Part shown: positions 1 to 64,000 of the stretch, piece after piece
Layout: every line of letters begins with the position of its first letter
Numbering within the stretch: the first letter of the stretch is position 1
Assembly: GCA_965204445.1 (NCBI GenBank)
Contig: OZ241992.1
Coordinates: 988,095 to 1,052,094, forward strand
Length of the DNA: 64,000 bases
Direction: 5' to 3'
Origin: Dehalococcoidia bacterium
GTDB taxonomy: Bacteria; Chloroflexota; Dehalococcoidia; Lucifugimonadales; JADFKI01
Translations under genes and position numbers: made by a program
Notes under the pieces: generated by a model
The model's input: only the letters and a program-made list of their open reading frames with translations
Database searches by the model: none
Told to the model about the DNA's origin: nothing

Positions 1-1
1 G

Positions 2-1438
2 CTCCCGCGCAGCGAAACTTCGTACTCCATCAAGCGGCCGAGCCGTCTGATTGCGTGGGAAACCTTTTTTTACGCCGGCGATGCGGTGCTGCGCCAGATA
101 GAGCGCCTGCCGTGGAAGCCCACCCGCAGCCAATCGCTCAAGCGCGCCGCCGATTGGATTATCGCGCACCAAGAGAAAGACGGAAGCTGGGGCGGCATTC
201 AACCGCCGTGGGTCTATTCGCTTATGGCGCTGCGCACGCTCGGATACGGGCTTGACCATCCGGTTATGGAAAAGGGGCTTCGCGGCTTCGACACATTCGC
301 GATTGAAGACAACGATACGCTTCGCATTCAGGCGTGCGTCTCGCCTCTGTGGGACACCTGCCTCGCTATGATTGCGCTGCTGGATTCGGATCTGCCCTCG
401 GACCATCCCTCTCTCGCCAGCGCGGCGAACTACCTGCTGAAGCAGCAGATATTGGCGGGCGGCGACTGGCAGGTGAAGGCGAAAGGCGTGCCGCCGGGCG
501 GTTGGGCGTTTGAGTTTGAGAACAGACACTACCCCGACTTGGATGATACCGCCGAAATCGTTATGGCGCTCGACAAGGCGCGAATGCCGCAATCCGCCGA
601 CGATGACGGCGGCGAACCGTCAAGGGGAACTGAGGGCTACAAGTGCCAGGCGATAGCGCGCGCGATACGCTGGCTGCTTGGGATGCAGAGCGCCAACGGC
701 GGTTGGGCGTCTTTTGACAAAGACAATTCGCTGAGAATCATCGCCAAGATCCCGTTTGCGGACTTCGGAGAAACTATCGATCCGCCCAGCGTAGATGTAA
801 CTGCGCACGTACTCGAAATGCTGGGGCAGTGCGGCTATTCCTTGGAGCATCCCTCTGTTCGACAAGCGGTGGACTACATCCTTTCGGAGCAGGAAGAGGA
901 CGGCGCATGGTTCGGCAGATGGGGCGTGAACTACATCTACGGCGTTGGCGCCGCCTTGCCCGCCCTGGAAGCCGTCGGCTTCGATATGAGCGCCGAATGC
1001 GTGCGCCGCGCGGTGCGATGGCTTATCGAGCGCCAAAACGCCGACGGCGGCTGGGGCGAAAGCTGCGCCTCTTATGTCGATCCGGAGTTTCGCGGCAAGG
1101 GCGCAAGCACCGTTTCGCAGACGGCGTGGGCTATAATGGGACTGCTTGCGGCGGGCGAAGGCGCGCGCGAAGCCACTAAGCGCGGAATAGCCTACCTTGT
1201 GGAACGCCAAGAAGCCGACGGCTCCTGGGATGAGCCGTACTTCACCGGCACAGGGTTTCCCGGCTACCGCACAGGCGAGCGCCTCGACAGGTATCCCACG
1301 CCCGACGATCTAATACATCAGGGCAGGGAACTTCCCGCGGGCTTTATGATTAACTACCATATGTACAGGATATATTGGCCGCTCACCGCGCTTGGGCGAT
1401 ATAGGCGCTTTGTGGAAGGGCGGCGCGGCGGCAGGTGA
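2..1438 (+). CDS. shc: Squalene-hopene cyclase, C-terminal ~478 aa (5' end lies outside the window)
   Basis: The frame is open from the window edge (LPRSETSYSIKRPSRLIAWETFFYAGDAV... precedes the listed Met). It has the catalytic DxDDTA motif (YPDLDDTAEIVMAL) and repeated QW-type motifs (QEKDGSWGG, QSANGGWAS, QEEDGAWFGRWG, QNADGGWGE, QEADGSW). Confidence 0.92.
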   Translation, partial: LPRSETSYSIKRPSRLIAWETFFYAGDAVLRQIERLPWKPTRSQSLKRAADWIIAHQEKDGSWGGIQPPWVYSLMALRTLGYGLDHPVMEKGLRGFDTFAIEDNDTLRIQACVSPLWDTCLAMIALLDSDLPSDHPSLASAANYLLKQQILAGGDWQVKAKGVPPGGWAFEFENRHYPDLDDTAEIVMALDKARMPQSADDDGGEPSRGTEGYKCQAIARAIRWLLGMQSANGGWASFDKDNSLRIIAKIPFADFGETIDPPSVDVTAHVLEMLGQCGYSLEHPSVRQAVDYILSEQEEDGAWFGRWGVNYIYGVGAALPALEAVGFDMSAECVRRAVRWLIERQNADGGWGESCASYVDPEFRGKGASTVSQTAWAIMGLLAAGEGAREATKRGIAYLVERQEADGSWDEPYFTGTGFPGYRTGERLDRYPTPDDLIHQGRELPAGFMINYHMYRIYWPLTALGRYRRFVEGRRGGR

Positions 1439-1602
1439 GCGGGGTTAGCCTGGGAAGGCGTTGAGTATCCTGCGCTTGTTGCGAATGCCCCATATAATCA
1501 AGCCATTGCCCGCGCGTGAGAGCGTATCGTAGAATTGTCTGCGAATAATGTCTTATCGTATGCGTCTCCAAATGCGCTTTATGTTGTTCAAAAGCGAAAG
1601 CT

Positions 1603-2910
1603 ATGAAAAGCCCCGTTCCATTTAGACTGATGCGATACTTAGTTACCCTCCCCCCCTCCCAGAAAGTTTGTTCCTCGTTGCGCGCGGCAACTCACGCCGC
1701 GTTGCGAATGGCGGTTTGGAACGCTCTGTTCATCATATCGGGACTGCTTCTGATTGCGCTTGTCGGAGAAGCGTACTTTCGGATGACGACGCCGTTCGCA
1801 GGGGTTAACATCCCTCCTCAGTTCGTGGACGGGGTTGGAATCATCTATGAACCCAACGCCGAACTGCGCTATGCGAACTCGCGCGACGGCCAGTATGTCA
1901 TTTCGCGCGCCAACAGCCAGGGCTTTCTCGACCGCGAGCCTATAAGCGCTGAAAGCGCCGCTGAGGGCTGCCACATAACCTTCATCGGCGATTCTTTCGT
2001 GGAAGCGAGAGGGGTGCATATCGCCGATAAATTTCATGTAAGACTGGAAGAGATGGCGGCGCGCGAACTGCCGCATTTAGCAATTGCCACGCAGGCTTAT
2101 GGAATACAAAACACTGGCCAAATCAATCAACTTCCCTTTTACGATAACTACGCCCGGCATCTGAGCCCGAAGTTAGTGGTTCTAGTCTTCTTCATCAATG
2201 ACTTCCATGAAAACTCAGTTGCGCTGTCCTCGCTAAGTTGGGGACTGGATCCTGACCGAATGCCATATATGTTCGCTCAAAGAGACGCGAGCGGAGTTAT
2301 CAAACTGCGCCCGCCCGATCCGGAATACCAGCGGTTTATGTTGCCAAGGCCGCCGAGGCCGCCTAATACCTGGCGCGGGAATGCTCAGAATCGACTGCTT
2401 CAGGTTTCGCTCTTTGCGAGATGGCTGAATGAAAAGAATATATGGCAGGCGCAGCTGGGGAGCGCCATCAAGCCGGATCGTGCGGCATGGGCGGCTACGA
2501 TAGCCGAGCGCCCCTGTTGCGCATCACTAGCAGACTGGCGACCTAGCGAAAAAAACCCTTTTACGGACACGCATCCATTATCGTCCGTCTATGAAGAAGC
2601 GCTGGAATATACCGCTTTCGGCATAGAGCAGTTCAAGCGGCGCGCCGACCGCGACGGCGTGAATCTGGCAATCTTGTCTGCAACCGCGGTTATGGGAACG
2701 CGGGGCGATCCGCAGTTCGAGCGCATGAGAGCCATCGCCGAAGCGCACGGCATTCCCATAATCAGCGATTACGCCTACAATATCAGGCAGAGACGCGGCA
2801 GATGGGATGGACACCTGCATTTCGACAAACACTGGAACGCCACCGGCCACCAATGGGTTGCGGAAGCCCTCCTAGAATGGCTGAAGGCGAACCAGGATGT
2901 GTGCGACTGA
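1603..2910 (+). CDS. Membrane-anchored SGNH / AlgJ-AlgX-like hydrolase or acyltransferase, paralogue 1
   Basis: N-terminal TM helix (AVWNALFIISGLLLIALVGEAYF), GDS block (ITFIGDSFVEARG) and a C-terminal D-x-H-W block (HFDKHWNATGHQW). About 65-70 % identical to the next gene. Confidence 0.6.
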   Translation: MKSPVPFRLMRYLVTLPPSQKVCSSLRAATHAALRMAVWNALFIISGLLLIALVGEAYFRMTTPFAGVNIPPQFVDGVGIIYEPNAELRYANSRDGQYVISRANSQGFLDREPISAESAAEGCHITFIGDSFVEARGVHIADKFHVRLEEMAARELPHLAIATQAYGIQNTGQINQLPFYDNYARHLSPKLVVLVFFINDFHENSVALSSLSWGLDPDRMPYMFAQRDASGVIKLRPPDPEYQRFMLPRPPRPPNTWRGNAQNRLLQVSLFARWLNEKNIWQAQLGSAIKPDRAAWAATIAERPCCASLADWRPSEKNPFTDTHPLSSVYEEALEYTAFGIEQFKRRADRDGVNLAILSATAVMGTRGDPQFERMRAIAEAHGIPIISDYAYNIRQRRGRWDGHLHFDKHWNATGHQWVAEALLEWLKANQDVCD

Positions 2911-3199
2911 TCGTCGGCCCGGCATTCTCACATTGAGCGCAACTGAGGGTATAGTCCGAAAAGTATCCGCTAATGTAGCGTTTCCTAGCTTGTTAGAAAA
3001 TTTCAAGCCCATAAGCGCTAGTGCTGCCCGATAAGCGCCACAAGGCGAGAATGCCCGCCGCCTCACGCTATTATTGCCCGCGCATAAGAGCCTATCGTAT
3101 GATTATCCGCGCATAAAGTCTTCTTATCATATACGCCTTTCGAAGATGCCTTATGTTGTTCAGTAGCGAAAACTATGAAACCCCGTTCCATTCAGCCTA

Positions 3200-4507
3200 A
3201 TGCGCTACCTAATTCTACCCTCCCGGAAGTATGTTAACGCGTTGCGAGCGACAACTCGAACCGCGCTGCGGATGGCGGCTTGGAACGCTCTGTTCATCAT
3301 CTCAGGTCTGCTGCTGATTGCGCTTGCCGGCGAGGCGTACTTTCGGTTGACAAGGCCCTTTATGCAGACTAGCGCTCATTTTCAGTTCGTAGATGGAGTT
3401 GGGCTTATCCGGGAACCCAACTCTGAATTGCGCTATACGAACTTGAGCGAGGATATATACACCGCTTCGCGCATCAATAGCCAGGGCTTTCTCGACCGCG
3501 AACCCGTCAGCGCTGAACGCGCCGCCGAGGGTTGCCGCATAGCCTTCATCGGCGATTCTTTCGTGGAAGGGCGGGAGGCGCCCATCGCCGATAAATTTCA
3601 TGTCAGACTGGAAGAGATGGCGGCGCGCGAACTGCCGCATTTGAACATTGCCACGCAGTCTTATGGAATATGGGGCACAGGCCAAATACATCAGCTTCCG
3701 TTTTACGATAACTACGCACGGCATCTGAACCCGAAATTGGTTGTGCTGAGCTTCCATCTCAATGACTTCGTCGACAATTCAACTGCGCTGCGTTCGCTAA
3801 GGTTCGGCCTAGATCCTGACCGAATGCCATATACGTCCGCTCAAAAAGACGCGAGCGGGGTTATGAAACTGCGCCCGCCCGATCCGGAATATCAGCGGTT
3901 TATACTGCCAAGGCCGCCGAAGCAACCGAAGTCCTGGCGCGAGAATGCGCATGATCGGCTGCTTCGGGTTTCATACTTTGCGATATGGCTGAATGAAAAG
4001 AATATATGGCGGGCATCAGCAAGAGACCACAGGAAGCCCGATCGTGCGGCGTGGGCGGCTACAATAGCCGAGCGTCCCTGTTGCGCATCACTAGCAGACT
4101 GGCGACCTAGCGAAAACTTCCCTTTTACAACGGACGCGGAGCGCGAAAAAGATCCTTTTACGAGGGACGCGCAACTATCGCCCGTCTATGAAGAAGCGCT
4201 GGAATACACCGCTTTCGGCATAGAGCAGTTCAAGCAGCGCGCCGACCGCGACGGCGCTGCGCTTGCAATACTTGCAGCCACCGATAGTATGGGAACGCGG
4301 GACGATCCTCAGTTCGAGCGCCTAAACTCCATTGCCGAACCGCTCGGCATTCCCGTAATCAGCCAGTACGATTACGTCCTCAGACAGGGACACAATTACC
4401 AGGACGCCCGATGGCATTACGACTTCCATTGGAACGCCACCGGACACCAATGGGCGGCCGAAGCCATCCTCGAATGGTTGAAAGAAAACCAAGAGGTGTG
4501 CGACTGA
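3200..4507 (+). CDS. Membrane-anchored SGNH / AlgJ-AlgX-like hydrolase or acyltransferase, paralogue 2
   Basis: Same architecture as 1603..2910 (IAFIGDSFVEGRE, YDFHWNATGHQW). The upstream about 120 bp is also duplicated. A 2-bp difference near the ancestral ATG (3175) moves the start to 3200. Confidence 0.6.
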   Translation: MRYLILPSRKYVNALRATTRTALRMAAWNALFIISGLLLIALAGEAYFRLTRPFMQTSAHFQFVDGVGLIREPNSELRYTNLSEDIYTASRINSQGFLDREPVSAERAAEGCRIAFIGDSFVEGREAPIADKFHVRLEEMAARELPHLNIATQSYGIWGTGQIHQLPFYDNYARHLNPKLVVLSFHLNDFVDNSTALRSLRFGLDPDRMPYTSAQKDASGVMKLRPPDPEYQRFILPRPPKQPKSWRENAHDRLLRVSYFAIWLNEKNIWRASARDHRKPDRAAWAATIAERPCCASLADWRPSENFPFTTDAEREKDPFTRDAQLSPVYEEALEYTAFGIEQFKQRADRDGAALAILAATDSMGTRDDPQFERLNSIAEPLGIPVISQYDYVLRQGHNYQDARWHYDFHWNATGHQWAAEAILEWLKENQEVCD

Positions 4508-4567
4508 TACGCAGCAGCTGCCTATCTCTACACCGACTTTGCGCCTCTGAGCCTTTGCGTTAATGCT

Positions 4568-6280
4568 GTGAACGATTATATGGATAAATGCGAATATCCC
4601 CCCACATTCGACGGCGTTCTGGCAGTCCAAGAACGCCTGCTGTCCCCCGACGGCTGCCCGTGGGATCGCCGCCAAACGCCGCTGTCCCTGCGCGATATGC
4701 TGCGCGAAGAATGCCACGAACTACTCGACGCCATGGCGTCTGGCAGCGCCGCCGATGCGGCCGAAGAGATGGGTGATGTGCTGCTGCATATCCTATTCCA
4801 AATACGCTTGAGCGCCGCCGCCTATGAGCGAGTAGCGCCGGAACGGGCGCATATTCACTACCCCTTCACGCAAGCCGACGCATTCCGCATAGTCCAACAG
4901 CGCCTTACGCAATGCCTCGCGCGCGTCAGCGAAAGCGGCGGCACAGACTGCGGTGCTACTGGCGGCGCATCCGTCCCCGCGGCAATCTGCGATATTCCGG
5001 ACGTCTGCTTACGGCGTGATAGCGATGCCGATGCTGATGCCGCAACCGCCCACGATGCAACTGCCGATGCCGATGCCGACGCCGCAACCGCCCACGATGC
5101 GCCTACTCGCAATGAGACTGCGGCAGTCCCGCAACCCAACTTTGCGGCGACCTGGGCGCTTATCGCAGACGCTTTCGGCGCAAACGGCGGCTTGCGCCAT
5201 ATGGACGCATCGCCCCAAGCGCGGGCGCCGCTCATTCGGCGCGCCTGCTATGCGCTTATGGAAAGCATAGACCCAATTGTGAACGGCGAAGAGCGCCCTA
5301 TCGCGGAAGCGGTCGCCGATGCGCTGTTCGCGGTGATGTTCGCTATGTGGCAGGCCGAAGAGCGCGGCGAGTTCGCGGCGGCGGATGTGTTCGGTGCGCT
5401 CATCGCCAAACTTGTGCGCCGCCATCCGCATGTGTTCGGCAATGCGGTGGTGTCCGACGCCGGCGAAGTCATCGCCAATTGGCACGCCATCAAGCGCTCC
5501 GAAAAGCCCGCCGACGCATCGCCCCTGGACGGCGCGCCCAAAAGCCTGCCCGCGCTGGCATACGCCCAAGCGCTCCAAACCCGCGCCGCCCGCCTTGCCT
5601 TCGACTGGGACGAATACGCCGCCGTAGTGTCCAAAGTATCCGAAGAGATCGACGAACTCCAAGCCGCCGCTACGCCCGCCGAGCGCCTAGCCGAGTACGG
5701 CGATCTGCTCTTCTCCATAGTGAACGCTGTCCGATGGCTAGACATAGACGCCGAATCCGCGCTGAGCAAGTGGAACCGCCGGCGCTTTCGCAATCTATGC
5801 GCTGTCGACGAAGCGCCGTCAAGCGCCGCCAATGCGCTGCCCAGTGTCGACATATCGACGCTGGCAAGCGCAATCCGGCCGGGCGCAGCAAGCGCGCTGC
5901 AGTTCGCCCAAGCGCTTCAGTCCCGCCTAAACGCCGACGATTACGCCACTTACGCCGTTTTGGATGAGCGCCGCCTGCCGCTGCCGCGCGCATTCGACAT
6001 AGCGCATCGGCTTAGCGCGCTTGGCGCATCCGCCGACGTCGATTCGCGCGAAACGGTTCGCATCGAGGCGGCCGATATACTCTACACGGCGGCGCAAGCG
6101 GGGCAGATCGTAGGGTTGGACGCCGAGGATGCGCTGCGCCGCGCAAGCGCCCGATTCTACCGCCGCTTCAAGCAGATGGAGCGCATATGCCGCCGGCGCG
6201 GCCAAGATTTCGGCGCGCTGCCAATGGACGCCAAAGAGGCTCTGTGGCAGCAGGCAAAGACCGAACTCGCCGCCGATTAG
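4568..6280 (+). CDS. mazG: MazG-family nucleoside triphosphate pyrophosphohydrolase, expanded (570 aa)
   Basis: CPWDRRQT...EECHELLDA...EEMGDVLLHILF, KLVRRHPHVFG, a second module SEEIDEL...EYGDLLFSIVNAVRWLDIDAE, and the C-terminal ARFYRRFKQME. GTG start as listed; an in-frame ATG at 4580 is an alternative. Confidence 0.8.
   Translation: MNDYMDKCEYPPTFDGVLAVQERLLSPDGCPWDRRQTPLSLRDMLREECHELLDAMASGSAADAAEEMGDVLLHILFQIRLSAAAYERVAPERAHIHYPFTQADAFRIVQQRLTQCLARVSESGGTDCGATGGASVPAAICDIPDVCLRRDSDADADAATAHDATADADADAATAHDAPTRNETAAVPQPNFAATWALIADAFGANGGLRHMDASPQARAPLIRRACYALMESIDPIVNGEERPIAEAVADALFAVMFAMWQAEERGEFAAADVFGALIAKLVRRHPHVFGNAVVSDAGEVIANWHAIKRSEKPADASPLDGAPKSLPALAYAQALQTRAARLAFDWDEYAAVVSKVSEEIDELQAAATPAERLAEYGDLLFSIVNAVRWLDIDAESALSKWNRRRFRNLCAVDEAPSSAANALPSVDISTLASAIRPGAASALQFAQALQSRLNADDYATYAVLDERRLPLPRAFDIAHRLSALGASADVDSRETVRIEAADILYTAAQAGQIVGLDAEDALRRASARFYRRFKQMERICRRRGQDFGALPMDAKEALWQQAKTELAAD
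5024..5107 (+). repeat. 42-bp tandem duplication inside mazG (DADADAATAHDATA / DADADAATAHDAPT)
   Basis: gatgccgatgctgatgccgcaaccgcccacgatgca at 5024 is repeated as gatgccgatgccgacgccgcaaccgcccacgatgcg at 5066. Confidence 0.8.
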
Positions 6281-6357
6281 CGGTTACGCATCGGACATTC
6301 ACGCCCGCCGATAATCCGATATGCGCCGCGTGCGCTGACCGCCCTGTCTATCTCACA

Positions 6358-7938
6358 TCACAGATTGCGTATCGACGGAAACTTCAGCGCCAGCGCCAGT
6401 GCGGCCACGGCTACCAGCGCGCATGCTATCAGCGTGGCGGCGGGCGCTCCCATTCGTTGCGCTATAGCCCCCGCCGCAAGGCTGCCAAGCGGCATTGCGC
6501 CGAATGTCAGGATGTATATGCCCGAAACCCTGCCGCGAATGTCATCGGGCAATACGCTTTGCATCGTTGCGCCCGTAACCGAAAAGAACGCCATCGTTCC
6601 CACGCTGCTCAGTGCCGCCAACGGATACGCCAGCGCGATTGACGAGTTTAGCGCAAACGCCGCCATTGACGCGCAGCACAGCGCTATGCTGCCGAAGATG
6701 ATCCAGCCCTTGCGCGCAACATCACCCACCGACGCCAGCGTCAGCGTGCCTATGACGAAGCCGGCGCCAACCGCGGACATCAGCAGCCCAAGCCGCGTAG
6801 GCCCCACATCGAACACCTCTGCGGCATACACCGGTATTAGCCCGTGCATAAACGGGGACACCAGCACCGCCGGCAGAAAGCCGAACAGCAGCAGCCCCAG
6901 CACAACCGAATGCTCGCGAATGTAGCGCGCGCCCTCTAGAATGTCCGCGATTGCGCCACGCGCGCTTAGGCGGGACTTGGGGACGCTCGGCGTAACGCGC
7001 AGTCCAAGTATCACCGCGGCGGCGCACGCCATTATCGCGCCCTCCAGCAGCAGCGCCGCGCCCGCCCCCGCAAACGCAAGCAATGCGCCGCCCACCGCAG
7101 GGATGGCGAGCCGAGTTAGACTGAACGCCAGCGAGTTCAGCGCAAAGGCGTTCACCAGGTTATGGCGCGGCACCGTGGCTGGTATCAGCGTCATTCGCGC
7201 AGGATCGGTTATCACCCACGACACGCCCATCAGGAATACGAAGCCGAATATGTGCCAGGCGTTCACTTCGCCCAACAGCGCCAGCGCCCCGAAGCCGGAC
7301 GCAAGCAGCGCCTGATACACGAACACGCCCGCAAGCAGTTTGCGCTTGTTCCACCTATCCACAAGCAGCCCGCCCAAGGGGCCGGCAAGCAAAATCGGCA
7401 GCGCGTCCAAGCCCATCGCCACGCTTGTGAGCAGCGCCGATTCGGTAATCCGATAGGTAAGCCAGCCGATGACCACCTGCTGCAGCCAGAACGCCCCGCT
7501 GAAGAACAGCGTGGACGCCCATAGGAAGCGGTAGCCTACATAGCGAAACGAATCGAAGGTATGCACGCGCATAGGGCGCATATGCGGCATGCGCGCGCGA
7601 ATGCGGGGATGCGGAATGTGCGGATGCGGGATATGCGGCCGCATAACGCGCGGCGATATGCGCGGATGCGGGACGCGCGGGCGAATGCGGCGCGGCGGCG
7701 CTATGGGCGCCGATACGGCGTCCGCCGGCTCGACTATGATTTCGCCCACGGGATGGGCGGCCGCTACGCCCTGCTGTTCGGGCGTGGGCTGCAGGCTAAC
7801 CGCCGGCTCCGTCGCCTCTGCGGGAACGAGGCTCTTTACCGACTGCTCTGCAGCGTCCGACGGGGTAGTAGGTTTGAGGTCCGTAGATAAGGTGTAGCTT
7901 TCAGGTTTGCGAAACGCGCCAGACCCGTTCTTATTCAC
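6358..7938 (-). CDS. MFS transporter (12-TM type) with a possible ~130-aa low-complexity N-terminal extension
   Basis: Multiple hydrophobic helices after FRYVGYRFLWASTLFFSGAFW, with an LVDRWNKRKLL loop typical of MFS. The N-terminal part is Pro/His/Arg-rich. The start is uncertain (GTG 7938 versus the internal Met cluster MPHMRPMRV). Confidence 0.8.
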   Translation of the reverse strand: MNKNGSGAFRKPESYTLSTDLKPTTPSDAAEQSVKSLVPAEATEPAVSLQPTPEQQGVAAAHPVGEIIVEPADAVSAPIAPPRRIRPRVPHPRISPRVMRPHIPHPHIPHPRIRARMPHMRPMRVHTFDSFRYVGYRFLWASTLFFSGAFWLQQVVIGWLTYRITESALLTSVAMGLDALPILLAGPLGGLLVDRWNKRKLLAGVFVYQALLASGFGALALLGEVNAWHIFGFVFLMGVSWVITDPARMTLIPATVPRHNLVNAFALNSLAFSLTRLAIPAVGGALLAFAGAGAALLLEGAIMACAAAVILGLRVTPSVPKSRLSARGAIADILEGARYIREHSVVLGLLLFGFLPAVLVSPFMHGLIPVYAAEVFDVGPTRLGLLMSAVGAGFVIGTLTLASVGDVARKGWIIFGSIALCCASMAAFALNSSIALAYPLAALSSVGTMAFFSVTGATMQSVLPDDIRGRVSGIYILTFGAMPLGSLAAGAIAQRMGAPAATLIACALVAVAALALALKFPSIRNL

Positions 7939-8217
7939 TTATGTTGACTTTGCCCTCCAATCCCGTTGGCTAAGCTAACCTGCGCGTCTGATTTTCATCA
8001 ATCAGGTGAACGAAATTCTAGCAAAGATATTAGACACTGCATAGGTTAATTTCGGCTAATTTGCAAACGCAAAATCACGGCTTTTAGGCGCAATTTAGAC
8101 GCAGTAAATACACCGCATAAATACAAGGCGCATCGCGGCGTATCACGGCGCATCGACGCAATCCCAACCGCCCGACGGCGTCCAATCGGCGGCGCTTGCG
8201 ATGCGGCGCGATATGGT

Positions 8218-9018
8218 ATGCTTTGGCGCATGGACGGGCGAAAGATACGGCTAATCACGGCGGGCTTCAGGCGCCGCGCGGCGCTGGACACGGCGGTTTC
8301 GCGCGCGCTGCTGCGGCAGGTGTCCGACGGCGCAGAGCCGGAGACGCTGCGCCTCTACACGCCCGCCGACGTGGTGGCTTTCGGCCCATTGGATACGCGC
8401 TCCGACGGATACGCCGCGGCGGTGGCGGCGGCGCGCAAGGGCGGCTTTGAGGCGATAGAGCGGCTTGCGGGCGGACGCGCGGCGGTGTTTCACTCAAAGA
8501 CAATCGCATTCTCTTGGACGATGCCCGCCCATTCGCCCGGCGCTGAAGTTATGGCGCGCTTCGAAGAGACGGCGGACATTATGGCAAGCGCGCTGCGGCG
8601 GCTCGGCGTTGACGCGCGCATAGGCGCCGTGGAGGGCGAATACTGCCCCGGCCAGCATAGCGTCAACGCGCGCGGCGAGCGCAAACTTATGGGCGTGGGA
8701 CAGCGCCTCATCCGCAGCGCGGCGCACATCGGCGGCGTTGTGGTTGTGGCGGACAGCCGCCGCATCCGCGACATACTCGATCCCGTCTATGCGGCGCTGG
8801 GCATAAATTGGCGGCCTAATGCCGTCGGCAGCGTCGAAGACGAACTTGGCGGCGCAGACTACGGCGTCGTGATGCAGGCTATACTAGCCGAATTCGCCGC
8901 CCGCTACGAACTCTACGACGGCGCGCTGTCCCCTGAAACCCTGCGCCTAGCCGAAACGCTGGAAGCGCAGCATCTTGCGCCCGCCGACGCCGACACCCCA
9001 ACATCTTGCGCCCACTAA
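8218..9018 (+). CDS. Lipoate/biotin protein ligase family (BPL_LplA_LipB catalytic domain) protein
   Basis: RLYTPADVVAFGPLD, GGRAAVFHSKTIAFSW, CPGQHSVNARGERKLMGVGQR (conserved Lys-x-x-G-x-x-Q). Confidence 0.7.
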   Translation: MLWRMDGRKIRLITAGFRRRAALDTAVSRALLRQVSDGAEPETLRLYTPADVVAFGPLDTRSDGYAAAVAAARKGGFEAIERLAGGRAAVFHSKTIAFSWTMPAHSPGAEVMARFEETADIMASALRRLGVDARIGAVEGEYCPGQHSVNARGERKLMGVGQRLIRSAAHIGGVVVVADSRRIRDILDPVYAALGINWRPNAVGSVEDELGGADYGVVMQAILAEFAARYELYDGALSPETLRLAETLEAQHLAPADADTPTSCAH

Positions 9019-9111
9019 CGCCGGCATCCCAACGCTTTGCGCCTTTGCGTTGATACGAATTTATGCGATATTTGTATCAATGAAACTACGGACGGCTACA
9101 CGCCGCCCCGC

Positions 9112-9867
9112 CTACTGCGCCACAAGACCGCCGTCTATCACCAGCTCGCTGCCGGTTACAAACGATGCGTCGTCGGACGCCAGGAACAGGACGCCGTTGG
9201 CTATGTCATCCACATTGCCAAGCCGGCCGAGCGGGATGCGGTCGTAGTAGTCTTGCTCGATCTCAGGGTCGGCGAGTATCTCTTCGGTCATTGCGGTAAC
9301 GATCATGCCGGGATGCACGGAGTTGCAGCGAATGTTGTCGCGGGCGTACTGCACGGCGGTCGACTTGGTGAGCAGCCGCACGGCGCCCTTGCTTGACTGA
9401 TAGGCGGCGGTGGCGTTTCGGCTGCCTATAAGCCCCGCTATGGACGATATGTTCACGATGGAGCCGCCGCCCGCAGCGCGCAGCGCCGGAATCGCAGCCT
9501 TTGTGCCGAGAAACACGCCCTTGGCGTTCACATCCAACACCCTATCCCACTCATCAACGCTGGTCTCTTCCAAGCCTTTGCGCAACAGAATGCCGGCGTT
9601 GTTGACCAGAATGTCGAGCCTGCCGTAGCGGTCGACGGCGGTCTGCACGGCGGCGTCCCATTCGACGGCGCTGGTTACGTCCAGATGCGTATAGGCGGCA
9701 TCGCCGCCCAGTTCGGCTATCTGCGCCTCAAGCTTTCTGCCGTCTTCGTCCAGAATATCGGCAATGACCACCTTTGCGCCCTCGCTTGCGAACAGCAGCG
9801 CTTCGGCGGCGCCCTGCCCGCGCGCCCCGCCGCTTATGAGCGCAACCTTGCCGTCAAGCCTTCCCAT
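9112..9867 (-). CDS. Short-chain dehydrogenase/reductase (SDR)
   Basis: GKVALISGGARGQGAA (TGxxxGxG), NNAG and YQSSK catalytic motifs. I place the start at ATG 9867 because GGAGG lies about 8 nt upstream; the ORF-track start at 9966 adds an implausible leader. Confidence 0.88.
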   Translation of the reverse strand: MGRLDGKVALISGGARGQGAAEALLFASEGAKVVIADILDEDGRKLEAQIAELGGDAAYTHLDVTSAVEWDAAVQTAVDRYGRLDILVNNAGILLRKGLEETSVDEWDRVLDVNAKGVFLGTKAAIPALRAAGGGSIVNISSIAGLIGSRNATAAYQSSKGAVRLLTKSTAVQYARDNIRCNSVHPGMIVTAMTEEILADPEIEQDYYDRIPLGRLGNVDDIANGVLFLASDDASFVTGSELVIDGGLVAQ

Positions 9868-9999
9868 AGCGAACCTCCGAATGCGTACTTGGCGTTTGGC
9901 GTATTGTAGAGTAACGGGTTGTGAGCAAGTATAAGTTGGGCGGCGGCCCGTCTGCGCCACCATCACTAACGGACTAGCCGCGCTAGGCTTGCGTATGCG

Positions 10000-10407
10000 C
10001 TACTCGGCATCGTAAATCATCCATTCGAGAAGGTTATCGTCCGGATCGCGGGCGTAGAGGCTGACGGCGTTTCGGTGGCGCAGCGCCCCTTTGCGCGGGC
10101 CCGGGCCGGCTATGATTGGAACGCCGGCGTCGCGCAGCATACGCTCGCAATCCTCGACAGCGCCGTCCCACACAAAGCAGATGTCCGCGCTGCCGGGAAC
10201 CGCGGTTGGGCCGCGCAGCGCCGCGGTGTAGCCCTCAGGATGGACGTTTATCTTGGAATTGCCTACCTGTATGGAAACGATATTCGCCTTGCCCGCGCGC
10301 CACTCGGCTTCATCGTTTATGACAAAGCCGAGCCGCTTGTAGAATGCGATAAGCCGCTCGATATCGGCGGTGGGCATAGCGATATGGTCGATGCTTGCGG
10401 TTGACAT
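10000..10407 (-). CDS. Glyoxalase/bleomycin-resistance/dioxygenase (VOC) family protein, 135 aa
   Basis: MSTASIDHIAMPTADIERLIAFYKRLGF... is typical of a VOC domain. ATG at 10405-10407 is preceded by GGAGAA. The Arg-rich 138-aa upstream extension in the ORF track looks non-coding. Confidence 0.8.
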   Translation of the reverse strand: MSTASIDHIAMPTADIERLIAFYKRLGFVINDEAEWRAGKANIVSIQVGNSKINVHPEGYTAALRGPTAVPGSADICFVWDGAVEDCERMLRDAGVPIIAGPGPRKGALRHRNAVSLYARDPDDNLLEWMIYDAE

Positions 10408-10472
10408 TTTCGTTCTCCGGATTAGGGCGTTTGCTTGGAGCGCAACGCTAGGCTTTTCGCGGACGGGGCGAT

Positions 10473-10865
10473 CTATGCGCCGCCGGACTTTCTGCTTGCG
10501 ATGAACGCCAGTATCGCGCCCAATATCAGAAGGGCGGACGCCGGCGCCGCCGCTTGAACTCCGATAGGAATGACGATGGCGGCTATCAGCATAAGCAGCG
10601 CCGCAAGTTTGGGCTTGGGCATTGACAGGATGCCGCCCGCAAGCCCCACGACAGCGGCGGCGAATGCGATTATGACGACCGCAGTCAGCGGCTCGCTGCC
10701 GTCGGCGGCCGGAGAAAGCCCGCGCTCCGCCGCTAGGAAAAAGCCCACGACGGCGCCTACGATTCCTGCTATCAGCGCCGCGCCGTTTAGGGATTTCAAC
10801 GCATTTATGTTCACTTTGCAATCTCTCTTATTTGGCTTAATCAGCGTAATTCGAGTATGCGCCAA
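10473..10865 (-). CDS. Small integral membrane protein (3-4 TM), unknown function
   Basis: Hydrophobic segments AALIAGIVGAVVGFFLAA, LTAVVIIAFAAAVVGLAGGIL, LAALLMLIAAIVIPIGV, ALLILGAILAFIA. The start is uncertain. Confidence 0.45.
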   Translation of the reverse strand: MAHTRITLIKPNKRDCKVNINALKSLNGAALIAGIVGAVVGFFLAAERGLSPAADGSEPLTAVVIIAFAAAVVGLAGGILSMPKPKLAALLMLIAAIVIPIGVQAAAPASALLILGAILAFIASRKSGGA

Positions 10866-10937
10866 TCCTACTACGGCGCATCGGTGATTTCAATTGCGAA
10901 TTACGGGCAGGCTTGCGCGGACGGACACGCCCGCCGC

Positions 10938-11525
10938 TCAGTGTCCTTGCTCCGACGGCAGGTAGTCTTTCAGTTCGCGCTTCCATTCGGGCGTGGGCGT
11001 GCGGACGCCTTCGCGGGGGACATACTGCGAGCGCTCTATGAGTTCGTATTTGTGAATGTAGCGGGCGCAGTTGGAATAGACTTCGGTTATCGCCACGCGC
11101 GCTATGAACTGCGCGCCGGGGTATTGGCGCATCAGCGCATCCTGTTCGTCTATGGACACAACGCCCTGCAGCCTAAGCCGCGCCTGCTCAACAAAGTCTA
11201 TGAACAGCAAGCCGGCGTTGGGGTTTTTGAGCAGGTTGCCCATGCTTTGGTACTTGCCGTTGCCGTCGTAGTTGGGAAAAGCGATGCAGCCGTCGTCCAC
11301 CACGGTTACGAAGCCCGGATCGCCGCCCTTGTATGAGCAGGTGGGCAGCCCGCGATGGTCGCAGGTGGCGATGAAGAACATATCGGCGCGCTCGATGAAG
11401 CGCCGCTGTTCGGGACTGAGGCGCTCCGACGCGCGTTGCGCTATGCGCTCGGCAAGGCGGCGCGTGCCGAACCGTTCCTGCAGCTGCAGGTTGCCATCGT
11501 GGAAATCGTGAACTTTTTGCGGCAC
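10938..11525 (-). CDS. Pyridoxamine 5'-phosphate oxidase-like FMN-binding split-barrel family protein
   Basis: RRFIERADMFFIATCDHRGLPTCSYKGGDPGFV...PNYDGNGKYQSMGNL is typical of the PNPOx-like family. Confidence 0.72.
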   Translation of the reverse strand: MPQKVHDFHDGNLQLQERFGTRRLAERIAQRASERLSPEQRRFIERADMFFIATCDHRGLPTCSYKGGDPGFVTVVDDGCIAFPNYDGNGKYQSMGNLLKNPNAGLLFIDFVEQARLRLQGVVSIDEQDALMRQYPGAQFIARVAITEVYSNCARYIHKYELIERSQYVPREGVRTPTPEWKRELKDYLPSEQGH

Positions 11526-11746
11526 GGGGAAACCTCGATTGTGTGTGGCTTATATGGGGCTAATACGGCGTTTGCGTAGGCGTTGTGTTTGCAGACGTCG
11601 GCGGTTTGGTTTGGATTGCGAACTAGCGCGGTCGACGGCGTAGGCGACGGCACTGCGCTGCGGGCGCATTAGCGGCGCAGGGGCGGGCGGCGCATTAGCG
11701 CAAGCCGCCCGCTGCGCGATTTTGGCTTTGCGGCGCAGACGCTAGG

Positions 11747-17077
<5,331 letters not shown>

Positions 17078-17149
17078 AAAGTAGCGCCTCCGTAGCTGCT
17101 TCAGCGTATCCGATTGTGTAAGTGCGTCCGGTTGTCAGTCGCGCGATTG

Positions 17150-20100
17150 TCAGTCGTCGCCGGCGACGGCATCGGCGGCCGCATCCGCGACGGGGCCGTC
17201 GTCCGTCTCAGCGCCGGCCGCAGGCGCATCGATCTGTTCGCCTGCGCCGTTGAGCGGCGTATCGGCGGCCGCATCGTCGCCGTCCGTTTCGGCCGCCGGG
17301 GCGTCGCCAGGTTCGCCGTCGTCATACGCGGGCATATCCGTTATGGGCGTTGCGAACAGCGACGTCGGGCCGAACATATCGTCCGCCGAACCTATCGCCG
17401 GCGGGAAATCGTCCATATCGCCTAGGTCGTCGAACTGATCGCTCAAAGTTTCGTGCATCAGCTCCACCGAAAGCCCAAGGCTCTGCAGCTCCTTCATCAG
17501 CACATGGAACGATTCGGGAACGCCCGGCTGCGTTACATTCTCGCCCTTGACGATAGCCTCATAGGTCTTGACCCGGCCGATGACGTCGTCCGATTTGAGA
17601 GTCAGCATCTCTTGCAGGTTGTTGGCGGCGCTGTACGCCTCAAGCGCCCAGACCTCCATCTCCCCGAAGCGCTGCCCGCCGAACTGCGCCTTGCCGCCCA
17701 ACGGCTGCTGCGTGATGAGCGAGTACGGCCCAGTTGAGCGCGCATGTATCTTGTCCTCGACCAAGTGTATGAGCTTCATCATATAGATGTAGCCCACCGC
17801 GATAGGCTGATCGAACGCCTCGCCCGTGCGCCCGTCATAGAGTACCGACTTGCCCAGCGTGGGCGCCGCTATCTGCGCCTCGCGGTTCAACCGCTTCGCC
17901 TCTTCCTGCATTACGCCAAGCGAGTTGTCTTCAACCTCGCGATCCAGATCCTCGCGCAGCCAAGTTTCAAGGCAAGCCCTGCTCGCCTCGCCGGGGACGC
18001 TGCCGTCGCCGAACACCGCGTCGTAGTCATACCCGCGCCGCGCAAGCCAAAAGCGCACTGCGCCCATATCTATGCGCCGCATACCGCCGCCGTCGTCCGA
18101 CGCCACATCCACGGCGCCCGACTTGTCGATAATCCAAGCGCGCGCAAGAGCGTCTTCGATATCCGTGTCTTTCGCGCCGTCGAACACCTGCGTATCCGCA
18201 TTGAAGCCGAGGTTGCTCGCCGCCCAGCCAAGATGCGTCTCAAGCACCTGCCCGAGGTTCATTCGCGAAGGCACGCCGATGGGGTTGAGGATGATGTCGA
18301 CCGGCGTGCCGTCGGGCAGGAAGGGCATATCCTCTTCCGGAAGTATCTTCGCCACCACGCCCTTGTTGCCGTGCCGCCCCGCCATCTTGTCCCCTTCGGT
18401 TATCTTGCGCGTCTGCGCGATCCACAACCGCACCATCTTCTTGACCCCGGGCGACAGATCCGCCTTGTTCGTGCCGTCCAGCACCCTGACGCCGATAACC
18501 TTGCCGCGCTCGCCGTGCGGCACGCGCAGCGAAGTGTCTTTCACATCGCGCGCCTTTTCCCCGAATATCGCGCGCAGCAACTTCTCTTCGGCGCTGAGCT
18601 CCGTTTCCCCCTTGGGCGTTATCTTGCCCACCAAAATATCGCCCGTCTTAATCTCCGCCCCAACGCGGATGATGCCGTCTTCATCCAGATTGCGCAGGCT
18701 CTCTTCCCCCACATTCGGGATGTCCCGCGTTATGTCTTCCGGCCCAAGCTTGGTGTCGCGCGCCTCGACTTCGTGCTTCTCTATGTGAATGGATGTGAAC
18801 TTATCGTCCTTCACCAGGCGGCGGCTGAGGATGATTGCATCCTCAAAGTTGTACCCCCCCCAGCTCATAAACGCCACCAGCACATTCTGCCCCAGCGCAA
18901 GCTCGCCCTGCCCGGTGGATGAGCTGTCCGCCAAAATGTCCCCCCGCTTGACCACATCCCCCTTGCTGACGATCGAGCGCTGATTGAGGCAGGTTCCCTG
19001 ATTGCTGCGCATGAACTTCAGCAGCCGATGCGTATGCGTTTCCCCGTTGCGGTCCACCACGAGGATATGGTCCCCGGTGGACTCCGCAACCACGCCGTCC
19101 ACTTCGGATATGATGAGCTGCCCGCTGTCCCGCGCCACGCGCGCCTCAAGCCCCGTCCCTACCAGCGGCGGCTCCGGGCGCAGCAGCGGCACCGCTTGGC
19201 GCTGCATATTGGAACCCATCAGCGCGCGGTTTGCGTCATCGTGTTCCAAGAACGGAATTAGCGCAGTCGATACGCTCACCAGTTGCATCGGCGATACATC
19301 CATATAGCCGATGCTCTCAGCCGCCACCAACTCCACGTCCACGCCCCGCCGCGTCTCTATGCGCTCATCTACGAACTGCCCCTTCTCATCGATCTTCGTA
19401 GTCGACTGAGCGATGTTGACGCCCTCTTCGCGGTCGGCGGACAGATACTCGATCGCATCCGGGTCGTCGGACACATACGGCTTGACCTTGATCATCTGCT
19501 TCGGCAGCGCCTTTATGCGGTTCACATAGCGCTTATGCACCACCCTGCCCGCCGTGAGCAAATTCCTGCCGTCGTCGCCCCTAATATCCTGGCGAAGCTC
19601 ACGCCCCTCGATGTCCGGGTCGTCGTTCGCTATCTCAGTGATGACGGGGCGGTACGGCGTCTCGATGAACCCGAAATCGTTGGTGCGCGCGTAAGTCGCG
19701 AGCGAACCCAGCAGCCCGATGTTCGGCCCTTCGGGCGTCTCGATCGGGCAGATGCGCCCATAGTGCGAGTGATGCACGTCGCGCACATCGAAGCCCGCCC
19801 GCTCCCTCGACAGCCCGCCAGGCCCCAGCGCCGACAGCCGCCGCTTGTGCGTCAGCTCTGCGAGCGGATTCGTTTGATCCATAAACTGCGATAGCTGGGA
19901 GCCGCCGAAAAATTCGCGCACCGCCGCGACCACCGGGCGTATGTTTATCAGCGCCGCCGGCGAAGTGGTGTCCGGATCTATCTGCGTAGTCATACGCTCC
20001 CGAATGACCCGCTCCATTCGCACCAACCCCACCCGGATCTGGTTCTGTATCAGCTCGCCCACGGCGCGCACGCGGCGGTTGCCCAGATGGTCTATATCGT

Positions 20101-21238
20101 CCGGCGTTACCTCATCGTTGTTGATGCGTATCATCATCCTGAGCAGCGCGATGATGTCTTCCGGCTCCAGTACCCGCAGCTCGGACGGCTCCTCTTCCCT
20201 TAGGCTGCGGTTCAGCTTATAGCGCCCCACCCGCCCAAGGTCGTAGCGCCTATCGTTGTAGAAGAGGTTGTCTATCAGCGTGCGCGCGTTATCCGCGTTC
20301 ACCGGCTCCCCGGGGCGCAGCCGTCGGTAGAACTCTTCCAAGGCATCCTGCTGCGTGGCTACCGCCGTATCGCGGTCGATCGTAGTCCGCACGAATTCGT
20401 GTTCAGGGTTGGTGTCCACATCCTCGAACAGATCGAGGATTTTCTGATTGGTGTCATAGCCCATCGCGCGCAGCAGCGTGCTGATAGGCGTCTTGCGCTT
20501 GCGGTCAACCTTGACCGAAATCACATCGCGGTTGCTAGTCTCGAACTCCATCCAAGCCCCGCGGTAGGGTATCAGTTTGGCTGCGGCGAGCTTCCGGCCC
20601 GTGTTCGGATCCGCGGCAGCCGTAAAGTACACCCCCGGCGAGCGCACAAGCTGACTCACCACCACGCGCTCCGCCCCGTTGATGACGAACGTCCCCGTCT
20701 TGGTCATCATCGGTATATCCCCCACGAACAGCTCCTGCCCCTTGATTTCGCCGCTGCTCGTCCCCGGCGCCTTTATCTCCAGCGTGACATCCACATAGAG
20801 CGGCGCAGAGAAGGTAATCTCTTTCTCGCGGCACTCATCCTCATCGTACTTAGGCCCCTTGCACTCCCTGTGGCATTCGCCCTGCACGATGAAGCTATGC
20901 GGCCCAATGGCGTAATCGCCCGACTTGTCCAGATCCGCCTTTGGGCATCTGCCCTCGAAGTCTTTCGGATCGACGCCGTCTTTCTCGCGCCCCTTGTAGT
21001 GTCTGCCGAAGTGATGCTCCCCGAAGGTGAGCTCAAAGCGCTTGCCAGAGGCGTCTTGGATAGGCGAAATCTCTTCCCAGAGATCCTTCAGCCCATCCCC
21101 CATAAACCATTCGAACGACCTGCGCTGAACCTGAAGCAGGTCCGGCACCGGCATGATCGTCGTCGTCGCGGCAAACGAATGCCGACCGTCGGCGGTTTTG
21201 CCGTTAGCGGCGGGCTTGGCGATAGTGGTAGTGGTCAT
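17150..21238 (-). CDS. rpoB: DNA-directed RNA polymerase subunit beta
   Basis: [103 protein letters not shown] 21238 lies 11 nt after AAGGAG; the track's GTG 21250 overlaps the RBS. Confidence 0.98.
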
Positions 21239-21464
21239 ATGCGCACACACTCCTTAGCGGAAGAGATGGCTTGATAGCGGTTGAACGACCGCCGTAGATA
21301 TAGCGTTTTACGGCGCAAACGCAGGGGAAGCGAAGAGGACGAAAAAGGGCGCAATTCGGCTACGGTTCGGCGTAAGCAATAGAAAGCGCACTATTTTCAG
21401 AAGGCACATAGTTTGGGTATCTACCAAATTAGCATACCATATCCAACAATGTCAATACAAAATT

Positions 21465-21487
21465 AGACATTTAACTTAGAAATGTCT
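21465..21487. promoter_or_regulatory. 8-bp inverted repeat (AGACATTT-N7-AAATGTCT) in the AT-rich rpoB / LLM divergent intergenic region; possible operator
   Basis: Read directly: agacatttaacttagaaatgtct. It sits inside the only strongly AT-rich stretch (about 21400-21500) upstream of rpoB. Confidence 0.3.
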
Positions 21488-21544
21488 TATAAATCCATTG
21501 AAATCGCGCCAAAACGCGCCGCCCCCCTTTGCGCCCCCGCGCCT

Positions 21545-21574
21545 TTGCGTTAAAATCATCCCACAACATATAAT
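21545..21574 (+). promoter_or_regulatory. Sigma70-like promoter for the LLM oxidoreductase gene (TTGCGT-18 nt-TATAAT)
   Basis: ttgcgt (21545-21550), 18-nt spacer, tataat (21569-21574), about 55 nt upstream of ATG 21630. The -35 is part of the recurring CCTTTGCGTT motif. Confidence 0.5.
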
Positions 21575-21629
21575 AGCCAAAACCCCGACCGACCGCTGAC
21601 CTTACCTTATAAATAGGAGACGCCGCCTT

Positions 21630-22472
21630 ATGGACATAGGAATCTCGACCTTCCCCACCGACTACTCAGTCGACATAGCCACCTTGGCGAAGCGCGCAGA
21701 GCAACTCGGCTTCGAATCGCTGTGGGTGCCGGAGCATCCCATCCTGCCCGTTCACGCCAACTCCCCCTGGCCCGGCTCCCCCGACGGCGTCATACCCAAA
21801 GTCTATGCCGACATCGTCGACCCATTCGTGGCGCTGGCGCGCGCATCCGCCGTTACCGACACCCTCAAGCTGGGAACCGGCATCTGCCTTGTAACCGAGC
21901 GCAACCCCCTGCTGCTGGCGAAAGAGATTGCCACCCTAGATATGTACTCCAAAGGCCGCTTCCTGTTCGGCATCGGCACCGGCTGGCACCGCGAAGAGAC
22001 CGAAATTATGGGCGGCGACTTCGACCACCGCTGGACGCAGGCGCGCGAAGCGATTATGGCGATGAAGCAGCTCTGGACAACGGTTGAGAGCGAATTCCAC
22101 GGCAAGTATTACGACTTCCCGCCCGTCTATTCGTTCCCACGCCCGGCGCAGCGCCCGCATCCGCCCGTGTTCCTAGGCGGCATGGCGCGCAACGTGTTCC
22201 GCCGCGTCGCCGACTACGGCGACGGCTGGATGCCCAACCGCGTTACCCCGCAGCAAGTCAAGCAAGGACGCGCCGCCATCACCGAACTAGCGCAAGCCGC
22301 GGGCAGAGATCCGGCGTCCATCAACGTGTCCGTGTTCGGCCAGCCCGCCGACCGCGATCTGATAGCCCAACTCCAAGAAGCCGGCGCAGACCGCGTTATG
22401 GTGCGCCTAGAAACCGCCCCCGAAGCCGAAGCCCTCGCAAACCTGGAAAGCATCGCCGAAGCCGTGCTATAA
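21630..22472 (+). CDS. LLM-class (luciferase-like) F420/flavin-dependent oxidoreductase
   Basis: MDIGISTFPTDYSVDIATLAKRAEQLGFESLWVPEHPILP..., GRFLFGIGTGW. RBS AGGAGA lies 9 nt upstream. Confidence 0.85.
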   Translation: MDIGISTFPTDYSVDIATLAKRAEQLGFESLWVPEHPILPVHANSPWPGSPDGVIPKVYADIVDPFVALARASAVTDTLKLGTGICLVTERNPLLLAKEIATLDMYSKGRFLFGIGTGWHREETEIMGGDFDHRWTQAREAIMAMKQLWTTVESEFHGKYYDFPPVYSFPRPAQRPHPPVFLGGMARNVFRRVADYGDGWMPNRVTPQQVKQGRAAITELAQAAGRDPASINVSVFGQPADRDLIAQLQEAGADRVMVRLETAPEAEALANLESIAEAVL

Positions 22473-22542
22473 ACCGCGCTCTTACGGCGGGTATTAACGC
22501 AATCTAGCCCCTTGCGCCATTGCGCCATTGCGTTAATCCCGC

Positions 22543-23586
22543 CTATCCAAACAACGGCATCACCCGGTCGGCGAACAGGCGCATCGACGCCTGCACCCGC
22601 TCCGTGTCCATTTCCCCCGTGTTGAACTTCAGCATCAGGTTGCGCACGCCCGCGTCGCGCATCTCCGCTATCTCATCCGCCACCTGGCGCGGCGTCCCCG
22701 CGATAAACGCCTTGCCTATATCCTCCGAATCCGACGCCGGCGCTATATCGCTGTCCGACGGCTTGGGCGCGAATTCGGCGGGATTGTAGAGACGTCGCGC
22801 GTCTCCGAAATGCTTGCGCTCGCGCGCGAACCCGTACTCCGCCATCTCGCGCGCCTCCCCATAGGTGTCCGCCACAAACACATTGCGCGACGCCCAGCAC
22901 ATATCCAGCGCCGCCTCCACCGCGTTTTCCCCGAAACCCGCGCTCAGCATCGCATCGCGATAGCCCCTAAGACGGCTCGCCAGCGTCTGCGGCGGCATTA
23001 TCCCCAGCATCACCGGCCGCCCTATCCGCGCCATCGCCAGCGTGGACGCCTCGCTTATGCACGCCCGCACAAGCGGCGGATGCGGCTTCTGATACGGCGG
23101 CGGACGCAGCATCGGAAACGCCACCCGCCAGTGTTCCCCTTCATGCCGCAAGTCTTTCGCAGTCCAAGCCTTCACCAGCAGATCCTCCGCTTCCTCTACG
23201 CGGTCTATCCCGTCCTGCATACTCAGCCCGAACCCAATGTACTCATAATGATTGAACGCCGATCCCCGCCCAATGCCCACAATCAGCCTGCCGTGGCACA
23301 GGTTATCCAGCAGCGCCGTCTGCGCCGCAAGCCGAATGGGATGATGCAGCGCCAATTCCACCACCGCGAACCCAATCCGAATTTGCCGCGTGCGCGCCGC
23401 CACCGCAGCCCCCATCACCAGCGGATCGGCGTACGCCACCGCCCCGTCAAAGTGATGCTCCGTAAGCCAAACCGCATGCAGCCCCACAGCGTCCGCCAGC
23501 TCAATCTCGCGCAGCGTCCCGTCTATCACGCCGCCATCCCCGCCCGGATTGTGGCTTACCGGAAATACAAACGAACCGAACCGCAT
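22543..23586 (-). CDS. LLM-class (luciferase-like) flavin-dependent oxidoreductase
   Basis: MRFGSFVFPVSHNPGGDG..., LHAVWLTEHHFDG, GRLIVGIGRGS. ATG 23586 lies 8 nt after GGAGG. The 59-aa upstream extension in the ORF track is rejected. Confidence 0.85.
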   Translation of the reverse strand: MRFGSFVFPVSHNPGGDGGVIDGTLREIELADAVGLHAVWLTEHHFDGAVAYADPLVMGAAVAARTRQIRIGFAVVELALHHPIRLAAQTALLDNLCHGRLIVGIGRGSAFNHYEYIGFGLSMQDGIDRVEEAEDLLVKAWTAKDLRHEGEHWRVAFPMLRPPPYQKPHPPLVRACISEASTLAMARIGRPVMLGIMPPQTLASRLRGYRDAMLSAGFGENAVEAALDMCWASRNVFVADTYGEAREMAEYGFARERKHFGDARRLYNPAEFAPKPSDSDIAPASDSEDIGKAFIAGTPRQVADEIAEMRDAGVRNLMLKFNTGEMDTERVQASMRLFADRVMPLFG

Positions 23587-23829
23587 CGTCAAAGCCTCCA
23601 TATAAGTATGCCGGTGCGCCGATATGCCGAATGCGCCAACCGCGCCTTGCGTATCGCGCAACCGCCCTTTCGCAAGTGCCGAATACGCCAAGCGCATCTT
23701 GCAACCGCCCTTTCGCAAGCGCCAACCAAGTATAACCCAATCGCCCCCCGTCTTGCCTTGCATTCAAGCCGTGAACCGCATCCGCCGCAAGCAAAACCCA
23801 ATCGGCGCGCATCTTGTTCTGCCACCCGG

Positions 23830-23858
23830 GTATTCTTAGTATTCTTAGTATTCTTAGT
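23830..23858. repeat. Perfect 9-bp tandem repeat x3 (GTATTCTTA)3
   Basis: gtattcttagtattcttagtattcttag, read directly, about 60 nt upstream of the -35 of the GLUG-protein promoter. Confidence 0.9.
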
Positions 23859-23917
23859 TGTGAGTGCCATTGTATCTAATACCACTCGATTTTGTGAATG
23901 CCAATATCGTTAATGTG

Positions 23918-23947
23918 TTGACATTGCAAACCCGCCTGCGATATGCT
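23918..23947 (+). promoter_or_regulatory. Sigma70-like promoter of the GLUG-repeat protein gene (TTGACA-18 nt-TATGCT)
   Basis: ttgaca 23918-23923 and tatgct 23942-23947, followed by AAGGAG 23986-23991 and ATG 24001. Confidence 0.6.
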
Positions 23948-24000
23948 ATTGCCTATCATACATATCAGCCACCCTAATCAAATAAAAGGAGTGTCCCAAA

Positions 24001-26026
24001 ATGTCGAAGAATATACGTTTTACCCCCCCCCCCCCCCCCCCCCCCGAAAAATCGAGATAAGTCCAAAAACCTCCGAAGCGTAAAGACCGCGCTCCGCGCC
24101 TCGACGCTCGCCGCGCTGGGGCTCCTAATCGCGCTCGCCGTCCTGCTCCCTAATGCCGCGGCCGAAGCGCAGACCACACCCGCCTCTACTGCCACGGCTA
24201 CCGCAACGCCCACCGACTACGACGCGGACAACGACGGCCTCATCGACATCAGAACCCTCGCTCAGCTCAACGCCGTCCGCCACGACCTCAACGGGGATGG
24301 CAAGCAAGGTTCCGTCAGCGCTACCGATTGGGCTACATACACAGCCGCATTCTCCAACCCCGCGTCCGGCATGGGCTGCAAACCCACCGACCACGACGAC
24401 GATACCACCACCGCCCAGAAACCCACCTGCGACGGCTACGAACTGATGGCAGACCTGGACTTCGACACCGACGGCGACGGGGATGTGGATGCAAGCGATA
24501 CCAATTCCTACGCCAACTGGGCGCCCATCGGCACAACGACCAAGCCATTCGACTCCAAATTCGAGGGCAGCCTCACCAATGGCGTGATGCCCAAAATCTC
24601 CAATCTCACAATAAGCGGCGAGTTGACGGAAGTGGGGCTGTTCGGCGCAACGGGATCCAACGCGCGCATTGAAAACGTGGGACTGGTGGATGTCAATGTG
24701 AACACAACCACTTCTGCCCGCAACGCAAAGATTAGCGCGCTGGTGGGAAACAACGCCGGCAAGATAATCGCGTGCTACTCCACGGGCGCAATAACCGCCA
24801 CTGCGGGAGCCTACCCCGACGCCGGCGGTCTAGTGGGCTACAACGGGGGAACAATAGCCGCCGCCTTCTCCCGCGCTACCGTCTATATGACGTCAAGCAG
24901 TGAAGTCTACGTGGGCGGTCTAGTGGGCTACAACGGGGGAACGATAACTGCCACCTATTCTGCGGGAGCTGTCAAGGGCAAGGGCGGCAGCGGCGTTGTG
25001 GGCGGTCTGGTGGGCTACAACGTAGGGACGATAAACGCCAGCTACTCCCGATCTCTCGTTACTTCCGTCGACGTCGATCCTACCAACATTCGCACCAGCA
25101 AGCCGACAGTCCTGGGTCTGAGCTACAACGAAAACGGCTTCAGTACAGTAACCGTTAGCTACTGGGACTCCACATTCAGCGGAGTGCCCGACGACGCGGA
25201 CGACGTGATGCCAGAGGGGAAAAACGAGGCCAGTCTTACTATGCCCATAGGCATATACGACGATTGGGACGACCTGACGATTGACGGCGCGAATGACGTT
25301 GCTCCGTGGGACTCCGTCAATAAACTGCCGCTACTGACATATGGCGGACACACCACAGACATATCAGGCAATCAACTTTTTGCGATCATGGGCAACAACT
25401 TCTGCGGCTGGGGTCCCGTTTTCGAAGGGGCACCCTGCAGGGCTTCTATACTTTCGTCAATGGGCACCGCCTCAGGTCCCTGGCTATGGCAGAGCTCCAC
25501 TGACGGCATTACTTGGGGCAGTACCCTAGTCTCCAATACCGTCTGTAGTGTACACCAGGATCGCACTTGTGGTCCGGCGTACCGAGCTACAAGCAGGTCT
25601 GAACTGTTCATACCTAGATCGGAGCATGAAGGCAAATACATCCGCGCTAAAGTACCGTTGGAAGCGGGCGGTTACGCTTATACTATGTTGCAAGGCAAAG
25701 TAAGACTTGCCCGTCCCGCTACTAACTCAATTGGGCTGAACATCCAAGGACCCAACCCGCCTCGTGTTGGAACGCAGTTAAGCGTTGTAACACGACTCAA
25801 TCAATACATGCCGTTTCTATGGCAGCGCTGCGACACCAACGGCGCCAATCCGTCAGGATGTGAGTATGTTGGAAGCAAGCGCACATACACTCCGGGGGCT
25901 GGCGATCTAAACCATTACCTCCGCGTGCATGCCTATTACGATCATCTGAGTGGCTGGACGCGCGCAACCAGCGGTTTCACGCAGCAAGTGGCTGATATTC
26001 AAAGGCCGACGCAGTGGACTGACTAA
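24001..26026 (+). CDS. Secreted GLUG-motif repeat protein; as assembled, the start codon is out of frame with the signal peptide and body because of a 23-C homopolymer
   Basis: ATG 24001 (MSKNIRFT-Pro7) terminates at TAA 24058. The +1 frame is open from 24044 to 26026 and encodes a signal peptide (KTALRASTLAALGLLIALAVLLPNAAAEAQ), Ca-binding-like DYDADNDGLIDI and DTDGDGDVDASD, and repeated GGLVGYNGGTIxAxYS (GLUG) units. That frame has no ATG/GTG/TTG upstream of the tract. Confidence 0.7.
24023..24045 (+). repeat. Homopolymeric poly(C) tract, 23 nt
   Basis: Counted directly from the sequence: 8 + 10 + 5 C between ...cgttttA and Gaaaaatcg. Confidence 0.95.
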
Positions 26027-26144
26027 CTAGGGCAACGGAATAAGACACACATGCGTGGGCGGCTTGACGCGCTGCCCTCAAACCGCCCCCTCTCCGCCAT
26101 ACGCCTAGCGCATACCTAACCAGCAATTCCAACCGGCAACAACT

Positions 26145-26192
26145 AGCCCTGCGGCAATCGGACGCATGTATCCGATTGCCGCAGGGCTTTTC
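26145..26192 (+). terminator. Rho-independent terminator downstream of the GLUG-protein gene
   Basis: Perfect 18-bp stem agccctgcggcaatcgga / tccgattgccgcagggct with loop cgcatgta, followed by TTTT. Confidence 0.8.
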
Positions 26193-26407
26193 GCATTATT
26201 GCGGGCGTCTGCGGTTTGAGCGCGGCAAGCCCGGCATTCACATAATTGAGTGCAGTCATGCGCCTCAACTTTATGAATGCCGGACGACTAGCCGAATTGC
26301 GTTTGGGGCGGCGCCTGGTGTAGCCTAAAAGCGTAAATCGGCAATCGGCAGTCTGCGCCGTTACCCTGCGCGCAAACGCAACGAACTATATCTATGAGGT
26401 TGGAACT

Positions 26408-27253
26408 ATGACAACGCAAGGCTACGCAAATCCCGATCTGCTGGTGGAAACGGACTGGCTGGCAGAGCGGCTCGACGACCCCAACATACGCATCGTGGAC
26501 TGCGATCCGCTGGACGCCTACGGGCGCGCTCACATCAAGAACGCCATCGGCATACCCGTCCACCACTACATCAAAGAGGAAGGCTACGACGCCGATCCGC
26601 GCGCCAATCCGTTAGTTGCGCCGCCCGACCGAATGAAAAGCCTGATGGAAAGCATGGGCATCGGCGACGACAACCTAGTGGTGGCATACGATAGCAACGG
26701 CTCCCTTTGGTCAACGCGCTTCTGGTGGGTTCTCAACTACTACGGGCATACCAACGCCAAAGTTCTCAACGGCGGTTGGAAGAAGTGGCACGATGAGGGG
26801 CGTCCCACTTCCATCACAATACCGCAGTTTGACGCGCCTACCTTCACGCCCAACGCCGACGACGGCTTGGTGTGTACGCTTGACTACGGCGTCGCCAATG
26901 TGGGCAACCCCGATGTGCTGTTCCTGGATGTGCGCTCCGACGGCGAGTGGGACGGCAGCAACACCCGCGGCAACAAGCGCGGCGGGCGCATCCCCGGCGC
27001 AGTTCACCTCGAATGGCTGAACTTCATAACCGACGACAGCCATCAGACGATTAAGCCGGCGGCCGAACTGCGCGCAATGTTGGAATCGGTGGGCGCAACG
27101 CCCGAAAAGGAAGTGGTAACCTATTGACAGGGCGGCATCCGTGCGGCGCACGGAGTATTCGTACTGAAGCTGCTAGGCTACAACAGGGCGCGCAACTACG
27201 ACGGCTCAATGGGCGAGTGGGCTAACCGCGACGATACGCCGCTTGTGGTGTAG
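26408..27253 (+). CDS. Two-domain rhodanese (thiosulfate/3-mercaptopyruvate sulfurtransferase family) with in-frame TGA at the catalytic Cys position; candidate selenoprotein or nonsense pseudogene
   Basis: The ORF 26408..27127 ends ...EKEVVTY-TGA. The same frame continues QGGIRAAHGVFVLKLLGYNRARNYDGSMGEWANRDDTPLVV-TAG (27251-27253). Together this reconstitutes the rhodanese active-site loop VVTY[C/U]QGGIRA and a normal total length of about 281 aa. Confidence 0.75.
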
Positions 27254-27363
27254 CGCAATGGCGCAACCGGGGATGACGCAATGGGCGCCCTGCAGAACAA
27301 GTTCAGCGCATCGGGCAAGAGGTTGGCGGCGCGCGGCGTATAACCAGGCGACGGACGGCGCAA

Positions 27364-28476
27364 CTACAGGCGCTTGAGCGCCGCCGCCAGCGATTCGCCG
27401 AGCTGCCGCCGCTGCCAATTGCGCACGGCGTCGTCCGCCATCTCAGCGTCCAGTTCGCGCGGATGCAACGATAGGCGATCGAGGCTCGCTAGGGGCCACA
27501 CCAGCCCGGGGTCGAGCGCAAGCCGCTTGGCGTTCGACGCCCGCCACTCTTTGAGCAACCTAAGGCGTTTGCGCGCCGAACTGCGCTCATCCGGGGTTGC
27601 GCGATGCCCGTTTGCGGCGAAGCTGCGCTTGGGACGCTTGAACGGACCGGCTTCGATCCCCTCGCGCAATGCCCGTCGCACGCCCGACGAGTATCGACCG
27701 CGCGCATAGCGGCCGAGTCCCTTCACCTTGCTCAGATCGGAGCGCGGATTTGCCGCCAGCGCAAGCATCGCGGCGTCGGAGAATACCTTGAACGGCGGAC
27801 GGTCGCGGCGCAGCGCCTCAACTTCGCGGAACATATACAGCGATTGCAGCGCCGCCAAGCCCTTGCCGTCCAAAGCGCCGCTGCCCTTCACGGACAGAAA
27901 GCCCATCTCTATATCGGGCGGCGTGTACTCCACATTGGCGAGCCGCTCGCACTCTTCCGCCACCCAATCCGTTCTGCCCAGTTCGGCAAGCTTTTGGCGC
28001 AAAAGCGCGGTCAGGCGTTCGAGATATATCACATCATCGGCGGCGTACCGCACCTGCTCATCCGAAAGCGGGCGCAGCGTCCAATCGGCGCGCTGCAGCT
28101 TCTTGGACTTGTTCACTTCCACGCCCAGATACTCTTGCAGAACCGCCCCCAAGCCAAGCCTGTCGGAGCCGGCGAATGCGGCGGCGATGCCGGTATCGAA
28201 CAGCGGCCGAATGCGAAAGCCCCAATCGCGCTGCAGGCTTCGCACATCGTGATTGGCGGCGTGGAATATCTTCTCTACGGACGGCGCGGCAAGCAGTTCG
28301 CCAAGCGGCGCAAGCTCTTGCGGGTCAAGCGTATCAAGCGGGTCTATGAGGAAGACGCCGTCCGCTGTGGCGAGTTGCACAAGGCATATGCGCTCAGGGT
28401 AGCGGTAGAAGCCGTTGGACTCGATGTCCAAAGCAACGCGCGGCTGCTTCAGCGCGGACGCCACAACCGCGCCCAA
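27364..28476 (-). CDS. rnd: Ribonuclease D (DEDD 3'-5' exonuclease + HRDC domain)
   Basis: ALDIESNGFYRYPERICLVQLAT, HAANHDVRSL, QRADWTLRPLSDEQVRYAADDVIYL, and an HRDC-like C-terminus. The TTG start at 28476 is the first canonical start, but the frame stays open upstream and keeps looking like an RNase D N-terminus (see findings). Confidence 0.85.
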   Translation of the reverse strand: MGAVVASALKQPRVALDIESNGFYRYPERICLVQLATADGVFLIDPLDTLDPQELAPLGELLAAPSVEKIFHAANHDVRSLQRDWGFRIRPLFDTGIAAAFAGSDRLGLGAVLQEYLGVEVNKSKKLQRADWTLRPLSDEQVRYAADDVIYLERLTALLRQKLAELGRTDWVAEECERLANVEYTPPDIEMGFLSVKGSGALDGKGLAALQSLYMFREVEALRRDRPPFKVFSDAAMLALAANPRSDLSKVKGLGRYARGRYSSGVRRALREGIEAGPFKRPKRSFAANGHRATPDERSSARKRLRLLKEWRASNAKRLALDPGLVWPLASLDRLSLHPRELDAEMADDAVRNWQRRQLGESLAAALKRL

Positions 28477-28582
28477 CCGCGACGCCGTTGTGATAATCTC
28501 TACTTTGCCTGTATCGCCTTGCGCGGGAATTATGCGGAAGCATCCTATCGCTATTAGGGGTAGGTAGCAGGGGGCAAAACGC

Positions 28583-28657
28583 TGGCTCCGCAGGTAGGAT
28601 TCGAACCTACGGCCGATCGGTTAACAGCCGATTGCTCTACCACTGAGCTACTGCGGA
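28583..28657 (-). tRNA. tRNA-Asn (anticodon GTT), CCA encoded
   Basis: Manual cloverleaf: TCCGCAG-TA-GCTC-AGTGGTA-GAGC-A-ATCGG-CTGTTAA-CCGAT-CGGCC-GTAGG-TTCGAAT-CCTAC-CTGCGGA-G-CCA, 75 nt. Confidence 0.92.
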
Positions 28658-28707
28658 GCGTGAATGCGCGCGTCGGATATGCAACGGACGCGCCGAAACC
28701 TGCATTT

Positions 28708-28736
28708 ATGATAGCATTGCCAAATCTTTTGGACAA
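28708..28736 (-). promoter_or_regulatory. Possible promoter of tRNA-Asn (TTGTCC-17 nt-TATCAT on minus strand)
   Basis: The reverse complement of 28731-28736 is ttgtcc, and that of 28708-28713 is tatcat. It lies about 50 nt upstream of the tRNA 5' end. Confidence 0.35.
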
Positions 28737-29015
28737 GGTTTTTGGCGATATTATTCGGATTGCGAATTATATTGAATGCGGCGATGGCGCAATGAAAGGC
28801 GCAAAGCGCAAGCCATTGTTGGCACGAGTTAAACTATTGTTGCAACACAATAGACGCTAACATAACGACGGTTGTCAGTGATGTATGACTTTCTCAAAGA
28901 GCGCTCCGATGCGTGCGCCAAATCCGAATATCAATTCAGAAAGTTCGCGGATTAGGGTTGCCGCGCGCCGCCGTCAATCAAATGCCGTCGATTCAAGACG
29001 AAATCGGAGGGGCAT

Positions 29016-29198
29016 ATGAAGTTTGTGATAACGCTTGAAGAGGATGAGGACGGCTTTATCGTCGCCAGCTGTCCCGCACTGCCGGGATGCCATTCGCAGG
29101 GGTTGGATACGGACGAAGCCGTCGCCAACATCACGGAGGCTATACAGGCGTACAACGAGAGCCTGATCAAGCACGGCGAGCCGTTGCCACGCCTCTAG
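29016..29198 (+). CDS. HicB-like / UPF0150 family small protein (antitoxin-type fold)
   Basis: MKFVITLEEDEDGFIVASCPALPGCHSQGLDTDEAVANITEAIQAYNESL is the typical HicB/UPF0150 N-terminal domain. RBS GGAGGGG lies upstream. Confidence 0.7.
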   Translation: MKFVITLEEDEDGFIVASCPALPGCHSQGLDTDEAVANITEAIQAYNESLIKHGEPLPRL

Positions 29199-29222
29199 AA
29201 CTCCCGTTATCGCAAGTTTTCG

Positions 29223-30461
29223 CTACACCTCCAGCGTCCCCGCGCGCTTGACCACCCGCCCTTGCGCTACGATGGTATTGACATTGTGCAGCGCGGTTAT
29301 GTCCGCGGACGGATCGCCCTCTACGATGACTACATCGGCGGACTTGCCCGCCTCAAGCGTGCCGGTTTCGTCGGCGATGCCTAGGCATTCGGCGGAAGTC
29401 TGCGTGGCGCAGATTATCGCCTCCATCGGCGTTATCCACATCTCTTCCACCATCACTTGCGGTATGTAGGCGAAATCGCCGAAGCGCGCGTTGGTCATGC
29501 CGGAGTCCATTCCGGTTACGAACTTCACGCCCCTGTCCCACATATCGCGCAGTATCTCAAAGCGGCGCTGCGGGTCGGACATCGCGGAGCCGCCCGTCTG
29601 CTTGCCGCGCAGCCGATTGAGCCGATTCAGCGCCAGCGTGGGGTCCACCCAGATGCCCTTTTCGGCTATCATATCGGCGTCGGCAGGATCGTAGTCGTAC
29701 ATCTGCTGCGGGTCTTCGGCGAGCCAAGAGCAGTGGATAAGGTTGTGGACGCCCGCCTCTACGCAGTTGCGGACGCCGGCGCTTGCGTGGCAGTGCGCCG
29801 CGACGCGCAGTCCCAGCCTTTCGGCGTCCCGCACGGCGGCTTTGAGCGTCTCCGCCGAATACTGCGGCGCGCGCACATTGGTGCCGGGCGTGAAGCCGCC
29901 GCCGGTTGCCATAATCTTGATGTAGCCCGCGCCGAGCTTAAACTGCTGACGCACCGCTCTGACGACATCGGCCGTAGTGTCCGCTTCCGTGCCGAATGAG
30001 TTGCAGTGGCCGCCTGTGGTGGTTATGGGCGTGCCTGCCACGATGAGGCGGGGGCCGGGGATGATGCCGTCATCTATGGCTTGCTTGATGGGGAAGGCGA
30101 CTTGGTTGCGCGCGCCCAAATCGCGCATGGTGGTAACGCCGGACGCTAGGGCGGCGCGCACGGCGCCCACGGCGCGCATCAGAAACACATCGTCGCTTTC
30201 GGTGGTGATGTGCGTGTAGGCGTCAAGCTCGGCGCTGCAATGGATGTGCGAGTGCATCTCAATGAAGCCGGGCATAATGCTGCCGCCGCTCACCTCAATC
30301 ACATCCACCGCGTCATCGGGCGCAAGCGGGATGGCGTCCGCCGCCGCTATCTGGGCTATCCTGCCGTCTTCAATCAGGACGGCGGCGTTTGGAACGGGGT
30401 CTGCGCCCGTGCCGTCGATAAGTCTGTCAGCCTTCAGCAACAGTTTCATAAGCGCAATCAC
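29223..30461 (-). CDS. Amidohydrolase family metal-dependent hydrolase
   Basis: GFIEMHSHIH (HxH metal motif), VAAHCHA, and the C-terminal GTLEAGKSADVVIV typical of imidazolonepropionase/Xaa-Pro-type amidohydrolases. Confidence 0.85.
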   Translation of the reverse strand: MIALMKLLLKADRLIDGTGADPVPNAAVLIEDGRIAQIAAADAIPLAPDDAVDVIEVSGGSIMPGFIEMHSHIHCSAELDAYTHITTESDDVFLMRAVGAVRAALASGVTTMRDLGARNQVAFPIKQAIDDGIIPGPRLIVAGTPITTTGGHCNSFGTEADTTADVVRAVRQQFKLGAGYIKIMATGGGFTPGTNVRAPQYSAETLKAAVRDAERLGLRVAAHCHASAGVRNCVEAGVHNLIHCSWLAEDPQQMYDYDPADADMIAEKGIWVDPTLALNRLNRLRGKQTGGSAMSDPQRRFEILRDMWDRGVKFVTGMDSGMTNARFGDFAYIPQVMVEEMWITPMEAIICATQTSAECLGIADETGTLEAGKSADVVIVEGDPSADITALHNVNTIVAQGRVVKRAGTLEV

Positions 30462-30549
30462 CTTCCGTTTCGCCCTGCAACGCCGAATTTTCTGCGCATT
30501 ATATCACGGCAAGGCTAACGGCAACGGATGGGATGGGCATTTGCGCGGC

Positions 30550-33381
30550 TTACTGCCCCAACCCCGCATACCGCCGCCCCGTCACCGACGGCTCCGCGGC
30601 TAGATGGCGGCGTATCGTCGCCACGCGCTCGGCGTCTATGTCCAGCGCTTCGCATACGGCGGCGTCTAGGGCGGCGCGCGCAGGGTCGGCGTCCATGCGC
30701 GGCAGCGGCAGCAGCGCCTGTTCGCATAGCGCATCGTATTCGGCCGCCAAGCGCAGCGCCGCCGGCTCGCACAGCGCCGCAAAGTCGGGGACGGGGATCT
30801 TGCGCAGATCCGTCATTGAGAACTTAGGATAGGTCGGCTTCGTATTTGAGCGGTCGCCCAGCATCGCTAGTACGCCAACCGATGAGTTGAGATAGACGCA
30901 GAGCGCCTTTTCGAGCGCATCGGCATCTATGCCCGCTACTTCGGGCTTGCAGGGCGCCCAAGCCGAACCCAAGCAGGGATGGGCTAAGCGTACTGCCGTT
31001 ACTCTTACGGTTGGCAGGTTTATCCTGTTTGGCAGCAGCATTGTGCCGCGCTGTTCCCATAGGCGATTCGCCTGCGCCTCTTTGCCCTCTTTTGCCGTTA
31101 CAAAGGTGTCGGGCTCGGCAAGCATTGATTGCGTAACGCCCGATTTGTGGTCCCAAAGCGCGGCCATCCCAATTTCATCGGGAAAATCGGAGCGAACAAA
31201 GTTGCCGCGCAAGCCCCTTCCATCGGGTCCAATGGCGGCGATGCTTTCCAAAGGCAATGCAGCGGCAAGTTCGCTTCGCCCTAGCGAAACGAATTCGCTG
31301 ACGAGGGTGGGCGAAAGAAACTGAACCGATCCCCAGTCGCCGGCTTCTATATCGTTTGCCGAAACCCGCTGAAGCGTCCCTAACCCCCTTGCTACGGTAG
31401 AGTCGTTTTGAATCGCTTCAGCCGCAGCGTAGGCTTCAGCCGGCGTTGACGGGTTTATCGCCAAGTTGACCACCCTAGTCGGCGGCTTGCCCCCTTCGCG
31501 CCAATCCCAAACGCGGCATACCAGCAGCATTTCCCCGATGCTGGTGCTATCCGAGAAATAGATGCGCTGCGGATCGTGAGAGGTTACGATATACTCCACC
31601 CAGTAGCGGCCGCCGATGTACTTTCGTATATCTAGCGCCGATGCGTTTGTGGCGGTTACAAGCGGCAGTATTACGGCTATTTTGCTGTCCCCGCTCTTTC
31701 GCATAAAGTCCGCCAAGATTATAAAGGCGTTGCCGTTGCTTGATAGATGCACGGGCTTGTTGCTGAACAGCATCTTCTCGCGCGCCTTGATTTTGCGCTC
31801 ATCGGCGGCGCTGAACTGGTCATGGCGCAGGCTATTGCGCGTGAAGGGCGGGTTCATTATCACCAGGTCGGCGGGTTCGGACTGCGCCATGTCGTCGCCG
31901 TTTTCTACCTGAGCTACCGGCTGGGCGGCGTTGGGCCACGACATCATCTTGGGTTTCAGATCCAGAAACTCCAGCGAACCTAGGTATGCGTCGCCCTCTT
32001 CATCAACGCCTAGGAAGGCGCGCCCTATCTTCATTTTGCGAAAAGAGGTTGTAGGGGATAGCAGCCCCAGCGTAGTCGCCGCCATATGAGTTGCGGTGAG
32101 GTTGACGTCGTAGCCGCACAGCACCTGCTCGATCAGCGCCTGCGCGAAAGCGTCGTCGTCTCTGGTTTGGGGCGATAGGTCGCGGATGCGCTCCGCCGCC
32201 GCCATTAGCAGCGTGCCGGTGCCGCATGCCGGATCCACGATGCGAAGGCTGGCGACGGCGTCGGGATCGTTCCAATCGCGCATATCCTCATCTATGGCAA
32301 GCGTGGCGAGCAGCGTGGCGGCGGGAGTGGATGTGTAGAACGAGCCGTCATAGGGAGCAGAATCCAGAACCCTATGGAAGATGCGTCCCATAAGATCGTG
32401 GCGCAGTCCCGCGATGTTGCCGGCTACCGCCAGCGCCGCTTTGGCGGTTTCGCGGACGGCGTTGGTGAAGGCGGGATCGGGCGGGCAGGCTTGCAAGGCG
32501 GCTCGTCCGGTCTCGAAGATGGGCTTGTAGTCCAGCGCCAGTATCAGATTCCAAGCGTCTGAAAAGTCCGATCCGGGGTTGTCCGAATCGGCGCAGCGCT
32601 GCGCCATTTGGGGCGGCCATTCGTCGGTGAAGGGCGCATTGTCAAGAATGCGGTTATCGTATTCGGGACGCATTCCTTCGAGATGGTAATCCAAGCGCGA
32701 ATGGAACATCACGGCGGTCGCCACCACCAGCAACGCGCGCTTGGCGGCTCTGTCCCAGCGCGTTGCGTCCGTCTTGCCCGCCTTGCGCGCCTCGCGCTGG
32801 GGCAGATCCATATGCTGCGCTAGAAAGCGCCGCTGCGTTTTGTTCAGATAGGACACGGCGACGTCGAGGCTGTCGGACAGCGCCGCCGCCGTGTGGTCGG
32901 GGTTGCCGAGCTGCATGGGCGCAAGCCGAATGACGCGCGGCAGTTCGGCGGCGTCGGCTTCGTTCCATGTCGGCGCAGCGCCCTGCCGCAGTCTGTCCGG
33001 CGAGCGAATAGCCCAGAGAACGCGGCAGTTTCGCATTTGTTCTTTGCGGGTGATGCCGTCGGGGTAGCATACGGCGATAGCGCAGTCCGCGAGGTTCTGC
33101 GTAAGGCGGGCGTCGGCGTCTCTGACGGCTTCGCTGCGCTTGGCGGTGGACTGCCCTTGCTCTGCCTCAAGCGCGATCCTCGCCGATCCCACGCTGATAA
33201 GCACGTCGATGCGCCTTCTGCCCGCCGCATGCTCCTGCTTGGCGTCCAATCCCCGTTGGATCAGCAGCTCCGCCAGCCACACATTGAGGGTGTGTTCATG
33301 CTCTCTTTCAATCATGTTCGCTTTCCCCAGTTCGGTTAGGATGCGCGGGTTGGAATGCGCGGTCGGCCTTTTAGGCATCAT
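30550..33381 (-). CDS. Fused N-terminal nuclease-like domain + gamma-class N6-adenine DNA methyltransferase + C-terminal specificity-like region (Type IIG/IIL-like restriction-modification candidate)
   Basis: SAM motif I IVDPACGTGTLLMAAAERI, catalytic motif IV DLVIMNPPFTRNS, and an N-terminal RRIDVLISVGSARIALEAEQG (D-x12-E-x-E, PD-(D/E)xK-like). 943 aa, with no separate partner genes adjacent. Confidence 0.7.
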   Translation of the reverse strand: MMPKRPTAHSNPRILTELGKANMIEREHEHTLNVWLAELLIQRGLDAKQEHAAGRRRIDVLISVGSARIALEAEQGQSTAKRSEAVRDADARLTQNLADCAIAVCYPDGITRKEQMRNCRVLWAIRSPDRLRQGAAPTWNEADAAELPRVIRLAPMQLGNPDHTAAALSDSLDVAVSYLNKTQRRFLAQHMDLPQREARKAGKTDATRWDRAAKRALLVVATAVMFHSRLDYHLEGMRPEYDNRILDNAPFTDEWPPQMAQRCADSDNPGSDFSDAWNLILALDYKPIFETGRAALQACPPDPAFTNAVRETAKAALAVAGNIAGLRHDLMGRIFHRVLDSAPYDGSFYTSTPAATLLATLAIDEDMRDWNDPDAVASLRIVDPACGTGTLLMAAAERIRDLSPQTRDDDAFAQALIEQVLCGYDVNLTATHMAATTLGLLSPTTSFRKMKIGRAFLGVDEEGDAYLGSLEFLDLKPKMMSWPNAAQPVAQVENGDDMAQSEPADLVIMNPPFTRNSLRHDQFSAADERKIKAREKMLFSNKPVHLSSNGNAFIILADFMRKSGDSKIAVILPLVTATNASALDIRKYIGGRYWVEYIVTSHDPQRIYFSDSTSIGEMLLVCRVWDWREGGKPPTRVVNLAINPSTPAEAYAAAEAIQNDSTVARGLGTLQRVSANDIEAGDWGSVQFLSPTLVSEFVSLGRSELAAALPLESIAAIGPDGRGLRGNFVRSDFPDEIGMAALWDHKSGVTQSMLAEPDTFVTAKEGKEAQANRLWEQRGTMLLPNRINLPTVRVTAVRLAHPCLGSAWAPCKPEVAGIDADALEKALCVYLNSSVGVLAMLGDRSNTKPTYPKFSMTDLRKIPVPDFAALCEPAALRLAAEYDALCEQALLPLPRMDADPARAALDAAVCEALDIDAERVATIRRHLAAEPSVTGRRYAGLGQ

Positions 33382-33539
33382 ACAGCATAGCGCGCTGAGA
33401 GGGCTATCGGGCGCGCGGTTATGAATTCTTGTGTTGCGGGGCTTATCTGATTGAGATTTTCTAGGAATCTAGGAAGCGCTGCATTAGCGGCCGCTTGGCG
33501 GGTTGTACGCTCAATTCGAGAATATCCACTTGATACGCA

Positions 33540-33567
33540 TTGACTTGCGCCGAAACGGGCGTATAGT
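33540..33567 (+). promoter_or_regulatory. Sigma70-like promoter of the GMC oxidoreductase gene (TTGACT-16 nt-TATAGT)
   Basis: ttgact 33540-33545 and tatagt 33562-33567, about 90 nt upstream of GTG 33659 (RBS AAGGAGAA). Confidence 0.5.
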
Positions 33568-33658
33568 AAGCGCCAAAGGGCATATGCGCCGCATACCATA
33601 GCATAAGCCTATATCTTAGTCTTATCCTAAGCTCACGCATCACATAAGGAGAAGTCCG

Positions 33659-35206
33659 GTGAAGTACGATGTCATCGTCATTGGCGCGGGTTCGGCGGGG
33701 GCGGCAGCGGCAAGCAGGCTTTCGGAATACCCCAAGCGCTCCGTGATGCTACTGGAGGCGGGGCCGGACTATCCCGACTTCGAGCGGCTGCCCGACGAGC
33801 TGAAGTACGGCTATGCCACCGGCGCCGATATTATGGTGAGCGGTGCGCACAACTGGCAGTTCACGGGCAAAGCCAACGATGCGGCGGAGCCTATGCTGGT
33901 TCCAAGGGGCAAGGTGACCGGCGGTACAAGCGCAATTAACGGGCAGGTGTTTCTGCGCGGACTGACGCACGATTTCGACGACTGGGCGGCGCTGGGCAAC
34001 GATGAATGGGCGTTTGAGAAGGCGCTGCCGTTCTTTCGCAAGCTTGAGACGGACACCGACTTTTCGGACGATTTTCACGGCGGCGACGGCCCAATCATAT
34101 GCCACCGCTTCAAGCGCGACACTTGGCTGCCGATGCAGACGGCGTTCTATAACGCCTGCATAGACGCCGGCTTCCCGCCGGTCGACGACCTCAACGCGCC
34201 GGACGCGCACGGCGTCGGCGCATTCCCATGCAACAACCCGGACGGCATCCGCTGGAGCAGCAGCCTGGGCTATCTATCGCAGGCGCGCCATCGGCTTAAC
34301 CTCACAATTCGCCCCAACTGCATGGCGCATAAGTTGCTGTTTCAGGGCAAGCGCGCGGTCGGCGTTCAGGTAGAGAGCGGCGGCGAAAAGTTCACGGCGG
34401 AAGCCGATGAGATTGTACTGAGCAGCGGCACAATCGCCAATCCGCAGCTGCTGATGCTGTCGGGCGTGGGGCCTGCCGATCATCTGCGAGAGATGGGCAT
34501 TCCGGTGGTTCACGATTTGCCGGGCGTGGGCAGGAACTTCAGCGATCATCCGTTGATATTCATAGACGCAAGCGTGCAGGATTGGGTTGAGTTGGACGGG
34601 CTTGCGCCGCGCCTGCAGGTTGGGCTGCGCTACACCGCCGCCGGCTCGCAGCGCCCCAACGATATGATGATGTGGATGCAGTCTTTCGCGTCGGAGCGCA
34701 TAAACCGCGGCGGCAGCCGAATGGACGCGCTGGGCATACGCATCACCTGCTCGGTGTATCTGGCGGCAAGCAAGGGGCGCATCACGCTGACATCCACCGA
34801 TCCGCACACGCAGCCGTTCTTGGACTACCACTTGCTTGAGCATCCCGAAGACCGCCGCCGAATGCGCGAATCGGCGCGGCTGGCGGTGGAATGCTTCGCG
34901 CATCCTGAGCTTGCGGCGATAGTGAAGGGGGTCATACAGCCGACGGAGGCGGATTTGGCGAGCGATGAGGCGCTGGACGCGTGGCTGCTGCGCGAGGTTA
35001 CCACGGGACAGCATCTGACGAGTGCCTGCAAGATGGGGCCGGCGTCCGATCCGCTGGCGGTGGTTGACCAGCGGCTGCGCGTACACGGGATAGAGGGCTT
35101 GCGGATAGCGGACGCATCGGTGATGCCGGACACGGTGCGCGCCAACACGAATGTGACGGCGATGATGATAGGCGAGCGGCTGGCGGATTTTGTGGGGCGG
35201 GGGTAG
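33659..35206 (+). CDS. GMC family (choline dehydrogenase-like) FAD oxidoreductase
   Basis: YDVIVIGAGSAGAAAASRLSE (GxGxxG), GKVTGGTSAINGQVF, and a C-terminal HLTSACKMG...RVHGIEGLRIADASVMP. Confidence 0.9.
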   Translation: MKYDVIVIGAGSAGAAAASRLSEYPKRSVMLLEAGPDYPDFERLPDELKYGYATGADIMVSGAHNWQFTGKANDAAEPMLVPRGKVTGGTSAINGQVFLRGLTHDFDDWAALGNDEWAFEKALPFFRKLETDTDFSDDFHGGDGPIICHRFKRDTWLPMQTAFYNACIDAGFPPVDDLNAPDAHGVGAFPCNNPDGIRWSSSLGYLSQARHRLNLTIRPNCMAHKLLFQGKRAVGVQVESGGEKFTAEADEIVLSSGTIANPQLLMLSGVGPADHLREMGIPVVHDLPGVGRNFSDHPLIFIDASVQDWVELDGLAPRLQVGLRYTAAGSQRPNDMMMWMQSFASERINRGGSRMDALGIRITCSVYLAASKGRITLTSTDPHTQPFLDYHLLEHPEDRRRMRESARLAVECFAHPELAAIVKGVIQPTEADLASDEALDAWLLREVTTGQHLTSACKMGPASDPLAVVDQRLRVHGIEGLRIADASVMPDTVRANTNVTAMMIGERLADFVGRG

Positions 35207-35380
35207 ATTGGGCAAAATAGGGGATTGACAAGGCAGCTCCGCCTTATCTACAATAGGATATGTAAAGCGTGGAGTGGTCGGAGCAACGTCGTCCCGCTAC
35301 CGGGATGGACGCCGAACATAGCCACGCTTTCCCGTTCGATTCACCATTCCCCCTTTTCACACCAGATTTTAGAAACTCTG

Positions 35381-37729
35381 CTAATCGACCCTGAACTCCG
35401 TCGGAAGCGCGTACTCTGACTTCTCTATTATTTCCTCAGGAACCTTCAGGTCTGTGCCGTACTTAATGCCTATCACTTCTTCATTGTAGGTTTGGCACCA
35501 GTCCCTGTCGTTGGATGTGCGAGTCCACGTATAGCGATCGACTTCGTAAGTCGATTCATCTACAACTAGCGTTATTTCAAGGGTTTCGTCTATTCCCCAT
35601 TCAATAAATGGGTTGTCATAGCGAATTTCTAGCGTTATCTTTCCGTCTGACCGATCCACCGCTTTCACATCGTATTCGTCAGCGAAACCGCCGTTGTTAT
35701 CGGTCAATCGGAAGTTGCTGTAGAGCAACTGGCCGAGCGATCTGTGAAGTTTGGCGTTTCCGAGGGGCCAATTGGTTGAATCACGGAGTTGCTCTCGGCT
35801 AATCTTTGTCCAACTACCTGATACTTTAGTCCAATGCTGCCAACCGTCAGCATCATCAGCATAGGCTTCGTCTGAGTGAAAGATGAAGAACGATTTGCCG
35901 CCTTCGCGCAAATAGGCTATCTGAGAGTCATCGATCCCGTCGCCCCAACGCAGGAAATGGCTTATCTCATATGCAGCCCAGTCAGGATACCCAAACGCTC
36001 CGCCGCAATTGGCGTCTAGCCAGCCACCTCTAAGCTTCATCCACATTGACCCCGCGTGCCGCAAAGTGGCGTAAGTCCGCTCAAGGAATTTATGCAGGTC
36101 AAAGTCTTCCTGCGGGCTGTCCAGAAGTTCATCCCTGAGAACTGTGAGTTTTCTTACCTCGCTCATGGTCATCCCGGGTTCAACCAGTGGATGAGAGTTA
36201 AGCGCGAGTATCGCTTTGTCCATATATGTGAGGTAACCCATACCGGCCATAACGCTGATTACGTTGCTAAATTCGGCGTGCGACGTAGGCGCAAGCGCAT
36301 GCAACCCTTCGTGAAGAATCACCGCCGTCATATAGGACTTCAGCTTTTCATAATCGGTTAGGTTTGGATCTTCATCTTCACCTTGAAATATAGTGAAAGC
36401 GCCGCCGTCAACCACTGACCAGTTGCCTCTATTGTCTTGTGTAAGACTGGTTGGGCCTCCAAAGCCCCAGCAGTATTCACATCTTTTCCATTCACGGTCA
36501 TCATCGAGTGGTTTTCGGAATGTTGCCACAAAGTCGGCGTCAGCCTTGTTATCGACCCACTGAAACTCAAGGTTAAGCAAGGGCGCAAGCCGCTCATCAA
36601 AGATTTCTTTAGTGGATCGGATGTAGTTCGGGTGGCCTTCTCCATAAACTTTGACAACGGATCCGCTGCGCCACTTTTCCACGACGTCCGAGCGCCATCC
36701 GTAACATCCGTGATTTCCTTCATAGTTTCTTGATTTATCCCTATCGCTATAACATTCCCACACTTCCCGTTCCACGCCTAGGATGCGCTCCGGCACAACC
36801 ACATTCACGGTCAAAGCCGTATCACCGCCGTAGTCTATATCAAGCGCGGCGTTTCCCATAGGCAGACGCAGCGCGAGGTTGGATTCGCCCGCGCTAAATC
36901 CGTCGGGCAGCGCTATTTCCGTCGTCCCGCCGCAATCCTCAATCGGGCTGCCATCTCGCGCGCAAGATATGGCGATGCGCTGCGTTTCCTCATAGGGCAG
37001 CCTGCCCTCATTTCGCAGCGATAGCGCTACATTCACATTTGCCGTTCCATCAGACCAGAAACCCGCAATCGAAGTCATAGCGTTTAGCTTTAGCAGCGTC
37101 GGAACGCGCGTCGATGTTGGCGTTGGAATGATTTTTGCGACGGTGGTTGCGGTGGCTTTTGTAACGTCCTCTAGCCTTGGGGAGAGTGGGGGCGTTGGCG
37201 GCGCAGAGATTGTAGGCAGCGGCGTGGGCAACGTGGGTGGCGTGGGAAACACCGATGGCGGCGTGGGCAGCGGCTCAAGCGTAGGCGGCAGTTGCGGCGG
37301 CGTAGGAAACGACGTCGGCAGCGCGGGCGGCGTGGGGGGAACCATGATGAACGGCGTCGCGCTAGGGCTTGGAGTAGGCGGCGGCGTAGATGTTGGCGGC
37401 GCAGGAACGCCGGCGGCCGTGGTGGTGGCGCGCACGCTGGCGTCTATCGTCGCTTGCGCATTCGGCGTATTCGTGGGCATTATTGTTGAAGTAGCGGTTG
37501 GAACTGCCATTGGCGCAAGTTGCGTCAGCGTCGTCGGCACGGGCAAGCCCTGTCCCGAAGAGGCGTAATACCAGGCGGCCGCAGCGCCTGTCGCGATTAT
37601 CAGCAGCGCCGCAATGCCTGGCGCGGAGCCGAATGTGTTGTGGCAGCGGCGGCAGCGGTATCTATTGAACAGGTGAAACTTGTATCGCTTGCGCGTGTTT
37701 CGACTTTCGCAGCGGGGACACTTTTTCAT
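35381..37729 (-). CDS. Membrane-anchored protein: cytoplasmic zinc ribbon, TM helix, Pro/Thr-rich linker, extracytoplasmic domain with a metzincin-like HExxH motif
   Basis: MKKCPRCESRNTRKRYKFHLFNRYRCRRCHNTF, TM GIAALLIIATGAAAAWYYA, linker PPTSTPPPTPSPSATP...PTPPTLPTPLPT, then AVILHEGLHALAPTSHAEF...SVMAGMGY. The C-terminal about 1.4 kb is visibly less GC-rich than its surroundings. Confidence 0.6.
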   Translation of the reverse strand: MKKCPRCESRNTRKRYKFHLFNRYRCRRCHNTFGSAPGIAALLIIATGAAAAWYYASSGQGLPVPTTLTQLAPMAVPTATSTIMPTNTPNAQATIDASVRATTTAAGVPAPPTSTPPPTPSPSATPFIMVPPTPPALPTSFPTPPQLPPTLEPLPTPPSVFPTPPTLPTPLPTISAPPTPPLSPRLEDVTKATATTVAKIIPTPTSTRVPTLLKLNAMTSIAGFWSDGTANVNVALSLRNEGRLPYEETQRIAISCARDGSPIEDCGGTTEIALPDGFSAGESNLALRLPMGNAALDIDYGGDTALTVNVVVPERILGVEREVWECYSDRDKSRNYEGNHGCYGWRSDVVEKWRSGSVVKVYGEGHPNYIRSTKEIFDERLAPLLNLEFQWVDNKADADFVATFRKPLDDDREWKRCEYCWGFGGPTSLTQDNRGNWSVVDGGAFTIFQGEDEDPNLTDYEKLKSYMTAVILHEGLHALAPTSHAEFSNVISVMAGMGYLTYMDKAILALNSHPLVEPGMTMSEVRKLTVLRDELLDSPQEDFDLHKFLERTYATLRHAGSMWMKLRGGWLDANCGGAFGYPDWAAYEISHFLRWGDGIDDSQIAYLREGGKSFFIFHSDEAYADDADGWQHWTKVSGSWTKISREQLRDSTNWPLGNAKLHRSLGQLLYSNFRLTDNNGGFADEYDVKAVDRSDGKITLEIRYDNPFIEWGIDETLEITLVVDESTYEVDRYTWTRTSNDRDWCQTYNEEVIGIKYGTDLKVPEEIIEKSEYALPTEFRVD

Positions 37730-37983
37730 TTTCTTCTCAATCAGCGGCGCTGCCCTTTAAGCGCATTCATTGCCTCAATCGTAGCGTCTTGTTCGGATAC
37801 GGCGTAGCGCATTATGCTGGATTGTAGCACATTCATATGCGGTAGCCGGTTCGCCCGATTTGCGCCGAAAGCCCGCAAGTATTACCATAGGGGCGCAAGC
37901 CGCCCAACTTATGCGGCGAAAGTCCGCGAGGGCGCGGCTGACAACGAACTCATACGGCATATCACAGCAGGAGGCGCAAACGG

Positions 37984-38745
37984 ATGCACAACTACACTAC
38001 CGATATGTATGAAGGGATGCTGGCGGAGACTATCACGATTAACGGGAATAACGGCGATGCGATTAACGCCTACTACGCCCGTCCGCTGGGCGAGGGTCCG
38101 TTCCCCGGGATGGTTCTGATTCACCACCTGCCGGGTTGGGATGAGCTCTACCGCGAGTTCACGCGCAAGTTCGCGCATCACGGCTATATCGCAATCTCGC
38201 CCGATCTGTATCACCGCTTCGGCAGCGGCTCGCCCGACGATGTGGCGGCGAAAGCGCGCGGCGAAGGCGGCGCTCCCGACGACCAGGTGGTGGGCGATAT
38301 GTCGGCGGCGGCGGCGTATATCCGCTCGCTGCCGTATGCCAGCGGCAAGGTGGGCGTAATCGGTTCGTGTTCGGGCGGACGGCACGCCTTCCTGTGCGCC
38401 TGCCGCTCGACGTCGTTTGACGCCGCCATAGAGCTTTGGGGCGGGCGCGTGGTGCAGGCGTCGGACGACTGCCCGCCACAGCAGCCGGTAGCGCCCATCG
38501 ACTACACCGCCGATCTGTCCTGCCCGCTGCTGGGGCTGTTCGGCGCAGAAGACCAGAGCCCCACGCCGGCGCAGGTGGCGCAGCATGAGCAGGCGCTCAA
38601 AGACGCCGGCAAGGACTACGAGTTCCATATGTACGAGGGCGCCGGACACGGCTTCTTCTACTACGACCGCGGGGCGTATCGCCAAGAGCAGGCGGTTGAC
38701 GGCTGGAACAAGGTGTTCGCCTTCGCAGCCAAGCATCTGGCGTAG
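37984..38745 (+). CDS. Dienelactone hydrolase family protein
   Basis: PFPGMVLIHHLPGWDE, VGVIGSCSGGRHAF (nucleophile elbow with Cys), HMYEGAGHGFF. RBS AGGAGG. Confidence 0.85.
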   Translation: MHNYTTDMYEGMLAETITINGNNGDAINAYYARPLGEGPFPGMVLIHHLPGWDELYREFTRKFAHHGYIAISPDLYHRFGSGSPDDVAAKARGEGGAPDDQVVGDMSAAAAYIRSLPYASGKVGVIGSCSGGRHAFLCACRSTSFDAAIELWGGRVVQASDDCPPQQPVAPIDYTADLSCPLLGLFGAEDQSPTPAQVAQHEQALKDAGKDYEFHMYEGAGHGFFYYDRGAYRQEQAVDGWNKVFAFAAKHLA

Positions 38746-38815
38746 GGGATGCAATAGCGCCGACGTCGGAAGCGCGCGCTACACCGCTTCCGGCGCTGGC
38801 ACTTCGTTAAGCGGG

Positions 38816-38846
38816 AAATGCGCAAGACATAACGCCTTGCGCATTT
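38816..38846. terminator. Perfect 11-bp inverted repeat hairpin between convergent genes (possible bidirectional terminator)
   Basis: aaatgcgcaag-acataacgc-cttgcgcattt, read directly. It is flanked by A/T-containing sequence on both sides and lies between the DLH stop (38745) and the NYN stop (38912). Confidence 0.45.
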
Positions 38847-38911
38847 GCGCTGTGGTCAAGAATTGCGCGCTCGACTGAGTGAAAGAAACCCTTGCCCATC
38901 GCATCACGCGC

Positions 38912-39586
38912 CTAATCGGGGGATGGGCGAAGCGGCAGCATAGTGCGGACGGCGTCGGCGTCTATGACAATCAAGCCGTCGGCGAGTTGGGTGAGATCCC
39001 TGGCGACGGTTGCGGGGTTTGGGGTGGCGATTAGCGCTCTCACGCCGAAATCCTGCACGGTGCGGATGACTTCGGCAAAGTCTTGGTCGCCCGATACAAG
39101 CACGGCGGTGGAATAGGCGGAGCGGCCGGCTAGGCGCACCATATCTAGCGCAATCAGGGTGTCGACGCCTTTCTGCCGTCGATCCGGCGGGAATGTCCAG
39201 TTTTGATCGAACTCGGACAGCAGTTTGTCGGGGGACACTTCGATGTTGCGCGCGGTCTTTCTGACTGCCTGCCGAATGGGTTCCGCCAGCGGGGATGGCC
39301 GCTCTACTATGTGGCCAAGCCGCAGTTGGATGCCGGGGGTTCGCGCGATGATGTGGAAGTATTGACGCTGGCCGTCGTACCACTGGTGCGACGGCTCGAA
39401 TGCGCCTTCGTACCAGTAGGCGCGCAGGAATGATTGGTTCATGCCTTCATCCGCCGCCAACTTTCGCAGCCAATCCACGACGGCGGATGCGTTTATGTGA
39501 ACATCCACGCCCCTTTTGCCGATAACGCTTGCGCCCTGCGCGCGCAAGTAAAAGGCGTCAACGAACCCCACCAGCATATCAGCCAT
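38912..39586 (-). CDS. NYN (LabA-like / DUF88) domain protein
   Basis: QKGVDTLIALDMVRLAGRSAYSTAVLVSGDQDFAEVIRTVQDFGVRALI is the characteristic NYN/LabA core. Confidence 0.8.
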   Translation of the reverse strand: MADMLVGFVDAFYLRAQGASVIGKRGVDVHINASAVVDWLRKLAADEGMNQSFLRAYWYEGAFEPSHQWYDGQRQYFHIIARTPGIQLRLGHIVERPSPLAEPIRQAVRKTARNIEVSPDKLLSEFDQNWTFPPDRRQKGVDTLIALDMVRLAGRSAYSTAVLVSGDQDFAEVIRTVQDFGVRALIATPNPATVARDLTQLADGLIVIDADAVRTMLPLRPSPD

Positions 39587-39696
39587 ACGACGTACCTTAT
39601 CCCTGTGAAAATAATGGAACGGGCAAACCGATTTGCGCCCGGCTTGCCCGTTCCTATTCGTTCATCTCATCCCGTTAGTTCGCGCCGCATCGCGGT

Positions 39697-41337
39697 CTAG
39701 CGCCAGTAGCGGGAGATGGTCTCTTCTTCCTTGGTCATCATCTCGAGGACGGCGGGGCGGTCTTCCTTGGTTGCTTGAAGCGCGCGGGCTATGGCGGGGC
39801 CTACTTCGTCGGGGGCGTCTATGCGCTCGGCGTACGCGCCCAAGCCTTCGGCGACTTTAGCGTACTCGCCGCCCAGTTGGTTGCTGCCCCAATGCTCGGT
39901 GGCGTGCGGGAAGTGGTCGTAGTAGTGCGTCATCACGCCGTTGTTCAGGATGATGGTTAGCGTGCCGATGTTGGAACGGGCGGCGGTCTCTATGTCCAAG
40001 CCCGCCATGCCGAAAGCGGCGTCGCCCATTATGTTGATGACGGTCTTGTCGGGGGCTGCCATCTTTGCGCCGAGCGCGAGCCCCAAGCCGTAGCCGAGCT
40101 GCGTGGACTTGCCCCAGCCGATGTAGCCGCGCGGCGTGGTTACGGGCCAGAAGGGGACAATCTGCTCGCGCGGGTAGCCGGAGTCGTGGGTTACGATTGT
40201 GTTGGCGACGTCCACATTCGCCATCATTTCGTTGAAGACGCGGTAGGGGCTGATGGGGACTTCGTCGGATGTGAAGCGCGGTCCCCACTCCACCATATAT
40301 TCGCCGCGGACGCGCTTGATTTCGTCGCGCACGCCGTTCACATCGCCGCGCCCTTCCGCGCCCAGCTGCCGCTTCGCTTCTTCAATCATCTGCGCCAGCA
40401 CAAGCTTAGCGTCGCCCACTGCGCCGTAGTCTGCGCGGTAGTCCTTGTTGACATCTTCGGCGCAATTGGTGATGTGCGCCAGCGTAACGCCGGCGGGCAT
40501 AGGGGCGTTGAAGTTGGATATGGTGAAGCTTGTGCCGATGCCTGCTACGAAATCGGCCTTTTCCAGGAAGCGGGCGCACATCAGCGTGCCGGATGACGCG
40601 CCCGTGCCAAGCGCGAGGGGGTGGGTTTCGGGGAAGGCGCTCTTGCCCGCTAGGGTGGTCATCACGGGAATGTTGGTGAGTTCGGCGAACTCGATGAGTT
40701 CGGGCGTGGCTTCGGCGTACAGAACGCCCTGCCCGGCGTTGATGACGGGCGAGTCGGCGGCGAGCATAGCCGTGACTACATCGCGCACATCTTCGGGGGC
40801 TGCGCCGGACTTTCGCACGGCGACGGGCTTGTAGTTGAGCTCGCCGGGGAATTCGGCGGCCGCCACATCGCCGGGGAACTCAAGCAGCACGGGGCCGAGC
40901 CTGCCGTGCTTGAGGTGCGTCATTGCGCGCCCTACCATTTCGGGGATGCGCTCCACCATATTGACATTCGCCGCCCACTTGGTAATGCCCTGATAGTTGG
41001 GAACGGATTCGAAGTTGGGATGCACGCCTTGGCGCGGGGCGGGATTGCCGCCGGGGATGCAGAGGAAGGGGACGGAATCGGCGAAGCCCTGGGCTACGCC
41101 GCCGAAAGCGTTTTCGGCGCCGGGGCCGGTCTGCATCGTGAATACGCCGATTTTCTTGCCGTTATGGATGCGGCTGAAGCCGTCCGCCATATTGACGCCG
41201 GCGCGCTCTTGGCGGCAGAGGATGGGGCGGATGCCCTCGCGGGAGCAGGCGTCAATCAGGGGCTGCGCGGGAAAGCAGGACAGCCACTCAACGCCCTCTG
41301 CCTTTAATATCTTTGCCATTGCTTCGTTGCCGTTCAA
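39697..41337 (-). CDS. Thiamine diphosphate-dependent enzyme (acetolactate synthase large-subunit-like family)
   Basis: NGNEAMAKILKAEGVEW, GPGAENAFGGVAQGFADSVP, and the ThDP-binding IMGDAAFGMAGLDIETAARSNIGTLTIILNNG. TTG start 6 nt after AAGGAG. Confidence 0.85.
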   Translation of the reverse strand: MNGNEAMAKILKAEGVEWLSCFPAQPLIDACSREGIRPILCRQERAGVNMADGFSRIHNGKKIGVFTMQTGPGAENAFGGVAQGFADSVPFLCIPGGNPAPRQGVHPNFESVPNYQGITKWAANVNMVERIPEMVGRAMTHLKHGRLGPVLLEFPGDVAAAEFPGELNYKPVAVRKSGAAPEDVRDVVTAMLAADSPVINAGQGVLYAEATPELIEFAELTNIPVMTTLAGKSAFPETHPLALGTGASSGTLMCARFLEKADFVAGIGTSFTISNFNAPMPAGVTLAHITNCAEDVNKDYRADYGAVGDAKLVLAQMIEEAKRQLGAEGRGDVNGVRDEIKRVRGEYMVEWGPRFTSDEVPISPYRVFNEMMANVDVANTIVTHDSGYPREQIVPFWPVTTPRGYIGWGKSTQLGYGLGLALGAKMAAPDKTVINIMGDAAFGMAGLDIETAARSNIGTLTIILNNGVMTHYYDHFPHATEHWGSNQLGGEYAKVAEGLGAYAERIDAPDEVGPAIARALQATKEDRPAVLEMMTKEEETISRYWR

Positions 41338-41438
41338 TGTTTTCTCCTTGGAATGTGGGTAGGGAATAGAGACTGGTTTGCGGGTTCGGATGCCAACCGT
41401 ATCGCAATGGGTAGTGTATCAGGTTTGGCGGGCGGATG

Positions 41439-42947
41439 TTAGTCGTCGCCGGCGGCGGCGGGTTCCGGCAGCGCGCGCAGATCGGCCGATCTGAAGTCGC
41501 GCGGCGGCGTGGCTATCTCGCTCAGTTCAGGTATGTCCTGATTGGCGGCGACGCCGTATTCCGAGAACCTGCGCGCCGATGTCAGCACGCGCGATTCCAG
41601 CGATCCCACGCCGCTGTTGAATGCCTTGACCGCGCTGTCAAGCGAGCTGCCCATCCGCGACATATGTCCGGCGAATACGCGGATGCGGTCGTGGAGTTCC
41701 TGTCCAAGCGCGGCTACTTTGGCGGCTTCTTCTTCGATTTGCGCCTCGCGCCAGCCCATCGCCACCGCTTTGAGCAGCGCCATAAGCGTGTTGGGCGTGG
41801 CGATGATGACATTGCGCTGCATCGCCCAGTCAATCAGATCGCGGTCGGTTTCCAGCGCGGCGGACAGCAGGTATTCGCCGGGCAGGAACATCACCACGAA
41901 GTCGGGGGAACGCTCGAATATCTGCTGATACGCCTTCTGCGACAGATTTTGCGCGCGTTCTCTGACCTGCTGCGAATGGCGGCGGATAGCGTCTTGGCGC
42001 GCGTCGGCGGTGTCCGATTCCACGGCGGTGAGATAGGCGTTCATCGGCGCTTTGGCGTCCACCACGATGGTGCGGTTGTTGGGCATGCGCACCACCATAT
42101 CGGGGCGGTCGCGGCTGCCGTCGTCCGCCGTTACGCTGACCTGCTCTTCGTAGTCGCAGTAGTCTTGCATGCCCGCCAGTTCCACCACGCGGCGGAGCTG
42201 CATTTCGCCCCAAGAGCCGCGCACTTCGGGACGCTTGAGCGCGGTGGCGAGGCTGCGGGTTTCGGAGACAAGGCTGTTGTTGTTCTCTTGCAGCGCCTTG
42301 ATCTGCGCCGTCAGGCTGCCCTGCGATTTGTTGCGCGCCTCTTCAATGCGCTTGAGTTCGTCGGACAGGGGCTTGACCAGTTCGTTCACGGCGTCTTTGC
42401 TGAGGGAAAAGTCTTTGTTCGCCTGCGTTACCAGCGCGCCTATCTTTTCGTCCGCCGCCTTGATGAACTGGTCGTTGTTGGATTTGAGCGCATCGCTCGC
42501 CATAACCTTGAACCGGTCAAGCAGCGTCTTTTCGATGTCGGTCTGCTCGGCGAGGCGCTTGTTGGCGGCGTCGAGTTGCGCCTTTAGGTCGGCAACCTCC
42601 GCTGCGTTAGCCGCCGTCTGCCGCTGCGCGCGGTCGTTGGCGTCGCGAAGTTCGGCATTCGTTTGTTCGAGCGCGGCGTATCGCTCTTGGGACGCCTCAA
42701 ACGTAGCGTTGAGGCCGGCGATTTGCGTATCGCCGTCAGCGGCTTTCTGCCGGTATTCTTCGGCGCTGCGCTTGTGTTCGGCGGCGGCGCTTTCGGCGTC
42801 CGTGATGCGCTTGTTGGCGGCGTCAAGCTCGGCGCGCAGATTTGCGCCTGCGCCGCCTGCGCGCAGCCGCATAGCGAGCCACGCCAGCAGCCCGCCGAAT
42901 GCGCCGCCGAATATCAAACCTACGATGATGGCAAGAATGGTTTCCAA
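41439..42947 (-). CDS. rmuC: DNA recombination protein RmuC
   Basis: N-terminal TM helix, a long Ala/Glu/Lys coiled coil, then RPDMVVRMPNNRTIVVDAKAP and DFVVMFLPGEYLLSAAL, which are typical of RmuC. Confidence 0.9.
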   Translation of the reverse strand: METILAIIVGLIFGGAFGGLLAWLAMRLRAGGAGANLRAELDAANKRITDAESAAAEHKRSAEEYRQKAADGDTQIAGLNATFEASQERYAALEQTNAELRDANDRAQRQTAANAAEVADLKAQLDAANKRLAEQTDIEKTLLDRFKVMASDALKSNNDQFIKAADEKIGALVTQANKDFSLSKDAVNELVKPLSDELKRIEEARNKSQGSLTAQIKALQENNNSLVSETRSLATALKRPEVRGSWGEMQLRRVVELAGMQDYCDYEEQVSVTADDGSRDRPDMVVRMPNNRTIVVDAKAPMNAYLTAVESDTADARQDAIRRHSQQVRERAQNLSQKAYQQIFERSPDFVVMFLPGEYLLSAALETDRDLIDWAMQRNVIIATPNTLMALLKAVAMGWREAQIEEEAAKVAALGQELHDRIRVFAGHMSRMGSSLDSAVKAFNSGVGSLESRVLTSARRFSEYGVAANQDIPELSEIATPPRDFRSADLRALPEPAAAGDD

Positions 42948-43023
42948 TGAGATGCCTTTCGGTTGGGGTTGGGTGTGTTGGTTAGAATGTACGCATGGGC
43001 GCGGTTGCTAACTTTTCATATTT

Positions 43024-43452
43024 TTAGACGCTCTCAGATCTTATTGTAGTTATCGTCCAGTGGTCGATTTCGACGCAATGTTCGCCGTTCTTGAACATTC
43101 GAAGTTCGGGCATTTCGGCTATTGCGTCGGTGAAAGCGTCCATAGCGATGTCGTCCAACCTGTAGCAGTTGGCTTCGTGTTTGGCGTTCACCCAACCGAA
43201 AACCTCGCAGGCGGGGCAATCCGCGTCATATGTATGGTCGTCGTTGTCGAAGTCTTGCGCGGTGAAACCCTCAATCACGATTTGGCAGTCCACTGCCAGC
43301 ATAAACATCGCCGCGTGCGCACTGTTGGGGAATGGGGCGCACCATATGTCCACCTCAATCGCATCTACATCTTGCATATAGATGCGGTCGTGGGGCAGAT
43401 CTACGGCGAAAGCATTTAGTTTGAGCAAATTGGATTCTTGCGCGCGGCTCAC
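43024..43452 (-). CDS. Hypothetical acidic 142-aa protein, translationally coupled to the upstream PLD nuclease gene
   Basis: GTG start 4 nt after the PLD stop, with GGAGG inside the end of the upstream gene. Asp/Glu-rich (DFDNDDHTYDADCPACEVFGW). I recognise no family. Lower GC than the flanks. Confidence 0.55.
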   Translation of the reverse strand: MSRAQESNLLKLNAFAVDLPHDRIYMQDVDAIEVDIWCAPFPNSAHAAMFMLAVDCQIVIEGFTAQDFDNDDHTYDADCPACEVFGWVNAKHEANCYRLDDIAMDAFTDAIAEMPELRMFKNGEHCVEIDHWTITTIRSESV

Positions 43453-43456
43453 TTTG

Positions 43457-44323
43457 TCAGACTAGCCTCCATAGATCGCCTTCGCGAACTATAACGCCTT
43501 GACGCCTCAAAACCTGCTGTGCGTTCAGAACATCGTGCCGCCATTTGGTATCGAGTTCAACGCCGCGCACTACGCGCTTCACATCGTCGTCGCACCATTC
43601 GGGCATCAGATCTTGGACTAGCGGGTAGATTTCGCGGGTGGGCAAAGCGCCATGCCGACGCAGCAGATATTTTACCGCATCGCCGAACTTGCCAGTGATG
43701 GTTGCGTCGGGATTGATCTTGAATTCGTCCGAGCTTGTGCTGAGTTCGGTCAACCGCCCCGATATGCTATTGAGCGCGCTGTTGTATTCCGAGTTGGCAT
43801 CGTCGGCAGTGGCGCTATCGGCGGCGCTTTTGGCTTGGCGCGCCCGATGCGCCATCCCGTCCAATTCGATGAGCGCATCCGTAGGAATCGGTATGCCGAA
43901 GTTGCCGTATTCGCGCAAATCGTCCGCTATTTCTTTGACCGCGCGCGTGTCCGTGATTGCAACGCCCAACTCATAGTTGCGCCAAATGCCGCCCCGCGTG
44001 AGGTTGGCGGATGTAACGATGGCGGTATGATCATCCGCTACATAGGCTTTGGCGTGCAGGTTGCGCAGGTGGCGGACGGCGGTTCTAGGGACTTGGTCGC
44101 ACAGCCAAGCAAGCGCCGCGCCATCCACAGAACCCTCGCAGAGGCTTTGTCCGGCTAGGTTGGTCAGCACATCTAGGCGAATGGCATTGCGCGCGCGCAA
44201 CCCCTCGGCAAGCCGTTCGATCGGCTCGCGCGTGATGAACGGCGCAACGATGATCGCCGATTCTTGTATAGAACCGACGAACCGATCGAAAGCGTCTTGC
44301 CAAGGGGATGTGATGGACTGCAC
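43457..44323 (-). CDS. Phospholipase D (HKD) superfamily nuclease with a C-terminal winged-helix (Mrr_N-like) domain
   Basis: Single HKD motif LHAKAYVADDHTAIVTSANLTRGG (HxKx4Dx6[G/T]SxN). The C-terminal AVKYLLRRHGALPTREIYPLVQDL...KWRHDVLNAQQVLRRQGVIVREGDLWRLV resembles restriction-system winged helices. Confidence 0.75.
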   Translation of the reverse strand: MQSITSPWQDAFDRFVGSIQESAIIVAPFITREPIERLAEGLRARNAIRLDVLTNLAGQSLCEGSVDGAALAWLCDQVPRTAVRHLRNLHAKAYVADDHTAIVTSANLTRGGIWRNYELGVAITDTRAVKEIADDLREYGNFGIPIPTDALIELDGMAHRARQAKSAADSATADDANSEYNSALNSISGRLTELSTSSDEFKINPDATITGKFGDAVKYLLRRHGALPTREIYPLVQDLMPEWCDDDVKRVVRGVELDTKWRHDVLNAQQVLRRQGVIVREGDLWRLV

Positions 44324-44340
44324 TGCGGGTGTTCCTGCCC

Positions 44341-45231
44341 CTACCGCTGGCGCACGAACTTTTGGATGCGCTGTCCCTCCAGCACTTCGCCCACGTAGAT
44401 GTCGCCGCGCGAGTCGATCGCCATTCCGTGCGGGGCGTAGAACAGGCCGGGCGCGTGGCTGTGCTCATCGCCCCAGCGCGCCAGCAGGTTGCCCTCTTCG
44501 TCTATGATGCTGACGCGGTGCTGCAGCTCAGGCACATATATCTCGCCGTCGGGGCCGAACGCCACCGATGTGGGCTGCTGAAAGCCCGTCCACATCATCT
44601 GGAATTCGCCGTCTTCGTCGAACACCTGGATGCGGTGGTTTTCGCGGTCTGCCACTACCACGCGGTTGTGGCGGTCGACGCCGATGCCGTGCGGCAGATG
44701 GAAGTCGCCGGGGTTGATTTTGCCGGGCAGTCCCCACGAGTTCATCAGCGAGCCGCTGGCGTTGTAGTGATGCACGCGGCAGTTGCTGTAGCCGTCCGAT
44801 ATGAACAGGTCGCCGAAGTTGCCGATTGCGATGCCGGTGGGCATGTTGAACGGGCCGCCGGGCTTCTCTACAAGGAAGCGCTGGCTCTGTTCGCCGGTGT
44901 CGGACGGCATGTCGCGCGTGCCAAGCGTGAGCAGCAGATCGCCGTCTGCGTTGCGCTTTTCGACGACGTGCGAGTCCCTGTCCGCTAGGAACACATTGCC
45001 GTCGTCGTCCACGCATATGCCGTGCGGCTCTTTGTGTTTGAGGTCCCAAGAGCGCAGGTAGTCGCCAGCGCGGTTGAAGATGACGAGGTTGTGCGTGCCG
45101 CGGTTATAGACATACACATTGTCGGCGCCGTCCACCGCCACATCCGCCACCTGCTTGAACTCGAAGCCGTCGGGCAGCGCGCCCCATCCCTCAGCGACTT
45201 CGTAGGTGTAATCTCCGCTTCCGAATGCCAT
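44341..45231 (-). CDS. NHL-repeat six-bladed beta-propeller protein (peptidylglycine amidating lyase-like)
   Basis: Repeated blades: ADVAVDGADNVYVYNRG, PHGICVDDDGNVFLADRDSH, PTGIAIGNFGDLFISDGY, PHGIGVDRHNRVVVADREN, PTSVAFGPDGEIYV, PHGMAIDSRGDIYV. ATG 45231 lies 8 nt after GGAGG. Confidence 0.82.
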   Translation of the reverse strand: MAFGSGDYTYEVAEGWGALPDGFEFKQVADVAVDGADNVYVYNRGTHNLVIFNRAGDYLRSWDLKHKEPHGICVDDDGNVFLADRDSHVVEKRNADGDLLLTLGTRDMPSDTGEQSQRFLVEKPGGPFNMPTGIAIGNFGDLFISDGYSNCRVHHYNASGSLMNSWGLPGKINPGDFHLPHGIGVDRHNRVVVADRENHRIQVFDEDGEFQMMWTGFQQPTSVAFGPDGEIYVPELQHRVSIIDEEGNLLARWGDEHSHAPGLFYAPHGMAIDSRGDIYVGEVLEGQRIQKFVRQR

Positions 45232-45427
45232 AACTATGACCTCCCAAATCATAATTCGCTTGTCTTGATGTCTGTCTTGAAGGGGGCGTCAATGCACGCG
45301 CCAGCCGCCCAAGCGCGGACGGGGGCGGTCACTCAAAGCCCACAGCGGTTGTGCGGTCAATATACGGGGTTAAGGCAAGGGGGGTCAAGCGCCGGGGCAA
45401 GAGGTGATAGGGTGGGGGAGCGAGCGC

Positions 45428-45667
45428 CTACTCCGACGCGCGGTTGCCGTTGCGGGCGGCGAGGTTCGCGCCGGCAAAGCCAAGTATCGCGCCTATGGAG
45501 GCTTTGAGCATCCAATCGCCGACATTAAGCAATCTGTCCTGCGCCGGGGTCATATCGGCTGCCGCAACGGGCGCAAGCCAAACAAGTATTACCAGTCCCA
45601 CGATTGCGATGGCGAACAGGATTATGAGGATGCCCCTCAAGGGCACTCTCTCATTGTTATGGTTCAT
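45428..45667 (-). CDS. Small membrane protein (79 aa), unknown function
   Basis: Two hydrophobic helices (GILIILFAIAIVGLVILVWLAPV; ASIGAILGFAGANLAA). It follows the 50-aa ORF by 20 nt. Confidence 0.4.
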   Translation of the reverse strand: MNHNNERVPLRGILIILFAIAIVGLVILVWLAPVAAADMTPAQDRLLNVGDWMLKASIGAILGFAGANLAARNGNRASE

Positions 45668-45687
45668 ATCAAAACCCGCGCGAAGGC

Positions 45688-45840
45688 TTACTTGCCGTCT
45701 GAAGGCGTGTCTTCGGACGACGGATTTCTGCGCTTGGCGCGAGACCAGTCGGTGATGTCCTTGATGCCTACGACGAAAAGCGCCAGCGCGAATATCAGCA
45801 GTATAATCGCCAAGATAGGCGCGGCAGTGTTCACATCCAT
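45688..45840 (-). CDS. Small single-pass membrane protein (50 aa), below the ORF-track cutoff
   Basis: My own translation: MDVNTAAPILAIILLIFALALFVVGIKDITDWSRAKRRNPSSEDTPSDGK. GGAGG lies 8 nt upstream of the ATG. Confidence 0.4.
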   Translation of the reverse strand: MDVNTAAPILAIILLIFALALFVVGIKDITDWSRAKRRNPSSEDTPSDGK

Positions 45841-46058
45841 ATCATTCGCCTCCATACATATCGAGCGCCGCGCATGCCCCGCCGTCCATAGCGCGCGGCG
45901 GGCGGCAACCTTGTATTAGGGATTATAGCGCATTTCGGCGGGATGTTGAGCGGCACAACGCATCCCCGACGCATAGCGTAGCACTATCGCCACTCGACGG
46001 ATCCAAGGCGGCGGATGATGGCAATCGGGCTTAGCCTACCGCCCGATGCTCTGTTCGA

Positions 46059-47063
46059 TTATGCCAGGCGATACACGCGCGCGGCGGTGTCGTGGAACAG
46101 CGCCGCCTTTTCGCTGTCGGAGAAGTCCGCCACGATGCGCTTGAACGAGTTCCACATCACATTGTAGGAGTAGGACGCCTTGTCCACCGGGAAGTTGCTT
46201 TCGAACATGCAGCGGTCGGGGCCGAACTGCTCAATCACGTAGAGGTAGTAGGGCGCGGTCGCCTCGGCGAGTTCGGCGGAGTCGGGCGGCGTGACGCGCT
46301 CGTGCCAGCCGAAGCCGTAGTTGGGCATGCCGCAGCCGCCCACCTTGACCACCACATTCGGGTTGGCGGCAACCTGCGCTATGCTGCGCTTCCATATCTG
46401 CATAACATCGCTGCGCCTGCCCGAATACGGACCGATGCCCAGCGGCGCGCCGATATGGTCTAGGATGATGGCGGTGTCGGGGAAGGCGCTTGCGAGGTCG
46501 GCAAGTTCGGGGAGCTGCGGGTGAAACAGCCACGCGTCGAAGCTCAGTCCGTACTTTTGGAGCTGAGCGAAGCCTTCGCGGAACTTGGCGTTCATCATTG
46601 TGCCGCCGCCCTGATTGCGATATGTGGCGATTTCGCTGCTAGAGTCAAAGGCGGTGCCGTGCCGAATGCCGCGAAACCTGCCCTTGCCTAGCTCAATGTG
46701 CGCCTCCAGAACCTCTGCCACCGCATCGCCCAATCGCAGGTCTGCGTAGCCGGCGATGCCTGCGTTGATGTTGGCGGATACATCGGGCATAGCCGCCGCC
46801 TGCTCTGCGACGGCCGCCACGAACTCGGTTTCGCCCAGCGGCTGCAGGCGCTCCGGCCCGTCGGCGCGGTACATAGACGAGCACTCCAAGAAGACGGTGC
46901 TCACGATGTTATGTCCCGAATTGATGTCTCGCAGCAAGTCTTCGAGCATATAGTCGTTGCCGTCGCGTTGCCAGAGGTGATGATGCGGGTCGCAGATGGG
47001 GAGTTCGGGTTCGATGGGCACTTCTTGCGTGAGCGCGAGCCAGTCGGAGCGTGGGGTAACCAT
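46059..47063 (-). CDS. Amidohydrolase_2 (TIM-barrel metal-dependent hydrolase) family protein
   Basis: ICDPHHHLW metal motif, AIILDHIGAP, FESNFPVDK. AGGAGG lies 9 nt upstream of the ATG. Confidence 0.85.
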   Translation of the reverse strand: MVTPRSDWLALTQEVPIEPELPICDPHHHLWQRDGNDYMLEDLLRDINSGHNIVSTVFLECSSMYRADGPERLQPLGETEFVAAVAEQAAAMPDVSANINAGIAGYADLRLGDAVAEVLEAHIELGKGRFRGIRHGTAFDSSSEIATYRNQGGGTMMNAKFREGFAQLQKYGLSFDAWLFHPQLPELADLASAFPDTAIILDHIGAPLGIGPYSGRRSDVMQIWKRSIAQVAANPNVVVKVGGCGMPNYGFGWHERVTPPDSAELAEATAPYYLYVIEQFGPDRCMFESNFPVDKASYSYNVMWNSFKRIVADFSDSEKAALFHDTAARVYRLA

Positions 47064-47106
47064 GGGTGGGGTCCTCCTAGTGTGTGGTGATTTTTGCGTG
47101 GTGGTT

Positions 47107-47526
47107 TTAGGGTAAGTCAGGGCGGGCGCGCCAGTGAGAGGCGTCCCTCAGTTCTTGGGCATGCCGCTTCTGTTCGCCTCTGTCATCTGCGGCGCTTTGC
47201 GGCAGGATGATGTCTGTGTGATATGGATTGATGTTAGGTATGGGAGACGCCTCTACTATACGTCCGTTAAGCGCCGCATTGGAAGCGCTTACTACCGCCC
47301 ATCCGTAGAAATTGCGATTTCGCGCGCCGTCTCGCGCGTCAGCGATGGCAAGCGCCTCATTCAACGGCGCAATGCTAAGCCTGTCAACCGAAATATGGAT
47401 TTCGCCCTGCCTTGGCAAGAACTCATTGATGGGAAGCAAAGAGCGGCGCGCTCGGTTCGCGCTATTTCTTGAAGATACGCCGCGTCCCAGTTCTTCATCC
47501 GCCGCAATAGTTTCAGGAATCTGCAT
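47107..47526 (-). CDS. Hypothetical 139-aa protein (second gene of a two-gene cassette)
   Basis: Open frame starting 6 nt after the upstream gene. Conserved-looking block FYGWAVVSASNAALNGRIVEASPIPNINPYHTDIILP. I recognise no family. Confidence 0.55.
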   Translation of the reverse strand: MQIPETIAADEELGRGVSSRNSANRARRSLLPINEFLPRQGEIHISVDRLSIAPLNEALAIADARDGARNRNFYGWAVVSASNAALNGRIVEASPIPNINPYHTDIILPQSAADDRGEQKRHAQELRDASHWRARPDLP

Positions 47527-47532
47527 TGAATC

Positions 47533-47898
47533 TTATGTTAGTCCGCGTCCCAGTTCCATAAAAACTTCCCGCAGAAACTTGTCAGGGAGCGTATCCGCGT
47601 TGGGGTAGCGCTTGCTGCGATGTCCGCTTGCTAAGTTCGCCAGGCACAGCGCACCGCCGCCGGATTCGCATAGCAGCGCCACCGATTGACCGCGCCCATT
47701 TGGGACATCCAACGCTATCTCTGCGTCAGGGGTGGGATACACTTCAATACGCAGGCGGGACATATCTTGTATCGCGCGTATCAGACGCTCCGCGTTGCTA
47801 ATGGCGGTTTTGGACGGAACGGGGAAGTTTTCTTCAATAGCATACTCGGCCGCTGTCTCTAAATCCCTTAGTGCGGCGGTGGATAGGGATACAACCAT
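47533..47898 (-). CDS. Hypothetical 121-aa protein (first gene of a two-gene cassette)
   Basis: ATG preceded by GAGG. An extended -10 promoter (TGTTATAAT, reverse complement around 47944-47952) lies about 45 nt upstream. I recognise no family. Confidence 0.55.
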   Translation of the reverse strand: MVVSLSTAALRDLETAAEYAIEENFPVPSKTAISNAERLIRAIQDMSRLRIEVYPTPDAEIALDVPNGRGQSVALLCESGGGALCLANLASGHRSKRYPNADTLPDKFLREVFMELGRGLT

Positions 47899-47943
47899 TG
47901 GGAATTACCTCAATATGATTGAATGGCAGAGCGATTGTAGCGC

Positions 47944-47952
47944 ATTATAACA
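47944..47952 (-). promoter_or_regulatory. Extended -10 element (TGtTATAAT) for the 121/139-aa cassette
   Basis: The reverse complement of cgcattataacac contains tgttataat. Confidence 0.4.
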
Positions 47953-48018
47953 CGCCCAATCCCGTCTTTGCGCCTCTGCGCCTTTGCGTTTGGAGCGTCC
48001 CCGCGCAGCGCAGCGCCG

Positions 48019-51000
48019 CTAACCCGTCCGATAGCGCCGATAGCGCCGCCATACGCTCCATGCCATATACGCCGCAGCGGGGATTAGCAGCAGCCACAGC
48101 GGGAAGCCGTCGTCGTCCGGCATATTCGTCAGCGTGGCGCGCGCCATTTCGACCGTTGGCGCGGCCGCTAACGCCGTCGCGCCCGTCTGAGGCGCGGCGG
48201 TGGCGACAAGCGCAATAATGGATGCGAGCGCGGGTGTTGCGCTAGGCGTCGCCGTGGGCTCATGCGTAGCGCTAGGCGCGCGCTCAACCACAAGCGTCGT
48301 CGCGGCGGTGGGCGTCGCGCTCGGCGTGTATGTGCGCGTTGCCGTAACGCTTGCCGTAGGCGTAGCCGCCGGCGATGCAGCCGTCGCACTCGGAGCAGCC
48401 GTAGCGTTGGGCGTCGCCGTGCTGCCCCTGACCAACGCCGCAACGCTCGACGCAGGCGCCGCCGATACGCCGCCCCCAACCGACGGCGTGGCTGTAACCC
48501 GAGCCGCCGCCGTAGCCGTCGATATCGGCGTTGAGGTCGACGTCGGCGCTGCCGTAGGCGTATAAGCGCGAAGCGCGGTTGCCGTAGGCGTGGGCGCGAT
48601 CGTCGCCGTGGATGTCGGCATTGTCGTGGGCGCGAGCGTTGCCGTCGGCATTGCCATAGGCATGCGCGTGCGAGCGGGCGTCGGCGTGCGCCTTGAGCCT
48701 GATCCCCCGCCGCCGTAACTAGGTCTATATGTAGCCGTCGGCGTTGGCGTATGCGTCGTGGTTGGCACATGCGTCGCGATTGGCATTACGCCGATGGGCT
48801 CCGACTCTAGAAAGGCAGACGTCGGCGTGGGAGTGGGCGTGCCGGTGGCGGTAGGCGTATGCGTCGCCGTGGGCGTGCCGGTGGCCGTGGGCGTATGCGT
48901 AGCGGTGTATGTTGCGGTAGGCGTATGCGTTGCCGGCGGACCTTCATAGATGGGGACTGCGCCGGCCCTTGCCTGATTCGTTGGTGTTGGCGTTGGCGTC
49001 GCTGTTGGCTCTGTTCCGCCGGGAGCGCCGGCGGAAACCTCCGTGGGCGTAGCGGTGTGTGTGGCGGTGGCGGTAGGCGTGCCGGTAGCAGTGGGCGTAT
49101 GCGTGGCGGTGGGTGTAGGCGTGGGCGTGCCGGTAGCGGTGGGCGTAGCCGTGGCCGTGCCAGTTGCGGTAGGCGTGTGCGTAGAGGTAGGCGTATGTGT
49201 AGCCGTGGGCGTGCCGGTCGCAGTGGGCGTATGCGTGGCGGTGTGAGTAGCGGTAGGCGTCGGCGTAGCCGTGGCTGTAGCCGTGCCGGTTGCAGTAGGC
49301 GTAGCCGTGGCTGTAGGCGTGGGAGTTGGCGTGTCGGGGAGAAACTCTCGATCAAGAAGAAGAATACCGACATTTGAGGTCGGCGTGGGCGTAGGCGTGC
49401 CAGTTGCAGTAGGCGTATGCGTGGCGGTGGGCGTGCCGGTTGCAGTGGGCGTATGCGTGGCGGTGTGAGTTGCGGTAGGCGTGTGCGTAGGCGTGCCGGT
49501 AGCAGTGGGCGTAGCCGTGGCCGTGCCGGTTGCGGTAGGCGTATGTGTAGCCGTGGGCGTGTGTGTAGCGGTAGGCGTGCCGGTCGCAGTTGGCGTAGCC
49601 GTGGCGGTAGGCGTGGGAGTTGGCGTGTCGGGGAGAAACTCTCGATCAAGAAGAAGAATACCGACATTTGAGGTCGGCGTGGGCGTAGGCGTGCCAGTTG
49701 CAGTAGGCGTATGTGTAGCCGTGGGCGTGCCAGTAGCAGTTGGCGTAGCTGTGGCGGTAGGCGTGGGAGTAGGCGTGCCGGTAGCTGTGGCGGTAGGCGT
49801 GCCGGTAGCTGTGGGCGTAGGCGTAGGCGTGCCGGTGGCGGTGGCAGTGGGCGTAGCCGTTGCGGTAGGCGTAGCGGTGGCAGTTGGCGTGCCGGTCGCG
49901 GTAGGCGTATGCGTTGCGGTGTGTGTAGCCGTTGCGGTAGGCGTATGCGTTGCGGTGTGTGTAGCCGTTGCGGTAGGCGTATGCGTTGCGGTGTGTGTAG
50001 CGGTAGGCGTAGCCGTGGCAGTAGGTGTAGCGGTGGGCGTGGCCGTGGGCGTAGGCGTAGCCGTGCCGGTAGCAGTTGGCGTAGGTGTAGGCGTGGCGGT
50101 GGCGGTTGGCGTAGCCGTGGCGGTAGGCGTATGCGTTGCGGTGTGTGTAGCGGTAGGCGTAGCCGTTGCGGTATGTGTAGCGGTGGCAGTGCGCGTAGCC
50201 GTGGGCGTGCCGGTCGCAGTAGGTGTAGGCGTGCCGGTGGCAGTAGGCGTTCTTGTAGGCGTGCCGGTGGCAGTAGGCGTAGGCGTAGGCGTGCCGGTTG
50301 CGGTCGGCGTTCTTGTAGGCGTGTATGTCTCGGTAATCCAAAAGCGAGAGGGCGTATGCGTAGCAGTGGGCGTGCTCGTCGCGGCGCCTCCGGGCAACTC
50401 ATTGACCGGGAATAGCCTATCAGGCGTGTGCGTAGGGGTGGGCGTGCCTTCCTGTACGGGCGGACCCGGCGGAAGTGGCGGACGCGGCTTATCGCCAGGC
50501 AACAGAAAATCAGACGTAGGCGTGGCAGTTGGCGTGCCGGTTGCGGTAGGTGTGCCGGTAGCGGTCGGCGTGCCTGTGGAAGTTGGCGTAGGCGTTGGTG
50601 TGCCAGTTGCAGTAGGCGTGCCGGTGGCAGTTGGCGTAGGCGTGCCGGTTGCGGTTGGCGTTCGTGTAGGCGTGGATGTCTCGATAACCCAAAAGCGATC
50701 GGGCGTATCCGTAGCCGTGGGCGTGCTTGTCGCGGTGGCTCCGGGCAGCTCATTGCCCGGGAATAGCCTTTCAGGCGTGTGCGTAGGGGTGGGCGTGCCT
50801 CCCTGTACAGGCGGACCCGGCGGGCGCGGCTCATCGCCAGGCAACAGAAAATCAGGCGTATGCGTGGCGGTAGGCGTGCCGGTGGCAGTGGGCGTAGGCG
50901 TGCCGGTGGCGGTTGGCGTAGGCGTGATGGTGCCTGTAGCGGTTGGCGTGGAAGTTTCTATAACAACCGCCGGCGTGTTCGTTGGGTCAACCCCGACGCC

Positions 51001-51417
51001 AATGTTGTTGTTGCGGGGCGTGTTCGTCGGCGTAGGCGTGGGTGTAGCCGTGCTCGCCGGATCAATTCCTACGCCGACTCCGACGCCGCTATCTCTATCG
51101 CTATCGGGCGTGTTCGTCGGCGTAGGCGTCGGATTGCCTGGTTGCGGCTGTGGCGGCGGCGGTGGCTGCTGCTCATCCGGGAACTGGTTCGTGCGCGGGC
51201 TGAACCGGCTATCAACGGCCGGCGTCCGCGTAGGGGTTGGCGTGCGCGTGAACGCTGCGCTTCTCAAAACGCCGCCCGTCTCAGGCGCGGCCGCCCACGA
51301 CGTCGTCAGCGGATTGCTGCTTGAAACCTGCGCCAGCGCGACCGGCAACGCAATCGCCAGCAATGCGCCGAACACCAGCCGAACTATAGAGCGCCTAACG
51401 CGAGGGGAGGGGGACAA
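48019..51417 (-). CDS. Giant Thr/Pro/Ala-rich repeat surface protein (signal peptide + C-terminal TM anchor), mucin-like
   Basis: N-terminal [24 protein letters not shown]. Hundreds of [16 protein letters not shown]-type units. C-terminal [26 protein letters not shown]. Of the overlapping ORFs, only this frame has sensible termini. Confidence 0.7.
49298..49714. repeat. Two near-identical ~123-bp segments spaced 294 bp apart inside the Thr/Pro-rich gene (encode [37 protein letters not shown])
   Basis: Direct comparison of 49298-49420 with 49592-49714 shows 1-2 mismatches. Confidence 0.85.
50291..50855. repeat. Two ~215-bp ~90 %-identical segments spaced 351 bp apart inside the Thr/Pro-rich gene (encode ...[32 protein letters not shown]...[16 protein letters not shown])
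   Basis: Direct comparison of 50291-50512 with 50642-50855; one 11-nt indel. Confidence 0.8.
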
Positions 51418-51913
51418 ATATAAACCTTAGCGCTTCCATATTCGGCAACCGAAGAGCGTGGCAATGATAATCGCGCCGTATGCAACCGTCGGTTTGAGTA
51501 TCAAGCCCACCGGCTCACACCGAATACGATACGGCATAGATATTAACGGCAAATTAACGATGCGTTAAAGCCGCTTTACAATCGCTCTCAATTCCCATTT
51601 TTGAGTTGAACGCGTATCTGCGCTCTTGTTTTGACACAACATATCAAGCTACCACGCATCAATCCGAATGCGCAATAGATTGTTTATGCGGCCCGCCCTA
51701 CTTCCCATCGGTTCTTCACAGAGGGATTCTGACGATGACCACCCCCTAGCCTTGCTTCCCTTTGCGCCCCCCACGCCTTTGCGTTGAAAACCCGCCCCGC
51801 CGCCGCACGCTTGCCTTGTTCATACCCCATTGGTTTGGCTAAACTCCCTCGATATGATACGCTTTGCCCATCCGCCGATTGGCGTACAAGCGCTACCCAC
51901 TAAGGAGTTTGTT

Positions 51914-53557
51914 ATGGCAAAGGTTACCGGAAGCTACCTTATAGCGAAGACGCTCAAGGAAGAGGGCGTGGAGAAGCTCTTCTATCTGATGGGCGGGCCC
52001 GACTTCGACATTGTGATGGGCTGCCAGGATTTCGGCATAGAGACGATCGACTTTCGGCATGAGCAGGCGGCGGCGTTTGCGGCGCACGCCTACGCGCGCG
52101 TTACCGGCAAGCCCGGCGTCTGCACCGCGGCAAGCGGCCCCGGCACGCTTAACCTGCTCACCGGCGTTTATGCGGCGTCTATCGACTGCGCGCCTATGGT
52201 CATCCTAGGCGGCGCAAGCGCGGTTCACGAAATCGGCAGGGAGTCCTTCCAAGAAGTTGACCAAGAGCGCATTATGGAGCCGATATGCAAGTATTGGCAT
52301 CGCCCCACAATGGCGGCGCGCTATCCCGAAATCGTCAGCACGGCGTATCGGCAGGCGATGTCGGGCCGGCCGGGCCCGGTGTATATCGACTGCGGCGCTG
52401 ATGTGCTGTACGAAGAGGTTGAAGAAGACGATGCGGCTGCGCCCACCCGCGCGTCGCGCAAGTCCGTTCCCGCGGGCGATGCGGCGGCGGTCAAAGAGGC
52501 GGTGGATATGCTGGCGTCGTCGGAGCGTCCCGTCATATTCGCGGGCGGCGGCGTGTTCTTCGCAGGCGCCTCGCCCGAACTGGAGCGGCTTGTGGATCTC
52601 ACAAGCGCCCCCTTCTACACCGCGCCGATGTCGCGCGGCATCGTGCCGGAGGATCACGCCGTATCCTTCCAAGGCGCGCGCAGCACGGCGCTGCGAGAGG
52701 CGGATTTGGTGCTGGTCATCGGCACGCGAATGAACTGGATGGTGAACTACGGCAGGCGCTTTGCGGCGGACTCTAAGGTGGTTCAGATCGACATCGAGGC
52801 GAGCGAAATAGCGCACAACCGCGACGTAGACCTCGGCATCGTGGGCGACGCCAAGGCGGTGCTGGGACAGATGGTAGCGGAAGTGGAAGCGCGCCCCGGC
52901 GACTTCGGCGGCCGCCTGGAATCGCCGTGGATTACGCGCCTGCAAGAGGACAACGACCGCCGCGCCACTCAGCAGGCGGTACTGCTGAACTCCGACCAGA
53001 CGCCCATTCACCCGCTGCGGCTATGCAAAGAGATACGCGACTTCCTCGACCGCGACGCAATCCTGTGCGTCGACGGCAACGAAATCCTGCACTTCGGGCG
53101 GCAGTCACTGCCCACATATGTGCCGGGGCATCGGCTGAACTCCGGCGTAACCGGCACAATGGGAGTAGGGCTGCCCTACGGCATCGGCGCGCAGATAGCC
53201 AAGCCGGACAATCAGGTGCTAGTGCTGCACGGCGACGGCTCTATGGGAATGAACGCAATGGAAATCGACACCTGCGTGCGCTTCAACCTGCCGGTGGTAA
53301 CGGTCATAAGCAACAACGCCGGTTGGACGGCGCGCACGCCCGACCGCCGCAAGCCGGGGCGAGAGCTTGGGTTCACCAACTTCGACGGAATGGCGCGCGA
53401 GCTCGGCGCGCACGGCGAAGAGGTTACGGATCCGGACGAAATTCGCCCCGCGCTTGAGCGCGCATTCGCAAGCGGCAAGCCCGCGGTGGTGAATGTGATA
53501 GTGGAGCCCACCGCGGCGGGCGTATCGCGCGCCTGGGGCGGCAGCCGGATGGAGTAG
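51914..53557 (+). CDS. Thiamine diphosphate-dependent enzyme (acetolactate synthase / oxalyl-CoA decarboxylase-like family)
   Basis: MAKVTGSYLIAKTLKEEGVEKLFYLMGGP, RHEQAAAFAAHAYARVTGKPGVCTAASGPGTLNL, and the ThDP motif LHGDGSMGMNAMEIDTCVRFNLPVVTVISNN. ATG 51914 lies 6 nt after AAGGAG. Confidence 0.85.
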   Translation: MAKVTGSYLIAKTLKEEGVEKLFYLMGGPDFDIVMGCQDFGIETIDFRHEQAAAFAAHAYARVTGKPGVCTAASGPGTLNLLTGVYAASIDCAPMVILGGASAVHEIGRESFQEVDQERIMEPICKYWHRPTMAARYPEIVSTAYRQAMSGRPGPVYIDCGADVLYEEVEEDDAAAPTRASRKSVPAGDAAAVKEAVDMLASSERPVIFAGGGVFFAGASPELERLVDLTSAPFYTAPMSRGIVPEDHAVSFQGARSTALREADLVLVIGTRMNWMVNYGRRFAADSKVVQIDIEASEIAHNRDVDLGIVGDAKAVLGQMVAEVEARPGDFGGRLESPWITRLQEDNDRRATQQAVLLNSDQTPIHPLRLCKEIRDFLDRDAILCVDGNEILHFGRQSLPTYVPGHRLNSGVTGTMGVGLPYGIGAQIAKPDNQVLVLHGDGSMGMNAMEIDTCVRFNLPVVTVISNNAGWTARTPDRRKPGRELGFTNFDGMARELGAHGEEVTDPDEIRPALERAFASGKPAVVNVIVEPTAAGVSRAWGGSRME

Positions 53558-53729
53558 GCGGCGGCTTATTAGCCATACGCCAATAATCGGCAATCAGTTC
53601 GTCCCGCCGCCCACCGCCTTTTCACAAAGGGTCAGCGCGACGGGACGATGCGAACCCAGATGTGATGTATCTCTGGGGAATACGGTAAAGATAATAGTGA
53701 GCGCAACGCTTTCCAAGCGGCGCGCCGCA

Positions 53730-54587
53730 TCACAAGCCTATGCGCGATAGGTATTCGGGCTTGCCGGTTATGCCTAGGTTCAGTCTGTATAGGCAGCCGG
53801 CGCCCGGGCCCTCTGCCGTCTTGTCCTGTCCGCCGGCGGTGGTGATGTACATATCGGTGTAATCGGCGCTGCCGAATGTTACGCTGGACACTTTGCGGGC
53901 GGGGAACCAGACGCGGCGCTCTTGTTCGCCCTGCGGCGAGTAGCGCACAAGCGATGAGCCGTCCCAGCGCGCAGACCACACATAGCCGGCGGCGTCAACG
54001 GTCATTCTGTCGGGTATGCCGTCGCTTTCGCCCGTGTTCACGAACACGCGTTGATTGGAGAGTTCGCCGGTGTCCGCGTCGTAGTCGAAGATGTAGATGT
54101 TATGCGTGGGCGAGTCGGTGTAGTACATCCGCTTGGCGTCGGGCGTGAAGCCCATTCCGTTGGAGATGCCGATGCCGCTGAGGACTTGGGTTATGGAGCC
54201 GTCGGTGTCCAAGCGGTATAGGCTGCCGGCGCGGGCGGGCGCGGGCATCGTGCCGCAGAAGACGCGCCCGGCGTGGTCGGCGATGACGTCGTTGAAGCGC
54301 GTCTCGCGCTCTGCCTCGATCTGCTCTATGTGATACTCGAGTTTGCCGTGGCGCAAAGACGCCACCGCGCCGCGCTCCATGAACAGCAGCAGGGAGCCGT
54401 CCGCCTGAATGGTGAAGCCGCCCACCTGCGGGCCTTCGAAGATTTGGCTGTGTTCGCCCGATGCGGGATCGTAGCGAAATATCCTGCCCTGCGGGATGTC
54501 AACCCAGTACACGCATCTTTCTGTCGGATGCCAGAGCGGGCCTTCGCCCACGATGCAGTTATAATCGGCAATCAATTCGGGTTGCAT
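53730..54587 (-). CDS. SMP-30/gluconolactonase/LRE family beta-propeller protein
   Basis: GEGPLWHPTERCVYWVDIPQGRIFRYDP, NDVIADHAGRVFCGTM, SNGMGFTPDAKRMYYTDS, PDRMTVDAAGYVWSA. Confidence 0.87.
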   Translation of the reverse strand: MQPELIADYNCIVGEGPLWHPTERCVYWVDIPQGRIFRYDPASGEHSQIFEGPQVGGFTIQADGSLLLFMERGAVASLRHGKLEYHIEQIEAERETRFNDVIADHAGRVFCGTMPAPARAGSLYRLDTDGSITQVLSGIGISNGMGFTPDAKRMYYTDSPTHNIYIFDYDADTGELSNQRVFVNTGESDGIPDRMTVDAAGYVWSARWDGSSLVRYSPQGEQERRVWFPARKVSSVTFGSADYTDMYITTAGGQDKTAEGPGAGCLYRLNLGITGKPEYLSRIGL

Positions 54588-54847
54588 TGGGCTTTCACCT
54601 CATAGCGATGGTATAGCGCGATAGTATAGCGTAGTCCGTATCAGGTATGTCCATAGCGGATGGCGCTTGCGTTTCGGCGCGGATGCGTCCGGGCTGCGCT
54701 TCTCTATTAGTCAGTTAGGGTTGCGGCGGGATTGCGAATTATCTCAAACTATCTTGCTCGAAGCGCCGTCGGGTCAGGATAACTTATTGAATTATTTTTG
54801 CGTTTAGGTTATTCTACAAAACGCGGCGGCTTTTGGGAAATGAACTA

Positions 54848-54877
54848 TTGAATATACGCCCTGCGCATTCGTATAAT
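54848..54877 (+). promoter_or_regulatory. Sigma70-like promoter upstream of the HU gene (TTGAAT-18 nt-TATAAT)
   Basis: ttgaat 54848-54853 and tataat 54872-54877. This implies a 5' UTR of about 170 nt. Confidence 0.5.
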
Positions 54878-55049
54878 TGCAGGGCGGCGTTAATGGCAAG
54901 CACTTCCAACAACCCGCCGACGGCTTTTCAAGACGCGCGCGCAGTCATCGCATCACGGGGAATAATATAGGGATTTTCTGCGTGAAGACTGCCTACATTA
55001 CGAACTTGCAGACTTGCCCAAAATCAGTATTGCGCTTAGGAGGAACAGA

Positions 55050-55343
55050 TTGGCGACTCTCAGAAAGAACGACATAGCATCAAGGGTATCGACGAAGCTG
55101 AAGTCCAAGAATGCGGACGGGAATGAGGCGCTTAACGCTGTGCTTGGCAGCATACAGGAGGCGCTTGCAAACGGCGACAAAGTGGTGCTTACGGGCTTTG
55201 GTTCGTTTGAGCTTCGGGATGTGAAAGCGCGCAAGGTGCGTCCCATACGCGGCGCGCAGTCGGGCGAGCTGACCGAAGTGCCGGCTCACAAGCGCGTGGG
55301 GTTTTCGCCCGGCACCGAACTGAAGAAGGCGGCGCAGGGTTAA
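55050..55343 (+). CDS. hup: HU/IHF family nucleoid-associated DNA-binding protein
   Basis: GDKVVLTGFGSFELRDVKARKVRPIRGAQSGELTEVPAHKRVGFSPGTELKKA is the HU beta-arm. TTG 55050 lies 6 nt after TAGGAGG and gives 97 aa; the track's start at 55014 is less likely. Confidence 0.85.
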   Translation: MATLRKNDIASRVSTKLKSKNADGNEALNAVLGSIQEALANGDKVVLTGFGSFELRDVKARKVRPIRGAQSGELTEVPAHKRVGFSPGTELKKAAQG

Positions 55344-55371
55344 TGCCCGCCTCATAAGCATACACTTCAAG

Positions 55372-55404
55372 CCGGGTCAGGCGCCTGACCCGGTTTTCTT
55401 TTTG
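55372..55404 (+). terminator. Rho-independent terminator of the HU gene
   Basis: ccgggtcagg-cgc-cctgacccgg followed by TTTTCTTTTT. Confidence 0.85.
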
Positions 55405-55672
55405 TCCGCGTTTTGCCCACTGAACTACAACTGCCTTATCCGTATTTCTGCCCGCCGGTTTGCAACCGTCTTGTCCGCCCCCCCCGATTGCGATTATTGC
55501 GCCCGTCCGTTGCATGCGTCGAATGTCTATTGCGTTCTCGAATCCTTTCCATTTTCTAGGATTATTGCGAACAAATTATCAAAACTTGTCCTAAATTCGC
55601 TTGAAAGCAATGGCGCTTGTGTTCTAACATTCGGTTTGCGATAACAAATTGAGTGTGTAGGAGACAGCGATT

Positions 55673-55864
55673 ATGCGGTCAACGAACTCTGACAGAAGCA
55701 TCTATCTGAAGCGCTGCCCGCGCTGCCGCGGGGACATCCACGCAAGCCGTGACCAGTACGGCAAGTACATCCATTGCCTTCAGTGCGGCTATGCGACAGA
55801 CATCCCGCGCCCGAACCCGTTTGCGGATATGCTCGCCAACATACGCCGCGACGAAGTGGCATAG
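55673..55864 (+). CDS. Small zinc-ribbon protein (63 aa)
   Basis: CPRC-x16-CLQC pattern (KRCPRCRGDIHASRDQYGKYIHCLQCGY). AGGAGA lies 8 nt upstream of the ATG. Confidence 0.5.
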   Translation: MRSTNSDRSIYLKRCPRCRGDIHASRDQYGKYIHCLQCGYATDIPRPNPFADMLANIRRDEVA

Positions 55865-55984
55865 CCGATTGCGTATGCGGCGAAAGGCGGGGGCGGCTTG
55901 CTTGGCTTACATATGGGCCGCCGTTCCCGCCCGTTTGCGTCGACAATCGAGACAATCGAGTGGATGCGCCAGGCAGCGATTACG

Positions 55985-57193
55985 CTACGCATCCCCCCGC
56001 GCCAATGCGTCGCTTGCCGCCGCGACGCCTGCGCCCGCCGCCGCTTCGTAGCCCATCTCCGGCAGTATGCGCTCAAGCGCGGATAGCAGCGCCAGCACGT
56101 ATTCGGGCTTGCTGGACTCGCCCATCAGTCCGACGCGCCACACCTTGCCGGCGAAATCGCCCAAGCCGCCGCCTATCTCTATGCCGTAGCCGCGCAGCAG
56201 CCGTTGGCGCACCGCCGCATCATCCACGCCATCAGGGATGCGAACCACGGTGATTTGCGCTAGGCGGTGTTCGGCGGGGACGATGAACTCCAGCCCAAGC
56301 GCCGCCAAGCCCGCGCTCAATGCGGCGGCGTTGCGCGTATGGCGGGCGAAGCGCTGCGGCAGTCCCTCGTCAAGCGCCTGCTGCAATCCCTCGCGCAGCG
56401 CAAGCACCATGCTCACCGGTATTGTGTGATGATACGCCCGCTGCTCATCCCATCCCCAGTAGTTGCCCAGCAGCGATAGGTCGAGATACCAAGACAGCGG
56501 CGGTTGGCGGCGGCGGCGCAGCGCGTCAAGGGCAGCGTGGCTCAGCGCTATGGGGGACATTCCGGGCGGGCAGCCTAGGCATTTCTGCGTTGCGGAATAG
56601 GCGTAGTCTATGCGCCATTCGTCAAACGCCATTTCGTTGCCGCCCAGCGATGTAACCGCGTCCACCATAAACAGCGTGTCGTGCGCCTTTGCCAGCTTCG
56701 ACAGATCTGCGAGCGGTTGGCGCACGCCGGTTGAGGTTTCGGCGTGTATGGCGGTTACCATCTTGACATTGGAATGCCGCTTCAGTTCGGCTTCCAATAT
56801 CTCTTCGGGGAACGGCTTGCCCCAATCGGCGCGCAACGGGACTACGTTTGCGCCCAATCGGGTTGCCATCTCAACCATTCGCTCGCAGAAGAAGCCGTAG
56901 ATGCACATCACAACCGTATCGCCCGGCTCCAGCAGGCTGCTCAGTCCGGCTTCCATGCCGGCGGAGCCGGTTCCCGAAATCGCCAGCGCATTCGCATCGG
57001 TTGTCTGATAGACGCGCGCTATGAGATCTCTGACTTCGTCCATAACCAGCATAAAGTCGGGGTCCATATAGCCTATCATCGGTTGCATCATCGCTTGCAG
57101 CACTCTTGGACTGACGTTGCTGGGCCCCGGCCCCAGCAGGATGCGCGGCGGCACCGCCGGCATAGGGGATTCGGGCAGCGCGCTCTGTGTCAT
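55985..57193 (-). CDS. Class V aminotransferase (alanine-glyoxylate / serine-pyruvate aminotransferase family)
   Basis: LLGPGPSNVSPRVLQAM, ISGTGSAGMEA, DAVTSLGG, SATQKCLGCPPG (PLP Lys). ATG 57193 lies 7 nt after GGAGG. Confidence 0.85.
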   Translation of the reverse strand: MTQSALPESPMPAVPPRILLGPGPSNVSPRVLQAMMQPMIGYMDPDFMLVMDEVRDLIARVYQTTDANALAISGTGSAGMEAGLSSLLEPGDTVVMCIYGFFCERMVEMATRLGANVVPLRADWGKPFPEEILEAELKRHSNVKMVTAIHAETSTGVRQPLADLSKLAKAHDTLFMVDAVTSLGGNEMAFDEWRIDYAYSATQKCLGCPPGMSPIALSHAALDALRRRRQPPLSWYLDLSLLGNYWGWDEQRAYHHTIPVSMVLALREGLQQALDEGLPQRFARHTRNAAALSAGLAALGLEFIVPAEHRLAQITVVRIPDGVDDAAVRQRLLRGYGIEIGGGLGDFAGKVWRVGLMGESSKPEYVLALLSALERILPEMGYEAAAGAGVAAASDALARGDA

Positions 57194-57417
57194 GCCATCA
57201 CCTCCGATTTCGCAATCCGTCAATTCGCGACCGTCAATCAGTCAATCATCAGTCAATCAAGGGTAGCGTTAGGGTATTCTACACCCGTTGGAGCGTCCGT
57301 GTGTTCGCGCGTCCGTGTATCATATCCGGGCAAGCGGCGCAGAACGGCGTATCGTCGTATCGCAAGCGGCGGCGCATCGCGCGAAACGGCGCCGGGCTTG
57401 CGGGCGCAGCGGCGTCG

Positions 57418-58908
57418 TCAAGCCGGCGGCGGCGCGCTTTGGGCGGGCGTGATGCGGTTGTAGCGGTCTTCGAAGCGCTTGATGTCATCCTCTTCTAGGT
57501 AGCTTCCGGTCTGCACCTCGATGACCTCCAGCGTAACGGAGCCGGGGTTTTCCAAGCGGTGTTTGACGCCCATAGGCACATACGCCGACTGATTTTCGGT
57601 AAGCAGAAGCTGCTCGCCGCCGATGGTAACCTGCGCCGTGCCGTTCACCACAACCCAATGTTCGGCGCGGTGGTGGTGCATCTGCAGGGACAGCGCCTCG
57701 CCGGGCGTTATTGTTAGCCGCTTGACGCGAAAGCGTTCCCCAAGGTCGATTGTCTCATATGTCCCCCACGGGCGGTTCACGCGGCGATGATTGGCGTGTT
57801 CGTCGCGATTGTCCGCCTTGAGGCGCTCCACAAGGTCTTTGACATCCTGCACGCGCTCTTTGTGCGCCGCAAGCACGGCGTCCGCCGTCTCTATGAGTAT
57901 CACATCCTTCAAGCCCACCGCCGCCACAAGGCGCTGCTGACTGATGACCACTGAGTCGGACATTGATTTGGCATACACATCGCCGCGCAGCAGATTGCCG
58001 CCGCAGTCGCGCTCACTCACATCCCACAGCGACGACCATGCGCCTAGGTCCGTCCAACCGACGTTCATCGGCAGCACAAGGCAGCGCGCCGCGCCGTTCT
58101 GCGACGCTTTATCGCCGATATGCTCCATAACGGCGTAGTCTATGGATTCGCTGGGGCATTGGGCGAAGCTTTCGGCGTCGGGGCGCTGGAAATCGCCGTC
58201 GCGTTCCAAGCCGTTATGCGCCGCGGCGCACTGCGCGGCGATTTCGGGGCGCAGACGGCTGATTTCGGTTAGCCATACGGAAGCGCGCATCATAAATATG
58301 CCGCTGTTCCACAGATACTTTTGGGATGCAAGCATTTTCTCAGCGCGGGCGCGCTCCGGCTTTTCTACGAACTCGGCGATGCGAAACGCTTGCGCGCAGT
58401 CGTCGGACGCTATCGGAGCGCCCTTGCGGATGTAGCCGTATCCCGGCTGCGGCGAATGGGGCGCAATGCCGAATGTAACGATGCCGCCTTGCGCCGCAAG
58501 CTCAGCGCCTCGCATCGCGGCATCGCGAAAGCCCGCCGCATCTTGTATCACATGATCGGCGGGCATAACCAGCATAACGGGGTCGTTGTTCGATTGGGCG
58601 GCATCCGCCAGCATCAGCGCGGCGAGCGTGAGCGCGGGCGCTGTGTTTCGTCCCGCCGGCTCAAGCGCGATTGCAAGCGGCTCGCGCCTCATCTGCCGCA
58701 GATGCTCCGCCACCAGAAAGCGATGCTCTTCGTTGCATACCACAAGCGGCGGCGCAACGCCGTCTATGCTGTCGAGACGGCGTATCGTGTCTTGGAACAG
58801 CGATCGCTCGCCCATCAACGGCAGGAACTGCTTGGGATAAAGTTCGCGCGAAAGCGGCCAAAGGCGTGTGCCTGAGCCGCCGGCGAGTATTACCGGCTGA
58901 ACCGTCAT
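57418..58908 (-). CDS. manC: Mannose-1-phosphate guanylyltransferase / mannose-6-phosphate isomerase (bifunctional, type II PMI)
   Basis: VILAGGSGTRLWPLSRELYPKQF, and the C-terminal cupin RPWGTYETIDLGERFRVKRLTITPGEALSLQMHHHRAEHWVVV. Confidence 0.9.
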   Translation of the reverse strand: MTVQPVILAGGSGTRLWPLSRELYPKQFLPLMGERSLFQDTIRRLDSIDGVAPPLVVCNEEHRFLVAEHLRQMRREPLAIALEPAGRNTAPALTLAALMLADAAQSNNDPVMLVMPADHVIQDAAGFRDAAMRGAELAAQGGIVTFGIAPHSPQPGYGYIRKGAPIASDDCAQAFRIAEFVEKPERARAEKMLASQKYLWNSGIFMMRASVWLTEISRLRPEIAAQCAAAHNGLERDGDFQRPDAESFAQCPSESIDYAVMEHIGDKASQNGAARCLVLPMNVGWTDLGAWSSLWDVSERDCGGNLLRGDVYAKSMSDSVVISQQRLVAAVGLKDVILIETADAVLAAHKERVQDVKDLVERLKADNRDEHANHRRVNRPWGTYETIDLGERFRVKRLTITPGEALSLQMHHHRAEHWVVVNGTAQVTIGGEQLLLTENQSAYVPMGVKHRLENPGSVTLEVIEVQTGSYLEEDDIKRFEDRYNRITPAQSAPPPA

Positions 58909-59265
58909 CGGTTGCCTCCTTGATTTCCTGCAATAAACAATAGGGGGGGCAATGCAATCAGGGGAATATAACAGGGTAAGATATGCTCGGGGGATATATC
59001 AAGATAGTTCAACGGGATATTTCAGAGATTGCGCGCGCTTGCCGCTCGAATGCGCTTTGGATGCTTGGATATACGGCATTTTACTGCAAGATGCGCAAAA
59101 TGCTGAATATGAGCGCCGCTGTGAGTGTGTTTAGCGCGCTTGGCGTATGCGGACATCTACGCCCTTGCGCCGCATTTCGTAGGAAATAGACGCCCGCTTG
59201 CCCGCCCTACCGCGTTATCCCAACCACACTATCACAGCGAATAATGAATACTATTATACTGGCGC

Positions 59266-59294
59266 TTGACAATTGTCTCAGTCTGCCGTAAATT
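59266..59294 (+). promoter_or_regulatory. Sigma70-like promoter of the Fur-family regulator operon (TTGACA-17 nt-TAAATT)
   Basis: ttgaca 59266-59271 and taaatt 59289-59294. Confidence 0.5.
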
Positions 59295-59306
59295 ACACGC
59301 AAGCGT

Positions 59307-59323
59307 ATTAGAATCATTCTAAT
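59307..59323. promoter_or_regulatory. Perfect 8-1-8 palindrome ATTAGAAT-C-ATTCTAAT, Fur/Zur/PerR-box-like operator
   Basis: Read directly. It lies 13 nt downstream of the putative -10 and about 70 nt upstream of the Fur-family gene, and has the 7-1-7 architecture typical of Fur-family boxes. Confidence 0.6.
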
Positions 59324-59394
59324 TCGTTAAGAATTTCACATTGTAAGGCGTCAAAATATGGCGTCAAGATAGATAGTCAAACGCAGAGCGGCAT

Positions 59395-59934
59395 ATGTTG
59401 GAAACGCGGGATAACTCTGATAACATCCGGGATGGCGCGCCGATGGACGAAGCGCGGTTTCGGATGCGCCTGTCAGAGATGAAGGCGGCGTTGCGCGATA
59501 AGGGCGTGGCCATTACCCGCAAGCGCGCCAAGATCCTGGAAGCGCTGCTTGCCAGCGACCGCCATCCCACGGCGAGCGAAATCCACGAAAGCGTTAAGGC
59601 GTTCTATCCCGGAACCAGCCTAGCCACAATCTACAACACTATCGACATCCTAAAAGAGACGGGGCAGGCGCTGGAGATCGAGTTCAGCGCATCCGCCAAC
59701 CGCTACGACGGAAGGATCCCGGTCTCGCATCCGCATCTGGTCTGCCTAGCGTGCGAAAAGGTGGAAGATATGGACGCCGCCGCGCCGAATGCGCCTTTGG
59801 AGCTGGATCGCGTATCGCAAGCCACCGGCTACGACATCGTGCGCCTGCGAACCGACTACTACGGCACATGCCCCGACTGCCTCCGCGAACCCCGCGCGGA
59901 CGCGGCGAATGCGGCGGAAAGGGGGTTTGCGTAG
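59395..59934 (+). CDS. Fur family metalloregulator (Fur/Zur/PerR type not resolved)
   Basis: ITRKRAKILEALLASDRHPTASEIHESV...LATIYNTIDILKETG (wHTH), HPHLVCLACEKVEDM and YGTCPDC (two CxxC pairs). The start could be Met17 instead (59443). Confidence 0.85.
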   Translation: MLETRDNSDNIRDGAPMDEARFRMRLSEMKAALRDKGVAITRKRAKILEALLASDRHPTASEIHESVKAFYPGTSLATIYNTIDILKETGQALEIEFSASANRYDGRIPVSHPHLVCLACEKVEDMDAAAPNAPLELDRVSQATGYDIVRLRTDYYGTCPDCLREPRADAANAAERGFA

Positions 59935-60025
59935 TTCCGAAATACGCGCATATGCGGCTAATCTGTACTCACTATACTCTCATAATGCAAGCGTTTGCTA
60001 CGCCCGTTACGAAAGGAGGAAATGT

Positions 60026-61432
60026 ATGTCCAACAGAGAAGATGTTGCGCTGCTTGCCCACCTGATGAGGCGCGCCGGCTTTGGCGCAACCCGCGACGAG
60101 CTTGAGGCTATGGCGGATCAGGGATACGAAGCCGCGGTGGAAAAGCTTCTCGACTATGAGAGCCAGCCCGCCGTGGATGAGCACCTGCTCTACCGCTACC
60201 ACCCCATCACCGAGGTTCCCGGCGGCGCCGCGGCGCCAGGTCAGGCGAACTGGCTCTACTTTATGGTCAACACCGAGCGGCCGCTCAACGAAAAGATGGC
60301 GCTCTTCTGGCACCATGTCTTCGCCACCGGCAACGCCAAGGTGGACAACTGCAACCACCTGCTGGAGCAGATCCAAATGTTCCGCGACGTGGGAATGACC
60401 AACTACCGCGATCTGCTTGTGCGGCTCGCCAGCAATCCCGCCATGATATATTGGCTGGACAACAATGAGAACCATAAGGTAGCGCCCAACGAAAACTGGG
60501 GGCGCGAACTGCTGGAGCTCTTCTCCCTAGGCGTGGGCAACTACACCGAACAAGATGTGTACGAATGCTCGCGCTCCTTTACCGGCTGGACTATATCCGC
60601 CAAGATGCCGCGCTATCCCTACGGCCGCCACCCGTGGCAGTTCGAGTACCGCGCCGAAGACCACGACGAAACGAACAAGTCCTTCCTAGGCTACACCGGC
60701 AACTTCAACGGCGAGGACATCATAGACATCATCCTCAAGCAGCCCGCCTGCCCGCGCTTCATCGCGCGCCACCTCTACAACTTCTTCGTAGAGGACGAGC
60801 CGCAAGTGCCGGCGTGGAACATCGAAGAGCCGCGCAATCCCGAAGCCATTCGGATGCTGTCCGAAACCTTCGTGGAAAACGACTACGACATCAAGCCCGT
60901 GCTGCGCGCGCTGTTCAATTCCGACTTCTTCAAGGCGGCGATGTACAAGAAGGTCAAGAACCCCACCGAAGTCGTAGTGGGGACGCTTAGGCTCACCGGC
61001 GACTTGCAGGGCCCGGATCCGCGCCTAGAAGCCGTCGCCAGAGAGCCCGGCTACATGGGGCAGGACATCCTGGATCCGCCCAGCGTGGAAGGCTGGCACA
61101 CCGGCCACGAATGGATCAATAGCGGTTCGCTGGTTAAGCGCATCAATTTCGTCGCCGACCGAATCAGCGATACCGACCTGCCCGGCGTCAAGCGCATAGT
61201 AGAGCGCATCGCGTCCGCCAACGGGCCGACTATGACGCCCGAAGAGTTGGTCGAAAACTGCCTCGATCAGATGGGGCCGCTCCCCGTGTCCGACAGCACG
61301 CGCCGCGAGCTTCTCACGCAGGCGCAGAGCGAAGGCGCGGTGAACTGGCAGAACGAATACGATGACGCCGCGCGCCGCACCGGCGAAATGCTCGCCCTCA
61401 TCGGCGCAACCCGCGAGTATCAGTTCGGGTAA
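60026..61432 (+). CDS. DUF1800 domain protein
   Basis: LLAHLMRRAGFGATRDELEAM, MALFWHHVFATG, LELFSLGVGNYTEQDV. ATG 60026 is preceded by AGGAGG. The ORF-track start at 59789 overlaps the fur-family gene and is rejected. Confidence 0.8.
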   Translation: MSNREDVALLAHLMRRAGFGATRDELEAMADQGYEAAVEKLLDYESQPAVDEHLLYRYHPITEVPGGAAAPGQANWLYFMVNTERPLNEKMALFWHHVFATGNAKVDNCNHLLEQIQMFRDVGMTNYRDLLVRLASNPAMIYWLDNNENHKVAPNENWGRELLELFSLGVGNYTEQDVYECSRSFTGWTISAKMPRYPYGRHPWQFEYRAEDHDETNKSFLGYTGNFNGEDIIDIILKQPACPRFIARHLYNFFVEDEPQVPAWNIEEPRNPEAIRMLSETFVENDYDIKPVLRALFNSDFFKAAMYKKVKNPTEVVVGTLRLTGDLQGPDPRLEAVAREPGYMGQDILDPPSVEGWHTGHEWINSGSLVKRINFVADRISDTDLPGVKRIVERIASANGPTMTPEELVENCLDQMGPLPVSDSTRRELLTQAQSEGAVNWQNEYDDAARRTGEMLALIGATREYQFG

Positions 61433-61479
61433 GCCTAGCGCCGCCCGACGCAACTTCCCAAATCACCAAGGAGGCAATA

Positions 61480-62628
61480 ATGGCAAACTCTAACAAGCCG
61501 CCGGTTCTGGTTGTGCTGCAACTCACGGGTGGCAACGACTACTTCAATTCGGTTATCCCGTACACCGACTCCAACTACTACGACAGCCGCCGCTCGCTGC
61601 AGATCCCTGAGAACCGTGCGCTGAAGCTGGACGATGAGATCGGCCTGCATCCCGCAATGGCGCCGATGAAGGACATCTACGAGCAGGGCGATATGGCGAT
61701 AATCCACGGCGTAGGCTACGAAAACTCGCCGCGCTCTCACTTCCGATCGATGGACATCTGGCACACCTGCGAGCCGGACAAGGTGGGCACCGAAGGTTGG
61801 CTTGGGCGCGCCCTCAGTCACCTGGATCCCAAGTCCGAAAACCCCGTTACCGGCGTCAATGTAGGGCAGGCGTTGCCCCGCGCGCTGGTTGCGCCGGGCG
61901 TGTCCGTGGCGTCCGTCGCCGACGTTTCCACCTACGGCTTGCTCACCAACATCGAGCAGCAGGAACAGCGCCAGCAAGTCCTGGAACGCTTCGCCAATAT
62001 GTACGCCCCCGCCGTGGGCAGCGGGCAGGTGATGGACTACCTGGGGCAGACCGGGCTTGACGCGCTCAAGGGCGCGGACATCCTGAAGGTTGCGCCGCAG
62101 AAGTACAACTCCGGCGTGGAGTACGGCGCAAGCCCCATCGCGCAGAAGCTCAAGGACATCGCGATGATACACACCGCCGACGTCGGCACGCGCGTGTTCT
62201 ACTGCGACCACGGAAGCTTCGACACCCACGCGGCGCAGGCTACAACGCACGCTCAGCTATGGACGGACGTATCCGAAGCGATAGCCGACTTCTGGGATGA
62301 CCTGCGCGAGCACGACGCCGACGACAACGTGGTGATGTTCCTGTTCTCCGAATTCGGCAGAAGGGTTCGGGACAACGGCTCCGGCACCGACCACGGCGCG
62401 GCGGGCGTGGCATTCGCCATCGGCCCCAGCGTGGACGGCGGCATGTACAGCGAGTACCCCGAAACCCGACAGGAAGCGCTGCAGCAGGGCGACCTGGTTC
62501 CCAATCAGGACTTCCGCGGCGTCTATTCCACCATCCTGGAAGACTGGATGAACCTGGAAGCGCCCAGCATCGTCAACGGGCATTTCGAGAAGCCCGCATT
62601 CGTCCGCGCAAACGGCAACGGCCACTAA
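61480..62628 (+). CDS. DUF1501 domain protein (sulfatase/phosphatase-like fold)
   Basis: PPVLVVLQLTGGNDYFNSVIPY, CDHGSFDTHA, FSEFGRRVRDNGSGTDHG. This gene usually pairs with DUF1800. Confidence 0.85.
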   Translation: MANSNKPPVLVVLQLTGGNDYFNSVIPYTDSNYYDSRRSLQIPENRALKLDDEIGLHPAMAPMKDIYEQGDMAIIHGVGYENSPRSHFRSMDIWHTCEPDKVGTEGWLGRALSHLDPKSENPVTGVNVGQALPRALVAPGVSVASVADVSTYGLLTNIEQQEQRQQVLERFANMYAPAVGSGQVMDYLGQTGLDALKGADILKVAPQKYNSGVEYGASPIAQKLKDIAMIHTADVGTRVFYCDHGSFDTHAAQATTHAQLWTDVSEAIADFWDDLREHDADDNVVMFLFSEFGRRVRDNGSGTDHGAAGVAFAIGPSVDGGMYSEYPETRQEALQQGDLVPNQDFRGVYSTILEDWMNLEAPSIVNGHFEKPAFVRANGNGH

Positions 62629-62734
62629 GCCGCAAGACGAACCCAATCAGCAAGCTCCCCGCAGCGCCCGGCGCGGCAGCGCATCCTGCGGGGAGCGGCT
62701 ACACCCAACCGAGCAAGTTCAAGAAGGTGGCACA

Positions 62735-63730
62735 ATGCTTACGACAACCGTATCAGGCCGAACTTGGAACTTCAGCCACGCCATCGGCCGCAACGCCGCC
62801 GCCGGCAATGGCTTCACTCAGCCCATGGATGTGGCGGTAGCGCCCGGCGGCGTCATCTATGTACTCAGCCGTGGACAAGAAGGCGCGGGCGGCGTGCAAG
62901 CGCCCAATAAGCGCATCGGCAAGGTTACCATCAGCGAAGACTTCATCGGCGATTTCGGCCGCGAAGAGCTCGTCTGGCCTATGGGCATCGCGGTGGATAG
63001 CGCTGGCAATATCTACTGTACCGACGAGTTCGAGAAGCAGGTCAAGATCTACGACGTCGACGGACAGCGCGTCGGCGAATGGGATGGCGGCGGCAGACTG
63101 CTGGGACCCTCCGGCATCGCCTGCGACGCCGACGACAATGTCTATGTTACCGACGCCGTGGCGAATCAGGCGCTCAAGTTCACCAAAGACGGCGAGTTCC
63201 TGTTCGCATTCGGCAGCGAAGGCAGCGGCGCCGGGCAGTTCAACCGACCCTGGGGCATCACCATCGACGACGACGGCAGCATCTACGTCGCAGACTGGGG
63301 CAACAACCGCGCTCAGAAGTTCTCACCCGACGGCAAGCATCTGCTCACATTCGGCGAAGAGACCAGCGGGCTTGCCGGCGCGCTCAACCATCCGTCCGAT
63401 GTGGCAGTGGACAGCGAAGGCGATGTCTATGTGTCCGATTGGGGCAACAAGCTCGTCAAAATCTACGAAAGCAACGGCTCTGCGCTCACTTACCTAGAAG
63501 GCGACGCCGTGGAGTTCTCCAAGTGGGCGAAAGAGGTTGTGGAGTCCAACCCCGACGTGGTGAAGGCGTATCGCCGCGTCAAGGACACCCGGCCGCTTGG
63601 TCTGTTCGAGCGCCCGGGCGGGCTCGCCGTGGATGAGAACGATATCATCATCATCACCGACAGCACCCGCGGCCGCCTGCAGATATACGCCAAGGAAAAG
63701 GACTACATGGATCCGCAGTTCAACCTGTAG
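62735..63730 (+). CDS. NHL-repeat beta-propeller protein
   Basis: Repeated blades: PMDVAVAPGGVIYVLSRG, PMGIAVDSAGNIYCTDEF, PSGIACDADDNVYVTDAV, PWGITIDDDGSIYVADWGN, PSDVAVDSEGDVYVSDWGN, PGGLAVDENDIIIITDS. Confidence 0.82.
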   Translation: MLTTTVSGRTWNFSHAIGRNAAAGNGFTQPMDVAVAPGGVIYVLSRGQEGAGGVQAPNKRIGKVTISEDFIGDFGREELVWPMGIAVDSAGNIYCTDEFEKQVKIYDVDGQRVGEWDGGGRLLGPSGIACDADDNVYVTDAVANQALKFTKDGEFLFAFGSEGSGAGQFNRPWGITIDDDGSIYVADWGNNRAQKFSPDGKHLLTFGEETSGLAGALNHPSDVAVDSEGDVYVSDWGNKLVKIYESNGSALTYLEGDAVEFSKWAKEVVESNPDVVKAYRRVKDTRPLGLFERPGGLAVDENDIIIITDSTRGRLQIYAKEKDYMDPQFNL

Positions 63731-63885
63731 ATATTAGGCAAACCCTTGGCGGCAACCACGGACGGCGGCCAAGCCGAACATACGCAACATACGGGATAGG
63801 GCAAAGGCGTTTCGCTTATGCTCTATTCCCGTTCTGCGAATAGCGTGTTATACCCCGCTCTGCATATCCCGCGCAGCCGTATCCA

Positions 63886-64000
63886 TCAAGTCAGCGCCAC
63901 AGGGTCGACGTCCACGCTCCAATCGCGCGGCGCGTCCACCTTGTCCAGCAGCGCGCGCGGCTCCGCCCCCCGCAAGACTATGTGCCACCGATAGCGCCCC
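63886..64000 (-). CDS. priA: Possible 3' end of primosomal protein N' (PriA); the gene body lies outside the window
   Basis: My own translation of the minus strand: ...GRYRWHIVLRGAEPRALLDKVDAPRDWSVDVDPVALT-stop (TGA = reverse complement of 63886-63888). It resembles the conserved PriA C-terminus (R-Y-R-x-x-hydrophobics, VDVDP). Only 38 codons are visible. Confidence 0.4.
   Translation of the reverse strand, partial: GRYRWHIVLRGAEPRALLDKVDAPRDWSVDVDPVALT

Follow-up and report, generated by a model that had tools for sequence, protein, structure and literature searches.

Simple-repeat phase variation is textbook biology for a few cultured pathogens and commensals. In Neisseria, the repeats of pilC (poly-G) and of the opa family (CTCTT) are found in the signal-peptide coding region, downstream of the start codon and upstream of the codons for the mature protein, where they set the reading frame of an exported surface protein. 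The opa genes occur as several paralogues per genome with a common conserved 5′ end, each able to switch on its own. To our knowledge, hardly any case of phase variation via simple repeats is on record for Chloroflexota or for uncultured bacteria from the environment or from symbioses. The literature searched contained no paper on phase variation in Dehalococcoidia or in sponge symbionts, in agreement with the preliminary description of the locus presented here, which had called such a switch an unrecognised feature of the lineage.

Two further groups of loci are relevant for comparison. The sialidase gene nanH3 of Gardnerella carries a poly-C tract of 8–14 nt after the signal peptide, the variation of which was observed in cultures via cloning (bioRxiv 10.1101/2020.09.16.300947). 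In Campylobacter jejuni, Helicobacter pylori and Bordetella pertussis, G/C homopolymers are over-represented and located at the 5′ ends of surface-structure genes; such poly-G/C contingency loci are polymorphic in length between genomes, and their instability grows with length (PMC1891110, PMC5084427).

The window analysed in this work, i.e. the whole stretch of 64,000 nucleotides, contains a poly-C tract at the 5′ end of a gene for a GLUG-repeat protein. Among the described systems, pilC/opa of Neisseria and nanH3 of Gardnerella resemble this locus most closely. With the former the locus shares the position of the repeat and the presence of several paralogues with a conserved 5′ end. [quoted passage not shown] As in nanH3, the poly-C adjoins the codons for the signal peptide of a (here predicted) exported protein, the lineage lies outside the Proteobacteria, full-length protein is obtained only from every third length, and gene callers report an internal ORF devoid of a signal peptide; the annotated product of the window gene (P0003, 551 aa) is of this kind. 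In contrast to nanH3, known from cultures, the present tracts comprise 12–31 C, precede the hydrophobic core, belong to a cassette common to several paralogues, and are described by comparison. The C. jejuni, H. pylori and B. pertussis loci are numerous and reside in diverse genes of host-restricted pathogens, whereas here a single gene family carries the tract within the 173 kb examined. Distinctive of the present case are the new lineage, the unusually long tracts, and the modular cassette common to several paralogues.

The tract and its reading frames

A promoter scan located a sigma-70-type promoter-like site on the + strand (23918–23947; 10 of 12 matches) that presumably serves the gene. 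Its hexamers TTGACA (23918–23923) and TATGCT (23942–23947) are separated by an 18-nt spacer; across the loci read, the former does not vary, and the latter occurs as TATGCT, TACGCT, TACTCT or TATACT. The Shine–Dalgarno sequence AAGGAG (23986–23991, + strand), found in every copy, lies 9 nt 5′ of ATG 24001, and the poly-C tract (24023–24045, + strand; 23 nt, uninterrupted) starts 22 nt after this start codon. As assembled, the frame opened by ATG 24001 (24001–24060, + strand) comprises MSKNIRFT, seven prolines, and EKSR. It translates as MSKNIRFTPPPPPPPEKSR and terminates at TAA 24058–24060, which represents the OFF reading. The body frame (24044–26026, + strand; 660 codons) holds no ATG, GTG or TTG from its upstream stop, TAA 23975–23977, up to the tract, and is reached from ATG 24001 only with a tract length of 3n+1. 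Direct reading of the DNA reproduced all of these elements, including the lack of an own start in the long frame, as they had been described at the outset. For some copies, the window not among them, gene callers chose GTG 23991 or ATG 23943 as start in the other two frames; the former overlaps the Shine–Dalgarno sequence, the latter lies within the predicted −10 box, and both are probably artefacts. The body frame of the window is closed upstream of the tract at TAA 23975.

The frame logic was followed with in silico alleles of 12 to 32 C. Each 3n+1 length gave a full-length product of 671–677 aa, among them 22 and 25 C, the two lengths predicted beforehand to join both frames. All other lengths gave products of 16–29 aa, with termination after EKSR for 3n+2 alleles and after RKIEISPKTSEA for 3n alleles. 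Natural in-frame alleles have 22, 25 and 31 C, and in homologues of 681–731 aa reading continues through the tract.

The length of the tract is far above chance expectation. A run of 12 C did not occur in any of 100 dinucleotide-preserving shuffles of the window, and the 173 kb examined contain no C/G run of at least 9 nt outside the cassette tracts, all 13 such runs being these tracts. The second-longest C/G runs of the window measure 8 nt. On brief inspection, the shorter runs C7 at 1650, C8 at 18854, C8 at 55478 and G7 at 58943 bear no resemblance to the cassette.

Tract length among related copies

Thirteen gene copies from related “Dehalococcoidia bacterium” MAGs, the window included, were read as DNA. 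All comparative data stem from ENA/NCBI assemblies; scans of JGI metagenome contigs for leader plus tract and for the −35 region of the cassette gave no matches. The tracts comprise 12, 14, 15, 20, 20, 21, 22, 23, 24, 25, 26, 29 and 31 C, and the N-termini of further homologous proteins imply 18 and 27 C as well. Genomes carry from one to three or more copies; a second paralogue in the window's own genome is P0023. At the locus syntenic with that of the window, L001 has 22 C and is read in frame from the same start codon, L006 has 29 C and L009 has 20 C, as phase variation predicts for an orthologous locus. Copies with a rhodanese gene downstream have 23, 22, 29 and 20 C, three of them also following rpoB and two luciferase-like genes. 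Copies upstream of Phos_pyr_kin and homoserine dehydrogenase genes have 12 and 24 C, as well as 21 C in L002, the downstream DNA of which is 93% identical to that of L007, and copies before a ~316–326-aa gene and Eco57I have 15 and 31 C. The tract length differs in every case in which copies have common flanking genes. In flanking DNA, the nearest relatives share about 93% identity, so that the length differences may have accumulated over long times; a search for a strain-level relative via an identical neighbouring rhodanese protein returned none.

The frame classes 0/1/2 are represented by 4, 3 and 6 of the 13 copies, a distribution without frame preference (chi-square against uniform, p = 0.58). 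This disfavours both an ordinary gene and a fixed recoding site, because either would hold one frame. The tract is uninterrupted in all 13 DNA copies, and of the ~31 tracts deduced from protein sequences only two, in P0015 and P0071, contain interruptions, which argues that the tract is maintained. Among called proteins, in-frame copies are rarer than one third (about 7 of 39; binomial p about 0.03); this could reflect sampling bias, or expression that does not depend on ATG 24001 alone.

Consensus sequences from long reads are least reliable in long homopolymers, and for runs above 20 nt in long-read assemblies the consensus may be off by 1–2 nt. The ON/OFF call is therefore uncertain for any single copy, and the assignment of the window copy with 23 C to OFF is provisional, since its length may be wrong by ±1. 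Of the original OFF assignment, the frame logic holds and the exact count may be one off. The gene might be an ordinary constitutive one with a true tract of 22 or 25 C and no switch, the more so as the closest syntenic orthologue (L001) is in frame with 22 C and the related genomes each consist of one contig of about 3.2 Mb, as is typical of long-read assemblies. We consider this very unlikely. Errors of ±1–2 nt cannot yield a range of 12–31 C in 13 copies with invariant flanks, and the 4/3/6 distribution is not expected if all copies are truly in frame. The range moreover spans Illumina-style scaffolds (12, 15 and 20 C) and contigs at 82–93× coverage. Irrespective of the exact assembled length, such a long run of C should be unstable in vivo. 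The length error named as an alternative in the preliminary description thus fails for the family-wide range and is possible for the exact count at this locus.

A +1 slip of tRNA-Pro at CCC-N is among the classical frameshifts, and ribosomes stall on polyproline. The tract could act as a recoding or rheostat site rather than as a DNA switch, with either stuttering of RNA polymerase on the C run or such a tRNA slip at a stalled ribosome providing some full-length protein from every allele and length tuning the amount. CCC-C is the classical +1 slippery context, the 3n+2 allele of the window requires exactly a +1 shift into the body frame, and the runs exceed the length of the RNA:DNA hybrid, so that realignment is physically possible; the absent frame preference is likewise compatible with length-independent expression. 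Programmed sites, however, hold a fixed frame relation in orthologues, while all three relations occur here. A fixed recoding site was rejected on these grounds. An Rfam search of 23400–24400 gave no RNA family and no stimulatory structure. According to PMC5084427 (citing Wagner 1990) and PMC3711429, most documented cases of transcriptional slippage concern A/T runs, and G/C runs are considered less prone to it. Recoding would, in addition, act atop DNA-level length changes and not in their place. We regard it as an unlikely substitute for the DNA switch, although OFF alleles could be leaky if RNA polymerase slips or if ribosomes shift by +1 on CCC-C.

The encoded protein and the 5′ cassette

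The body frame begins with a predicted Sec-type signal peptide (24047–24163, + strand), KNRDKSKNLRSVKTALR, followed by a hydrophobic core and PNAAA/EAQ. Its K/R-rich n-region, hydrophobic core and AAA/EAQ motif are nearly invariant in the family, and AlphaFold places a helix at residues 15–33. D-x-D-x-DG-like motifs follow the signal peptide. The subsequent GLUG repeats (residues about 172–375; 24557–25168, + strand) form a β-helix according to Pfam, AlphaFold and Foldseek. With 24.1 bits (E = 4.2e-5) against a gathering cut-off of 20.5, the protein belongs to Pfam GLUG PF07581, which is also found in many homologues, and AlphaFold pLDDT in the β-helix is mostly 92–98. The presence of signal peptide, D-x-D-x-DG-like motifs and GLUG repeats in this frame had been proposed earlier and is borne out by these results; NCBIfam holds no family for the protein. 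In Foldseek, the β-helix matches the IgA1 protease of Gemella haemolysans (PDB 7uvk; 290 columns, 20% identity), in which GLUG repeats form a β-helix as well. Only the β-helix aligns; the present protein has a different, Ca-binding-like N-terminal domain and two C-terminal Ig/FnIII-like domains (25436–25993, + strand) that evolve fast and have tandem FnIII and Ig domains as best Foldseek matches. The protein is not regarded as an IgA protease, because Pfam and NCBIfam searches detected no peptidase family in it. It is predicted to be an exported protein of surface type that evolves fast, as is usual for products controlled by such switches, and its role is taken to be binding or adhesion.

The gene body (at least 659 codons) is intact in every copy, the out-of-frame ones included. 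For codons 1–370, dN/dS is 0.13 between the window and L006, both OFF as assembled, and 0.13–0.3 for most other pairs; from codon 371 to the end it is 0.6–1.09. Out-of-frame copies are hence under purifying selection and not pseudogenes. Fixed inactivation of a redundant paralogue was weighed nonetheless, since the family is large, with several paralogues per genome, and other frameshifts are found in some of its members (L011/P0076 and the P0008 copies). This reading is barely credible for the window gene: its 660 codons past the tract are free of stops, dN/dS of codons 1–370 is 0.13–0.2 against both the 29-C and the 22-C orthologue, and promoter, Shine–Dalgarno sequence, ATG and leader are perfectly conserved. 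Given the intact body and the low dN/dS over codons 1–370, it was rejected.

Promoter, 5′ UTR, Shine–Dalgarno sequence, ATG, 8-codon leader, poly-C and the n-region of the signal peptide together constitute a conserved, modular 5′ cassette of ~175 nt (23908–24082, + strand). Homology among the 13 copies sets in abruptly at CGTTAATGTRTTGACA, with BLAST matches starting at window position 23908. Paralogues are about 90–93% identical in the cassette, 74% on average in the gene body, and about 40% farther upstream. The 22 nt preceding the tract, ATGTCGAAGAATATACGTTTTA, are 100% identical in 13 of 13 copies, and ~40 nt 3′ of the tract are nearly invariant. Both out-of-frame stops (GATAAG and CGTAA) are kept in all nine aligned copies. 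In L011, a cassette-free copy at the orthologous locus, homology is confined to the part from KTALRASTL onwards (window position 24083). Paralogues that start with MDIEGNV... or MLRTFFDF... combine other 5′ ends with the same signal-peptide core and are devoid of the tract, which identifies the tract as part of an exchangeable regulatory module. IS1 elements are located directly 5′ of the cassette in three copies.

Proposed switch and implications

Taken together, the data reveal a homopolymer in the 5′ coding region that toggles the frame, varies in length between conserved flanks, and precedes a body that is intact and constrained in OFF alleles and codes for a presumably environment-facing product. 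These are the features of contingency loci. The poly-C tract is therefore probably the variable element of a homopolymer contingency locus, i.e. a slipped-strand ON/OFF switch. The phase-variation reading of the preliminary description is supported by the range of 12–31 C, the occurrence of all three frames, and the intact, constrained bodies. Use of the promoter, export, the rate of slippage, population-level switching and the selective agent are inferred from the sequences compared.

In the proposed mechanism, promoter, Shine–Dalgarno sequence and ATG would direct synthesis of the 8-residue leader MSKNIRFT, after which the poly-C would be read as prolines. With a tract of 3n+1 (22, 25, 31...), the ribosome would continue into the Sec signal peptide and produce a secreted or surface protein of ~675 aa with a Ca-binding-like N-domain, a GLUG β-helix and two variable Ig-like domains. 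Any other length would lead to one of the two conserved stops, 4 or 12 codons past the tract, and no exported protein would be made, because the body frame offers no start codon ahead of the signal peptide. Runs of 12–31 identical bases would frequently gain or lose units at replication, so that each cell lineage may flip the gene on and off randomly and reversibly. Several copies per genome would switch independently and generate mixed surface types within a population, a form of bet-hedging against host, phages or grazers.

As the tracts are unusually long (31 C correspond to 10 prolines), more than a binary switch is conceivable. A more speculative and rather doubtful extension is a portable phase-variation cassette, moved by recombination between surface-protein paralogues, in which long tracts would also grade expression, be it by polyproline stalling and +1 slippage on CCC-C or by G-quadruplex/i-motif formation in runs of at least 15 nt. 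Such a device might provide a combinatorial, tunable surface repertoire to an uncultured, probably sponge-associated Chloroflexota symbiont. Its portability is supported by the locus before the ~316-aa gene and Eco57I, which has the cassette in some genomes and a tract-free 5′ end in one, and by the IS1 elements adjoining three of the copies.

For annotation, genes of this type are misread by gene callers in three ways: truncated without signal peptide, started at a GTG that overlaps the Shine–Dalgarno sequence, or extended into the promoter. Long-read metagenomes contain the read-level data for a measurement of switching in situ. If the slipped-strand switch is real, members of this lineage would possess a few fast-evolving secreted proteins that switch independently of one another, which would indicate strong fluctuating selection on the cell surface, be it by host recognition, phagocytosis, phages or grazers.

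Anatomy and frame logic of the GLUG locus

Direct reading of the sequence confirmed every element of the preliminary description, in which a poly-C phase-variation switch had been proposed, and the position of each. A consensus promoter scan identified TTGACA (23918–23923) and TATGCT (23942–23947), separated by an 18-nt spacer (10/12 matches). These are followed by AAGGAG (23986–23991), an ATG start codon at 24001 and a tract of 23 uninterrupted C (24023–24045), all on the + strand. Translation from ATG 24001 provides MSKNIRFT, seven Pro and EKSR before the stop TAA (24058–24060, +). The body, i.e. the 660-codon frame of the signal peptide and GLUG repeats, extends as an open frame over 24044–26026 (+). 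Upstream it is closed by TAA 23975–23977, and no ATG, GTG or TTG is found in this frame between that stop and the tract. The earliest in-frame ATG 3' of the tract is located at 24371, where the public gene call, P0003, begins (551 aa, without signal peptide). Two alternative start codons in the other frames were rejected: GTG 23991 overlaps the Shine–Dalgarno (SD) sequence and ATG 23943 lies inside the −10 box, and in the window neither can be used, since the frame is closed by TAA 23975.

Runs of at least 12 C were absent from 100 of 100 dinucleotide-preserving shuffles of the window, a piece of bacterial chromosome with a GC content of 60.6% in which the second-longest C/G runs measure 8 nt. 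Neighbours of the GLUG gene are rpoC/rpoB and two luciferase-like monooxygenase genes to one side and the genes for rhodanese and RNase D to the opposite side.

The window allele was rebuilt in silico with 12–32 C. Every 3n+1 length resulted in a full-length protein of 671–677 aa from ATG 24001, while 3n+2 lengths terminate at a conserved GATAAG and 3n lengths at a conserved CGTAA, 12 codons past the tract. The predicted fusion of the two frames at 22 or 25 C is thus borne out, and it is realised naturally in L001 (22 C) and L005 (25 C), two related loci from ‘Dehalococcoidia bacterium’ MAGs. Together with L012 (31 C), these in-frame alleles start exactly with MSKNIRFT-Pro(n)-KNRDKSK.

A perfect tandem repeat with a 9-nt unit, GTATTCTTA, is present in 3.2 copies (23830–23858), some 60 nt 5' of the −35 box; the syntenic L006 has one copy only. 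It is a second length-variable repeat adjoining the candidate switch.

Tract length and selection among related copies

The 660-aa frame, used as a protein query, provided 1628 homologues, and genomes contain several paralogues each. Many N-termini represent one upstream DNA read in three frames (MSKNIRFT; (M/V)SQNVEEYTFY; ...KRSVPKCRRIYVL), followed by 4–10 Pro and KNRDKSKNLRSV, and further copies are annotated as shortened proteins beginning MGCK; both patterns are as expected from gene calling where poly-C length varies from copy to copy. When species-representative genomes were scanned for exact matches, the leader occurred only in two ‘Dehalococcoidia bacterium’ MAGs, each with a contig of ~3.2 Mb. 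Flanking genes in related assemblies are ~93–95% identical to the window, which is therefore assigned to an uncultured member of the Dehalococcoidia (Chloroflexota). We suspect that the PANK22-1_SAMN..._METAG labels on some related contigs denote sponge metagenomes.

The DNA of 13 cassette copies was read, window included. Homology between copies has a sharp onset at window 23908, with CGTTAATGTRTTGACA; all 13 share ATGTCGAAGAATATACGTTTTA at 100% identity, and the post-tract sequence is almost invariant too. The tracts comprise 12, 14, 15, 20, 20, 21, 22, 23, 24, 25, 26, 29 and 31 C. Within each group with common flanking genes, every copy has another length: window 23, L001 22, L006 29 and L009 20 (rhodanese downstream and, except in L009, rpoB and two luciferase-like genes upstream); L007 12, L013 24 and L002 21 (Phos_pyr_kin and homoserine dehydrogenase downstream, L002 being assigned by 93% identical downstream DNA); and L008 15 and L012 31 (a ~316–326-aa gene and Eco57I downstream). 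No frame is preferred, as the three classes hold 4, 3 and 6 copies (not different from uniform, p = 0.58). All C/G runs of at least 9 nt in 173 kb (window plus 13 loci) are cassette tracts. In-frame alleles are a minority of the called proteins (~7/39), which may reflect sampling bias, or OFF may be the commoner state.

The rival named in the preliminary description was a homopolymer length error in the assembly. A consensus error of ±1 nt is realistic for a 23-mer, and the OFF call at the window locus is therefore provisional; a range of 12–31 C, across short-read-style scaffolds and long-read contigs at 82–93x coverage, is however not explicable in this manner. Alternatively, OFF alleles could be leaky due to recoding, by RNA polymerase slippage or by tRNA-Pro +1 slippage on CCC-C during polyproline stalling, and the window allele indeed requires exactly a +1 shift. 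Still, a programmed recoding site is expected to keep a fixed frame relationship, and the 13 copies do not. As for transcriptional slippage, G/C runs are regarded as less prone to it than A/T runs, according to PMC5084427 (citing Wagner 1990) and PMC3711429. Recoding could modulate a DNA-level switch but could not replace it.

Out-of-frame alleles are under selection. Each retains an intact body of at least 659 codons. For codons 1–370, comparison of the window (23 C) with L006 (29 C), two out-of-frame alleles, gives a dN/dS of 0.13, and most pairs fall at 0.13–0.3. On these observations and the uninterrupted tracts, the pseudogene reading was rejected. The last ~290 codons change far more rapidly (dN/dS 0.6–1.09), which we read as probable diversifying or relaxed selection on the distal domains. 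Cassette identity among paralogues is ~90–93% versus a body mean of 74%, and constraint on the cassette or its concerted evolution therefore follows. The tract is uninterrupted in 13/13 DNA copies and substituted in only two of ~31 protein-inferred tracts (P0015 and P0071), which suggests that it is kept up rather than decaying. The two interrupted tracts read YPAPHPPPPPP and YHPPPP; point substitutions within their poly-C would stabilise the tract.

Apparent cassette exchange, encoded protein and other window features

Paralogues with other 5' ends share the signal-peptide core and are devoid of polyproline; among the proteins listed, these ends are MDIEGNVRCG... (9), MLRTFFDFRR... (42) and MILTS... 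(3). The locus with the ~316-aa gene and Eco57I carries the cassette in L008 (1905–4004) and L012 (3001–5121), and a tract-free MDIEG-type 5' end in L011 (2643–4722). Because homology between L008 and L011 starts only at KTALRASTL (window 24083), recombination seems to exchange the 5' module. IS1-family genes, encoding a 94-aa HTH protein and a 153-aa DDE_Tnp_IS1, immediately precede the cassette in L001 (3205–3743), L009 (2061–2522) and L012 (2077–2836). The 200 nt upstream of the cassette are 99% identical between L001 and L009, although the loci otherwise differ.

In the tract-free L011 paralogue, a 1-nt deletion in a short run, CTCCCCAAC (2760–2790, signal-peptide coding region), shifts the body into another frame. 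The proteins concerned are P0008 and P0076, and P0008, from another contig, shows the same alternative reading. Large N6-methyltransferase/Eco57I-type genes (943–972 aa, type IIG-like) are found within a few kb of several GLUG gene copies (window 30550–33381, − strand; L008 5620–8004; L011 6154–7722; L012 6637–8121).

Pfam detects the GLUG motif in the product, and NCBIfam gave no match. In the AlphaFold model (38 homologues, mean pLDDT 81, pTM 0.79), the signal peptide forms an N-terminal helix. A Thr/Ala/Pro linker of low complexity, a compact domain bearing D-x-D-x-DG-type motifs and a long beta-helix are also seen, and the C-terminus folds into two beta-sandwich domains. In Foldseek, the sandwiches match tandem FnIII/Ig domains and the beta-helix matches the GLUG region of Gemella haemolysans IgA1 protease (7uvk; 290 columns, 20% identity). 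No peptidase domain was found with Pfam or NCBIfam. We read the product as a predicted exported binding or adhesion-type protein.

Elsewhere in the window, a 1132-aa ORF (48019–51417, − strand) is made up nearly throughout of TPTATG-type Thr/Pro/Ala repeats; it has a hydrophobic N-terminal segment and a membrane anchor at the C-terminus, and Pfam gives no match. It explains the extreme GC skew of +0.3 to +0.4 at 49–51 kb and looks like a mucin-like surface protein. The rpoC gene (11747–17077, − strand) is unusually long (1776 aa); the best-matching stretch of its first conserved domain, RNA_pol_Rpb1_1, does not begin until about residue 583, indicative of a large lineage-specific N-terminal insertion. 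Two paralogues in tandem (1603–2910 and 3200–4507), both of 435 aa, show weak GDSL-lipase similarity, and the first has a C7 run (1650–1656) inside its first 18 codons.

A probable homopolymer contingency locus

Every defining feature of a contingency locus that can be tested in sequence is present at the window locus, and we consider a homopolymer contingency locus the best-supported and a highly probable explanation. Slipped-strand mispairing during replication would alter tract length, and only 3n+1 tracts would place the signal peptide and body in frame with the one start codon that is served by an SD. The sequences themselves document the anatomy, the frame logic, the length polymorphism, the absence of a preferred frame and the selection acting on OFF alleles. 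Use of the promoter, export, the selective agent, the rate of switching and its reversal within populations are what we infer.

The repeat lies in the signal-peptide coding region as in Neisseria pilC and opa, and as in opa the 5' end is common to members of a multigene family. In its working the tract would resemble the G/C tracts of Campylobacter, Helicobacter and Bordetella. The closest case is Gardnerella nanH3, with a poly-C of 8–14 nt beside the signal peptide, for which tract variation within cultures has been demonstrated (bioRxiv 10.1101/2020.09.16.300947). Full-text literature searches yielded no account of phase variation from Dehalococcoidia, Chloroflexi or sponge symbionts. To our knowledge, tracts of up to 31 nt exceed those of known systems. 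The lineage is new for phase variation, and a modular cassette common to several paralogues is a new aspect; the copies, of which a genome has one to three or more, would switch independently of one another.

Follow-up and report, generated by a model that had tools for sequence, protein, structure and literature searches.

The stretch of DNA analysed here (the window, 64 kb in length) carries on its plus strand a gene for a rhodanese-type sulfurtransferase whose reading frame contains a TGA codon in its last part. The features of this locus are listed below, with the kind of evidence on which each assignment rests.

26396-26399, plus strand: possible Shine-Dalgarno sequence GAGG, 8 nt before the ATG (inferred from reading the sequence).
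26408-27253, plus strand: complete coding sequence of a predicted selenoprotein, two-domain rhodanese-type sulfurtransferase of 281 aa with Sec at residue 240 (translation, Pfam, PDB alignment, tblastn).
27122-27128, plus strand: UGA context TAT-TGA-C (codon counts over 135 loci).
27125-27127, plus strand: in-frame TGA, predicted Sec codon, at the catalytic position of the active-site loop U-Q-G-G-I-R-A.
27128-27250, plus strand: post-Sec segment of 41 codons that completes the catalytic rhodanese domain (conservation, alignment to solved rhodaneses).
27138-27154, plus strand: predicted bacterial SECIS hairpin of 7 bp with a GGC loop, core 27139-27153, lying within codons +4 to +9 (I-R-A-A-H-G) (fold, entropy, pairing).
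27251-27253, plus strand: true stop codon TAG (sequence and translation).

Translation from the ATG at 26408 ends in ...PEKEVVTY before the TGA at 27125-27127, and the frame beyond the TGA reads QGGIRAAHGVFVLKLLGYNRARNYDGSMGEWANRDDTPLVV, 41 codons, up to the TAG at 27251-27253. The original prediction had described an ORF at 26408-27127, its TGA and a continuation in the same frame to that TAG, and these coordinates were right on re-reading; its expectation that read-through would give a two-domain rhodanese of about 281 aa was also borne out, since the product has 281 residues and two Pfam Rhodanese domains (E = 1.3e-35). The tandem arrangement that characterizes TST/MST proteins, a pair of rhodanese domains of which the C-terminal one carries the catalytic residue, is thus present. 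Matches by tblastn in 80 genomes cover query residues 1-281. Past the TGA the frame has no start codon before +28, which makes separate initiation downstream unlikely. The top NCBIfam match is 3-mercaptopyruvate sulfurtransferase, at 103 bits far under the cut-off of 250; NCBIfam holds no model specific to the Sec-rhodanese clade, and an exact look-up found no entry on record for the window's 239-aa product.

When the read-through product is aligned with rhodaneses of solved structure, the TGA column coincides with the catalytic Cys of Thermus thermophilus rhodanese 1uar (E = 1.8e-45) and of Azotobacter vinelandii RhdA 1e0c (E = 5.7e-39), where VTY-U-QGGIRA stands against VVYCRIAERS (1uar) and VTHCQTHHRS (1e0c). 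Homologues of the Cys form have TGC or TGT at this column. The TGA had been predicted to occupy the position of the catalytic Cys, with Cys/Sec pairs at its column as a check; such pairs are found with 1uar, 1e0c and the Cys-form homologues, and by these alignments the UGA is homologous to the catalytic Cys. The alignments to PDB homologues span about residues 5-280 of 281; they reach approximately to the C-terminus, and thus the 41 codons after the TGA are the end of the catalytic domain. The window protein resembles 1uar and 1e0c in its two-domain architecture, in aligning with them over its full length and in having its catalytic residue at the same column, and an Arg lies five residues past the catalytic position in all three loops (CRIAERS, CQTHHRS and UQGGIRA); however, both solved proteins have Cys where the window protein has its predicted Sec, and the loop sequence differs as well. 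The classical active-site loops are CRKGVTA in TST and CG[ST]GVTA in MST. UQGGIRA matches neither, and is nearer to the loops of RhdA (CQTHHRS) and 1uar (CRIAERS). Because the loop is unlike those of TST and MST and the NCBIfam match is below threshold, we assign no substrate to this putative sulfurtransferase.

A frame of this kind might also be a pseudogene, in which a Cys rhodanese had been cut to 239 aa by a nonsense mutation (TGC to TGA) and the frame downstream is a decaying remnant, and from one sequence that reading and a Sec gene are indistinguishable. A protein search with the read-through product gave 3634 homologues; lengths were taken from the best 120, of which about 115 are 236-241 aa long. 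Ten homologue sequences were read. Eight are short forms that all end in ...TY, which indicates that gene callers stopped at the same codon, and two (P0088 and P0109) are full-length Cys forms with TYCQ(A/G)GIRAAHG. A genome scan with one genome per species yielded 80 loci, hosted by Dehalococcoidia/SAR202, Candidatus Binatia, Entotheonella, Deltaproteobacteria and Thermodesulfobacteriota MAGs; to two Dehalococcoidia MAGs (L001 and L002) the window is about 92% identical in nucleotide sequence over 26028-28790. The Sec column is TGA in 80/80 of the fetched genome loci and is followed in them by 41-45 conserved in-frame codons. A metagenome scan seeded with the Cys form P0088 contributed 55 further TGA forms and about 25 Cys forms. 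TGA is therefore found in 135/135 Sec-form loci examined (80 from genomes and 55 from metagenomes), from several phyla and with protein identities that range from 96% down to roughly 40-50%. By these counts, predicted Sec forms far outnumber Cys forms in this rhodanese clade.

Mean pairwise amino-acid identity among 81 genome sequences is 70% upstream of the TGA and 86% downstream of it, and the downstream minor-allele fractions at codon positions 1, 2 and 3 are 0.10, 0.08 and 0.38. This conservation, the variation at third positions and the lack of a start codon before +28 argue that the downstream segment is translated in the same protein. As judged from the comparison, the codons after the TGA are under purifying selection and read-through of the TGA is required. 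A decaying remnant should not be better conserved than the part before it, nor should the TGA recur at one column in 135 independent loci of such divergence, and a truncated form would leave the catalytic domain without its C-terminal part; the chance that the gene is a pseudogene is so slight that we regard this alternative, raised with the original prediction, as excluded. Conservation of the downstream codons had been proposed as a check at that time, and 41-45 of them are kept with no degradation seen.

The hairpin tccgtgc-GGC-gcacgga starts 11 nt past the TGA, and its loop lies 18-20 nt past it. The isolated hairpin folds at -9.9 kcal/mol (z = -3.1). A wider stretch of 66 nt folds no better than shuffles (z = -0.24), which taken by itself would speak for a pseudogene. 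Perfect hairpins with a stem of 7 bp or more, a G within the first two loop positions and SECIS spacing accompany 12 of the 1504 TGA trinucleotides (0.8%) of the window, which is GC-rich. Seen in one sequence alone the hairpin is only suggestive, and the comparative data are decisive. Among 72 distinct Sec-form sequences, 96.6% of the cells of the 7-bp helix are paired. Pair 15-29 is CG in 63 of them, AU in 4, GC in 2 and UG in 2; at pair 14-30, 58 have UA and 2 have GC. Several of these compensating substitutions are non-synonymous (Gly to Val, Ile to Gly or Val, Gly to Ala). Most hairpin columns are invariant, and the covariation comes from two pairs in few lineages. With the other stem columns mostly invariant, the argument leans more on frozen synonymous sites (below) than on covariation. 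A lower stem in the single-sequence MFE structure was dropped, since RNAalifold on the first 60 sequences recovered 5/7 pairs and no conserved lower stem.

The E. coli minimal SECIS is a 17-nt element at a spacing of about 11 nt, an arrangement that the window hairpin mirrors. It resembles SECIS elements of the E. coli fdhF type in being a short stem-loop that sits within the coding sequence directly after the UGA and has G residues in its small apical loop. Unlike those elements, the window hairpin has a 3-nt GGC loop on a perfect 6-7-bp stem with no bulged U, and SelB binding is putative here. In the bSECIS model of a 2026 review (PMC13188914), the apical loop has 3-9 nt and the upper stem 4-16 bp, G occurs in the first two loop positions, the UGA-to-loop distance is 16-37 nt and the MFE is -7.5 kcal/mol or lower. 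On all four counts the hairpin lies within the model: a 3-nt loop, which is the model's lower limit, on a 7-bp stem; a loop that starts with GG; 17 nt between UGA and loop; and a folding energy of -9.9 kcal/mol. The original prediction had described a 7-bp hairpin at 27138-27154 at bacterial SECIS spacing, had called for a SECIS test and had named lack of conservation as a possible refutation. The hairpin and its spacing were confirmed, the published model accommodates it, and it is conserved, with compensatory changes that keep the pairing.

Selection on this short region is most easily seen in synonymous codon use. In a codon alignment of 81 genes, synonymous-use entropy was calculated at 142 conserved degenerate codon columns, and the eight lowest values of the whole gene fall at codons -1, +1, +4, +5, +6, +7, +8 and +9 (Mann-Whitney p = 1.8e-5). 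CGT encodes Arg +5 in 95% of the genes but makes up 6% of the other Arg codons; for GGA at Gly +9 the two figures are 87% and 13%, and Ala-Ala-His is GCG GCG CAC in 81/81. Tyr -1 is encoded by TAT in all 81 genome loci (116 of the 135 loci in total); elsewhere in the gene TAC makes up 74% of Tyr codons and TAT 26%. The nucleotide directly 3' of the TGA is C in 135/135 loci. These eight frozen codons are the context of the UGA and the hairpin, and the codon comparison thus shows the two to be selected together. Over at least four phyla the hairpin has hardly changed. The preference for TAT at 27122-27124 of the window, and in the corresponding codon of L001-L080, suggests that the base preceding the UGA is under selection.

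The Cys forms provide a built-in control, as they encode the same peptide and have no hairpin. At most 4 pairs are formed in 11/13 scorable Cys forms, whereas 6 or 7 pairs are formed in 134/135 Sec forms. In L150 and L159, two of the Cys forms, CGG and GCC codons specify the same G-R-A-A-H peptide, and only 3-4 of the 7 pairs are formed. The hairpin is retained in two Cys forms, L081 and L082. L081 (281-1126, the gene of P0088, with TGC) is 99% identical to L083 (1001-1843, with TGA), which comes from a different assembly; the hairpin is intact, and around the catalytic codon the local sequence is otherwise identical. The difference between these loci is either a very recent Sec/Cys switch or a difference between assemblies. 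By its sequence L081 looks like a very recent conversion and not like a counter-example, and L082 may be a similar recent case.

These controls bear on the idea that the UGA is read through without SelB, by near-cognate leakage or under a reassigned code, and that the hairpin slows the ribosome or is conserved for reasons other than decoding. A UGA with C after it is usually considered a weak context for termination, and the invariant C after the TGA would suit such leakage. However, the hairpin tracks TGA as opposed to TGC or TGT even where the peptide is identical, which is evidence against this explanation, and it lies within every range of the SECIS model; the recoded position is, moreover, exactly that of a catalytic Cys. 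A change of code is contradicted by the ordinary TGA stops of the window, which end 10/40 long ORFs including rpoB, so the genetic code is not reassigned. We consider SelB-free read-through very improbable.

No tRNA-Sec was found in the 64-kb window (ARAGORN, Rfam) or in the window plus the 80 loci (ARAGORN, 1.58 Mb), and a search of the window and these loci for any tRNA with a UCA anticodon was also negative. Pfam searches of 38 window ORFs detected no selA, selB or selD, and neither did tblastn searches of the 20-kb flanks of the 80 genome loci, for which the probes were approximate E. coli SelD, SelA and SelB sequences. The sole tblastn match, a 408-aa ORF of L062, is probably EF-Tu and not SelB, in a layout that resembles a tuf-nusG-rplKAJ cluster. 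A crude scan of the window for an in-frame TGA that splits a long ORF gave no convincing case of a second selenoprotein. That no Sec machinery was found within the 64-kb window is a further point that a pseudogene would explain; SelA, SelB and SelD are reported for related genomes. One of the genome loci (L003) is MPND01000034.1, a contig of SAR202 bin90, and encodes a protein 84% identical to that of the window, with both the TGA and the hairpin present. Bin90 is a SAR202 bin from the sponge Aplysina aerophoba (Slaby et al. 2017, PMC5649159, Table 2), for which the authors list 3 SelA (COG1921), 1 SelB (COG3276) and 1 SelD (COG0709) (Table S4). SelA, SelB and SelD are listed there for each of five SAR202 bins, and SelA and SelB occur together in most of the sponge-symbiont bins across phyla (PMC5649159). 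Chloroflexi are among the groups with known tRNA-Sec species (PMC5389517).

A hairpin and a SelB-type factor could in principle also serve to insert Cys or some other residue, by means of an unusual tRNA with a UCA anticodon, a type that tRNA-Sec searches have turned up (PMC5389517). Sequence analysis does not identify the inserted residue, and tRNA-Sec species with unusual structures have been reported from Chloroflexi (PMC5389517), which leaves some room for this proposal. Against it, the Sec-specific proteins SelA and SelD are reported for bin90 and the other four SAR202 bins (PMC5649159), and the search for UCA-anticodon tRNAs in the window and the 80 loci gave none. The rarity of Cys-coding versions in the clade also argues that the product of the UGA differs from Cys. 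Insertion of a residue other than Sec thus appears highly unlikely.

Selenoproteins of this type have been described before. Zhang, Fomenko and Gladyshev reported three genes for rhodanese-related sulfurtransferase (COG2897) selenoproteins from the Sargasso Sea in 2005 (PMC1088965), and their supplement gives ...VTYuQGGIRAAHVMFVL...YDGSMGEWANRDDTPLIK for AACY01110644, TYuQGGIRAAHVF for AACY01314374 and TYuQAGVRAAHANF for AACY01016424. The DNA of the three genes reads TA(T/C) TGA CA(G/A) ... CGT GCG GCG CA(C/T), and the outer pairs show additional compensating variants. The Sec column and its flanks (TYuQ.G.RAAH) are those of the window protein (TY-U-QGGIRAAH), and the hairpin core, CGTGC-GGC-GCA(C/T)G, is also as in the window; its 3' strand is GCACG in two of the genes and GCATG, with a G-U wobble, in AACY01314374. 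The C-terminal motif YDGSMGEWAN..DTPL is common to the published family and the window protein, which is 50-53% identical to the Sargasso members over the published fragments. The published members are anonymous ocean fragments, whereas the window copy belongs to a genome of the SAR202/Dehalococcoidia type whose nearest relatives are uncultured Dehalococcoidia MAGs; we find nothing categorical that sets them apart. The same family was found in Olavius symbionts in 2007 (PMC1976440) and in the GOS data in 2008 (PMC2398784). The 2026 review lists a rhodanese-like form with a UxxG motif, citing the 2005 study (PMC13188914), and this is probably the same family; the window protein likewise combines a rhodanese fold with U-Q-G-G at the catalytic position. 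The representative named in the review, MCY3690685.1, was absent from the cluster members listed when it was sought for a clade match. We found no report in the literature of experimental proof of selenium in any family member. The family has thus been known since 2005, and the window gene is a further member of a computationally defined family. The original prediction was correct that Sec rhodaneses have been reported from marine metagenomes, and by the flanks, the hairpin core and the 50-53% identity they are of the same family.

These findings make it very probable that the gene at 26408-27253 encodes a tandem-rhodanese selenoprotein in which Sec (U240) is inserted by means of the UGA and the SECIS hairpin, and that it is an orthologue of the COG2897 family of 2005. 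Strong support for a Sec-decoding gene, as opposed to a pseudogene, comes from the TGA in 135 loci, from the hairpin that is selected with it and from the agreement with the bSECIS model. We infer the identity of the inserted residue (Sec), the binding of SelB to the hairpin and the Se-S chemistry of the enzyme. During translation, the hairpin at 27138-27154, with its apical loop GGC, would act as a bacterial SECIS; SelB-GTP carrying Sec-tRNA(Sec) would bind to it and deliver Sec to the UGA in competition with RF2, and translation would then run for 41 codons to the TAG and complete the catalytic domain. In the finished protein, the selenolate of U240 in the loop U-Q-G-G-I-R would accept sulfane sulfur as an Se-S intermediate and pass this sulfur to an acceptor, analogous to the persulfide of Cys rhodaneses.

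The value of this result is mainly for annotation. Public sets hold well over a hundred copies of the protein cut at residue 239, which removes the catalytic residue together with the last 41 residues, and a selenoprotein with a wide distribution among SAR202, Binatia and Entotheonella genomes is thereby overlooked by gene callers. Cut entries are found among P0001-P0120 and include MCI0438648.1; one such entry carries the nr name 'hypothetical protein'. For comparative work, the family also offers a clean case of a minimal 17-nt bacterial SECIS within the codons just past an active-site loop. What is known of selenoproteins is unchanged by the finding. Sponge symbionts seem to account for many of the host genomes; in one case the sponge is Aplysina aerophoba (Slaby et al.), and in some others a sponge origin is presumed from the style of the bin names. 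A broader and more speculative interpretation, which we regard as possible but doubtful, is that Sec is nearly fixed in this enzyme over at least four phyla, that the RNA pairing of the hairpin and the protein co-evolve, that the Se-S intermediate would serve an uncharacterised trafficking of sulfur or selenium, maybe in the metabolism of sulfated compounds, and that L083/L081 would be a reversion in progress. The link to sulfated compounds is suggested because an arylsulfotransferase-like gene follows the rhodanese gene in 32/81 loci. In those loci the ASST-like gene (373 aa, for example L060 10992-12113) is on the same strand, about 60 nt past the rhodanese gene, with which it may cooperate functionally in some subclades; the window has no such gene.

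The gene neighbourhood as a whole is not conserved across the family. The ASST-like gene, an MFS transporter or metH is adjacent in particular subclades only, and with a neighbourhood that varies in this way the context gives no firm clue to function. In the window, an RNase D-like gene (27364-28476, minus strand) converges on the rhodanese gene, and it adjoins the only tRNA of the window, tRNA-Asn (GTT) at 28583-28657 on the minus strand. ORFs at 35381-37729 (782 aa), 37909-38754 (281 aa) and 48019-51417 (1132 aa), all on the minus strand, gave no Pfam match, and the gene call of the 1132-aa frame is uncertain, since it shares its stretch with long ORFs in other frames. Two adjacent ORFs of 435 aa on the plus strand (1603-2910 and 3200-4507) both have weak sub-threshold matches to GDSL lipases and may be tandem paralogues. 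The luciferase-like flavin monooxygenase family is much expanded in SAR202, and the window carries two such genes close by each other on opposite strands, at 21630-22472 (plus strand) and 22543-23763 (minus strand).

Follow-up and report, generated by a model that had tools for sequence, protein, structure and literature searches.

The window, i.e. the whole stretch of 64,000 nucleotides of Dehalococcoidia DNA analysed here, carries a gene for a 288-aa protein in which a PLD catalytic domain with one HKD motif is joined to a C-terminal winged-helix-like domain (HKD-wH), directly followed by a gene for a small, strongly acidic protein of 142 aa (family A). We propose, with a probability somewhat below one half (about 0.45), that the two form one module, consisting of a restriction-type DNA endonuclease and its cognate small protein, which would bind to the enzyme and hold it back or regulate it. 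The nuclease fold of the enzyme, the pairing of the genes across genomes, the exchange of the partner, the occurrence of orphan partners, the fast evolution of family A and the presence of neighbours of the toxin–antitoxin type all point in this direction.

Organisation of the gene pair

The layout given in the original prediction, that is the ORF pair with its coordinates, the junction, the spacings and the low GC content, was re-found in the sequence (Table 1). The ORF of the 288-aa protein, which includes LHAKAYVADDHTAIVTSANLTRGG and KWRHDVLNAQQVLRRQGVIVREGDLWRLV, ends with TGA (43459..43457) and is followed, after a gap of 4 nt, by the GTG of the small gene at 43452. The GGAGG that may serve the small gene lies 13 nt upstream of this GTG. 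The pair is separated by 17 nt from the NHL gene on one side and by 76 nt from rmuC on the other; the identities of the flanking genes were established by Pfam (RmuC, E 3.5e-95; NHL, E 1.3e-34), and a TPP enzyme and an amidohydrolase are further neighbours in the window. The GC content of the pair is 0.51-0.58 vs 0.62-0.65 in the flanks, and GC3 amounts to 0.67 and 0.65 in the two genes vs 0.78-0.83. A 943-aa N6-adenine-methyltransferase-like protein is encoded ~10 kb off in the same window, and no methyltransferase adjoins the HKD gene there, so that the locus does not have the make-up of a type II restriction-modification system. Conservation in other genomes and purifying selection on the two ORFs show that neither is a chance reading frame.

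Table 1 Features of the HKD-wH locus and its flanking genes (positions in the window)
Feature	Position	Strand	Description or basis
HKD-wH gene	43457..44323	(-)	288 aa, GTG start; PLD domain, helical linker and winged-helix-like domain
PLD catalytic domain, residues 1-140	43904..44323	(-)	Pfam match residues 22-136
HKD motif H89-x-K91-x4-D96 ... S104-x-N106	44006..44059	(-)	residue conservation
Helical linker, residues 141-205	43709..43903	(-)	AF2: long helices 147-169 and 173-195
Winged-helix-like domain, residues 206-288	43460..43708	(-)	AF2 topology H-H-hairpin-H-beta-beta
GGAGG, Shine-Dalgarno-like, for the small gene	43466..43470	(-)	sequence inspection; within 3' end of HKD gene
Partner family A gene	43024..43452	(-)	142 aa, GTG start (ORF list)
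rmuC	41439..42947		Pfam
NHL gene	44341..45252		Pfam

A single-HKD PLD domain with a nuclease-like fold

The N-terminal domain matched Pfam PLDc_2 with an E of 3e-11 (43.6 bits, cut-off 27) and the PLDc active-site motif with an E of 3e-5 (24.3 bits, cut-off 21.9). The residues of the HKD motif are invariant in 30 homologues, and conservation of the catalytic H, K, D, S and N reaches 90% or more among 70 full-length members from several phyla; with the motif HxK(x)4D...(S/T)xN in a predicted PLD fold, the protein belongs to the PLD (HKD) superfamily. The linker is the least conserved segment (mean column conservation 0.39). Each chain contains one HKD motif, a membrane segment is absent and inspection of the N-terminal sequence revealed no signal peptide. 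The protein is mildly acidic (pI 5.45), and dN/dS of its gene is 0.04-0.15.

The AF2 model of the 288-aa protein (pLDDT 89.5, pTM 0.87) was used for structure searches. The best Foldseek matches were the single-HKD nucleases NucT (E 7e-7), Nuc, the nuclease domain of SauUSI and Zucchini, spanning ~145-160 columns, with target TM-scores of 0.67-0.77 over ~150 residues for Nuc, NucT and Zucchini; phosphatidylserine synthase and PLD lipases were also found but ranked lower. The predicted fold of the single-HKD protein thus lies with the nucleases and not with the lipid enzymes. The plasmid-borne PLD domains closest to it adjoin a cytosine methyltransferase and a BglII-type enzyme, or an Abi gene, which is in favour of a restriction-type nuclease.

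The C-terminal winged-helix-like domain

The winged helix that had been predicted for the C-terminus was borne out by the topology of the AF2 model and by the small-domain Foldseek matches, which are winged-helix folds, e.g. EAP30/Vps36 (probability 1.0, TMt 0.86). The domain is weakly basic (pI 8.1), and its putative recognition helix, KW[KR]HxVxNAQQ, is conserved; at the C, DD, W, K, H, R, A and Q positions of the domain, conservation across phyla is 90% or higher (70 members). With a putative recognition helix that hardly varies between phyla, the members probably all recognise one DNA feature, for example a modification or a structure, and not different sequences.

A likeness to the N-terminal winged helix of Mrr proteins had also been suggested, but it did not hold beyond helices that are collinear by eye: with 14 members, no Pfam match to Mrr_N (PF14338) was obtained at E <= 10, hhalign of residues 1-110 of E. 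coli Mrr against the domain gave a probability of 2%, and local alignments with Mrr scored z = 0-3 against shuffles. Likewise, PDB sequence searches with the profiles A3 and A5 (E <= 10) did not reach the winged helix of DpnI. A weak but recurring match of the winged-helix profile to the phage tail adaptor 9s5j in the PDB (E 0.002-0.004) was treated as local chance similarity.

The acidic partner of family A

The 142-aa protein has a pI of 4.23, a net charge of -19 and four invariant cysteines (C56, C79, C82 and C96). Its homologues form 12 clusters, and the gene was found directly after the HKD-wH gene in six loci read outside the window (L001, L002, L005, L008, L009 and L010). Its dN/dS of 0.16-0.46, together with the pairing in relatives and the structure of the junction, identifies it as a real, conserved and translationally coupled partner, as had been predicted. 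It evolves fast: between the window and L001, dN is 0.088 for A and 0.009 for the enzyme at the same dS, so that amino-acid changes build up ~10x faster in A than in the enzyme.

The 142-aa protein had no match in Pfam, NCBIfam, PADLOC or PHROGs. The same was true for the second downstream partner described below (family B), in line with the earlier view that no named system has this pairing. PDB sequence searches with the A and B profiles retrieved nothing; the AF2 model of A was unusable (pLDDT 64), with no Foldseek match below E 0.3; and a JGI metagenome scan for A gave no confirmed match. A search of 1.84 billion representative proteins with the A profile yielded a single full-length cluster and, as the one credible distant relative, P0256, which is encoded on a mobile-element-like scaffold with no HKD gene nearby. 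Matches of the profile to cytochrome-c repeat and SRCR repeat proteins were discarded as artefacts of the cysteine pattern. Profile, PDB and fold searches thus revealed no resemblance of family A to known antitoxins, immunity proteins or DNA mimics, and because the enzyme is mildly acidic and its winged helix weakly basic, the argument that A acts as a simple charge mimic is weak.

Exchange of partners and partner-less enzymes

The co-occurrence of the pair, on which the original prediction depended, was found in other genomes. Within the clade of 44 close loci (at least 50% identity), 35 have a small acidic gene ~4-17 nt after the stop of the HKD gene, which belongs to family A in 6 and to family B in 29 cases. 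Three further B homologues were looked up from the partner side, and all three sit 4-24 nt after a PLDc_2 gene (287-292 aa), in differing genomic contexts. Locus L009 contains both combinations in tandem, HKD with B followed by HKD with A. In distant clades, other partners take this place: a Cys-rich protein, C, is encoded downstream of the enzyme in 8 loci, and an acidic protein of ~90 aa, E, upstream in 7 loci. The four families are mutually unrelated (hhalign probability <2%), and the idea that A and B are diverged homologues was ruled out (0.4%). The partner is therefore interchangeable, at least four mutually unrelated families of small proteins adjoining this one family of nucleases.

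Enzyme and partner are also found apart. Orphan partners were seen in L003 (A) and L010 (B), and the orphan A of L003 is still under purifying selection (w 0.46). Conversely, ~5 of the ~36 intact HKD genes, with their catalytic motif, are without A or B nearby (L013, L017, L021, L031 and L039, at the scope of the locus). Because of these five loci, the enzyme without its partner need not be lethal, provided that no partner is encoded elsewhere in the genome. A clean co-divergence of enzyme and partner was not seen; in the neighbour-joining tree, the enzymes of the A type branch from within those of the B type. In the same tree the upstream copy of L009, which is accompanied by B, is sister to the copies of L009 and L010 that are accompanied by A, a placement that gene conversion between tandem copies could explain.

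Comparison with PLD-wH enzymes and other PLD nucleases

The architecture of the enzyme resembles that of the published, uncharacterised PLD-wH enzymes (Aba4572I, CbaI; Helbrecht et al. 2024, Front Microbiol), which are mostly without a matching methyltransferase (PMC11037411). Both have an N-terminal PLD nuclease domain and a C-terminal winged helix, and by its AF2 model HKD-wH counts as such a fusion. Both occur in hosts of the Chloroflexi/Anaerolineae type, and the lack of a matching methyltransferase is shared by most members of either group. The likeness of HKD-wH to Aba4572I and CbaI is one of architecture and neighbourhood, the sequences of the two being absent from the paper and its supplements, and the neighbourhood of CbaI (Leu-tRNA ligase) was not found among the HKD-wH loci. 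When cloned alone in E. coli, PLD-wH enzymes were unexpressable or toxic, and in both reported neighbourhoods the gene(s) next after the enzyme encode hypothetical protein(s) (PMC11037411); both points are in favour of the proposed module. A conserved partner gene, as present for HKD-wH, is not given for PLD-wH enzymes in that paper, and we found no description of the partner theme in the literature.

This comparison opens an alternative that we regard as possible but clearly less probable than the module proposed above, namely that HKD-wH is a stand-alone type IV, modification-dependent enzyme of the PLD-wH type that is harmless to unmodified host DNA, with the small protein as an accessory (activator, adaptor, infection sensor or specificity factor). 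PLD-wH fusions, which also occur in Chloroflexi and Anaerolineae, have been proposed to be 6mA-dependent (PMC11037411), and the near invariance of the putative recognition helix fits one ligand such as a modified base. The intact partner-less genes suggest that the enzyme alone is tolerated, and the window is without an adjoining methyltransferase. Methyltransferases, fragmentary or full, lie near the HKD gene in a few distant loci only. One is encoded upstream in L055, L074 and L077, as in one reported PLD-wH case, and truncated N4/N6 methyltransferase fragments are found immediately upstream in L004, L055, L074 and L080, as might be expected if a methylase and a nuclease that depends on methylation came into conflict. 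However, the published PLD-wH winged helices were recognised by their similarity to DpnI, whereas the HKD-wH domain has no similarity to DpnI that is detectable by sequence in the PDB profile search (E <= 10). It is also difficult to explain how one and the same activating or specificity role should be filled by four small proteins that are unrelated, or why orphan partners should stay under purifying selection without an enzyme, and the N6-adenine-methyltransferase-like protein of the window could clash with a 6mA-dependent enzyme, sequence context permitting.

BfiI, a PLD-family restriction enzyme of type IIS, forms a dimer with a single active site. Like HKD-wH, it has an N-terminal single HKD domain per chain and a separate C-terminal domain of the DNA-binding type, and a dimer with a single active site would by analogy be expected for HKD-wH as well. 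The DNA-binding domain of BfiI, however, is a B3-like barrel and not a winged helix, and BfiI is accompanied by methyltransferases and not by a small partner, the reverse of the situation in the window; membership in the BfiI group was considered and rejected. Nuc, NucT and Zucchini consist of the PLD domain alone, without linker, winged helix or partner gene, and Nuc is secreted, unlike HKD-wH with its missing signal peptide. DrmC of DISARM is the best PADLOC/NCBIfam profile match of the PLD domain, but the alignment covers the HKD core only and its score of 56.7 bits is far from the DrmC cut-off of 133; drmA, drmB, drmD, drmE and the methylase are absent nearby. The analogy to DISARM that had been drawn before is thus reduced to a shared PLD domain.

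Comparison with nuclease–inhibitor and toxin–antitoxin pairs

Barnase–barstar, NucA–NuiA, colicin DNase–Im and the 'mix and match' type II toxin–antitoxin systems have, like the pair described here, a small, often acidic and co-transcribed neutraliser beside a nuclease. Such pairs repeatedly recruit unrelated small neutralisers, which differ by lineage, and keep orphans after loss of the nuclease. Families A, B, C and E have no sequence or fold similarity to these neutralisers, and an inhibitory action of theirs is proposed by analogy; unlike in the listed pairs, partner-less intact nucleases exist.

That the genes are a classical type II toxin–antitoxin addiction pair without an anti-phage role, with the nuclease as toxin and the small protein as labile antitoxin, appears improbable to us. 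The small, tightly coupled operon that stays together across genomes, the swappable partners and the position of family E upstream of the enzyme, which is the usual antitoxin-first order, are as expected for such a pair. Moreover, GC3 is below that of the flanks in every host, and the module clusters with HigB (E 1.5e-32) and MazE/PIN pairs; Uma2, HNH_2 and HIRAN genes are further frequent neighbours. On the other hand, no DNA-binding domain that could serve autoregulation is recognisable in the partners, and a domain of the DNA-binding type resides on the putative toxin instead. A toxin should hardly ever be found intact without its antitoxin, and the share of partner-less loci given above is high for a strict toxin. 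Furthermore, no plasmid or phage copies were found, the phage collection, the plasmid collection and IMG/VR being devoid of full-length homologues.

Distribution and genomic context

The HKD-wH family is present in ~200 genomes, mostly of Dehalococcoidia, and comprises at least 203 full-length clusters of homologues. It was found in 202 stretches among 185,579 species genomes and is therefore not a core gene. The pair keeps conserved syntenic positions in related genomes, in many of them beside methylmalonyl-CoA mutase, yet also occurs in unrelated contexts. In every host, the whole family shows the low GC3 (median 0.64 vs 0.80 in the flanks). The description of the locus as a horizontally acquired islet was consequently too simple. 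In many genomes the genes lie amid metabolic genes in conserved synteny and not in a dense defence island, the setting that the original prediction had proposed to check, which counts against the module. The adjacency to rmuC stands for the window and the nearest relatives but not for others, in which Uma2 genes occupy the slot. A functional link to rmuC or NHL was dropped, as the presence and order of both vary among relatives.

A housekeeping role in DNA metabolism (e.g. uptake or recombination together with rmuC) or in lipid metabolism (as a phospholipid-modifying PLD), with a functionally unrelated small gene, could draw on the adjacency to rmuC, the kept methylmalonyl-CoA mutase synteny and the lower-ranking matches to phosphatidylserine synthase and PLD lipases, but it is very unlikely given the replacement of rmuC by Uma2, the sparse distribution, the single HKD per chain without membrane segment and with a DNA-binding-type domain, the nucleases as top fold matches and the persistence of the pairing across unrelated contexts.

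A model for the two-gene module

For the preferred reading, an endonuclease held in check by its small partner, the following mechanism can be envisaged. The 288-aa protein would dimerise via its single-HKD PLD domain, the second copy being needed to complete a composite, metal-free active site as in Nuc and BfiI, and the two C-terminal winged-helix domains of the dimer would bind the DNA to be cleaved. The 142-aa protein, made in step with the enzyme, would bind it and protect the host from it, acting like an antitoxin, an immunity protein or a DNA mimic. The module may have a role in defence; a release of the enzyme, e.g. upon phage infection, is speculative.

Taken further, HKD-wH with the swappable partners A, B, C and E may represent unrecognised two-gene conflict modules (defence or toxin–antidote) of Chloroflexota, Planctomycetota and other phyla, with the small protein as cognate inhibitor; in that case, partner-free constructs would explain the failed expression of PLD-wH enzymes. 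We put this wider proposal forward tentatively and with less confidence than the model for the pair itself. Of the endonucleases with a winged-helix fusion, the PLD-wH class is the one that could not be expressed and purified (PMC11037411), and if the co-encoded small protein controls these enzymes, cloning of the pair together would be a direct route to their biochemistry. Immunity and addiction genes are poorly known in the uncultured Dehalococcoidia that host the pair, many of which come from samples with a sponge-derived name. A constant catalytic core and putative recognition helix combined with at least four unrelated partners also make a clear natural case for studying the recruitment of neutralisers or regulators.

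Structure and composition of the gene pair

Both open reading frames that the original prediction had placed upstream of rmuC were confirmed from the sequence on the minus strand. The stop codon of the HKD gene (TGA, 43459..43457) is separated by 4 nt from the GTG (43452) of the small gene, ahead of which a GGAGG is located at 43470..43466 (-). The 142-aa protein, here called family A, is indeed strongly acidic, with a computed pI of 4.23 and a net charge of -19, and family scans identified the flanking genes as predicted, encoding an NHL-repeat protein and a canonical RmuC. The GC content across the pair is 0.51-0.58 compared to 0.62-0.65 in the flanks and its GC3 is 0.67 and 0.65 compared to 0.78-0.83 in the NHL, RmuC and TPP enzyme genes, bearing out the lower GC noticed before. 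The sole promoter-like site on the minus strand lies upstream of the NHL gene and terminator-like sites were not seen between NHL, HKD, small gene and rmuC, which makes co-transcription of the first three genes, perhaps together with rmuC, possible.

Features of the window
Feature	Position	Strand	Remarks
HKD protein, 288 aa	43457..44323	-	ORF, GTG start
Small acidic protein, 142 aa (family A)	43024..43452	-	ORF, GTG start
370-aa protein	27364-28476	-	matches C-terminal part of BrxHI, E 3e-20
943-aa protein	30550-33381	-	N6-adenine DNA methyltransferase domain; about 10 kb from HKD gene
782-aa ORF	35381-37729	-	GC3 0.58 (low); N-terminal CxxC...CxxC motif
NYN-domain protein	38912-39586	-	also matches PADLOC HEC-09, E 2e-9
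139-aa protein	47107-47526	-	GC3 0.57 (low)
121-aa protein	47533-47898	-	GC3 0.58 (low)

The enzyme family

Residues 22-136 of the HKD protein match PLDc_2 (Pfam). Matches to DrmC, ZacB and MkoB (PADLOC, NCBIfam) covered the HKD core alone with scores far under the family cut-offs and were rejected. Thirty full-length homologues aligned end to end, with H89, K91, D96, S104 and N106 invariant. In the AF2 model, which is confident (pLDDT 89.5, pTM 0.87), a PLD domain (1-140) is followed by two long helices (147-195) and, at the C-terminus, by an H-H-hairpin-H-beta-beta domain. Foldseek against the PDB ranked NucT, Nuc, the nuclease domain of SauUSI and Zucchini at the top and lipid-acting PLDs and phosphatidylserine synthase lower, in agreement with the proposed grouping with nucleases rather than lipid PLDs. 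The C-terminal domain had been described as an Mrr-like winged helix; it gave small-domain matches to winged-helix folds in a viral structure library but no significant sequence match to Mrr_N or DpnI, so that a winged-helix fold is a reasonable reading of the modelled topology whereas the specific link to Mrr is not established. Regional conservation, computed for 70 full-length sequences of the family drawn from several phyla, was highest in the HKD core (0.77) and the putative recognition helix (0.73) and lowest in the linker (0.39). The constancy of this helix suggests that all members may share one common DNA ligand.

In the protein collection the HKD-wH family comprises at least 203 clusters, and it gave 202 matches among 185,579 species genomes. 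The hosts are mostly Dehalococcoidia MAGs; relatives sharing 31-45% identity come from Planctomycetota, Acidobacteriota, Verrucomicrobiota and other groups. Sponge-associated hosts are indicated by several of the sample names and by the label Geodia barretti on one family B protein (see below). Full-length homologues were absent from the phage, plasmid and IMG/VR collections; plasmid proteins that have the PLD domain alone in common are found in restriction-modification or Abi surroundings.

Partner families and their exchange

Family A is narrow (12 clusters), and an exhaustive profile search retrieved one representative cluster and one distant relative. The latter, P0256 (226 aa, L088 5001-5681; hhalign probability 94.8%), is encoded on a 200 kb scaffold together with ribonucleotide reductase, Macro, two AAA_15 ATPases and MPTase-PolyVal; most genes there are on one strand, and the scaffold has the appearance of a mobile element such as a large phage. 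Seven of 13 aligned members have 141 aa and six have 134-142 aa, two 134-aa members being without the N-terminal eight residues; 47 columns are invariant, four Cys among them, and dN/dS is 0.16-0.46. By its length, invariant columns and dN/dS, the 142-aa ORF is a real gene, conserved outside the window genome. Its co-occurrence with the enzyme also extends beyond this genome: A directly follows the HKD-wH gene at L001/L002, L005, L008, L009 and L010. When the window is compared with L001, both genes have a dS of 0.23, and dN is 0.088 for A versus 0.009 for the enzyme; the flanking genes have dN/dS values of 0.035-0.15.

Elsewhere in the clade sharing at least 50% identity, family B (29 loci; 135 clusters) takes the position of A; it is acidic, has ~98 aa and is unrelated to A (hhalign probability 0.4%). 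When the search was started from the partner instead, all three further B homologues followed a PLDc_2 gene of 287-292 aa at a distance of 4-24 nt, and one of the three has quite different surroundings. In distant clades, the Cys-rich family C (CxxCxGxG motif) is encoded directly downstream of the HKD gene in 8 loci, often followed by an HNH_2 gene, the acidic family E (~90 aa) is encoded directly upstream in 7 loci, and a ~200-aa protein occupies the partner position at three or four loci. A, B, C and E have no mutual relationship.

In the Dehalococcoidia locus L009 (about 4730-7340) the module is duplicated in tandem, with a different partner family in each copy: HKD+B is directly followed by HKD+A. 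In its sister genome (L010) the first enzyme is lost and B is kept as an orphan, and in L003 A adjoins NHL without any HKD gene and is under purifying selection (dN/dS 0.46 versus L008). At L041, L044, L050, L057 and L060 the HKD gene is frameshift-split and B is intact, which may reflect either genuine decay or an error in long-read assembly.

Genomic context

Between the NHL and TPP enzyme genes, the window and L001/L002 have HKD-A-RmuC, L005 has HKD-A-Uma2 and L003 has A-Uma2-Uma2; because this slot varies among relatives, the rmuC adjacency is incidental. The B-type pair is usually flanked by a HigB gene and its 130-aa neighbour on one side and by the methylmalonyl-CoA mutase operon on the other, sometimes with a MazE/PIN pair as well. 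The HigB (PF09907, E 1.5e-32) and 130-aa genes are found in conserved order at -870 to -180 from the HKD start in L019 and about 20 other B-type loci, and a ~172-aa protein with a weak PaREP1-like match often comes next after B. The low GC had been taken as a sign of horizontal acquisition, but GC3 of enzyme and partner is below that of the flanks in essentially every host (medians 0.64 versus 0.80); it is a family trait and not a sign of recent transfer into the window genome.

Short N-terminal N4/N6 methyltransferase fragments (SPPY/SPPF/DPPF motif) immediately precede the HKD gene in four unrelated loci (L004, 5830-5985; L055; L074; L080) and may be remnants of restriction-modification ancestry or of a methylase-nuclease conflict; a complete methyltransferase and an EcoO109I-type enzyme are encoded near L077. 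The 943-aa protein of the window has weak matches to type I, type IIG and PglX methylase models and would be relevant if the nuclease reads 6mA. The 139- and 121-aa genes have no Pfam, PADLOC or NCBIfam match; as a pair they are conserved in the corresponding place in L001 and L005 and may form a further two-gene module. The 782-aa ORF has no Pfam or PADLOC match, and the NYN-domain and BrxHI-like genes are nuclease- or defence-like genes scattered amid metabolic genes.

Possible function of the partner

On comparative evidence, the best reading of the module is a nuclease of the restriction type and a cognate small protein that would control it. An inhibitory, antidote-like role of the partner is favoured because the two genes are tightly coupled, the partners are acidic, evolve fast, are repeatedly replaced by non-homologous ones and are retained as orphans, and toxin-antitoxin genes neighbour the pair. 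Furthermore, PLD-wH enzymes could not be expressed alone (PMC11037411). The main point against a strict toxin-antidote relationship is the intact enzyme without A or B at L013, L017, L021, L031 and L039, which is more in line with an enzyme that does no harm to its host, for instance a modification-dependent nuclease, to which the partner would be an accessory. The antidote and accessory roles are not mutually exclusive.

The PLD plus winged-helix architecture has already been published but is biochemically uncharacterised (PMC11037411); the HKD-wH family resembles these enzymes by domain architecture, without detectable similarity to DpnI. A conserved, interchangeable small partner was not described in the literature searched.
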